Notes: generated by a model from the letters alone, not told the origin. Shown: positions 1-41,634, numbered from the stretch's first letter. The stretch: DNA of 41,634 nt from Basidiobolus meristosporus CBS 931.73 (GCA_002104905.1 MCFE01000732.1:1-41634); one strand, 5' to 3'. A program made the numbers and translations.

Positions 1-947
1 TTTTCGTGGCTAATACACACACATACTGAGCAACAGTCAATTAGGAAATGGTGGAAAATGCCATCGTCCTCTTATCTGTTATCAACCTTGCGATAAGACT
101 TATCTAAGAGTATCACAAGGTGGATTTCATTGAACATACTGGGTAAATTGCTGAATCCTATGTATCTCTGAGCTCCAGATGAATATGGACCCTGATAGCA
201 ATGCAGCCAAGATGTCTCCTCAGACTGGCACGGAGATGTTGGCTTTGGTGAATTCAAGGTAGCGCGCACCGATTGCTTCAGCAAGGATGTAAGCTTGATG
301 TCCTACAGCAGCATATAGGGTTCTACGCGAACGGGAACCACTGCTCGGCTGCCACTTTTCCACCAAACCAAATATAGGTGCGGCACATCAAATGGCGATT
401 AGGGTTGAGAGCATGCTGATGTTTGATGGCGATGGGGATGGTGATAGATGCGTCCTAATGGATTTGGGGTATGTGGATCCCACCAAAAATCTCCCCAGTG
501 AGCCAATCGGCAGATCTTAATCTTGCACTTTCCCACATTTCTGATAATCAATTGCCCGACCAATGAATCGCGCGGTTTGTACCGAACCTTCGCAGTGGAT
601 TTGATCCTGCATATCCGTGGTGCATCTCATCTCCCATACCATTTGAAGGGTCTTGCTCACACCAACCACATTGTGAATGTGGCAAGTTCCACCAGTGTGT
701 TCGGGGCAACAGCCCCTTCTACCGGTATGGCAGTTTCCTTACCCACTTCGATGAAGACGCCAACAAATTTGGAGCCATGGCACGCGCGATTTGAATGCTA
801 AACCGATTCAGTCAACCAAGGTTTATTCAAAAAAAAAGACTAGTCTATAAGGTACGAGGTGGAGTAAATCAGCTAGTGAATATTCGAAATGCTCATAAGA
901 AATGATCAACGAGTCAAGCCAGTCTGGTGTGGAGGTGTGTACAAAGC

Positions 948-2028
948 TTATTCAGGAACGCTGTGGAAGAGATAGGAAACAGACTCTCCGTTGTGGGTTC
1001 TTCTGATGGCTTCAGCGAGGGTAGGAGACACATCGATGGTTTCGATCTTGGAGCAGAGCTTCTTCTTATCTTCACATGGGATGGTGTTGGTCACGATCAC
1101 CTTCTCGAGAACCGAGTTGCTGATCACTTCGATGGCCTTTCCAGACAATACTCCATGAGTGACGATGGCATAGACTTGGAGAGCACCATTGTCAATCAGT
1201 GTCTTGGCAGCCAGGCCTAGAGTGCCACAGGTATCGGCCATATCATCAACAAGGATACCAATCTTGCCTCGGACGTCACCAACCAGGACCATTCGGGACA
1301 CTTCGTTGGCCTTCTTACGCTCCTTGTGGATGAGGGCGAATTCAAGATCCAAACGGTCAGCAATGGAGGTGGCTCTATGGAGAAAGGTAAGCATTGAGGT
1401 GGTGATGGACGTCGACTGAATTACAGCATGCGTACCTCTTGGCACCACCGGCATCGGGAGAGACGATGACGGCGTTTTTGTAGTCGGGGATTTCGTTTCT
1501 GATGTACTTGAGGACAGATGGTTCGGCGTAGAGATTGTCGACGGGGATATCGAAGAAACCTTGAATCTGGGAAGCATGAAGATCCATGGTGATAACGTGG
1601 TCGGCTCCGGCAACAGTAAGCATGTTGGCCACCAACTTGGCGGAAATTGGAGCACGAGATTTATCCTTTCTGTCTTGACGAGCGTAAGGGAAACAGGGGA
1701 TAACTGCGGTGATTCTGCGAGCAGAGGCGGTTTTGCAGGCGTTGATCATGATCAGCAGCTCCATAAGGTTGTCGTTAATCTCGCCACAGCCAGATTGGAT
1801 AATGAAGACGTCTTCATCACGAACTGATTCACCAACGGTAACTGAAGTCTCTTGATTGGAAAACTTCACAACGACTACATTGGCAAGATCAATACCGAGA
1901 CGCCTAAAAACCAGGTTAATCAAGGGGTTGGGTTAGACGCAACACATAGAGGCCTACTTGGCAACAAGACCAGCCAGCTCGGGGTGAGAGTTGCCAGTCA
2001 AGACTTTGATCGAATTAGTCATAGTCAT
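948..2028 (-). CDS. PRS: Ribose-phosphate pyrophosphokinase (PRPP synthetase); 3 exons, introns 1904-1957 and 1375-1435
   Basis: Spliced translation [30 protein letters not shown]...[25 protein letters not shown]...[12 protein letters not shown]...[18 protein letters not shown]...[13 protein letters not shown]...[11 protein letters not shown] carries the typical PRPS motifs. Both GT-AG introns restore the frame. Confidence 0.97.
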
Positions 2029-3809
2029 TTTGTAGGAAGTGCTGAAAGCCTCAAGAAAAGTCTAGTGAAGTGACATCGACGGTTAGCGAACTGTTCCTGG
2101 TAAATAGAGTGGTGCCTATTCACAAAGAGAAGGGTTAACTAACCTTTTACCGAAAGGTAAATAAAGTGCCGAGCGCGTAACTCGAAAATCCTGGAGTACG
2201 AACCTTTTACTCTTAAATCAAATGCTCTTCAGGGTGTGAAAAAAACAACATGAAAAGAAAAAAAGGCCCGGGGACTGGAAAATTTATTTACCGCAGATCT
2301 AGGGAATTACTCATATTCGCCTCAGGGCGGACAAAAAATATCGGCAATTCCCATCACCTTGTTTGAAACCGGGAACCTTTTGAAGATTGTGATCCACCCT
2401 CGCCGACTGCATGAGCTTCCTGGATATGTATCGCCCAATAGCTCAGGAAAGCGGAGAGATCCAAATATATCCACATGGTTTACCTTCTAATTTGGTTGAT
2501 GCACAGGTGCGAGTGTTGGAGTGTATCTAGACAAACTGCTCGGCACGGCATCAAAATCCATGGTTAAGGGAAGGTTACATCTTCCACAGTCTGATCCAGC
2601 GGGCCGGAAAACGTTGCCGAAAACGCATCGCATGGGCGCCTATCACGCCATTGCAGCCTTGCCTGGTGAAGGACAACCTCCCTCTTACCAAAGGAGAAAC
2701 ACATATGCGCCCTCAGCGAAACAACGCACTGGCACATTTCTGCTTCAACGAATTATCAGAGGCATGCCATTTGCGGATGCGTTGGTTCAAGAGGAAGGAT
2801 ATCGGTGCCTGTAGGACTGCTCCGTTATTCTGTGTAATGAAATGGAATATTCTAGATCCACTAACTGCCTTTAACCTTGAAATCGATTTTCAATCGAATG
2901 ATTTTCTTCCATTGACTCATCGAAACATGTCGATGCCCGCTTTATAGGCCAACAGCCAAGCGTCGAAACAATGCCTATTTGCCTAATCCAGTCAAGGGAT
3001 CCATTCCCTGTTCCCATTCGACGGTGATTTCTGTAAAGAATGTCTATGCAGACAATCCAGGTGCTCTTCTGGAGATTAGATTTGACCGTGTAACCCAAAA
3101 GCCAAGTGCAATATTCAGCTTGATATTGTGAAATTCAGGTGAAGATGATTCGGGCGCGTGTTTCGAGTTCCACAGGAGTGTGCGGTATGCGTCAGCTGCC
3201 TGTTAATACCGCTCCTGGATGTGTTCATGGACTCAGAACGCCTGTGTTGCTAGGGTGTGCCGGACTTTCACGACACATGTCCAGTGTTTCTATTGAGATC
3301 CGTTGGCTACTGATTGATTCCGATGAGCTCCTAAAGATAAATGCCATTTAAGACAATTTGGAATAAGGTTGGCAGCCATCAGGCTCTGTGGCTTTGTAAT
3401 CGTTGTCAATATTAGTCATATAACTAGAGTTGGTTATGTGTGATATCAAATATAAAGAGTGTGTATAGGTTAAGTGCTGGAGTCCATGGTGGAGGTGGTA
3501 CAACAAAATAGTCTATCCTTAATTGTTTTGACCATTCAGTTTGATGCTCTATATTACGGACTTGGTGTGCTACATGGACAAATGCATTCATGTATCGCAC
3601 TTGGAACCCCAACTTTCTACCATACTGATTCTACATACTACATATCGAGAGGTGAGTAGTTTCTATTAGGTGTACAGTTCTCTTGTCATAATCCGGCCTT
3701 GCCTCGGTGCTTCAATACCTTTTCAACACGCTTTCACTCAGAGAACCCACACCCTTTGCGCTTGCCTTGGAACAAGTAACGCCAGTGCTGAGGTCCACTA
3801 TATGCATTT

Positions 3810-6800
3810 ATGTTGAAGTCAGATCCCCCTTTGATCTATTTGAATTCTGATGGTTCCCAGGAATTCTCCGATTCCGAGGTGGAGTTTTCCGACTCAGACC
3901 ATAGCTTCGAGGCCAAGCTTCGTGAACCTCAAAGAAAGAAGGAGAACCAGAGCCAGACCCCAACCCATTCTTCCGTCAGACGTCTAAGAAGTTTTTCGGC
4001 CAGTAAACTTGCTTCACCGGTGAGGCTCACAACGGATGCTCGGTTGAGTGAATTAGAGGCAAAGTTAGCAGAGAAAGAAAATGAAGTATTGCTGGCTGCG
4101 GACATAGGCCAGGTCTTGTTGAAGGAAATCGATAGTTTGAAATATAGATTAGCCGCGTACGAACATAGCCGACCTGCTGACGATTTGAGCCAGGAGATTG
4201 AGATTAATAACGCCGAAACCTTGCAGATGCTACGCTCGTTTCGTATTGAGGCCGAGATATACACTTCCTCTTTCAAGGAGAAGTCTTCGAAACTTACGGA
4301 GAGCCCATATTCGCCTGGTCGACGCGGTGAGCAATCAGGTGCACATAGCCCATTCTCACTTGATAGTGAGCTAGATCGAGCAGCCCTTCCTCCACCTGTT
4401 TTACAGTCCAAGCAAAGCACCACAAGCACCCTGTATACTGAAATCAATAAGGCTGTGGAGTCGGGCGAGAATTTGATGAAATTAGCTCGTCAGATTCAGG
4501 CTAAACTACTTGATGCCGAGCGAGAGTCTCTCAACCTCGCCGAAAAATGCTCCGAGCAGGATCGACAGATGGTTGCTTTGAAGATGCATATCACTCGAGG
4601 GGTTGAGAATGAAGGTAAGCGTTGGCCATAACGAAGCCCAATTCTCCAACACTGGTATACTAACAGCGAAACCATACACATATCATGTATGGCTCAGCCA
4701 AGGCACAGGAGAATTCCTGGAATCTCGAACTTCAGAACCAAGAGCTGCAAACACAGGTTGCTGCCTTCGAGCAGGTGGTACAGAAGCTGACCAATGACCA
4801 GGGAAGACTACAAGAGGCGCTCTTAGATGCCCGAGATGCCATTGAACAACTAAACATCAAAGATGAGAGGTCCAGCCAAATGATCAAGCGTCTCAAGAAT
4901 AGGAATGAGCTAGAAGTCATTGGATTACGCCGACAGATAGACGATCTCCAACGAGAGAAAGCCGAGCTTAATAGAAATAACGAGGAGCTCAATAGAAATC
5001 CCTCGATGAAAGGTGAGAAGTCCGAGGTTAGGCTGATGGGCAGTCCCTCTCCTACCTTTCCTATTGGATCCACGTCCTCTGAAATAGATACCGCGACGGA
5101 TTTTTCTGATGTACCTGAATCAACACCACAGTCTCCATTGCCTTCGTCCTTAATAGCTGGGCAGACCCTCCAAGTGGAAACGCTTTCGGGCTCTTTAGGG
5201 CATGCTCATAGAACGATAGCAAACCTCCGATCATTATTACAAAAGGAGAAGAACGAAAAGCTGGAGCTGAAGAAAATCCTGGCCGAGACACAACAGTCGG
5301 TTGAGGATCTGATGAATGAATCGGTATGTGAGAATGCAAATGCAGATAAAGAGACGGATCCCTTCACGAAGCCGGACAGAAAGGGAGTAGATCGTAGAAG
5401 CCGGCAGTCAATCATCCGAAGATCGAGCAATCTTCATGATTATCCACCAAGCTCAGTTAATGATATAGAGGAGCGCTTTATAGATAGACTAAACAACGCA
5501 AGCAGATCCAGCATTTTGATAGACACTGAAGGATTGGATTGCGCCCGAACTGATTTGAATTGCATTGAAACGGAGTCTGACCAGTCGATCGATTCCCGTA
5601 GATCATCTTATCAGTGGACGCCTACCAGAAATCCGCTGATAAGGCGCTCCACATTGAACCCTATGCCAATCCGTGATTTACTTAAGGAATTAACTCTGTT
5701 CGACAAATTACCAAAAATGGAGGATTTCCCTATTGCGGAGAAGCGCGATTTGATTGGCGAGGGCTTGAAGAGAAAGGATCAAGGAATCCAAGCTTCATTT
5801 GCGACATCTTCCGACATCTGTAGTGTGTGTGGCTCTTCAGCTGATCCCACAACCCGAGTGGAGCAGAAAACAGAGGCCCGGGGTAATGCTGAAACGCAGA
5901 AGATGGGAGTTCCAGCAGAGATTGAGGCAGGTAGCTCGGCCGAAATAGATGCGATCGATAAAACTGCGCCTGTCTTAGCCTCTGGTCAATTGGGAGAAGG
6001 TATTTCTGCCACGGAAGTCGATCGACCAAGTCCTGAAGATCCATGCGCAGCCAGTAAGGAATTAGGAGCTGTTCTTTCTACCGTCAACAGTAGTATACAC
6101 AACACGGATGGGTTTGCTCCTGGATTGAATGGAGCGGCTTACTCGGGTGATGCAGAGCATGAAACAATCGACATTAATAGTGGCGCAATCAAGCACAAGG
6201 ATGATGCAAGCGCCACCATTGACAAACGCACTAGCATATCGAGGCCCGAAGTAGTGGAGAATAACGGGGCTGATGGATCAGTTCAGCACGCTCGATTCTT
6301 ACCGGTGCAATGGCCGAAATGCGACGCCAGCACACAGACTACAAACACTCTTAGCGGTTCTTCAACACCAACCCGTCCTGCGACACAACCTCCACGAGCA
6401 TTAGTTGCCCTCTCTCTTAGCCCGATCCGGCTTGACAGGTCATTGCTGAAGACCGATGACCGGGATAAGTCTGTTGAAGATGGTGAGCACCATTCTCCTC
6501 CCGTGGGCCATAAAAGACCTCTGATCCCAGCTACTCTGCTCTCCGGAACAGCGTCAGCATCTGAAGTTTACCAAGCGAAAGAGAAGTCCCACACAGACCC
6601 AGAGAACAGTGGCGCCTACCTTCGAGTCGAGACACCAAGCCAAAGGCAAGGCGCGAAAGTCATAGCCATTCATACGTCGACGTCAGGCATTAATACTGCT
6701 CACCAAAGCCCACGAACTGCACCCACCAGTCCAACGAGATCAGATACGCTGACCTCCATCACCACGGATTCGAGTTTTGTTGAAGAAAATTGGCTAAGCC

Positions 6801-7501
6801 GCCGTCGTGTCTTCTCTGCAGATCCTACCATTATTCACGCAATTACCCAAGCCATGATCGGGGATTTCATGTGGAAATACACTCGTCGGGTTCTTGGCAC
6901 GGGGACCAGTGAGAAGAAGCACTTGCGCTATTTCTGGATCCATCCGTATGCAAAAACCATCAATTGGGGTAGAAAGCAACCAGGCCCTGACAGAATCACC
7001 CACACAGTCGGCAAGACGTTCAAATCGGCCTACATCGAGTCAATACGTGTGGTAGAGGATATCCCCTCGTCTGAGGAGGCTCCCGCGGAGTATAGCCTGG
7101 TCATCCAAACCACTACGAGAAAGCTGAAAATCAAAGCGCTAGGAAAAGACAAACACGACTTGTGGTTATTGGCTCTAACTTATTTGACAAGTAGAGACAG
7201 TGCACTCACATCTACACCTCACCAAAGTGGAAGTGCCTCCACGGTAAACGAGGCGTCCCGCGAATCACCAGGGAAATCCCCGAAAGATTCCGCTTCCACG
7301 GTTCAAAGCAGCTTGGCCGCATCTTCCAGAAGCATCTCGAAGAAGCACAGCCTGGCCAGACTGTTTAAAAAGCCCAGCAAATCAAGCCTCTCCTCGGTGG
7401 TCAACCTTGAGAAGGGTGATGACAACGTAGAGGACGTCCGGAAATGCTGCAACGGAAGACATGATGTTGCGAAATTGGAGAAAAACGACCCCTTCAGTTA
7501 G
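3810..7501 (+). CDS. NUM1: Num1/ApsA/Mcp5-like cortical dynein anchor (N-terminal coiled coil, C-terminal PH domain), about 1200 aa; intron 4615-4697
   Basis: ORFs 3810-4631 and 4685-7501 are joined in frame by a GTAAGC...CAG intron. The N-terminus has coiled-coil heptads (LAADIGQVLL). The C-terminus has the Mcp5-type PH block IIHAITQAMIGDFMWKYTRR...RYFWIHPYAKTINW...DLWLLALTYL and the terminal EDVRKCCNGRHDVAKL motif. Confidence 0.85.
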
Positions 7502-7777
7502 GTGGAGTTGGTGCATCACACGGTGTCTACTTCTGCCACACTGATCTCGAGAGTTGGTCTCTTGTCATTTGCGACAGAAGCAAGAGATCGGGTGGTGGAC
7601 CTATAATCATATTTGTTCCCGAGAATACAGTGGCTGTTGTATCATAACATATGAAGTTCTTGGTAATTTACTTGTCACTCTCAACGTATATATTCATCAT
7701 GACTACATCTGTATCAATATCTAAAATAAACTACAACATAATGATGCGTCACGACCATGGTGCAGCGCAGGGTTCGT

Positions 7778-9478
7778 TCAGGAAGTTCCGGTAGCATCAT
7801 ATCGCTTTCGCTTGGCAGCTACATAGGGAAAGTCAGTAGTGGCACACAGGGACGTGATGTGAAAAACCTAGCGTACGATCTCTTAGCACTGTATAAGCCT
7901 CGGATATCTTCTGGAATTTCTGCTGGTGCATGACCTTCTCCTTGGGGTCGGAGAAGCGATCTGGGTCTGATGGAACGTTTATCAGCAAACAAAAGCGGTG
8001 TCGAGCTGGTACACGCTACTTACGATTTTTCATGGCGAGCATACGGAACGCCGACTGTATGTCTTCCTTCGACGCGTCCGGCTTGACCCCAAGTGTAGCG
8101 TAATACCCGAGCGCATCCGAGCCCTTTCTGGCTCGGCCTTGGCTTTCGTAGGTTTTGCGGTAGGTGCTTTCTTGCTTCTGATGATACTCATTGTATCCGC
8201 GCACCCACTCGTAGTCCCACGAATCCTGCTCCACTTGCTCGTGCTTCTTCTGCTCCCAGCTTCTCCATTCGTGTCGTACCCGGTTGGAGAACAACGGGTA
8301 GTAGAGGGTGGCCATTCCTACAGCTATGGTGGGGGCAACAACCCCGAGCCAGACGAATGACACGAAGGAGTGTTCCTGGAAATAGCCACTGGCCATCAGA
8401 AGAAGGGTGGTGGAGACTGCAGTCACCATGGAGGTTTTCTCGGGAGAGTAGAATAATTGACCCCCAGTGTTGAGCGTCGCTCCGTGGATGAAGGTCCGGA
8501 ACTTGGTGCCCAGATACTCTTTTTTCGCAACAAAGACCGGGAAATAAACTGGCGAGACCTGCAAATCGAGGAGCTCTGTCTCTAGGTGCAACAGGCGGAC
8601 ATTGTCTGCCCGGTAAGTTTGCATCAAGAATCGCTCCGCTTGTCGTTCCTCTTGCATCTGCACGTATTTGCGGATGGTCTCGACGGCGATGTTGGGCTTG
8701 ATGTTGAATATTTCCACGTGGCTAACCTCCGTCCGGTCTGGTAGAGTCAGGAGAGATGGGTCGAAATCCTGAATATCCTCAATGCCATCCCCATTCCCTC
8801 TGATCGGGTTGATGTAGCCCTTTTTATACTTGTAGGCACCGTAGATCTGCATCTGCGGGTCCGTGCTCATATACTCCCCTTCCAGAGTGAACTGTCGATC
8901 TATCCAACGCCAACGTGTCTCTATAGTGGCTTCGTTACGGTTGGTCGCACGGTTGTATCGAACAACAGTTTGGTTGTACCCCTGAAAACGAACGATGAGT
9001 TTGTCTGTGAGCTGAGACGAACCGAGCCAACGCCAACGAAAACCCGGCGAGCTGAATATACAGTACCACTTGTGCGGAAACGATGTTCGAAACGACCGAG
9101 GTAGATCCAACCCAGAATGGCACGTACCTGGCGTCCATCTTTTCGGGGTCTAGGTGGCGGGCGGAGAACCAACTTTTTCCGTGGTAGCGGGCGTAGGCCT
9201 TTTTTCCGAAACCAAAACCAAGGTCAGTGTGGGTGGTAGGGGAAGGAAAAGACGTGTAGAACGCTTACTTCAAGCGCTTCGTTCTTGGTTCGGGTGAAGG
9301 GAACCGCTTTAAGCTTGGTTCTCTTGGGCCCCTGCTTTGGGTCGGGAAACTTCGTCGCGTACTGACGAAGCAGAAGCCCCCCGAACCGTTCTCGCGGGAT
9401 TTTCATCAGTGGCGATTTGGTCCAACTGGAGAGTACCAAACCACCTATGATGCTCGAGCGGAAATGAACAATTGTCAT
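7778..9478 (-). CDS. Multi-exon membrane protein with a C-terminal J (DnaJ) domain; start codon tentative
   Basis: The J domain [38 protein letters not shown]...FQKISEAYTVLRDPAKRKRYD is rebuilt across the 7967-8023 intron and a second downstream intron, with the HPD motif intact. Two hydrophobic segments precede it. The N-terminus is basic and hydroxylated, resembling a mitochondrial presequence. Confidence 0.8.
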
Positions 9479-9868
9479 GGGTTTCTCTTTCAAGGCTACT
9501 CCTCTCCTACCAGGATGATGATATCCAAACCTGGCCACAACATGAAAATTTATTCCAAGCTTTGATGTCATGAACCCGCATAAACAGGATCCATATTTGG
9601 GAACGTGACGTGACTTCACTATCTGTTGAGGACATCATCCAATCAAGTGAGATATGGGTGAGTGGTTGTAAAGGTCGTTTTGATAAGTGCAACAAGTTGA
9701 AACACAGCACTAGTAACGGGAGGAACCATGTTTGAATGGGATTCTTTTATTGCAAGAGACTTCGATATATACACAATGGACCAAACCAACGCATGGTTGG
9801 GTGACCAACAATGGCTCATGAGCAAGGTTGCTGATTAGCGAATGAAAGCTGCTTCTAACGTACTGGGA

Positions 9869-12800
9869 TTAGTTTCCTGTACCGACAGACTGCACAAAAG
9901 GATGGTTAAGCAGTTCCTCGGCACTGGGACGAAGACTCAAGTCACTAGAAGCCAGAAGTTTAGATTGATTTGGTTGAGAGAGAGTAGAAACTTGATATTG
10001 CTTACATTTCAAACGTTTTCTCCAAGAAATCCTTCGCTTCGTCGGAGATGTACTCCGGTATTTCGGGGGCTATGTTTCTACCAATCTGCGGGAAAAATCA
10101 ATTAACATGCGGCCGAGGTTCAGAACAATAACCATGGTTAGTTGCCTGGAAAATTGCCTGCATTTGTGAGGAGGCAGGAAAGGGATGTTCGCCAGTGAAC
10201 ATTTCCACAACTAGACACCCAAGACTCCTAAGTTGGAGTTAGCACAGTGCGAGGCTTGTAAAAAAATCGGACTCTTACCATATATCGGCTTTCTTTGTGT
10301 AGTGGGTATTTTTAACCACCTCGGGGGACATCCAGAATACGGAACCTGGAAAGCCGAGAATTAATACCCGTTGTTCTTGCAGAGTGTTAAGTGCCAACAA
10401 CATACCTTGCAATGAAGCTCGCGCATTAGTGGGGACCGTAAGCTCAGCTACGAACGAATGTTAGTACAGATTTGGGGCGGGAGAGGGAGAGCGACAAGGG
10501 TTTACTGTTTTCTGCTTTCTTGGAAATGCCAAAGTCGGAAATCTTCACACATCCTTTGTTGTCAACTAGGATATTCCCTCCTTTGATATCTTTGGGGGTG
10601 GATGTTAGGCTTTAATTGACGACCAATGCTCCTAGTGTTTGGGGGAAGTACCTCTGTGGATGATATTTCTATCATGAAGATAAGTCAAGCCCATCAAGAT
10701 CTGTCGTACAAACGATCGCACCAGGGTTTCTTCAAATGCATTTCCGAATTTCTCTAGCAAAGCAGCGACCGAGCCACCAGGCACATACTCCAAGAAGATA
10801 TTCAGATGCTCCTCATCCATCTGCGACCCTAATGATAGCAGTGAGTTGTCGGTACCGCATGATACCCAGACGCTATCCCAGGAACTTACCAAGATATCTT
10901 ACAATATTCGGATGCTTCAATCCCTTCAGAAGAGCAATCTCACGTTGCAAAGCTTCCAACTTATGTGCAATAATGTTAGACCTCCTCCACTCCATGAAGC
11001 CGCAGCACTATACTTTACCATGGCGATTTTTCTTTCCTCGTTGCCACCGTCGTTCTTTGGGAGTTCTACCTGCTTGGCAGCCATCAGCTCTCCGCTAAAT
11101 GGGTTAAGACCGAGATACACATTTCCAAAGGATCCGGTTCCGATCAGCGCACCTCTAATCCATTTCTCTGGGTATCCTAATATAGCCTAGTTCGTGGATG
11201 TTCTCTGGGATATTCGGGAGTCTACATACCTTTTGAGCCGAACGGACTGGCAGCTTTTTCACTAACGGGCGGAACTATGATCTCGGTGAACGGCAACTCA
11301 CTCGCGCCAAGGTCCTTCTTCGTTTCCTTAGGCAGGTCAATCTCCGCAGAGGGCTCCACCAGCAAGCCAGACTGGCGAAGTTTAGCTATGGAATAGCGAA
11401 CCTTGCCATTCTGAACCTCCAGCATGTGACTTTCATGTTCGGGAAAGAACTTCCCTAGATTCATGGAGATCAGCTCTGAGGGAGGTCTTTCGCCGAACAC
11501 CTTCCTCAGCTTCGTGTGGGAATTGCTCTTCGGCGGCTTCTCCCCGAAGAAGTTCTCGAGCTTACGGATCGTGTGCTTCAAGGTTCCTTGTCGCTTAAAA
11601 TCGTCATGTCGTAATGGCTGGTGCTTCTTGCGCAGAATCAACCGCTCTCGCTCGGGTCGATCCGGACTTTTGCAAATGGCTACTAGCTCATCGTCGCTGA
11701 CGATACGCGCTGAAATGGAAATCAGCAACTCCCGCGATAACACCTAAGCACTTGGGTGATAACACTGACCTGCACCGGTGCCCCTAAATACGGTGAATAT
11801 CGTATACTTCTCGGAATCGCCAACAATATTGAATTTGTGCAATATTTTCGCCATAATCCCGGAAGCGTCGGAAACATCTTGCAGACTCACTATACGTGTT
11901 TGGCCATCCTCCCCAAAGACACGAACACAATGCTGAAGTGGTGAAGGGAGGCATTAACGGACAAGCCGAAGCCACTGTTATTCCCATCATACATACCTGT
12001 TTGACTGCATCCACCGACATCACATCTCTGTTGACCATGGCCTAATCAAAATGCACTTCAGTAAGGGGTAGATTTGTCGGATGAGCTGGCGATGGGAATA
12101 CCTTGCTGTTAGATATGTTCTGTGGAGCATTGGTAGAGCTCGTATCGGGCTCCGACACCTTGGTTTCAGTAAACTGAACGACCTTTTGGATGGGCTCGGC
12201 CTTCCTATTTGAAGGTGCCGGTATGGGCTTTCCATTTGTCGCTTTCTCGCCATATAGCATCTCAGGTGCAGTATCGCCTATCAAAATCAATCCGTCTTTG
12301 TTGGTGGGATTGGCGGTGCCTATCTTATCCTGTGGTATAGAGTTAGTTATGTGTGCACTGACTAAATATGAACCACCATTCACCAGCTCTAAATCGGTAG
12401 AATTGCTGGCCCATTGCTTCTTCAGGCCCTTGATGGCGGTCAAGATCCGAACACGCCCGCCCACAGTATTAACCAACAGCTCTTTCAAAGTGTCGTGACT
12501 AAGATCTAACAATGCGTCTCCGTTTATGTCGTTTTCTAAACAAAGGATGTCGAGGGGTTAACCACAACCATATATATATATGCGGGCTTAATGTATTCTC
12601 GGTTCCTGAATGCTACCTGCGAAGATTTGCTTGTACTGGCCGAGGTTGTTGTCATGAAGCCACTCGGCAACTTGGCTTTCAGTCCAGTGAGAAACTCTCT
12701 CACTCATCAAGGGTTGAGAAAAGGAGACCGAAGAGGGGGAGATGCTTACGGGGAAATCAGACGTTTTCAGCAACGCAGGTGAAGAAGTGGACTCTTGCAT
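9869..12800 (-). CDS. STE11: Ste11-type MAP kinase kinase kinase (SAM, Ras-association and kinase domains), many introns
   Basis: SAM domain ([18 protein letters not shown]...[16 protein letters not shown]), RA-like region, and the [19 protein letters not shown] motif. Spliced kinase motifs are [39 protein letters not shown] and DIWSLGC. Stop TAA at 9869-9871. The start is tentative. Confidence 0.93.
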
Positions 12801-14716
12801 CTTGGAGGCACTTTTCAGTCAAAGTAGAGGTGTACCTTGAAGATGGACTTTCTGATGGAAGAATATTTGAGGTCTGCAATGGCCCAACAGATTCCTTGGA
12901 ATATTTATATTCACATCAACATATGTTGAGTAACTTCCAAATCACCATGGAATTCAATTATATCAGTTGTCAATAATCATCCTTAAATTGATGTGCAAGA
13001 TGTGGTAACCCTTCGTGACCATTCGATCTTACTACAGGATAAGGTTTATCATTGGTATGTTCATTGCAATAAGCATTTGATTGTGGCCAGTTCCAAATTT
13101 GGTAAAACGGCATTATTCAACGAATTGGTTGTGTGCCGAATTTGTAGAATCAATGCTGGAAGGCCAAAGAGCGAATGAACAGTGCGGGCAGTGTCTGAGC
13201 CAGATCTTGTGACTACACTGACTGAGAAGAATCAGCAAACGGTTTGCTATAAATAAGATGTGGACGCTGTTGAGCACGTCATGATCTGAAGCGACGTCTC
13301 CTATTCCATGGCAAATCGTGTAGCGGCCAACCCAAGAGTCCGTACGAGGGACACCTATGGCCAGCAATTGTGCATCAATGTGGCCATTTATACACACAAA
13401 AATGACAAGAGCTATGCTTGACCTGCGGACAACTCTTGATTAGCGCCCTGGCCTGTGTGCTGATGAATTATCTGTTGGCTATCCTGTGCGGAACATACAT
13501 CCGGGAAACGTTTGTGCCTAAGCGCGTTGGCATCGTTTAACAGTGGATTCCGCCTTAGTTATCATTAGTTGGACTCCTTCCATTCATAAAACGGCGTTTC
13601 GTCCTTTGTCTTGCTTGAGTCGTTTTGCTCCGCTCTCTGATTCATGGCGGATTGCTTTCCAAAGAGAATTCGGTATTGGGTCAACTCCAATCCAGTTTCG
13701 AATCTAGTTCCACCAACATGATTCAACCAAACAGCGATGATACAGCTAGTAGGAGAGACAACATATATACTGGATTCAGTGGAACCCAGAAGAGCTCATA
13801 TTCTAATTTTTGCCGAATACTGTTCCCATATCTCGAGAAATACCAAGAGTCGCTCCTGGCGCTTTTCCACAGGTGGAAAATCGGTTGACAGCTATCTAGG
13901 GTGCTGGTAGCAATATTTTCAACTTATTGGCGGATAATGGAACGGAGGACATATCCACAGCCAGCCCTTAATATAGAGCAGGAGCTTGTGCTTCTCGATA
14001 TATACCAGGGTAGAATCGGAGAAACACTCTCGAGCATTAAGTGTAGCACTTCCACCGGAAAATCCTTTGTTTATGTAGTTTATTTATCGAGATATGACTT
14101 GGCCATCTTTGCCTGAGCCCTCCTGGCGTTTCACAGGTCAGTCAACGAGATTTAGTTCGAATATTCACTGGGAGAAGAATGGACTCTTTTTATGTCCAGG
14201 GGAAAAACTTTTCACTCCAACTCACCAGAAACGAAGCATTTTAGGTTCACAACGACTGTGATAATACTGGTCCACAACAGAATCCAAATAACTTGAAGTT
14301 TATCTAACTGACTCATACCCTTAAGGCATATGGAATTAGAAACTACAACAACAAAACCTATGAACGGCCTTGAAGAACTAGAGAGGCTGAAAATCGGTTA
14401 GGAAAGTGCCACTACAAATAAGGGCTCTAAGAGGTGGGGGTACATGGCCATGATTGAATTTCCAGGCAGCCATGCAGTGATATGTGGTTAATACAGAGAA
14501 TCATAAACAGACCCCCTTATGAGATAGCTCCATGATTTTGGGCCTCTCTGAAGCCTATCTAAAATATCGAATTTTTTTTCGATATTCACGAAAGTAAATA
14601 TACATTTGAAATTGCTCGGTCACAATAAGGATGTGATTTGTATTAAATAAATCATATTGTCGTCATCAAGCATGTTAACCAAGATATTTTCGCCAAATTG
14701 GTTTGAACAACTAGCA

Positions 14717-14737
14717 TCTCTCTCTCTCTCTCTCTCT
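14717..14737. repeat. (TC)10 microsatellite upstream of YKT6
   Basis: Direct reading of the tctctc run. Confidence 0.9.
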
Positions 14738-14792
14738 TTCAAACAATAACAGTAGGTTAGCCTTCCCCTTCCCAGATTGACCAGGTACTACC

Positions 14793-15602
14793 ATGAAGAT
14801 TTACGCCATCTCCGTATTACAAGTGGATTGCAAGCCAGTCCACGAGCTTGCCAGCGAATATGAGCTCTCTAGCTTTGGCTTCTTCCAACGTGGAAGGTGA
14901 TTGATGGGATTTATTAACGCTTCACTGACAAAAATGATATTCACCTCCAATTTGTGTCCTAAAGTGTCCAAGAGTTCATGAGTTTTTTCGCCAAAACTAT
15001 CTCCGAAAGAACTAGCCCAGGCCAACGCCAGAGTGTGGAGCAAGAGAGTATGTTCAAGTGAGGGAAACCCGTACCCACTGTATGTACTAAAGACTTTCTC
15101 CCCCCGTTCTAGACTATATCGGTCACGTATTCACAAAAGCCGAAGGGGTTTCTGGAGTCATTATAGTGGATCGTGAATATCCAAGACGTGTTGCCTTTTC
15201 TTTGTTGAGCAAGATTCTCGACGAGTTTATGAGCAAGTACCCCAAGAATGAGTGGAATCAGATGAGAAGCTATCCAGAGCTCAAGGAATACCTCACCAAA
15301 TATCAAGACCCTAAGCAAGCTGACACCATCATGCGAGTTCAGCAGGATCTTGATGAAACTAAAGTTGTTCTAGTGAGTAGCTTCCTCCTTTCTCCTTAGT
15401 GCAGTTTTCTGCCTTTCACATAAGTTCCCCAAGCACTCCAGAACTCACAGTTATATGCCTCTAGCACAAAACCATCGAGTCCGTCCTCCAGCGTGGCGAA
15501 AAGATTGACAGCTTGGTAGAGAGATCGGACGAACTATCCACCCAGTCCAAGATGTTCTACAAGACAGCCCGTAAAACCAATTCCTGCTGTTCAGTTATGT
15601 AA
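14793..15602 (+). CDS. YKT6: Longin R-SNARE Ykt6, 4 exons
   Basis: Spliced translation MKIYAISVL...[26 protein letters not shown]...[13 protein letters not shown]...[62 protein letters not shown], ending in the diagnostic CCaaX motif. Confidence 0.96.
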
Positions 15603-16522
15603 AAATAGCCCCAGATAAATCAGTGTCTATTTCAGAGCTTATACACCAAATGAGCAATTTCTTTTTGAGTGGATCCTCGAGCCACACTTCCTGTTCTACT
15701 TTTGGTTGCACTTCTACAATCCGATCTCAAGAAAGGTTCTCGTATTTTCAATCCCATCAAGTCGGGCGTCTGCTTTATTATATGAGGTTGTGTATACGTG
15801 AGCGCAGGGATAATTTGTTATCAGAGTGAATACGCTCGCATGCTGGATTGGGTTTACACTGAACATTCGTTTCAGAAGCAAAGCACGCTATCTATACTGT
15901 TGCAACAAGGGGCTTGGTGTATCCATGCAATCAAGCAGAACGATTCATGAGTGTCCTCTAGTAGCGAGCTTATCTTGCCTCTGAGCCATTGAGCATTAGT
16001 TTGTGAGTAGTACGAGGCCCTGGGGTTCCATTTTGAAGAAAGCCAAATACTATTTAGGGATTGCTTTTCAGCAAGTAAAGATCAAATCTCCAAAATCCGG
16101 ATACTGTAGTGGGGTGGCTGTTGGCCATGATGATAGGTGTGCTGTCATTTAACGAGCCCGTCTCTTACCCTTTTCAGCTTGGATTTAGAGTAACATAAAT
16201 CGATTCAGCAAGAAAGGGCCTGTTCGCAACGGTAGGTCACACTAATTCACCATGTATGATAAAGGTGACTTCGAGTTCAACCTGGCACTTCGTCGTCAGC
16301 TAATCTTGCACGGAAGGTTGTGGCGTTTGAAGTACAAAGAGAAGGTTGATGGAGTGACGCTTTACTACGCTTTCTGCTACAACCTTATCATGATATGCTT
16401 CATCCATGGACCTAGGTGTTGTACTTGGACCTAATGTAGCACCGAAATGTGCGCCAATTGAAGTCTAGCAACCACTGTTGTATTCGGTGTTACCGTTTAT
16501 CTCCTGCACAGGGCCTAGTTGC

Positions 16523-16547
16523 CACACACACACACACACACACACAC
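16523..16547. repeat. (CA)12 microsatellite
   Basis: Direct reading. Confidence 0.9.
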
Positions 16548-16639
16548 CAACAATTTGACCCCTACACAATTATTGTGCTTATCATCGCCTGAACACGTGG
16601 ATTTATTGATCATCAGGGATTTAGATTTGTCATATCCCA

Positions 16640-18283
16640 TTATAGTGGCGGGCTCTTTCTAGCCTTTAAGCTCTGCTCAAACGCATAAGCATAGCTTAAC
16701 AGCTGGTCGTCACTACATGGAGCACCAGCAAAGGCGAGGCCGAACGGCGCACCATCCTCCTTCGTATAACCGAATGGAACGGTAACGACTGGGAATTTTG
16801 CAAAGCCGAAAGCTTGTGTGGACAGAGAGGGGGTGACAAATGCAAATGCGGTGATTTTTTGTTGATCCATCTGAGTGAGAAGGTACTGGCGGATGTATTT
16901 GTCCACAAAGTTCAGCCGCTCCCGAGCCGCTTTGGAGCTAGCCCCGCGCGATTTCATTGCCCCTTTGATGAAGAGGGTTCGAACCTTTGGGTCATTGATA
17001 GCTTTGTAGTCGTTCACCAGTTTCTCAAAAGAAGGGACTTTTCCAGACCTAAGGGATTTTATGGTCTTGTCAAAATACGTGTGGACCTGGTCTAAAAAGG
17101 AAAGGTGTCCCTGTACAAAATGAGTGGCATTCGCACGGTTGGTAGGTAGAACCATGGCTCCCAACTGAGTCAATATGACCTTGGCGGTTTCTATCGCGTT
17201 TGGTGAAGAAGGCTTCAATGAAGCAGGGAATTCCGGATGGACGAAATTATTGTCACTGGCAAACAACGCAATACGAGCATACTTCATGATGTTTGTACTG
17301 AGATTCTCGCTAAGTGGCTGGTCACGCAGCTCAGGGCATGCTTTGGTAGCTTCATCTCTTTTGTCAGATGCTTTGATGGCGTCCAACACGATGGCTACGT
17401 CTTTCACCGAGCGTGCCATAGGCCCATACGTATCGTATTCGTTGGACCAGAGGAAGTTTCCTGTTCTACTGGTCAGACCTACTGTAGGCCTCATGCCAAC
17501 AATTGCGTTCAGAGCAGACGGCATGATAATTGATCCTGTGGAATCCTCTCCAACAGCCACTGTCACCAGGTTTGCTGCTACTGCAACGGCAGAGCCAGAA
17601 GCAGATCCAGATACTGGGGCTTTTGGGTTATATGGATTAGTTGTCTGTCCGCCCATTGTGCTGTACCCGTTACTGCCCACAAGACCATTCAGCTCGCCCA
17701 TATTCCCCTTGCCGAGAATCACCGCACCCGCCTTGCGTAGCTGTTGCACAATAGACGATTCCTCTGAAAGGTGAGAGCCGGCGAGGAACTTGGATCCTGC
17801 GTTTACATCCATCTTATCCTTAGTCTCCATACTTGAGGAAACCAAAACTGGGATTCCGTGCAATGGGCCACGGGTCTTTCCGCTGTCACGCTCTTGATCC
17901 AATTTGGCCGCGATGCTGATCGCTTCTTGGTTTGTGATCAGCACGGCGTGCAAATTGGGGTTTAGCTTCTTGATTCGGTCCAGGTACATCTCCACCAGCT
18001 TTTTCGAGGTAATCTTACCCGATTGTAGCCATTCACTCAGACTATCGATAGTGGCCTCCTCCAGCTTCACCTCCTGACCGTAGGAGCCGTTGCCACCCGA
18101 GGAGTATTCGGAGGAACCATTGGCCTCATCATAACTATAGGAATCAGGCGAGCTAACGGTTTCGTATACGTACTCTCCACCATCGGTGCCGTCTCCAACC
18201 GACTGACTGTCACTGGGGGAGCCACCCAGAGTACCTTGCACCAACATAATCGCACCCAGGCACAATAGTGGCCATGCTTTCAT
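16640..18283 (-). CDS. Secreted amidase-signature family protein, intronless; catalytic Lys position appears to be Ser
   Basis: Signal-peptide-like MKAWPLLCLGAIMLVQGTLG, a Ser/Gly/Tyr-rich linker, then GPLHGIPVLV, GAVILGK, GGQTTNPY, GSASGSAVAVAA, GEDSTGSI, VGMRPTVGL and the C-terminal LLSYAYAFEQ motif. Confidence 0.9.
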   Translation of the reverse strand: MKAWPLLCLGAIMLVQGTLGGSPSDSQSVGDGTDGGEYVYETVSSPDSYSYDEANGSSEYSSGGNGSYGQEVKLEEATIDSLSEWLQSGKITSKKLVEMYLDRIKKLNPNLHAVLITNQEAISIAAKLDQERDSGKTRGPLHGIPVLVSSSMETKDKMDVNAGSKFLAGSHLSEESSIVQQLRKAGAVILGKGNMGELNGLVGSNGYSTMGGQTTNPYNPKAPVSGSASGSAVAVAANLVTVAVGEDSTGSIIMPSALNAIVGMRPTVGLTSRTGNFLWSNEYDTYGPMARSVKDVAIVLDAIKASDKRDEATKACPELRDQPLSENLSTNIMKYARIALFASDNNFVHPEFPASLKPSSPNAIETAKVILTQLGAMVLPTNRANATHFVQGHLSFLDQVHTYFDKTIKSLRSGKVPSFEKLVNDYKAINDPKVRTLFIKGAMKSRGASSKAARERLNFVDKYIRQYLLTQMDQQKITAFAFVTPSLSTQAFGFAKFPVVTVPFGYTKEDGAPFGLAFAGAPCSDDQLLSYAYAFEQSLKARKSPPL

Positions 18284-19071
18284 CGAATAAGACAACCTAA
18301 CCATCTGGCTTGTACTTCGGCCGTTGGGACTCGACAAACGATTTCGAAAGAAGAGCGGGGTGGCAAATGCAGAGTCGATCCAAGTACTCTAATGGTGGAG
18401 AGGCAGTGGCTTTCCTGAGGAGAGACTGCGGCCGTGAGAAACGATTGAAATCGGTTAGCCTTGTGGAAGAGATATACGGGTGGATCCGAGGTATTTGAGG
18501 AGATTTCTCCATCCAATGTAATGGATTCTCTACTGTGTCGGAAGCCAATGGGCTTATTTTCCGCCAGCCGGATTTGAAACAGAACGCTTCCCAAGTCTCG
18601 TTTCGTAGATGTGTTACAAGCTGGCTTGCCCTGCCTAGGATGTAAGTGGCTTGTTTCAAAGTAACGCAATATCGATAGGTTGGGCAGCTCAGCAAACCTC
18701 ATTGGCGGTTTCATGTTAGTTTTGCATTTGGATCGTAGACAGGATTCCACTCCAGAGAAGCACAATAAACCACCATGTTCGTCAATTTTAATCGAATGCT
18801 GGTTTTCTTCGTACGACATGATGTGGCGTCAATGATGTCAAGCAATGAGTGTACATTAGATTTTAGATACTGGCCTTTGAATAATTACATAGCATTTGAG
18901 GCTGAGGGCTTCCAACCAATCAGCGCTCGGTATAGCGAACATTTTGGGGTTAAAATGGCTCTAGGTAGTGGTGGTAGGCAAAAACGCGAGTAATGTAGAA
19001 CGGACTGTGCGCGCAAAGCAGCAAAGGGATTATGCCGTACACCTGTGTTGCCGCCCTAGGGATCGGGATGC

Positions 19072-20756
19072 TCACTGTGGTCTCCATTGCTGCCCACGCT
19101 TGTATACTGCAAATAGCAAAACCCCAAAAATCGATGTCAGGATAGCCAAGCCGGTAAACAGCCATCCTGGACCCATGGCTTTCATTAACGGACTAACAAG
19201 CGCGGAGGCAATAGCAGCGGATAGATATCTCATGCAGTTGTTGAGGGCGGTGGCGGATGCGCCCAGCCCTGGGAAAATATCCACCATATACGTGGATATG
19301 GAGGAGAAAATGTAGGTCATTGAAAAGCCAAGGAAGAACATGCTCACTAGAGGAGCAGGAAGTGGCAACTTCGTTTGTACAAACCAGCCATAGCACAGAA
19401 GCATAGCTGGAAGAAGTACAGTCCCCAACCACACCGCTCGAAACCGCGCTTCTGCTGGTACAGGACGTCCATCGTTCTTCTCACGTAAGTGGCGTAGTGA
19501 GTGGTCGGTCACTCTACCACCAACCGAGGAGCCGATCACATTTCCAATCCCTGAACTCAAGAACACCAGGCCGACCGCCGAAGATCTCAGATGATAGGTG
19601 GGAACAAATAAACTTGGTAAAGAAGTAGTATAGCAATAGATTGCGGCAAAAATCATGCAGCCATACGCCATAACAATCATGACTGCTGGGTATCGCAAGA
19701 ATAATAATGGCTGCAGGAAATTGATCGGACTCGCCTGTAATGGGCCGCTGTGGCTCTTATTCTTCTGCTGCTCCACTCGAGCTTTGGTCATTGTCTCTGG
19801 CAGGAAAAAGACAATCAAGAGTAAGGCGAACCCTCCCAAGCCTGCAATCAGATAAAAGATCTTCTGCCAGCCAAGGGATTCACTCATGAAACCACCAATT
19901 ACAGGGCCTGATGGGGCAATGATTTAGCATATGCTATGGCAAATACATCCTCCAATCTTACCAATGATCGGGCCTAGTAAAGGGCCGATGAAGTAGAATC
20001 CAAAGGCAGTTCCTCTCTCAGCTGGAGGGAATACATCACTAATCGTCCCGGCACCTAGTTAATGGAGTGTTAGCTAGGCTCAAGGTCTGCTAACTTTTCC
20101 ATATACTGACCTACGGACAGAACTGCTGAGGCGCCTATGGCCTGAATGGCACGCATTACTATCAGCATGATGATGTTCACTGATAGCCCACAGCCAATAC
20201 TTCCGGCCACATAGATGCTCAGAGAGATCAGGTATATCAGGCGACGACCAATATGATCGGAGAGTGTTCCCCAAATTAGGGGCTACGGTGCAATAGAGTC
20301 ACATTTAGTGCAGTTGATGCATAGAGGTGGAAAGTGCCACTCACCGTAACCGCCAGGAATACCATATACACAGTAATAGTCAGGTTTACCGTTGCATCTT
20401 CCACCTGCAGATCATTTCGCATGTGATCTAGAGCCGGAACCTACATACCAATAGTAAGTACAAGCACGCCACAGAGGTTGAGAACAGCGAACACGCACAA
20501 AGATGTTTGTTGAAAGCGGGCCTATTAAGCCTGCATAGGCAATGATCAAAATAATTAGAGCCTTCTTGATTGGCGAGAATGCGCGTGGCGCATTCGGCGA
20601 ATTTTCATTTTGCAATTGCCGTGGAATCCCAGTCAACCCGGCGACCTTCTCCTCCCTTGCAATACAGTTTTCTTGGACCAGAGTGGTAGCACCCGACTCT
20701 TCTAGAGAACTAACCCCGACTTGACCCCCTTTCTCAGGATCCTCCGCGACGTTCAT
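19072..20756 (-). CDS. MFS multidrug/H+ antiporter (DHA1-like), multi-exon
   Basis: Exon fragments FSPIKKALIILIIAYAGLIGPLSTNIF, WGTLSDHIGRRLIYLISL (motif A), GAGTISDVFPPAERGTAFGFYFIGPLLGPII and GWQKIF, followed by ORF 19072-19887 with several transmembrane helices. Confidence 0.92.
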
Positions 20757-21940
20757 GGCCTAGCAAAACAGATACGATCGAAGAAGAAATCGCTTGCAAC
20801 GATGGGTTACCAGATAGGACGAATACTAGACCCATTAGCCTGCCTTCATGAGCAGTATATATAGCTTCTGAAACTCTAAGTAAAGCTTAATACGAGCACC
20901 GTATTTCTGGTAAAACCGCAAGGAATATTAGTAGAACCAGGCCATCACCTGATTAGGAAGGAGATTCCCATTAGAGGCAAAGAAAAAAGGAAAATAAGGA
21001 AAACAAGCTTTTGTCTAAACCAAAAGAGTTGACTCCATGCCTAATACTACGAATCGCTACACAATCCAAAAACAATCAATGGGTTTCCTGGTTCACACAC
21101 GCATCAAGATGAAACTCCAGTCGATCTCACACCCCAATCTTCAGGCGTTTGAAGGGGCCCATCAGCACTGTTTGGAAACCAGATTGAGTCATACGCTCAC
21201 CCAAGGTGATACCAATTTAGCAATCAAAAATTAATAAATCTGGCTATTACGTGACGACATGGAGGGAGCAGCCGCCACGGTACTTCTGTTTATCCTCTCG
21301 GGGATACATATTTCCCTCACCAAGAATATGCCCCATGATCACCGGTGCGTATTAAGCGCCCCGCTCCCTACATGAAACCAGTTACCTGGATGTTGCTAAA
21401 TCGTCTGTGTTCAAGTGGTCCCCGCTATTCCATGACCGACACTCCCAAAGAGTGACAAACTTCACCAAGCTCCAAAGGTATTCTTGACCGTTTCTCCATC
21501 AATATTGATTCATACGGTACGGACTAATCTGACGCTCGCCATACCAACAGTTACACTTTACCGAGATCTGTACAAATGGCTGAGCAGAGAGTGCCTTGGG
21601 TTGCTACTCGATGTGATGCAGACTCCCATGCATTTGCCGTTCCAGAGAGGTACTATTTTTAAGGCGGATCTAGCAAATCACCCAGTGATGTGATGAGACC
21701 AAGATCAGTGACTGGCACCACGCCACTGACATTATCGCAAATGTCTTGGTTTTTTGGTCAATGAGGACAGAGCGGTGTTGAGATAGCACTCTAATTGCTA
21801 TTGCAGGTAGAATTTGGGTCTATTGAAGATGCAGAAACCCTGGGCTGCTCGGTTACTAAGATACAGTGGAATCTGTCGTCCATGCTTAGTCGCTGACACC
21901 TTTGATATTTCCATAGAGACTTCGGAGTGCAGTGAAGGGT

Positions 21941-23000
21941 TCAGAGCTGGGTTTGTTTACTTATCCATGTATTTTTGATTATATACTTGGTTAAAATGAT
22001 TGAAATTGATGGAGACTTCGATAATTCTGAAGAACGGTGGAAATATGAGATGGTTGAATATTTTATGACTAAAGACCCCAAATGTTGAGCACATTTCTCC
22101 AAAGCCTCCGAAATAGAGCTCATTGACAAGAGCAGCGTTTGTTCACTAAACCAATATACAAGACCGGCACACACTCCAAGTTTTCTTCTGTTGTAAAAAT
22201 TCGGAATTCCACCTAAATATTCACCTAACTTAGTCACTTAGATCATTACCTTCAAACCCTAGAGAATACTGACCAAATTTCTTGTCGGGATTTACTTAGA
22301 ATATTTACCCAGAACATGAAAATTAGATAAGTTGTCCAAACAGCCCCAAACTTTGCAAACATGTTGTTGGGACCTTCCTAACCTTATTCTACGTGGTTGT
22401 TATGCCAAGACCATGTCAAAGTATAAATACTACTTTTACATTCAATAAATCATTAAGTGGAAACCACAGAATCTACTTGTTCTCCCAATCACTTCCAATA
22501 TCTCTAAGACTCTTACAACGTCTTCTACACTGGCCACCCTAACCATATTCTGTGTGAGTTTGGTTGTCTGAGCTTAAGGATGTTGAAGCATATGTCCCAG
22601 TCAGAATCACATGTGCATATCAGTAGATATCCAATATGGATAGAAACTCCTAATAAATGAGGATTAGGGATCATATGCTAAATACTACATGGAGTATATA
22701 TGCTATCTCATAAGCTCTTTCCAGGCCAAGTATGAAGCCTATATACTATCATATAGCAGCATATGGAGTGAAAGCCATCACAAGACCACACTGAAATGGC
22801 ACAAATACCATCAAGAAATCCAATTTGGTAAATGCTGATGGGAACACCTCAATAAAGTATAGAACCTAGCTTTTACAAGAAGTGATCTTGACACTTGGCC
22901 ATTCCATGAGTCTATGTATTCTTTGTAATTGCAGAAACAGACAATTGATCACTGTCCAAGCATAGTTAGCATGCCACTAACTTGCACTCTCAGCATATTA
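21941..23000 (-). pseudogene. Possible decayed membrane-protein gene or repeat relic (AT-rich, CpG-poor)
   Basis: The minus-strand frame gives hydrophobic protein-like text (YAWTVINCLFLQLQRIHRLMEW...FLMVFVPFQCGLVMAFTPYAAI**YIGFILGLERAYEIAYILHVVFSI*SLILIY*EFLSILDIY*YAHV) broken by stops. No CpG was seen from 22521 to 23105. The family was not recognised. Confidence 0.25.
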
Positions 23001-23337
23001 CATAGCTCTGAGTATAGTATTTATACCCAAAGCTCATTCTTAATTGTTAATGCCAATTCAAACTTCAGCATATTGAGGTTTTACTTGGTTGTTCCAAGCA
23101 CTCCACGTTGCAACCTACTAATTGCATACAATTATTTGGATGCAAGCATTAACACAAATCTATTTTAAATCGATTTCAAACTGCATTTTGCTGGCGGAAT
23201 TGTATAAACACTTTGGCAGGGACTCAACTGAAGTGGAGCATTGGTCGTAGCTCGTCATCAACTCCACAAGGGAGTCCTATATCCATTTTTGCGATCCTCG
23301 CCACCTACTACAAGTATAAATGTTACATTTTTCCTTC

Positions 23338-23367
<30 letters not shown>
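23338..23367. repeat. Imperfect (TA)n tract
   Basis: Direct reading: atatatatatatatatttatatttatatat. Confidence 0.8.
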
Positions 23368-23368
<1 letters not shown>

Positions 23369-26300
23369 CTCGTATACCTAGATGCCTCATATAATCCCCA
23401 AGTCCCTTCTTTTATGGGCTACAGAGTTCACTCCAAAAATGATGTCCTATCCCGCCTCTCTACTGACTCGAAGATTCTTGTTACATAAGGAAGGCCTGCC
23501 GAAAATGATAGCAAGTAGATTGAAATTCAGGGACCAATTTTGATGCGTATTACGGAGGTGTGTACCAAATGGATACCATTTGCTGAGGGAGATCAGCAAG
23601 AGAAGGTTTCAGATTCACTTGATATGGGGTTAGGTACTGCGAGCTGATTTTCAAGATATCACTCCAGATGGATATTTCCTAGGAACTGTCCAATACCCTC
23701 ACTCGCTATATTGCCGCATTCAGCATAAAAGTCAACAGTGGGTTTTAGACTCTTGAGTAGAGTCATAGAGACGTGAAACAACATTCATAGTTAATCATAA
23801 TTAAGCAGAAGTTGAGGTTTGGACCCCAGTCTGGGTGCACAATGTGCTGCAAACAATTAGTACTGTACCTAATTGTTTGCAACAGAATCAAGCGAAGGCA
23901 CGATCCACTTCCAACTAGTACAAGGTGAAATGATCCGCTATTGATGCAAGCCCATACGCATCAAGCTTCATAATGACTGGCGTTGTGACAGCTATCGATA
24001 TTTCATCCTATCCGAAGGATCGCCAAAATGTGCCCACCAATAACCAAGTTGAATATTTCACTCTGCTATACTGATGGTTGGGTACAATGCTAACCACCTC
24101 CTATGCGTTGTAGAAACCCATAAACTGTACCAGAAATCCGTAGGTATGAAAAGAGTGGCGCTGAGCAAATTACAGTACAGTAAGACCATTCCTAGTAGAG
24201 ATCGTCGCTTAGCCATTAACCCGGACCCCGTCTAACGCAACATTGCGAAGCCACCAATTGACCAGAGCTTTGGGGTTTTCAGAGTCCTTTCAAAAGTGAT
24301 TGTCATTTTAGATAGCTTTCAGGACACCTTGCAGTGCTCCCGATTAGGGTGCATTGCCAGCCATGAAAACTTCACTTTCTACTCTAGCGGATTATCTACA
24401 GCCGATTCGTCATCGAGGATCTGCTAGATTTGCAATAAATCCAGTGAGTGGCGGATCTTTGACTACCTCAAAAGGCGCTGGTGCAACTTCATAGTGTGAG
24501 AAAATCATGCCACTAGAAATAAAGTTACGCCCATCTAGAGCTTCCAGAATGGCGCAAACTCAATTTGAGTGATATCATTTTTTCCCAATATTCAGCACGT
24601 TATAGCCGCTGGTGATCCTTCATATCCATCAGTTTATATGCTGATATGGATCAGTATTATTGTAGAATACATGGGGACAGCATGCTCCAACTCTCATCAA
24701 TAGGCTCCATTCAAACGGCTCAATGATTGATACACTATTTCTTTCTAACCAACGAACAGATGGGGAGTGCATGATACTGGGAACTCCTGAGCAGCCATCG
24801 GTGTATATTACTTACATAGCTTTTTGATTAGTAATTAATCTATTTGTAACTGCTGTTGCTTCTATTCTTAAGCTCTCATTGCATTGGCCCGGAAAATATG
24901 ATGAGAGCCGGAATATACATAACAACGGGTCTGGGGGATGAGGAAAGAAGCTGCATACTATCAATAAACACAAACATCCAATATCTCTTGGCTATTTCCA
25001 CGTCTCTTGGCATCAATTTATTCGATTTCTGCAGATTGATGCACTGGGCTCGCAATCCGCTCAACATACTAGATTGTTAAATACGCATCTATGAGGGCAT
25101 TCATTGAAATAATTCGCATCTAGCTTGGGCTGAGTGGTAAAACTGATTTAAGTGCTGATGGAGATACCTCAGTGTTTGTTGCCAAGTGGGTGTCCCATTG
25201 AACTAAGGGATATCGTTAAGAATGTGCCGATACCCCTCCACTTAACTTTATTCCCAATATACTTTAGCCCATACAGATAATACTTGACTAGGAACCACAT
25301 AGACAGCGGTATATACGGATAAAACTAATTACGCACACGCTAAAAGGATAAGCCGACTGGTGGTTTCTCCATTGATTGTACTAGCCCAACGGTACCAACA
25401 GAATAATATCGAGATAAAGTTGCAGTGATGTTACATTATTTCAAGTTAGAGGTTTCATCAATTTTAGTGGCCTACTAATAAGGAAGAAGGAAAACTTGTA
25501 GCTTGCTCACCACATTTCCATAAAGGGATGTATCTGGAGAATTTTCCTTTTCTCCAGCCCAGTCTACCGCCGGGAAAACCAAGTGCAAAGTGAATTTAGA
25601 AACCCGAGTAATCTGTAGTTGGCCACAGCAGGCCTTGTCTCTTAGTCGATGCCGGTAATATGCTAAACTAATAGGATATGACAGGATAGGTTAGGATAGG
25701 GTGGAATAGGATAGGAGTATGGTGGATGAGTCGTGCCTTTCTCTTCTCAGTCCCATATATTGTGCTGAGAACTACCAGCAGATTGCCTGATGATTCGGGA
25801 AAATTGAAACCCGAGCGTCCATTAGCTTTGTTACCTGTGCCTGGAATAACCTTATGCCCATTTGACGCAAGGGAGAGTGATTGGAGCACTGGGAACCATT
25901 CGCTAGGTGCACACTCATCAGTACATGAGCTGATGATCCATAATTGTTCAAAAAGGTTGCTTTTAATCCTAAACAGGCTTCACATGGATTAATCATCATA
26001 TTGAAGGCTAATTCAGAGAGAGAATCATACATCACCATTACTAAATATGCGAACCTGTGCATTGTTCAGAGGATAGTTGGCCAATGGTGGACATTGTTAC
26101 GGGCAATCATGAGTGAGGATATCCTTTTATGGGAGGCATGATACACATGCTCACATTAATAGATTTGGTGCTCCCTAGGTTGCGAATGGTTTGTACTTGA
26201 GATCGCACACCTGGAAATTGACAATCAACAAGCAACAGCTGCATCAGCAGTATGTGTCCGTACATGCAGCGTGGCCTATTTGAATACAAGAGCAAGCACA

Positions 26301-27122
26301 ACTTGCATGTAGGGGCTGGCCACCGGTGGGTAGAGAAGCGTAATCATGCCAACTGGAGCCTTTGCCCATCATCGCCAGACTGGTAGTAAGCACTAAGCGT
26401 ATATTTAGGGTTGCTGCTGCAAGCGTAACTCTAACTTTCCTCATACCTGCTGAATGCAGGTATCGTGCAGATGTATCTTAATGAAGATCCTTACCGCCAA
26501 TAAGGTTGGTGGACTAAAAATAGTGGAGGGCAGTGAGGGTGAGCGCTATATTTGGCAGAAAAGTGATGAAGCGATTGATGTGGGTGAATTTTCCTTATGC
26601 ATCGACACCAGGCAACCTCCAATAACTTGGCATGACATCGGATGAAGGGGCTTTTGTTCAGCTTGCTCACTTGATGATCCAGTGGCAGGAGTCCGCAATC
26701 CGGCTCTGACCAACCGGATCTTGAGGCGGTGCAGTAGAGGTCACCTCGATTCCTTGCAAATTTTAGATCCGATAAGCTCTGGGGTTTACACGCCAATTGG
26801 GCACCGCTGAGACGCAACCCTCATCGTTCAGGCTAATCTAACCTCTGTTTTCTAGCCTCTGGGCAGTGCCCTCAGATGAATGGATGCATAGTTTTTCCGG
26901 CTCAGGACGTTTCAAACCCGATCGTTCATTTCAGATGGGTGAAGCTTGAGATCAGGATAACATGACTCTGAGCACAGCTGGTTATGGTATTTCCTAATAC
27001 GGGGGGTGCTTTATCTTTCAGTAATTGTGCAAGACGTGGTTTGTAATACGGATTTAACTTCTCGCTCTATAGTGGATTCGAAGCCAATCACGGTGGCCCA
27101 TATTTTCCCATACTGACAACCT

Positions 27123-27130
27123 TATAAATA
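27123..27130 (+). promoter_or_regulatory. Putative TATA box of the Gti1/Pac2 gene
   Basis: TATAAATA about 130 nt upstream of the ATG, followed by a pyrimidine-rich tract. Motif evidence only. Confidence 0.45.
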
Positions 27131-27254
27131 CCCTGGCCAGCTCTTGGCCTCTCTCATTAGTGTCTTCATTCTTTTACCAGCCTAACTGTGACAGCTGTGA
27201 TTCACTGTTGCACTGTACATTCTTTATCTTATTTATATTTTATATATTTATCCA

Positions 27255-28121
27255 ATGGAAACCTATTACGGATACATCGAGTCAGTCCACGATGCTCTTC
27301 TCATTTTTGAGGCCTGCCGACTTGGTTTGCTCCATCGCGTTCAACGCCGGTTGAGCGAGAAAGAAAGGCACCGAATCCGCTCTGGCTCGGTTTTTGTCTG
27401 GGAGGAGGAGGAGTCCGGAATGCGTCGCTGGACGGATGGTCGTACTTGGTCACCATCCAGAGTTCATGGTAGCTTCCTAACCTATCGTGAGCTGGATAAC
27501 AAACGCAAGCCCGGCAAGCCCTCCGACACCCCATCCCCCACTCTCTCTTGTAATGAACCAGATTTTGATAGTCGTTCACACCACTCTGAGGATTTCCATT
27601 ATAAGAACAACGGAATGATCAAACAATCCCTCTCTGTCACCACCATAAACAACCGCAAACTTCACCTTATTTGTTATTTCAACAAGGAGCATGTTTTCAC
27701 CGGAAATCTGAAGCTACCTTCGCAAGACCCTTCGTTGAGCGTGATCACTATTCCTAAAGGGATCTATCCGGACATGACCAATGACTTCTATCCTCCTTCT
27801 CATGGGGACCAACGTGTAAAGTATCGTGAGGATTATGCCAAACCCAATCCATATCACAAGCATGGGCGTGCACCAGAGTACGTGCAAAACCATATCTCAG
27901 CCATCACGAACTACGAGCGCTACCGCCTCCCAAGCCCAGCTAACTCAGAAACCTCTTACCGTGAAATTGACTTGGCACCTCTCCGAGGCTCCAGTAACTA
28001 CTCGCCCACGTTGAACCTACCCCCACCTTCATTGCCATATCAAGATGTTCGCCTGGAGCGCCTTCCATTTAGCGAAGACCGCCGACAATTGGCAGTACTT
28101 ACCACCGTGTTTTCTCTGTGA
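27255..28121 (+). CDS. Gti1/Pac2 (WOPR) family transcriptional regulator
   Basis: METYYGYIESVHDALLIFEACRLG...RIRSGSVFVWEEEESGMRRWTDGRTWSPSRVHGSFLTYREL and the second WOPR block NGMIKQSLSV...LHLICYF. Confidence 0.95.
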   Translation: METYYGYIESVHDALLIFEACRLGLLHRVQRRLSEKERHRIRSGSVFVWEEEESGMRRWTDGRTWSPSRVHGSFLTYRELDNKRKPGKPSDTPSPTLSCNEPDFDSRSHHSEDFHYKNNGMIKQSLSVTTINNRKLHLICYFNKEHVFTGNLKLPSQDPSLSVITIPKGIYPDMTNDFYPPSHGDQRVKYREDYAKPNPYHKHGRAPEYVQNHISAITNYERYRLPSPANSETSYREIDLAPLRGSSNYSPTLNLPPPSLPYQDVRLERLPFSEDRRQLAVLTTVFSL

Positions 28122-30888
28122 TGTACATTCGTTGAATTTTAATCACAACGCGTTCAGACTCCAGAACGACTGGAGATACCCTTGTAATCCTTGATGTAGA
28201 GAGAGCTTACTAGCATCCAGCTTGGACTCCGTTGAGATCGCCGGAGTGTTCGCTTTCCCCTCCGCAATAGTCACTTGTTATTACAATTGGACATACCTTC
28301 AGTGCCAAGCACTGCATCAAAGCTTAGCAAGACTCGTGTATTTTTTGTAAATAAATTTCTCGTAATTTTCACCAGATGGAGCACAATATCCACCCCCATG
28401 AAGTTACAACTGGAAGTCATTTCTTGGCATTGAAAATAAGGGAATAATTAGTATTCTGTGGCCAGTCAATCAGTGAGCGGAGTTGGGCCATCAAGTAACA
28501 GCGTCCATGATGCGATTGTCCAAAATTGTATTAATCAAGCCTACATTTATCGGCCACAGGCGCTCTGTAAGACATCTGCTTGAGACAGTATTTGCACCAA
28601 GCGTTCACCATACATCTTTGCACAATAAACCATAAGAAATCCCGTTTCAGGCCTTCACCATCAAGAGCAGACCTGATGTGGATGCATAAATCCTGCTGCA
28701 AGTGTAGCTCCAAACTACATATCTCCATGAGCCATAGTTATCCCGAATAGCCGGGGAGAGTAATTCCACCCTATGGGGGTTCGTCTTGTCCTTTCCTGTT
28801 GTTGGAAAGCAAGCATCCAATGGCTGATGAATACCGTAGCCCCTGCCAATTTCGGTTGATTAAACCTTATTTTTCCTCGTCTGGATTAGTAAGGAAGCAA
28901 GGAAAAAACAATTCCACTTCTGAGTTTAGATCGGTCAATTGGAATTCCGGACGTTGCGTCGTCACCTGATGATTAGATACGTGAAGTGTATATGAAAAGG
29001 AACTTTTGGGTGACACCGGTGTATCTGTATTATCTTTGTTGAACATGCAGTTCATCATTGTGCTCCCATTGAGCATGCCAATACCTTATTTCAGAGAGCA
29101 TACTAATACGACAATCTAGTCATGATGTGTATGTTACACCAGCTTCTTTTATCTTCATTAGCTTTGGTAGGATCCTAAGCGGGAAACATGTACCGCTGCC
29201 AAACCTGTATGTGCCCGCCGTCAGCCTGAATTGGGTGGGTGAACGAGGTATACTATAATAGGGCCAAGGGTGAAAACTGCGATGGCTATCTAAAAGAGGG
29301 AAAATGTACATGGATTCTCCCGTCACACAACTCTATTTTTTTCATTGAATTTCATAGTGTTGAAGGAAAGCCATCAATACATCTGCTCAAGGTTTGGTGA
29401 CGACGTGTCTTTGAACGTACAGGTGTTGAAACAGCACCGTTCTAGAGCTTGCGCTGTTCGTAGATTACAAACCTGCAGGAAAAAACTCGCTATTTTTCCG
29501 TGGCAGAAAGACGTCAACCCATTCTTAGGGGTGTCGGCTCAGGCAGTTTTTCCGCAAAATGCCGCCTACGCCAGCCGAGCCGATCATGATTGAAGAATTC
29601 TCCTTGAAACGCAAATAGACTCGTACACACGTGTTCCCCATCTCTCCATCTAAACACAGATGCGTTTTCCTAATGCAAGGCTTTGCAAGTGTGCACGCAT
29701 CTAACTCTGCCACGGGGTATACTCGCAACCGCCATTTGATATTTAGCTAGTTGCCTAAATAGATTGGCATGGCCTTGTAGCACCCCCTCATTGTAACTCG
29801 AATGAGGTGGCAGCTGATGAAAGAGTGACGAATATGTGAATTCTGTGAAATCGAATGGGGTCACAGTACACCATGATTATGATTAAGAGTAGAGCTGCAA
29901 GGTATTTATCGCGTGTAATGGGCTTACCTCGATTTTTCTGTGCTACTTCCTAACTAAATATTAGCAATCCCCTTTTGAAGAAATCCACTTGACGCTGTCA
30001 ATAAATCCATACACAATGCCTCAAACGGGAATCCCTTTTACAGAACACTATGAAACAGCCCAATGCTCACCCAAAAAGTTTTAGAGTTGAAATCCGACAT
30101 CTCGTGGGATATCGATCTTTGCTTTGTCCACGTCCGGTAGCAGGTGGTATTTAACCGAGGTATATGCAATGGGTACTGCCTCGGGAGTCTTATGAAGTGT
30201 ATGGCGGTAATCATCGCGATGATGGCCCCATTAAGTAAATAGATCTGATCCGTCTATTCCCTACCAGATGGTGATCGTGAACTGCAAATCCAATGAGCAA
30301 GAGTGAAGTACCCATTGCAATAGCGAGTAGAGTGAATTTTGCACATCAAGGGAAACTCAAGGGGGGGGGGATTGCTCCTGCTGAGACTATGGTTCGTCTA
30401 TCATAGAGTTTTGTCATCATAAAATGATGGTGGCACCAACGCTAACTAATTGCAACAGAGATCTAGCATGCACTGATCTGTGCAATCACTATCAACATTC
30501 TAAAGTTCGCCAATTTCAGCGGATTGCTTGGGCATGCTAACTGGCTTGGTTTCATCAGATGCGATGCTAACAAAGGAATAACTGAAGATGCCTGGCCTAC
30601 ACCTTCTCCATGGATGAAGGCTCGTGGCGGAGTAGCAGGGTATATAAGCAGTGAAAAATCCTACCTTATTCAGGTTTGCCTACTTGTAATCCATTTCGAG
30701 GTGGACATCCCCATTACAGTAACATATCTTGTCATAACCTTTTAGTTGCCACCAGGAGGTGAGCACACCTGGAAGTCCCCTAGCTAACTACCTCTAAAAG
30801 TAACTCTAACCTAACGTAGTCTTTAAAATAACCCGAACCATATCGTGCTACGAAGTCCATATCCTCCGTATACTTTAACCGTAGAAAA

Positions 30889-32768
30889 ATGGATCTCTCT
30901 TTCACAATCATCATCTTGTGTATTTTACAACTCGGCGTGGACTCAAGGAGATCTCCAGGCCTGTATACGCTCGTATCCGGGAGTAGGCAAGATCCCCGGG
31001 GACTGCATGGTAACATTGAACCCTTGACGTTTCCCGAATAGTGCTTTGTCCTGAACAAAATTCAGATATATCTAGGATAATCTCGGGGCCTAAAAGCCAT
31101 GTACCAATTCTTCCCATCAACCACGGGCCCAAAATCTCGGCTAGCCAAAAGGTGGGTATAATTCATGATGATCAAGAGTGGGGGGCAGGCGCTCAAAACA
31201 AATATCGTGGGCGATCCACCACACGAAAAAGCAAGAAGAGAAACCAGAAGCACCAAACAGCCAAAAATCGCCCAAAGCGACACAGCAAGAGTAGGAAATC
31301 TCGAACAAGGCCAGAGCCGAAGACCTCAAGATCTGCACCGACTACCAAACCCGTATCGAGGCCTACGGTATCAGGCGAATCGCCGCTGACCACGGAAATA
31401 ACAACAGATGGTTATGGTTCTGGCAGCTTCACTCGCTACAAGAATTATCTAAATCAATCCATCCTCTTTTTCGAAGCCCAACGCTCCGGCAGACTTCCTG
31501 CCAACCAACGCGTCAAGTGGCGCAAAAGCGCTCATGTCGAGGATGGAAAAAAGTACAACTGGGACCTGAGCGGTGGATACTACGATGCTGGTGATTTTAT
31601 CAAGTTCGGATTACCTGGTGCCTATGCAATGACAATGCTCTCGTGGTCACTACTGGAGTACCCGCTTGGATTTCAGAGAACTGGCCAGCTGGAGCATATG
31701 CTTCAGGCGATAAAATGGGGGTTGGACTTCATCCTCAAATGTCATGTAGAGCGTCAGAAGTTTGTTGTCCAAGTAGGGGATCCAAAGAGCGACCATGACT
31801 ATTGGGGGTCTCCCGAAGATATGCCTAAAGTCATTAACCGACCGATTTATTTCGTGACCCCCGAACTGCCGGGCACTGAGCCGGTGCTTGAAGCAGCTTC
31901 TGCACTAGCTAGTGGGTCAATTGTGTTTCAAAGATATGGTCATATGGAGTATGCCAACAACCTACTAAAACATGCTAGGGAACTATTCGAGCTGGGCAAC
32001 AATCACCGCGGAAAATATCAGGGAAGCGTTGATAAGCAAAAGAAGGGGTCAATGCTAGGTGTCAACGAAGGCTATCTTAGCTCCAGCTATGACGATGAGT
32101 TAGTCTGGAGTAATTTGTGGATGTACAAAGCCACAAATGATACCAGGTATCTTGGCCGTGCTAAAGCAAGTTACAAGAAGTTTTCCCTGGAGCGTAGGAT
32201 CATTGGAACCTTCCACAGCTGGGATGATAAATCTGTTGGATCTGTACTACTGCTATCATTGCTCACCGGGGATAAATCTTACATGAATGCCCTAGATAAG
32301 TACTTCGCCAGAGTTGGGCGTAAAAAAACTCCTGGGGGTCTGCTGTGGCTTCCTGAGAGTAGTTCGGGGTCGGCCAACGTGGCAATGAGTACTTCATTGA
32401 TGGCACTTATATATGCCGACAATCACAAGCGTAAGAACGCTCAGTCGCTGATTGCGATGTCCAATTCGCAGGTAGAGTACATCCTGGGTAAGAATCCCTT
32501 ACATAGAAGCTACATAATAGGTAGTGGAAAAAACTATCCTCTGCATGCACATCACGCTGCTTCGCACGGCGCTCCTGGTGGTCTAGGGTGGAAACTATAC
32601 TCCAGTAGAAGACCCAACAAATATACTCTGGAAGGAGGCTTGGTAGGTGGCCCAAAGAAAGACGATTCACACCGTGATGAGAGACAGAGACATGTGGAGA
32701 ATGAACCAGCCCTAGACTTCAATGCAGTGTTAGTTGGCGTGTTTGCACGAATGGCTACACACCATTAG
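30889..32768 (+). CDS. Secreted glycoside hydrolase family 9 (endoglucanase-like); first intron inferred at 30983-31041
   Basis: GH9 motifs FFEAQRSGRLP, DLSGGYYDAGDFIKFG, YDDELVWSNLW, QVEYILGKNP, HAHH and NEPALDFNA. The upstream exon MDLSFTIIILCILQLGVDS looks like a signal peptide and splices in frame via GTAGGC...TAG (59 nt). Confidence 0.92.
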
Positions 32769-35080
32769 TAGCATCTGCCATTCGTCACATTTCTTGTTGC
32801 CACGTTGATCTTATGGAGTGGGGTCGCCACTTGGAGTCATAATAAATAAACTTGTTTAATCATCGCCTGTGACCCCTCCAAGAATGCAACCAGTACGATA
32901 GTCTCATGCATACACACGAAAATATTCAGAAGGACTTGTCACATAATATCTGAAAGTTTTCTGGTTCACAAGTAGCTAGGAAGCACTTTTATGGATAACT
33001 ATATATAGTGTTGGTGCTAGGTGGATTATGTTGATTTTAGGGTAAGTGTGAGGGGCATTATTACTGTTGTGTTGATCGTGCCAGAGTGTATAGCATACCT
33101 ATGAAAAATCTCAAACTTCTGATTTTCAGTTGGTCTTTTGCTGGTGTTTTTCCTTCAAATTTTAAGTCGCAATTTTTGGTGGAAGTAGTGAGCAGCTGAT
33201 TTTCAGATTTGGTATGAATGTTAGTTGGCCTAGTCTCCTCCTGGAAGATACGTATACCTGTCTGCCCAACAGCTAGAACCTGAGATATTGCAGGTTGTCA
33301 GTTTTGAGAAACCTGGAGTCCAGCTGATATTATGACGGTATTTTGCTGACCTTTTCTCAATTTTTTGCCAAGGGCGTGAGCCAATGGTACCCTTAGTTTA
33401 GGCGTGGTACCCTCATGTACAAATCTTTCCAGCCAATATATCTAGCAAAGTTTGGTGTATTTCATCATTTGTTTTGCTCCGTGAGAGTTGGCGGAGGCCA
33501 TCATTAGGGTGGCTATGGGACAAAGGTTGAAGCAACAAATGCTGCAATCAATTAGTTTGCAGCCTAAATTATTCCTAGATCTGAGGCTTCTACTTGACTT
33601 GCTAATCTATAAATGCTGACATGATTTAGTTTGTAAAATAATGATTAATTGCTTGAGTTAGCAAAGTCCTAAAAGATATCAAATTTTCAAACGCATCTAA
33701 ACAATCCTAAAACCTGTGCACCATCTGCCAGGATCATTCCCAGAACAATTTTGCCATTAGTTTTGCAAAATTCTACTAACTGTGCTTACATCCTACGATC
33801 TCAATAGAAGCATCAGCTGTATGCTACGCAAATCTTGTGGTTTTCGAAATCACTTGTAATACTCCCCAATATCTTGGGCAATAAGTGAAGTCTGCCATTT
33901 TTGGTATTTATCCCATGAAAAGCTTCCAACCTGGATTGCATAAATATCTTTCTGGTTTTCCTACAGTATTCCAACGGTGTTCTGCTGATCTTTTATATTC
34001 AGCTTTTTAAATATTTATGACTCTGGAATTAGTAAGCTAGCTGCTATCAAATTTGGTGTGACGGTTGCTCTGGCTCAAGTCCATGGGGGGGGAATATGTC
34101 TACTTTCCTTCAAGATTGAGCCTTCAAGGAAACTGTGATTTCTGCAGGTATTCTGCAGGTCCTTGTTGCTTTTTATAGGGTTAGTGGAGGTCAGTGTGGT
34201 ATGCGTACTTGTATTGAGAGTTACCAAGTACAGATCCAAGTAATAGTGCTTAACATAATGTGCACCTAGGAATCTGCTTTTGGGGGGGGGTCAAATTGGA
34301 GCAGTTGCAAATTCTGAATATTCGCAAAGTTGGCTGAGGCTAGAACATCTCAATAAATTAGCCATTTGAGGCTGTTTTCCAACAGTACCATACATAATTG
34401 ATATTCACCCCTGTAGTCACTAGTTAATCTCAGACTGAGCTTGTCATAGTCAGTTAGACTCGCTATTTCAAGTATATTTACTCTTCTAGTTGGATGTCAT
34501 CGGCGTTATACTGACCACTAATGCAATAAAGCACAGGAGTAAGGTCACATATATCCGATGTGTAATCTCGCCTGTGTACTAATTTCTCAATGTGTTTATG
34601 AACAGGTTTAGTCTCGAGCGAGTATACGGTCGATATGCCTCGACTAGCACATCCCTTGAGATATTGATCATAGACAGTATGGCTGGACTGTACCCAAAGT
34701 GGCTAACAGTATTAGATTTGTTCTGGATTCGCTCTCATTGGCCTGCTATACTGCAGTCGATTAGTAAATCGCGTTCTGACAATGTGCTCGTCCGTATTTG
34801 GGAGATTTCACTCGAGTACCGGGATCTACGCTTGAGAGTATATCAATCGAATGTATTCAATAATACGCTACAAATGGTGCTTGTTTGTTGGTTGCCTGAC
34901 GCATGTAATGTAGTGGCCATTAATCCCTCAATTAGCTATTTGTGTGAGTTTTGTCGTAGTAGTAAGTAGCCTGTTAAAGCTATCCTCATTGACTAATTAA
35001 GGCAGTAAAGGTTGCGCAACGGACGCGGTACTAGACAAAAAACAACCTCGGGAACCAACCCTCCCATTCGCTACGCGAAA

Positions 35081-35088
35081 TATAAAAG
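35081..35088 (+). promoter_or_regulatory. Putative TATA box of the LPMO gene
   Basis: TATAAAAG 60 nt upstream of ATG 35141. Motif evidence only. Confidence 0.45.
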
Positions 35089-35140
35089 TGCCTCTACACG
35101 AAGACGTTAACAATCATCGGTTTCATTAACCCTAGTCAAC

Positions 35141-36049
35141 ATGAGAGTGCCATTCTACCTCGTAGCTGCTTTATCTCTGTGCTTCCTGAACTCCGTGGCT
35201 GGCCACATGGAGATTCAATCACCCGCGCCTCGTAGATCAACCTTTAGCAAGTACTATAGGTCAAAAGGAAATATTGATTACGATATGAACGGTCCATTGG
35301 GTGTATTTCCTTGCAAAGGCTACAAGCCAGGGCCGGTTGAGTACACATACAAGGCTGGTGACTCTGTGAAAGTTCAATTTGCCCCGGGAAATACGCACCG
35401 AGGGGGACATTGTCAATTTGCACTCTCGTATGACAACGATAAAACATTCGTCGTTTTGAAAACGATTGTCCGTAACTGCTTCAAAAGTGGCCTTACATTC
35501 GACGTTCCAATTCCGGCCACTGCACCTCCCAGCGAGCGAGCTACTTTAGCCTGGACCTGGGTTAATGCGGAAGGTAATCGAGAGTACTACATGAATTGCA
35601 TTGATATCACTATAAACGGCGGAATCCCTGGTGGCAAGATTACCGGACCAAAACTTATGATTGCGAATCTTCCGGGGTACCCTACCATCCCAGAGATGGA
35701 TATTGGTGAAGGTGATGGTCGCGAGTTACTGGATAAACGTCCAATCATCACCATTGAGGGTGCCGCTGGTGGTTCCAACACCAATCTGCCTGTTCATATT
35801 AAGCCATCAGCTACTGGCAAGTCGACTGCAACTATGAATAAACCAACCCACACGCTCCCGATCAAGCCCACCATCACAAGTAATCCGGCAAGAGGCGCAT
35901 GCACTGGAATTCCAGCATGGAATTCCCAAACTGCGTATCATGGCACTCAGAAAGTGACATTAAAGAAGCATTTGTGGCAAGCCAAATGGTGGACACAGCA
36001 CGAAACTCCGGGTGAACAGGGAGTCTGGATAAGCTTGGGTGCGTGCTAA
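35141..36049 (+). CDS. Secreted AA11-like lytic polysaccharide monooxygenase with a Thr/Pro linker and a C-terminal CBM5/12 (ChtBD3) chitin-binding domain
   Basis: The signal peptide ends at SVAG, exposing His1 (HMEIQSP). It has HRGGHCQF and AWTWVNAEGNREYYMNC motifs. The C-terminus AWNSQTAY...KVTLKKHLWQAKWWTQHETPG...W is CBM5/12-like. Confidence 0.85.
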   Translation: MRVPFYLVAALSLCFLNSVAGHMEIQSPAPRRSTFSKYYRSKGNIDYDMNGPLGVFPCKGYKPGPVEYTYKAGDSVKVQFAPGNTHRGGHCQFALSYDNDKTFVVLKTIVRNCFKSGLTFDVPIPATAPPSERATLAWTWVNAEGNREYYMNCIDITINGGIPGGKITGPKLMIANLPGYPTIPEMDIGEGDGRELLDKRPIITIEGAAGGSNTNLPVHIKPSATGKSTATMNKPTHTLPIKPTITSNPARGACTGIPAWNSQTAYHGTQKVTLKKHLWQAKWWTQHETPGEQGVWISLGAC

Positions 36050-36477
36050 TATGCTGTGAATTGTGCAATAGACAAATATTTGAATAAACCAATGATTTTG
36101 ACTATTGAAAAGGGGCCTAACTCTACCAAGGAGTGGAGATGACTTGTACTGTCATTAAACGGTAATAAACTTGTTCCGTAGGATAGTGCCACACTGAGCC
36201 ATGAGTGCCAAATGATGCCATAGTGTTCCAGGGAGGCCAAGTGGACCAGTACATGGCCACAGAGTGTGAAGCAAAGTTCTTCATCTTCATGCAAAGCAGC
36301 CCCTATGTTTCACCTGTTGTGCTGGAGAAAATTCATTTTTGACCTTTTTTTTGGGTCAATGTTGTGCAGGATGTGTAAGAGGACAGAAGGACTGAAGAAA
36401 TGCATCTGGTACTCAATACCCATGGCACTCTGAATCTAGCTCCTGTAGCTTGTAACATTTCACAAAAATGCATAGCA

Positions 36478-36575
36478 CTATCTTGGTCCACTGGTACTAT
36501 CTGGCACTATATCTAAATATTAGCCCTAAAGTAAAACCTATACAAAACACCTACAGTGCCAGTGGACCAAGATAG
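36478..36575. repeat. Perfect 17-bp inverted repeat (CTATCTTGGTCCACTGG at 36478-36494; CCAGTGGACCAAGATAG at 36559-36575), MITE- or foldback-like
   Basis: Direct reading. The match extends inward with mismatches. Confidence 0.8.
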
Positions 36576-37163
36576 GGGAGGGAAAGTCACCAAGTTGGTG
36601 AAATCTTTATCTGAGTCAAGAACTAATCTAAGTACAAATAAAGAAGCCAATCAAGAAGTATAGAACTTCTCTAATAAGTAATCTAATTTATGTTTTGTTT
36701 CATCTCTAATGTTTGTTTCAATAAAGTAAAGCTCATCAGGGGTAAATATAAAATTCAATGGTTTTGGGGGAAGTACAAATTGTAGATGTTTCTGATCAAT
36801 ATAATCCAAGACTGGAACCCAGCCTGGGATTAGGTGTAGTAGGAAAGGTGTGTGGACTTGTAAGTAGCTCTGCCACATAGATCTTAGATGGTCCTGAGCC
36901 AGTAGTCTTGGTTTCTCAGCTTTTTGAAGTTTTGAAGCAAGCTCTGTTACTACAGCAGAGCCAACCAGGGTGTGCCAGCAAGAAGATTTCAGGGAGGAGT
37001 TAGATTGAAGCCATTGTTTGATGGAGGGGTTATGTGATTTCTGAAGTTTGACTAGGAAGGAAGCACGGAGATAGACCATTTGGATTTGGTATGGGTAGAA
37101 CCCAAAGGCCCTGTTAGTTGCATGGATATAGGGAGATACTGGAAGATAAGGTACCAAGGATCT
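36576..37163 (-). mobile_element. 5'-truncated divergent sister copy of the telomeric LINE (ORF2 C-terminus plus 3' UTR)
   Basis: ORF 36651-37157 aligns colinearly with the last ~165 aa of distal ORF2 (VPYLPVSPYIHATNRAFGFYPY vs VPHLPECPYRHAILGAFGFMPY; SCW; EKP; WQSYLQVHTPF vs WQQYLQQHTPF), about 35-40% identity by eye. It shares the 3' UTR blocks GGCTTCTTT and ATAAAGATTTCACC-loop-GGTGACT. Confidence 0.9.
36585..36610 (-). other. Conserved 3'-terminal hairpin of the proximal copy (ATAAAGATTTCACC-AACTT-GGTGACT)
   Basis: Matches the distal-copy block at 37187-37211 with the same stem and a different loop. Confidence 0.75.
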
Positions 37164-37184
37164 GGGTTAGGGTTAGGGGGGGGG
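37164..37184 (+). repeat. Interstitial telomeric remnant GGG-TTAGGG-TTA-G9 between the two retroelements
   Basis: Direct reading. It has the same polarity as the terminal telomere and lies exactly at the element-element junction. Confidence 0.9.
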
Positions 37185-37186
37185 AC

Positions 37187-37211
37187 AGTCACCAACAGGT
37201 GAAATCTTTAT
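37187..37211 (-). other. Conserved 3'-terminal hairpin of the distal copy (ATAAAGATTTCACC-TGTT-GGTGACT)
   Basis: TCACC/GGTGA stem, shared with the proximal copy. Confidence 0.75.
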
Positions 37212-37236
37212 TTCAGTTGAAACAAAGAAGCCAGCG

Positions 37237-40005
37237 CTACTGTTGTAGCTTTGATACAAGAGTGTGTAGCTGAGGGGAATTTGTAGGTAAGTTAATAAGA
37301 AGTGATGATAGTTCTTCAGTGCTCAAGACACTGTTCAGTGGGAAGGGGGGTAGCAAGAGAGGTAAGAATGACTTGTGAACAACATTAATGAGGGGAATGT
37401 GATAAGGATTGATATTCATCATAAAGGGAGTGTGCTGCTGCAGATATTGCTGCCAAAGGTCTGTCAAGTACTTCAGGTAGGCCAGCTTGGGTTTTTCTGA
37501 CTGCAGAATAAATTCAGCAAACTTCTTGACTTCAGGATCTCCAAGTATAGTTCTCCAGCAGGAGCCAGGTGTTGTGTGGTGTGTTCTCTTCCAGGCCTTA
37601 ATCAGTGGGTTGTTGCAGTTGTGAAGTCTGAGGTATAATCTGGTTCTAAGGTAGAGAAGTCTGATCTTATAGGGCATAAACCCAAAAGCACCAAGAATAG
37701 CATGTCTGTAGGGGCATTCAGGCAAATGAGGCACCAAGGAGGTAATGCACCATACTGCAAACTTGTCAAGCTTAGTGCAGTCTCTAGAAGTAAGAGAGAG
37801 AAGTGGTAAGCCAAATTCCAGGACAGGGAAAACAAACTGCTTGAGTAGAAGGAGGCAGCTTGGAGCTGAAGTTGTAGGAGGAGTAACAGCCAGTAGCTTG
37901 TGGAGTGCCTGTCTTGCCAGGATAATTCTCTTCTTCAGGTGTGCTCCAGAGTCTAGTCCAGTAGGAAGGAAAGGAAAGCCAAGATATGTAGCAGAAACCT
38001 GAGCAGGTAGAGTGGAGTTCTCCAAGTTGATGGGAGAGCCCAAAGGTACTGTCTTTGCAATGGAAAGCTGGAGATTATTCTTCTGCAGATACTGGTGGAT
38101 GGTCTGGGAGTCTTGTTGCACATTGGAGGAGGATATTCTGATGTCATCAGCAAAGAGAGTAACCAGGCAGTCAGCTGAGAGTCTTGGGAAATCATTCAGG
38201 AAGATGGCAAACAGTATAGGACCAAGCACAGAGCCTTGAACCACTCCATTAGGAACTGAGAACACAGCTGATTGCTCACTTGGGTGCAGAATTCTTGCTT
38301 GTGGATCCAGAAACAGAGACCTGACAAGGAGGGTGAGAGAGGTACTGGAGAAGCATTGCAACTTGGACCAAAGCAGATTTCTGTCAACTGAATCAAAGGC
38401 CTTAGTAATATCAAACAGAACAGAGGGATACTTGCACTGGAGAGAGTGATCTTGGCTAAGTATGACTGCATATTCCAAGGAGAGGCCAGGAACAAAGCCA
38501 AACTGTGCAGGATGAAACTTGAGGGAGTCAGAGTAGAGCTCCTGAGCAAGCAGAAGCTCAAACACCTTTCTGCAGGTGGGCAGCAGAGATATTGGCCTGT
38601 AGAAGCTAGGATCCAGGTGCTTTCCTTTACCCTTGTACAGTGGCAGAACATTTGCAAAGGACCATTCCTCAGGAGTAGAAAGCTGGGCTGAGCATTGCTG
38701 AAACAGTGGAAGCAGAAGTGCAGACATGGCCTTGGTACTAGTCTTCAGAAGCTCATAGGAGATTGTGTCCACACCTGGAGCAGTAGAGTTGGGAAGCCTC
38801 TTGAGCACATTATGGATTCTCCTTTGATCAAGTGCAAGTGGGATGGGCAGAGTCTTGAAGTCAGGATGAAAGCCAGGAGTTGAGTACTGCTTTGTAGAGA
38901 AGAAGATGTTAGCCAGCTGTTCTGTTGAAGGTAACTTCCTGGAAGAGGGCCTCATTGCCCTGTAGAGTCTTGATACTGTTCTTGTTATAGAGTTGGAAGA
39001 TTGCAGAGGCAAAGAACTCATAATATGATCCCAGAGCTGAGTATGCAGAGTGTGGTGAATTGCCTGGGAGTGGTGTATTGCTGTCAGGAGGAGTTTCTCT
39101 GTTTTTGGGTTAGGGAAACTCAGGTAGCTTTGTTGCAGGGCTGAAACAATGGATTCCCATTTTCTTGAGGTAACAGCAGTAGTCTTGCATGGCAGTGAGA
39201 GGGAGGCAGACACCAGAATCAGATGCTTCACAAAGAGCCAGGCATAGTTGAGATCATCTGGCAGAGAAAGTAGCAAACTGGCAAGCTTCAAGTAGTTCCC
39301 AAAGTCTTTCTTCTGATTCTTGGTAGCTTTGTGGGTGAGCACAGTAAGTTTTGGCAGCTTCTTCTTCACAACTGGTTGCATAGAAAGGGACCAGGCTGGG
39401 TGGTCAGAGGCTCTCAAGGATCCTAACTCAGCTCCAGAGAATTGCTTAACTTCATTCACAAAGTAGAGGGCAGCAGCAGAAGGGCAGATCCAGTCAACAC
39501 ATCTTTTCTCAGATTGAGCACCTAGTGATAGCAGGTGGCTTTCTCTCAGGAAGTTCAGTAGGAATGTAGACCTTGGCTTCATTCTTGCAGTCAGAGTAGT
39601 CTTGTTCTCAGGATGGGGAATGTTGAGATCTCCAAGCAAGATAACAGGTGTTGATATAGATTGCTGGTATTGCTGAACCTTCTGGCATATAACTTGCACT
39701 TCCTGAAGGGCAAGACTTGGAGGCAGATAGCAGAGCACAAGACTGATAGTTGGCAACTGGAGAGCAGCACAGTAAGGGGAGTAAAGAGGAACACAGAGCT
39801 GAGGAGTATTGATGGTAGAAGAGATGAAGCAGATAGAGAAGGTATTCTTTGTTCTAGGAGTAGAAAAGCAATATAGATTAGTCAAAAGTATAGAAGGTAG
39901 CTGAACATCAATCAAACACAGGAGGGAAAATCTTGAAAGAAGTCTCTCTAGAGTTGGTCTTGATGGCTGTATGCTGTTGCAGTTAAGCAACAGAACTTCA
40001 GGTAG
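37237..40005 (-). CDS. ORF2: APE-like endonuclease plus non-LTR reverse transcriptase; no AUG at its start
   Basis: APE motifs LLLNCNSI, YLPP, GDLN, VDWI and SDH. RT motifs APGVDTISYELLK, YRPISLL, QFGF, FDITKAFDSV, GVVQGSVLGPILFAIFLND, LFADD and YLGF. No C-terminal CCHC knuckle or RNase H was recognised. Confidence 0.95.
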   Translation of the reverse strand, partial: LPEVLLLNCNSIQPSRPTLERLLSRFSLLCLIDVQLPSILLTNLYCFSTPRTKNTFSICFISSTINTPQLCVPLYSPYCAALQLPTISLVLCYLPPSLALQEVQVICQKVQQYQQSISTPVILLGDLNIPHPENKTTLTARMKPRSTFLLNFLRESHLLSLGAQSEKRCVDWICPSAAALYFVNEVKQFSGAELGSLRASDHPAWSLSMQPVVKKKLPKLTVLTHKATKNQKKDFGNYLKLASLLLSLPDDLNYAWLFVKHLILVSASLSLPCKTTAVTSRKWESIVSALQQSYLSFPNPKTEKLLLTAIHHSQAIHHTLHTQLWDHIMSSLPLQSSNSITRTVSRLYRAMRPSSRKLPSTEQLANIFFSTKQYSTPGFHPDFKTLPIPLALDQRRIHNVLKRLPNSTAPGVDTISYELLKTSTKAMSALLLPLFQQCSAQLSTPEEWSFANVLPLYKGKGKHLDPSFYRPISLLPTCRKVFELLLAQELYSDSLKFHPAQFGFVPGLSLEYAVILSQDHSLQCKYPSVLFDITKAFDSVDRNLLWSKLQCFSSTSLTLLVRSLFLDPQARILHPSEQSAVFSVPNGVVQGSVLGPILFAIFLNDFPRLSADCLVTLFADDIRISSSNVQQDSQTIHQYLQKNNLQLSIAKTVPLGSPINLENSTLPAQVSATYLGFPFLPTGLDSGAHLKKRIILARQALHKLLAVTPPTTSAPSCLLLLKQFVFPVLEFGLPLLSLTSRDCTKLDKFAVWCITSLVPHLPECPYRHAILGAFGFMPYKIRLLYLRTRLYLRLHNCNNPLIKAWKRTHHTTPGSCWRTILGDPEVKKFAEFILQSEKPKLAYLKYLTDLWQQYLQQHTPFMMNINPYHIPLINVVHKSFLPLLLPPFPLNSVLSTEELSSLLINLPTNSPQLHTLVSKLQQ

Positions 40006-40008
40006 TCA
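39974..40008 (-). other. Candidate stop-codon readthrough signal: UGA-CUA, 12-nt spacer, 7-bp stem-loop CUGUUGC-UUAACU-GCAACAG
   Basis: The minus strand reads GCC TGA CTA CCT GAA GTT CTG TTG CTT AAC TGC AAC AGC. ORF1 and ORF2 are in the same frame. Confidence 0.6.
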
Positions 40009-41448
40009 GGCAGAGGTTGTAGCTTCTTCAGAGGCAGCATTGATAATGTGACCTGCAGAGTCCCAGAGCTCTTCAAATGGTGCATCACTTAAGTCAGCAA
40101 GGAGGGAAATGGCATGATTCTTGAGGAAGTATGCCACATCATAGGAGGGGGCTTGTCTCTTGATGGCAGCAAAGAAAGACAGAATGGCAACATGGGCTGG
40201 AGGCTTGTTGAACAGTAGAGAGTCAGAGGATTCAGATTCTTCAGGCACTATCTTGAAGTCAGTTTTCAGCCAGTTAAGGTTCTTCTCCACAAAGGCAACA
40301 AATGGGTCAGCAATGTTTTGGTCTAGGATAACCTCCAGAATCTTCCCTTTTCTCCAGGCCAGGTTGACAATTCTTGAGAGCTGAATATTGCATGCCTTGA
40401 GTGCTTTCCTGATGTTGGAAATGGGAGTCCAGGGAACTTGCTTCAAGTACACCACAGTCCAGGTAGAAGCTTGTGGTAGGTTTGCTGGGGGCTTGTAAGT
40501 CCTTCTGTGTTGCAATGGAGCTGCAGTAGTCAGATTGGAGTCCACATTCTCAGTAGAAGGTTTTCTTGATGTGTCTTGCTGAATAGTACTGGAGCTGGAT
40601 GTGCTGATAATTCTTGCTAGAACCTTGCCTGCATAGGTCTGAGGTATAGCTGAGGTGACTGTAGAGGTGTTGGCAGCTGGTGCAGGTGGAGAGGCAGAAA
40701 CTGAAGCAGGAACTGAGGTCACCTGGGAGAAGGTAGTGGAAGCAGGTTTTCTGGGAGGAACAGAGTTCACTATCCAGTAGTTCTGTAAAACACTGGAGTA
40801 GCTTTTCTGTGGAACAGGATCTTGCTCTTGAACAGGAACAGAAGCAGGAGGCTGGGGCTGAGCAGTAGTGGTAAGGCAGTGGCACTCCAAGGAAGCTTTT
40901 TGCAAGGCATCTCTGGCAGTTTTCAGGGCAGTATTGGCTTCATTCTTGAGCTTCTTGCATTGAGCATCCAGTCTCTTGTTTTCAATAGCCAGGGCAGTAT
41001 TGGCAGCCTCTAAATCAGCAATTCTCTTCTCAACTGCAAGGAATCTCTGAAGAAATGCATCAGTAGAAATGCTGGCATCTGGAAGAGCAGTGGCAGGAAT
41101 AGAGTCCATTGACAGTGGGCTTCTTGGAGGCAAGGAAAGTGGACTGGCAGATTCAGGCACAAAAGGAGATATCCTGGCAGGAGGAGAAGGAGTATCCAAG
41201 GCAGTAACAGAGGCAATTCTTGTTGGTGAAGCAGCAGCAGGGGAGGCAAGCCTGTTCAGAAACTGGGTAGGAGAGAGTGCTTGAGGAGAGGGAGTCTTCA
41301 GCTTGGCAAGCATGTCTTCCATCAGAGTGATACCAATATTCCTGGTGCATTTGCAGAGAAAAGTAAGCTTCCTGAGTCTGCCAGCTCTTCCATTCCTTCT
41401 GATAGTTCCTTTGTTTCCACAGTTGGGCAAGAAATCTTCTTGACAGAC
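40006..41448 (-). CDS. ORF1 (gag-like): Cys-containing N-terminus, coiled coil, Pro/Ser/Thr-rich linker and a C-terminal RRM-like domain; frame is open right up to the telomere
   Basis: The frame runs from GTC at 41448 (VCQEDFLPNCGNKG...FLCKC) to TGA at 40006-40008. Coiled coil FLAVEKRIADLEAANTALAIENKRL. The first in-frame ATG is at 41322. Confidence 0.85.
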   Translation of the reverse strand, partial: VCQEDFLPNCGNKGTIRRNGRAGRLRKLTFLCKCTRNIGITLMEDMLAKLKTPSPQALSPTQFLNRLASPAAASPTRIASVTALDTPSPPARISPFVPESASPLSLPPRSPLSMDSIPATALPDASISTDAFLQRFLAVEKRIADLEAANTALAIENKRLDAQCKKLKNEANTALKTARDALQKASLECHCLTTTAQPQPPASVPVQEQDPVPQKSYSSVLQNYWIVNSVPPRKPASTTFSQVTSVPASVSASPPAPAANTSTVTSAIPQTYAGKVLARIISTSSSSTIQQDTSRKPSTENVDSNLTTAAPLQHRRTYKPPANLPQASTWTVVYLKQVPWTPISNIRKALKACNIQLSRIVNLAWRKGKILEVILDQNIADPFVAFVEKNLNWLKTDFKIVPEESESSDSLLFNKPPAHVAILSFFAAIKRQAPSYDVAYFLKNHAISLLADLSDAPFEELWDSAGHIINAASEEATTSA

Positions 41449-41634
41449 TTAGGGTTAGGGTTAGGGTTAGGGTTAGGGTTAGGGTTAGGTTAGGGTTAGG
41501 GTTAGGGTTAGGGTTAGGGTTAGGGTTAGGGTTAGGGTTAGGGTTAGGGTTAGGGTTAGGGTTAGGGTTAGGGTTAGGGTTAGGGTTAGGGTTAGGGTTA
41601 GGGTTAGGGTTAGGGTTAGGGTTAGGGTTAGGGT
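41449..41634 (+). repeat. Telomere (TTAGGG)n: about 30 perfect units plus one TTAGG variant at 41485-41489
   Basis: Direct reading. It runs to the end of the window in the G-rich 5'->3' outward polarity expected at a chromosome end. Confidence 0.99.

What the first reader, a model, noticed from the sequence alone, without database searches (positions are those of the whole stretch)
37237..41448. A ~4.2-kb intact coding element with zero CpG dinucleotides
A line-by-line manual scan found no CG between 37237 and 41448. The nearest one is at 37235-37236 in the 3' UTR, and the proximal copy has a single CG at 37066-37067. GC content is moderate (roughly 45% by eye), GpC, CpA and TpG are abundant, and host genes in the window are CpG-rich. 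All Arg codons must therefore be AGA/AGG, and no NCG codons are used, yet ~1400 codons stay open. CpA abundance argues against Neurospora-type RIP. The pattern fits long-term 5mCpG deamination under purifying selection, leaving an element with no CpG target for methylation silencing, i.e. a possible methylation-escape strategy.
Basis: partly seen in the sequence, partly recalled or inferred. Interest (0 to 1): 0.82.

Follow-up and report, generated by a model that had tools for sequence, protein, structure and literature searches.

The report
CpG-free telomeric retrotransposon of Basidiobolus
The CpG-free stretch is a slightly truncated copy of a LINE retrotransposon that inserts only into telomere repeats at chromosome ends of Basidiobolus fungi; the whole family has kept its transcribed body almost free of CpG over a very long time, probably because the host methylates CpG there and so mutates it.

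Summary
The last CpG in the window is at 37235; there are none from 37237 to the window end (about 217 expected from base composition, about 162 at the host's ratio).

The stretch is a minus-strand non-LTR (LINE) retrotransposon, 37179-41448. It has ORF1, then an ORF2 with an APE-type endonuclease and a reverse transcriptase. Its 5' end abuts the terminal (TTAGGG)n tract (41449-41634). Its 3' end joins 2.5 telomere units, followed by a truncated copy of a second subfamily.

The host genes are Basidiobolus-like, and a family member lies in B. ranarum.

Relatives from about eight subfamilies (35-80% protein identity, synonymous sites saturated, dN/dS 0.09-0.20) are also CpG-free in their bodies. 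All end in the same 3' motif joined to CCCTAA repeats.

The copy is not intact. It lacks the roughly 640-nt 5' leader and the first 22 ORF1 codons. That leader holds the family's only conserved CpGs.

The best reading is CpG-directed mutation pressure, probably from DNMT1-class methylation, filtered by purifying selection. An adaptive "methylation escape" is neither shown nor excluded.

It is a new telomere-specific LINE family with unusually complete CpG loss.

The parts
41449..41634 (+). Terminal telomere tract, (TTAGGG)n, about 31 units with one short variant unit. It runs to the end of the window, which is taken to be the chromosome end.
37179..41448 (-). 5'-truncated copy (4270 nt) of a telomere-repeat-specific APE-type LINE. 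It has 1 CpG where 217 are expected. Against full-length relatives it lacks about 640 nt of 5' leader and the first 22 codons of ORF1.
40006..41448 (-). ORF1 (480 codons plus a TGA stop), open from the telomere junction onward. It holds part of an N-terminal Cys-rich knuckle, a conserved internal Met at 41320-41322, a coiled coil at about 40903-41049 and a conserved C-terminal domain at about 40009-40458. It has no Pfam family.
37237..40005 (-). ORF2 (922 codons plus a TAG stop), in the same frame as ORF1, with no internal stop or frameshift. The AlphaFold model (pLDDT 86.8) matches full-length human LINE-1 ORF2p.
39376..40005 (-). APE-type endonuclease domain (ORF2 residues 1-210). N8, Y93, D126, N128, D171, D201 and H202 are kept. 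The catalytic Glu position holds Asp (D33).
37972..38610 (-). Reverse transcriptase domain (Pfam RVT_1, E 2.8e-24), with the FADD motif at D620-D621.
39971..39996 (-). Predicted hairpin about 9 nt downstream of the ORF1 TGA stop. Four of its 10 pairs show compensatory changes among six subfamilies. It is a candidate readthrough stimulator.
37179..37236 (-). 3' UTR. It holds the element's only CpG (37235-37236), an AATAAA, the family-invariant CACC-loop-GGTG hairpin and a terminal C run. There is no poly(A).
37164..37178 (-). Internal telomere relic, 2.5 CCCTAA units, joining the 3' end of the distal copy to the next copy.
36575..37163 (-). 5'-truncated copy (589 nt, ORF2 C-terminus plus 3' UTR) of a second subfamily like L010/P0005. 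It has 1 CpG where 21 are expected. It is 38% identical in protein to the distal copy and 68% identical in DNA to L010 and L004:1-522.
36178..36574 (.). CpG-free stretch of unknown origin (0 CpG where 18.6 are expected) between the last host gene and the element array. It holds a 21-nt inverted repeat (36478-36498 and 36555-36575).
35141..36049 (+). Last host gene (CBM_5_12 chitin-binding module), with normal CpG content (42 seen, 53 expected). It marks the sharp proximal edge of the CpG-poor zone.

Best explanation
The CpG-free stretch is a terminal, slightly 5'-truncated copy of a LINE retrotransposon family that lives in the telomere repeats of Basidiobolus fungi.

Shown:
- The element has ORF1 plus an ORF2 with an APE-type endonuclease and a reverse transcriptase.
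- Its 3' end is always joined to CCCTAA repeats, and copies form head-to-tail arrays with the 5' end toward the chromosome end.
- Across about eight deeply diverged subfamilies the body holds almost no CpG, while the proteins evolve under strong purifying selection.
- Host genes, and the nearest LINEs outside the family, have normal CpG.

Inferred, on insertion:
- The element RNA ends in telomere-complementary bases.
- These bases pair with the TTAGGG strand, which is either nicked by the endonuclease or is the natural end.
- That strand then primes reverse transcription, so each new copy is added distally.
- The copy is later eroded and recapped by telomerase.

Inferred, on CpG loss:
- The host methylates CpG in the genomic copies with DNMT1-class machinery.
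- Methyl-CpG mutates to TpG or CpA far faster than CpG is regenerated.
- Purifying selection discards copies whose proteins are damaged.
- Surviving lineages therefore use AGR for Arg, no NCG codons and no C|G codon boundaries.
- CpG persists only in the short 5' leader, a probable promoter that is either protected or constrained.

A body that cannot be CpG-methylated is then a consequence of this process. It is not necessarily an evolved strategy.
For: Identity:
- Pfam RVT_1 at E 2.8e-24 and a weak Exo_endo_phos_2 match.
- PDB profile hit to LINE-1 ORF2p at E 1.8e-21.
- Fold hits to full-length L1 ORF2p at E 1e-27, and for the endonuclease alone to TRAS1 EN, APE1 and L1 EN.
- Catalytic residues conserved.

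Telomere specificity:
- A TTAGGG tract at 41449-41634 and 2.5 units at 37164-37178.
- The same 3' motif followed by TAACCC in L002-L009.
- Head-to-tail arrays in the window, L004 and L005.

Host:
- The GH9 gene is 78% identical to one from B. ranarum.
- An ORF1 homologue lies in B. ranarum assembly GCA_040143965.1.

Family-wide CpG loss:
- 2 CpG where 861 are expected, over four subfamilies.
- L015 has 0 of 108 expected. L013 and L014 have CpG only in the leader or flank.
- The outgroup LINEs L011 and L012 have o/e 1.35 and 1.08.

Long maintenance under selection: pS is 0.65-0.80 and dN/dS is 0.09-0.20.

Mutation-type signals:
- TG o/e is 1.3-1.6 and CA o/e is 1.1-1.2.
- T3 replaces C3 before G-codons.
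- Leader CpG align with TG and CA in another subfamily.
- In L010, 10 of the 14 remaining coding CpG are Arg CGN.
- Truncated copies are also CpG-free.

Host machinery and precedent:
- B. meristosporus encodes DNMT1, UHRF1, HELLS and two Dim2-like genes (PMC10538959 supplement).
- A CpG-to-TpG bias in fungal transposons linked to DNMT1-class enzymes is documented (PMC3318451, PMC4352252).
Against: - No methylation data exist for this host. Reviews describe early-diverging fungi as having near-undetectable 5mC (PMC13297926).
- A CpG o/e of about 0.002 lies far below the roughly 0.2 equilibrium of methylated vertebrate DNA. With 292 synonymous CpG-creating transitions available per copy, it needs a loss-to-gain rate ratio of about 100 or more. 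Spontaneous deamination alone may not reach that.
- L010 keeps 14 CpG although it comes from the same sequencing run as the CpG-free L006.
- The third-position and TG/CA signals would also arise under selection against CpG combined with an ordinary transition bias.
- Whether other transposon families of this host are CpG-poor could not be tested.
Confidence: 0.55

Rival explanations
1. Adaptive CpG avoidance, which is the reader's 'methylation escape'. Copies that acquire CpG are methylated and silenced and leave no descendants. Selection among element lineages, rather than mutation pressure, would then keep the body CpG-free.
For: - The depletion is extreme: o/e is about 0.002 over 18 kb.
- It has been maintained through saturation of synonymous sites.
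- 292 synonymous one-step routes to CpG exist in each copy.
- Boundary avoidance is complete, 0 of 307.
- This is more complete than any mutational equilibrium I know of.
Against: - Full-length relatives keep 2-4 CpG in the 5' leader, partly conserved between subfamilies, which is where silencing would act.
- One or a few body CpG are unlikely to carry a selective cost.
- Truncated, presumably dead copies and a 397-nt unrelated flank are CpG-free too.
- L010 tolerates 14 CpG.
Confidence: 0.2
2. An active, repeat-directed, CpG-specific hypermutation, RIP-like or MIP-like and run by the host's Dim2-like or DNMT1-like enzymes. It would strip CpG from every repeated copy in one or a few sexual cycles. 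Only CpG-free lineages would then stay functional.
For: - The required rate ratio of about 100 or more fits an enzymatic process better than spontaneous decay.
- B. meristosporus has two Dim2-like paralogues besides DNMT1.
- TpCpG hypermutation of repeats is known in Pucciniomycotina (PMC3318451).
Against: - L006 and L010 come from one sequencing run but differ in CpG content.
- No RID/DNMT4 was found in B. meristosporus.
- No recently hit copies carrying many TG/CA differences were seen.
- No such process has been described in Zoopagomycota.
Confidence: 0.15
3. CpG is avoided for a reason unrelated to DNA methylation. Examples are an RNA-level CpG sensor of the ZAP kind, or a composition constraint tied to the telomeric G-rich/C-rich strand asymmetry.
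For: - The sense strand is C-rich and G-poor (C 0.286, G 0.178), continuing the strand bias of the telomere.
- 5mC is reported as scarce in early-diverging fungi.
Against: - No such sensor is known in fungi (my own knowledge).
- Skew alone does not remove one dinucleotide: GpC o/e is 1.0-1.16.
- There are no G-quadruplex motifs on either strand.
- The non-transcribed flank 36178-36574 is also CpG-free.
Confidence: 0.06
4. Chance or an artefact, such as a chimeric assembly or contamination from a CpG-poor genome.
For: None beyond the fact that the junction 36050-36600 is unique sequence that I could not verify independently.
Against: - Poisson P is about 1e-70.
- Independent contigs from at least 11 runs or assemblies show the same trait.
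- A family member lies in a named B. ranarum assembly.
Confidence: 0.01

Closest known systems
TRAS1 and SART1 of Bombyx mori (telomeric-repeat-specific LINEs of the R1 clade)
   Same: - An APE-type endonuclease plus reverse transcriptase in ORF2, with an ORF1 upstream.
- Insertion only into telomerase-made repeats, in a fixed orientation and with a precise junction.
- Coexistence with telomerase repeats.
- The top fold hit for the endonuclease model is TRAS1 EN, 1wdu.
   Different: - The host is a fungus with TTAGGG repeats, not TTAGG.
- There is no poly(A); copies end in a C run.
- The catalytic Glu is replaced by Asp.
- ORF1 and ORF2 are in frame across a TGA stop.
- The 1wdu hit is tied with APE1 and L1 EN, and no sequence-level hit to TRAS1 EN came back. 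Clade membership is therefore not shown.
- CpG-free status is not reported for TRAS or SART.
HeT-A, TART and TAHRE of Drosophila
   Same: Head-to-tail arrays at the very chromosome end, with the 3' end toward the centromere and 5' ends truncated or eroded (PMC5537684, listed).
   Different: Drosophila has no telomerase repeats and the elements themselves form the telomere. Here each copy is flanked by TTAGGG units and the end is capped by a telomerase-type tract.
MoTeR (Pyricularia oryzae) and FoTeR (Fusarium oxysporum), fungal telomere-targeted retrotransposons
   Same: Fungal non-LTR elements found only in TTAGGG telomeres. They show purifying selection on functional copies alongside decayed copies (PMC12857005; PMC10088271).
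   Different: From my own knowledge, these belong to the clade with a restriction-like endonuclease. The present family has an APE-type endonuclease. FoTeR copies decay by classical RIP, whereas here there is no RIP signature and CpG is lost completely.
Cnl1 of Cryptococcus neoformans (recalled from memory, not tested here)
   Same: A LINE that accumulates in subtelomeric arrays of a fungus whose transposons are CpG-methylated.
   Different: No Cnl1 protein came back as a named hit. The Cryptococcus telomere repeat differs. I could test no comparison.
CpG-biased decay of methylated transposons in fungi (Microbotryum, Tuber, rusts) and CpG-poor bodies of vertebrate LINE-1
   Same: C-to-T change at CpG in methylated repeats linked to DNMT1-class enzymes (PMC3318451, PMC4352252). 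As in vertebrate L1, the body is CpG-poor while the 5' leader keeps CpG.
   Different: In those cases the depletion is partial and is seen mostly in decaying copies. Here it is essentially complete (o/e about 0.002), holds in coding-competent copies and is shared by subfamilies diverged to synonymous saturation.

Membership tests
Non-LTR (LINE) retrotransposon, APE type | Reverse transcriptase domain with the catalytic xADD motif | tested here: met
   Pfam RVT_1 at E 2.8e-24. D620-D621 are invariant in 49 sequences. L1 ORF2p is matched by sequence at E 1.8e-21 and by fold at E 1e-27.
Non-LTR (LINE) retrotransposon, APE type | N-terminal apurinic/apyrimidinic-type endonuclease with a full catalytic set | tested here: inconclusive
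   The fold is confirmed (pLDDT 90; 1wdu, APE1 and L1 EN at E about 1e-10). N8, Y93, D126, N128, D171, D201 and H202 are kept. The metal-binding Glu is Asp in 3 of 3 family members, against Glu in 39 of 39 outgroups. Activity was not testable.
Non-LTR (LINE) retrotransposon, APE type | No terminal repeats, and variable 5' truncation of copies | tested here: met
   No long direct or inverted terminal repeats were found. The window copy, the proximal copy, L004:1-523 and the L004 main copy are truncated at different 5' points.
Telomeric-repeat-specific LINEs (functional class: TRAS/SART-like) | Copies flanked by telomere repeats in one fixed orientation with a reproducible junction | tested here: met
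   The window copy is flanked by TTAGGG or CCCTAA repeats on both sides. Nine 3' ends in seven loci show the same motif followed by a C run and TAACCC.
Telomeric-repeat-specific LINEs (functional class: TRAS/SART-like) | Absence of copies outside telomeric or subtelomeric arrays | not testable with these tools
   Only short contigs and one window are available. No complete host assembly could be scanned.
R1 clade (TRAS/SART) | Phylogenetic placement of the reverse transcriptase within R1 | not tested
   No named reference set was available. The nearest detectable relatives are unnamed or insect LINEs at 31% identity or less. TRAS1 EN did not return in the PDB sequence search.
Neurospora-type RIP | CpA depleted and TpA enriched in repeats | tested here: not met
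   TpA o/e is 0.58-0.75 and CpA o/e is 1.07-1.24 in all copies.
Methylation-driven CpG decay | CpG deficit with TpG/CpA excess, confined to the repeat and not the neighbouring genes | tested here: met
   Element o/e is 0.005 against 0.75 for host DNA. The last host gene has 42 CpG where 53 are expected. TG o/e is 1.64 and CA o/e is 1.14.
Methylation-driven CpG decay | The host has CpG maintenance methylation and the element is methylated | not testable with these tools
   Only indirect evidence exists: DNMT1, UHRF1, HELLS and Dim2-like genes are listed for B. meristosporus, and the paper's 5mC column is blank for that species.
Telomeric retrotransposons with strand-biased G-quadruplex motifs (PMC10088271) | Canonical G4 motifs on the strand continuous with the G-overhang | tested here: not met
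   There are 0 motifs of the form G3+N1-7 repeated four times on either strand in all 11 copies, although G exceeds C on that strand.

The most novel reading that the evidence does not exclude
Basidiobolus belongs to the early-diverging fungi, which are thought to have little 5mC. It would run a CpG-directed genome defence strong enough to erase every CpG from the body of a still-functional, telomere-dedicated LINE family. That family has adapted by coding without CpG. It keeps a few conserved CpG only in its promoter-like leader, and it makes ORF2 by programmed UGA readthrough as an ORF1-ORF2 fusion. It may also contribute to chromosome-end maintenance alongside telomerase.
Probability: 0.3. 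Interest if true: 0.8.

Novelty: new variant of a known kind. Interest (0 to 1): 0.66.

Why it matters
Telomere-specific LINEs are known from only a handful of lineages. This adds an APE-type family in Zoopagomycota, in a genus with TTAGGG telomeres.

The family offers a natural case for an old question: how far can CpG-directed mutation or silencing reshape a transposon that stays functional? Eight subfamilies have diverged to synonymous saturation, yet their bodies still hold almost no CpG, and only the leader keeps them.

The case also predicts CpG methylation in a fungal group where 5mC is thought to be marginal. Existing long-read data could test that directly.

The invariant TGA-CT junction between the in-frame ORF1 and ORF2 is a candidate for programmed readthrough in a LINE.

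Tried and rejected
- Neurospora-type RIP: rejected on dinucleotide ratios.
- G-quadruplex enrichment, as reported for other telomeric elements: none found.
- Rfam scan of the window: no hit.
- PDB sequence profile search for a TRAS1, R1 or L1 endonuclease match: only the reverse transcriptase part scored. The fold search was needed for the endonuclease.
- Origin of 36178-36574: blastn and tblastn against all family loci and proteins found nothing.
- Covariation support for the 3' UTR hairpins: the pairs are invariant, so there is no evidence either way.
- Other transposon families of the same host: L011 and L012, the nearest outgroup LINEs, come from other runs and serve only as a clade-level control.
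- A TG-to-CA exchange-rate test to separate hypermutation from selection: dropped. Every such change in coding sequence alters an amino acid, and all pairs are saturated.
- Literature searches for a described Basidiobolus telomeric element or a CpG-free retrotransposon family: nothing found.
- The large protein-representative search was not used. It carries no names and the claim does not rest on absence of relatives.
- Borderline step, declared: the null model redrew synonymous codons at random in memory, only to count expected CpG.
ORF1 and ORF2 were always queried apart.

Full report
**Observation**

A direct count finds 1416 CpG in the 41,634-nt window. The last is at 37235-37236, and there are none from 37237 to the end.

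The CpG-poor zone is therefore 36178-41634, with 2 CpG in 5457 nt. It starts 130 nt after the last host gene (35141-36049), which has 42 CpG against 53 expected.

For the element proper (37179-41448, GC 46.4%) 217 CpG are expected from base composition and 162 at the host ratio of 0.75. One is present. The Poisson P for zero is about 1e-70. GpC is not depleted (o/e 1.16).

At codon level:
- All 58 Arg codons are AGA/AGG (host 34%).
- None of 471 Ser/Pro/Thr/Ala codons is NCG (host 17-21%).
- None of 307 codons before a G-starting codon ends in C, against 363 of 1093 elsewhere.
- Random redrawing of synonymous codons with host usage gives 86 +/- 7 and 122 +/- 8 CpG for the two ORFs. This was a null model only; nothing was kept.

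**What it is**

The right end of the window is a telomere: (TTAGGG)n from 41449 to 41634 on the plus strand. The CpG-free stretch is a minus-strand non-LTR retrotransposon.

- ORF1 (41448-40006) has no Pfam family. It has a Cys-rich N-terminal motif, a coiled coil and a conserved C-terminal domain.
- ORF2 (40005-37237) has Pfam RVT_1 at E 2.8e-24 and a weak endonuclease match.
- A profile of the family hits human LINE-1 ORF2p in the PDB at E 1.8e-21.
- An AlphaFold model (pLDDT 86.8) matches full-length L1 ORF2p at E 1e-27.
- A model of residues 1-215 (pLDDT 90.3) matches the APE fold. TRAS1 endonuclease (1wdu) ranks first, essentially tied with APE1, ExoIII and L1 EN.
- Seven catalytic residues of the endonuclease are conserved. 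The metal-binding Glu position holds Asp in all three family members that cover it, against Glu in 39 of 39 outgroup LINEs.

The 3' UTR (37236-37179) carries an AATAAA, an invariant CACC-loop-GGTG hairpin and a run of C. It has no poly(A) and is followed at once by 2.5 CCCTAA units (37178-37164).

Next comes a 589-nt 5'-truncated copy of a different subfamily (37163-36575). It is 38% identical in protein to the distal copy and 68% identical in DNA to L010 and to L004:1-522. Then comes 397 nt of CpG-free DNA of unknown origin.

**Host**

The other ORFs of the window are fungal: Gti1/Pac2, Mcp5_PH, GH9, amidase, MFS and CBM5/12. The GH9 protein is 78% identical to a Basidiobolus ranarum protein and 57-58% identical to further Basidiobolus paralogues.

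An ORF1 homologue (53% identity) is annotated as a hypothetical protein in B. ranarum assembly GCA_040143965.1. The window is not human-like, and no bar on human sequence applied.

**The family**

ORF2 and ORF1 searches returned only unnamed proteins from short ENA, Logan and NCBI contigs, plus the B. ranarum entry. I fetched 13 loci representing about eight subfamilies. ORF2 identity is 46-80% and ORF1 identity goes down to 35%.

Every locus that reaches the 3' end shows the same terminal motif, a C run of 5-9 and then TAACCC. Often only 1-2.5 telomere units separate it from the next sequence. L004, L005 and the window show head-to-tail arrays.

Pairwise codon comparisons give pS of 0.65-0.80, which is saturated, and dN/dS of 0.09-0.20.

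CpG is missing throughout:
- WIN, L001, L002 and L004 together hold 2 CpG where 861 are expected (o/e 0.002).
- L015 has 0 of 108 expected. L013 and L014 have CpG only in the leader or upstream flank.
- Two subfamilies are less extreme. L009 has 18 CpG, 12 of them clustered in the variable ORF1 linker. L010 has 14 coding CpG, 10 of them in Arg CGN codons.
- The nearest LINEs outside the family (L011, L012) have CpG o/e of 1.35 and 1.08.

CpG loss is therefore a trait of this family, or of its host, and not of the wider clade.

**State of the window copy**

Both reading frames are open, with no internal stops or frameshifts. Against L004, L005, L009 and L001, the copy lacks the roughly 640-nt 5' leader and the first 22 codons of ORF1. 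Its sequence starts directly at the telomere tract.

That fits either incomplete reverse transcription or terminal erosion followed by telomerase capping. It is therefore not an intact element. Among the relatives, L002's ORF2 is interrupted once by an in-frame stop.

**The 5' leader**

Full-length relatives carry the family's only CpG there: L005 has 4, L009 has 3, L013 has 4 and L014 has 2. A CGT a few bases upstream of a conserved A-rich core is kept in three subfamilies. Two further L005 CpG align with TG and with CA in L009.

**How it most likely works**

*Targeting (inferred from anatomy).* The plus strand reads telomere repeats, then the antisense of the element from its 3' end to its 5' end, then telomere repeats again. 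This is the product expected if the TTAGGG strand primes reverse transcription of an RNA whose 3' end carries telomere-complementary bases. That strand could be nicked by the endonuclease, or it could be the natural end. The orientation equals that of Drosophila HeT-A/TART and of one of the two Bombyx families.

*CpG loss.* The data show a force that has removed or excluded CpG continuously while the proteins stayed under selection.

Points in favour of mutation pressure through CpG methylation:
- The TG plus CA excess (about 180) is of the size of the missing CpG.
- Before G-codons, 75% of the missing C3 share is taken by T3. That is more than proportional (chi-square about 16, my arithmetic).
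- Leader CpG align with TG and CA in another subfamily.
- CpG persists in L010 mainly in Arg CGN codons, where both transition products are damaging.
- Truncated copies and an unrelated flank are CpG-free.
- The leader keeps its CpG, as promoters of methylated genomes do.
- DNMT1, UHRF1, HELLS and two Dim2-like genes are listed for B. meristosporus.
- CpG-to-TpG bias in fungal transposons is known.

Points against:
- No methylation data exist for the host, and early-diverging fungi are described as 5mC-poor.
- With 292 synonymous CpG-creating transitions available per copy and at most about 1.6 standing CpG per copy, the loss-to-gain ratio must be roughly 100 or more. That suggests an enzymatic hypermutation or added selection.
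- L010 and the CpG-free L006 come from one sequencing run.

I therefore put about 0.55 on methylation-driven mutation plus purifying selection, 0.2 on adaptive avoidance, 0.15 on a RIP-like CpG-specific process and the rest on other causes. These are partly overlapping.

**Noticed besides**

In 8 of 8 subfamilies ORF1 ends in TGA followed by CT, and ORF2 follows in the same frame. The endonuclease fold starts about five codons later, and only one subfamily has an ATG there. In five of six subfamilies a hairpin starts about 9 nt after the stop, and four of its ten pairs show compensatory changes. This is the classical layout of programmed stop-codon readthrough. It is an inference.

**Comparison and novelty**

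The element works like the telomeric-repeat-specific LINEs: TRAS/SART, and in array structure HeT-A/TART. Its lifestyle resembles the fungal MoTeR and FoTeR elements, which use another endonuclease type (endonuclease type from my own knowledge).

Membership in the R1 clade was not tested, because no named references were available. Cnl1 of Cryptococcus was in my mind as a comparator but did not return as a named hit.

I found no paper describing this family or a CpG-free retrotransposon family. I rate it a new variant of a known kind.

The only altered sequences were the in-memory random synonymous redraws, of which only counts were printed; I flag this in case it is judged borderline.

Noticed in passing
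window 40006-40008 with 39971-39996 (minus strand); L001, L002, L004, L009, L010, L014, L015 at the ORF1 ends: ORF1 ends in TGA followed by CT in 8 of 8 subfamilies, and ORF2 follows in the same frame with no usable ATG in 7 of 8. In 5 of 6 subfamilies a hairpin with compensatory changes lies about 9 nt downstream. This looks like programmed UGA readthrough that makes an ORF1-ORF2 fusion.
   Followed up: partly
L005:1-100, L009:60-160, L013:100-170, L014:440-470: The 5' leader of full-length relatives holds the family's only CpG (2-4 per copy). One CGT next to a conserved A-rich core is kept in three subfamilies. Two others align with TG and CA. The window copy lacks this leader.
   Followed up: partly
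window ORF2 residue 33 (about 39907-39909, minus strand): The metal-binding Glu of the APE endonuclease fold is Asp in all three family members that cover it, against Glu in 39 of 39 outgroup LINEs.
   Followed up: partly
window 36178-36574: A 397-nt stretch with 0 CpG (18.6 expected) and no similarity to any family member. It holds a 21-nt inverted repeat (36478-36498 and 36555-36575) whose right arm overlaps the end of the truncated copy.
   Followed up: partly
L010 (whole) versus L006, both from run ERR14042384: One subfamily keeps 14 coding CpG, 10 of them in Arg CGN codons. Another subfamily from the same sequencing run has none.
   Followed up: partly
L009:849-1230: Twelve CpG are clustered in the variable linker of ORF1, with a host-like spread over codon positions. 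This may be a recently acquired or exchanged segment.
   Followed up: no
window 22301-23100 and 33501-34400: These are AT-rich patches with few CpG (2 where 27 are expected; 6 where about 29 are expected). The first lies in a roughly 5-kb ORF-poor stretch upstream of the Gti1/Pac2 regulator gene (27255-28121). No transposon similarity was found.
   Followed up: no
window 37179-37236 and all 3' ends: Copies have an AATAAA about 30 nt before their end but no poly(A). They end in a C run of 5-9 followed directly by TAACCC.
   Followed up: partly
window 35141-41634: The subtelomere is very short. The last host gene ends only 5.6 kb from the chromosome end, and everything distal to it is element-derived or CpG-free.
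   Followed up: no
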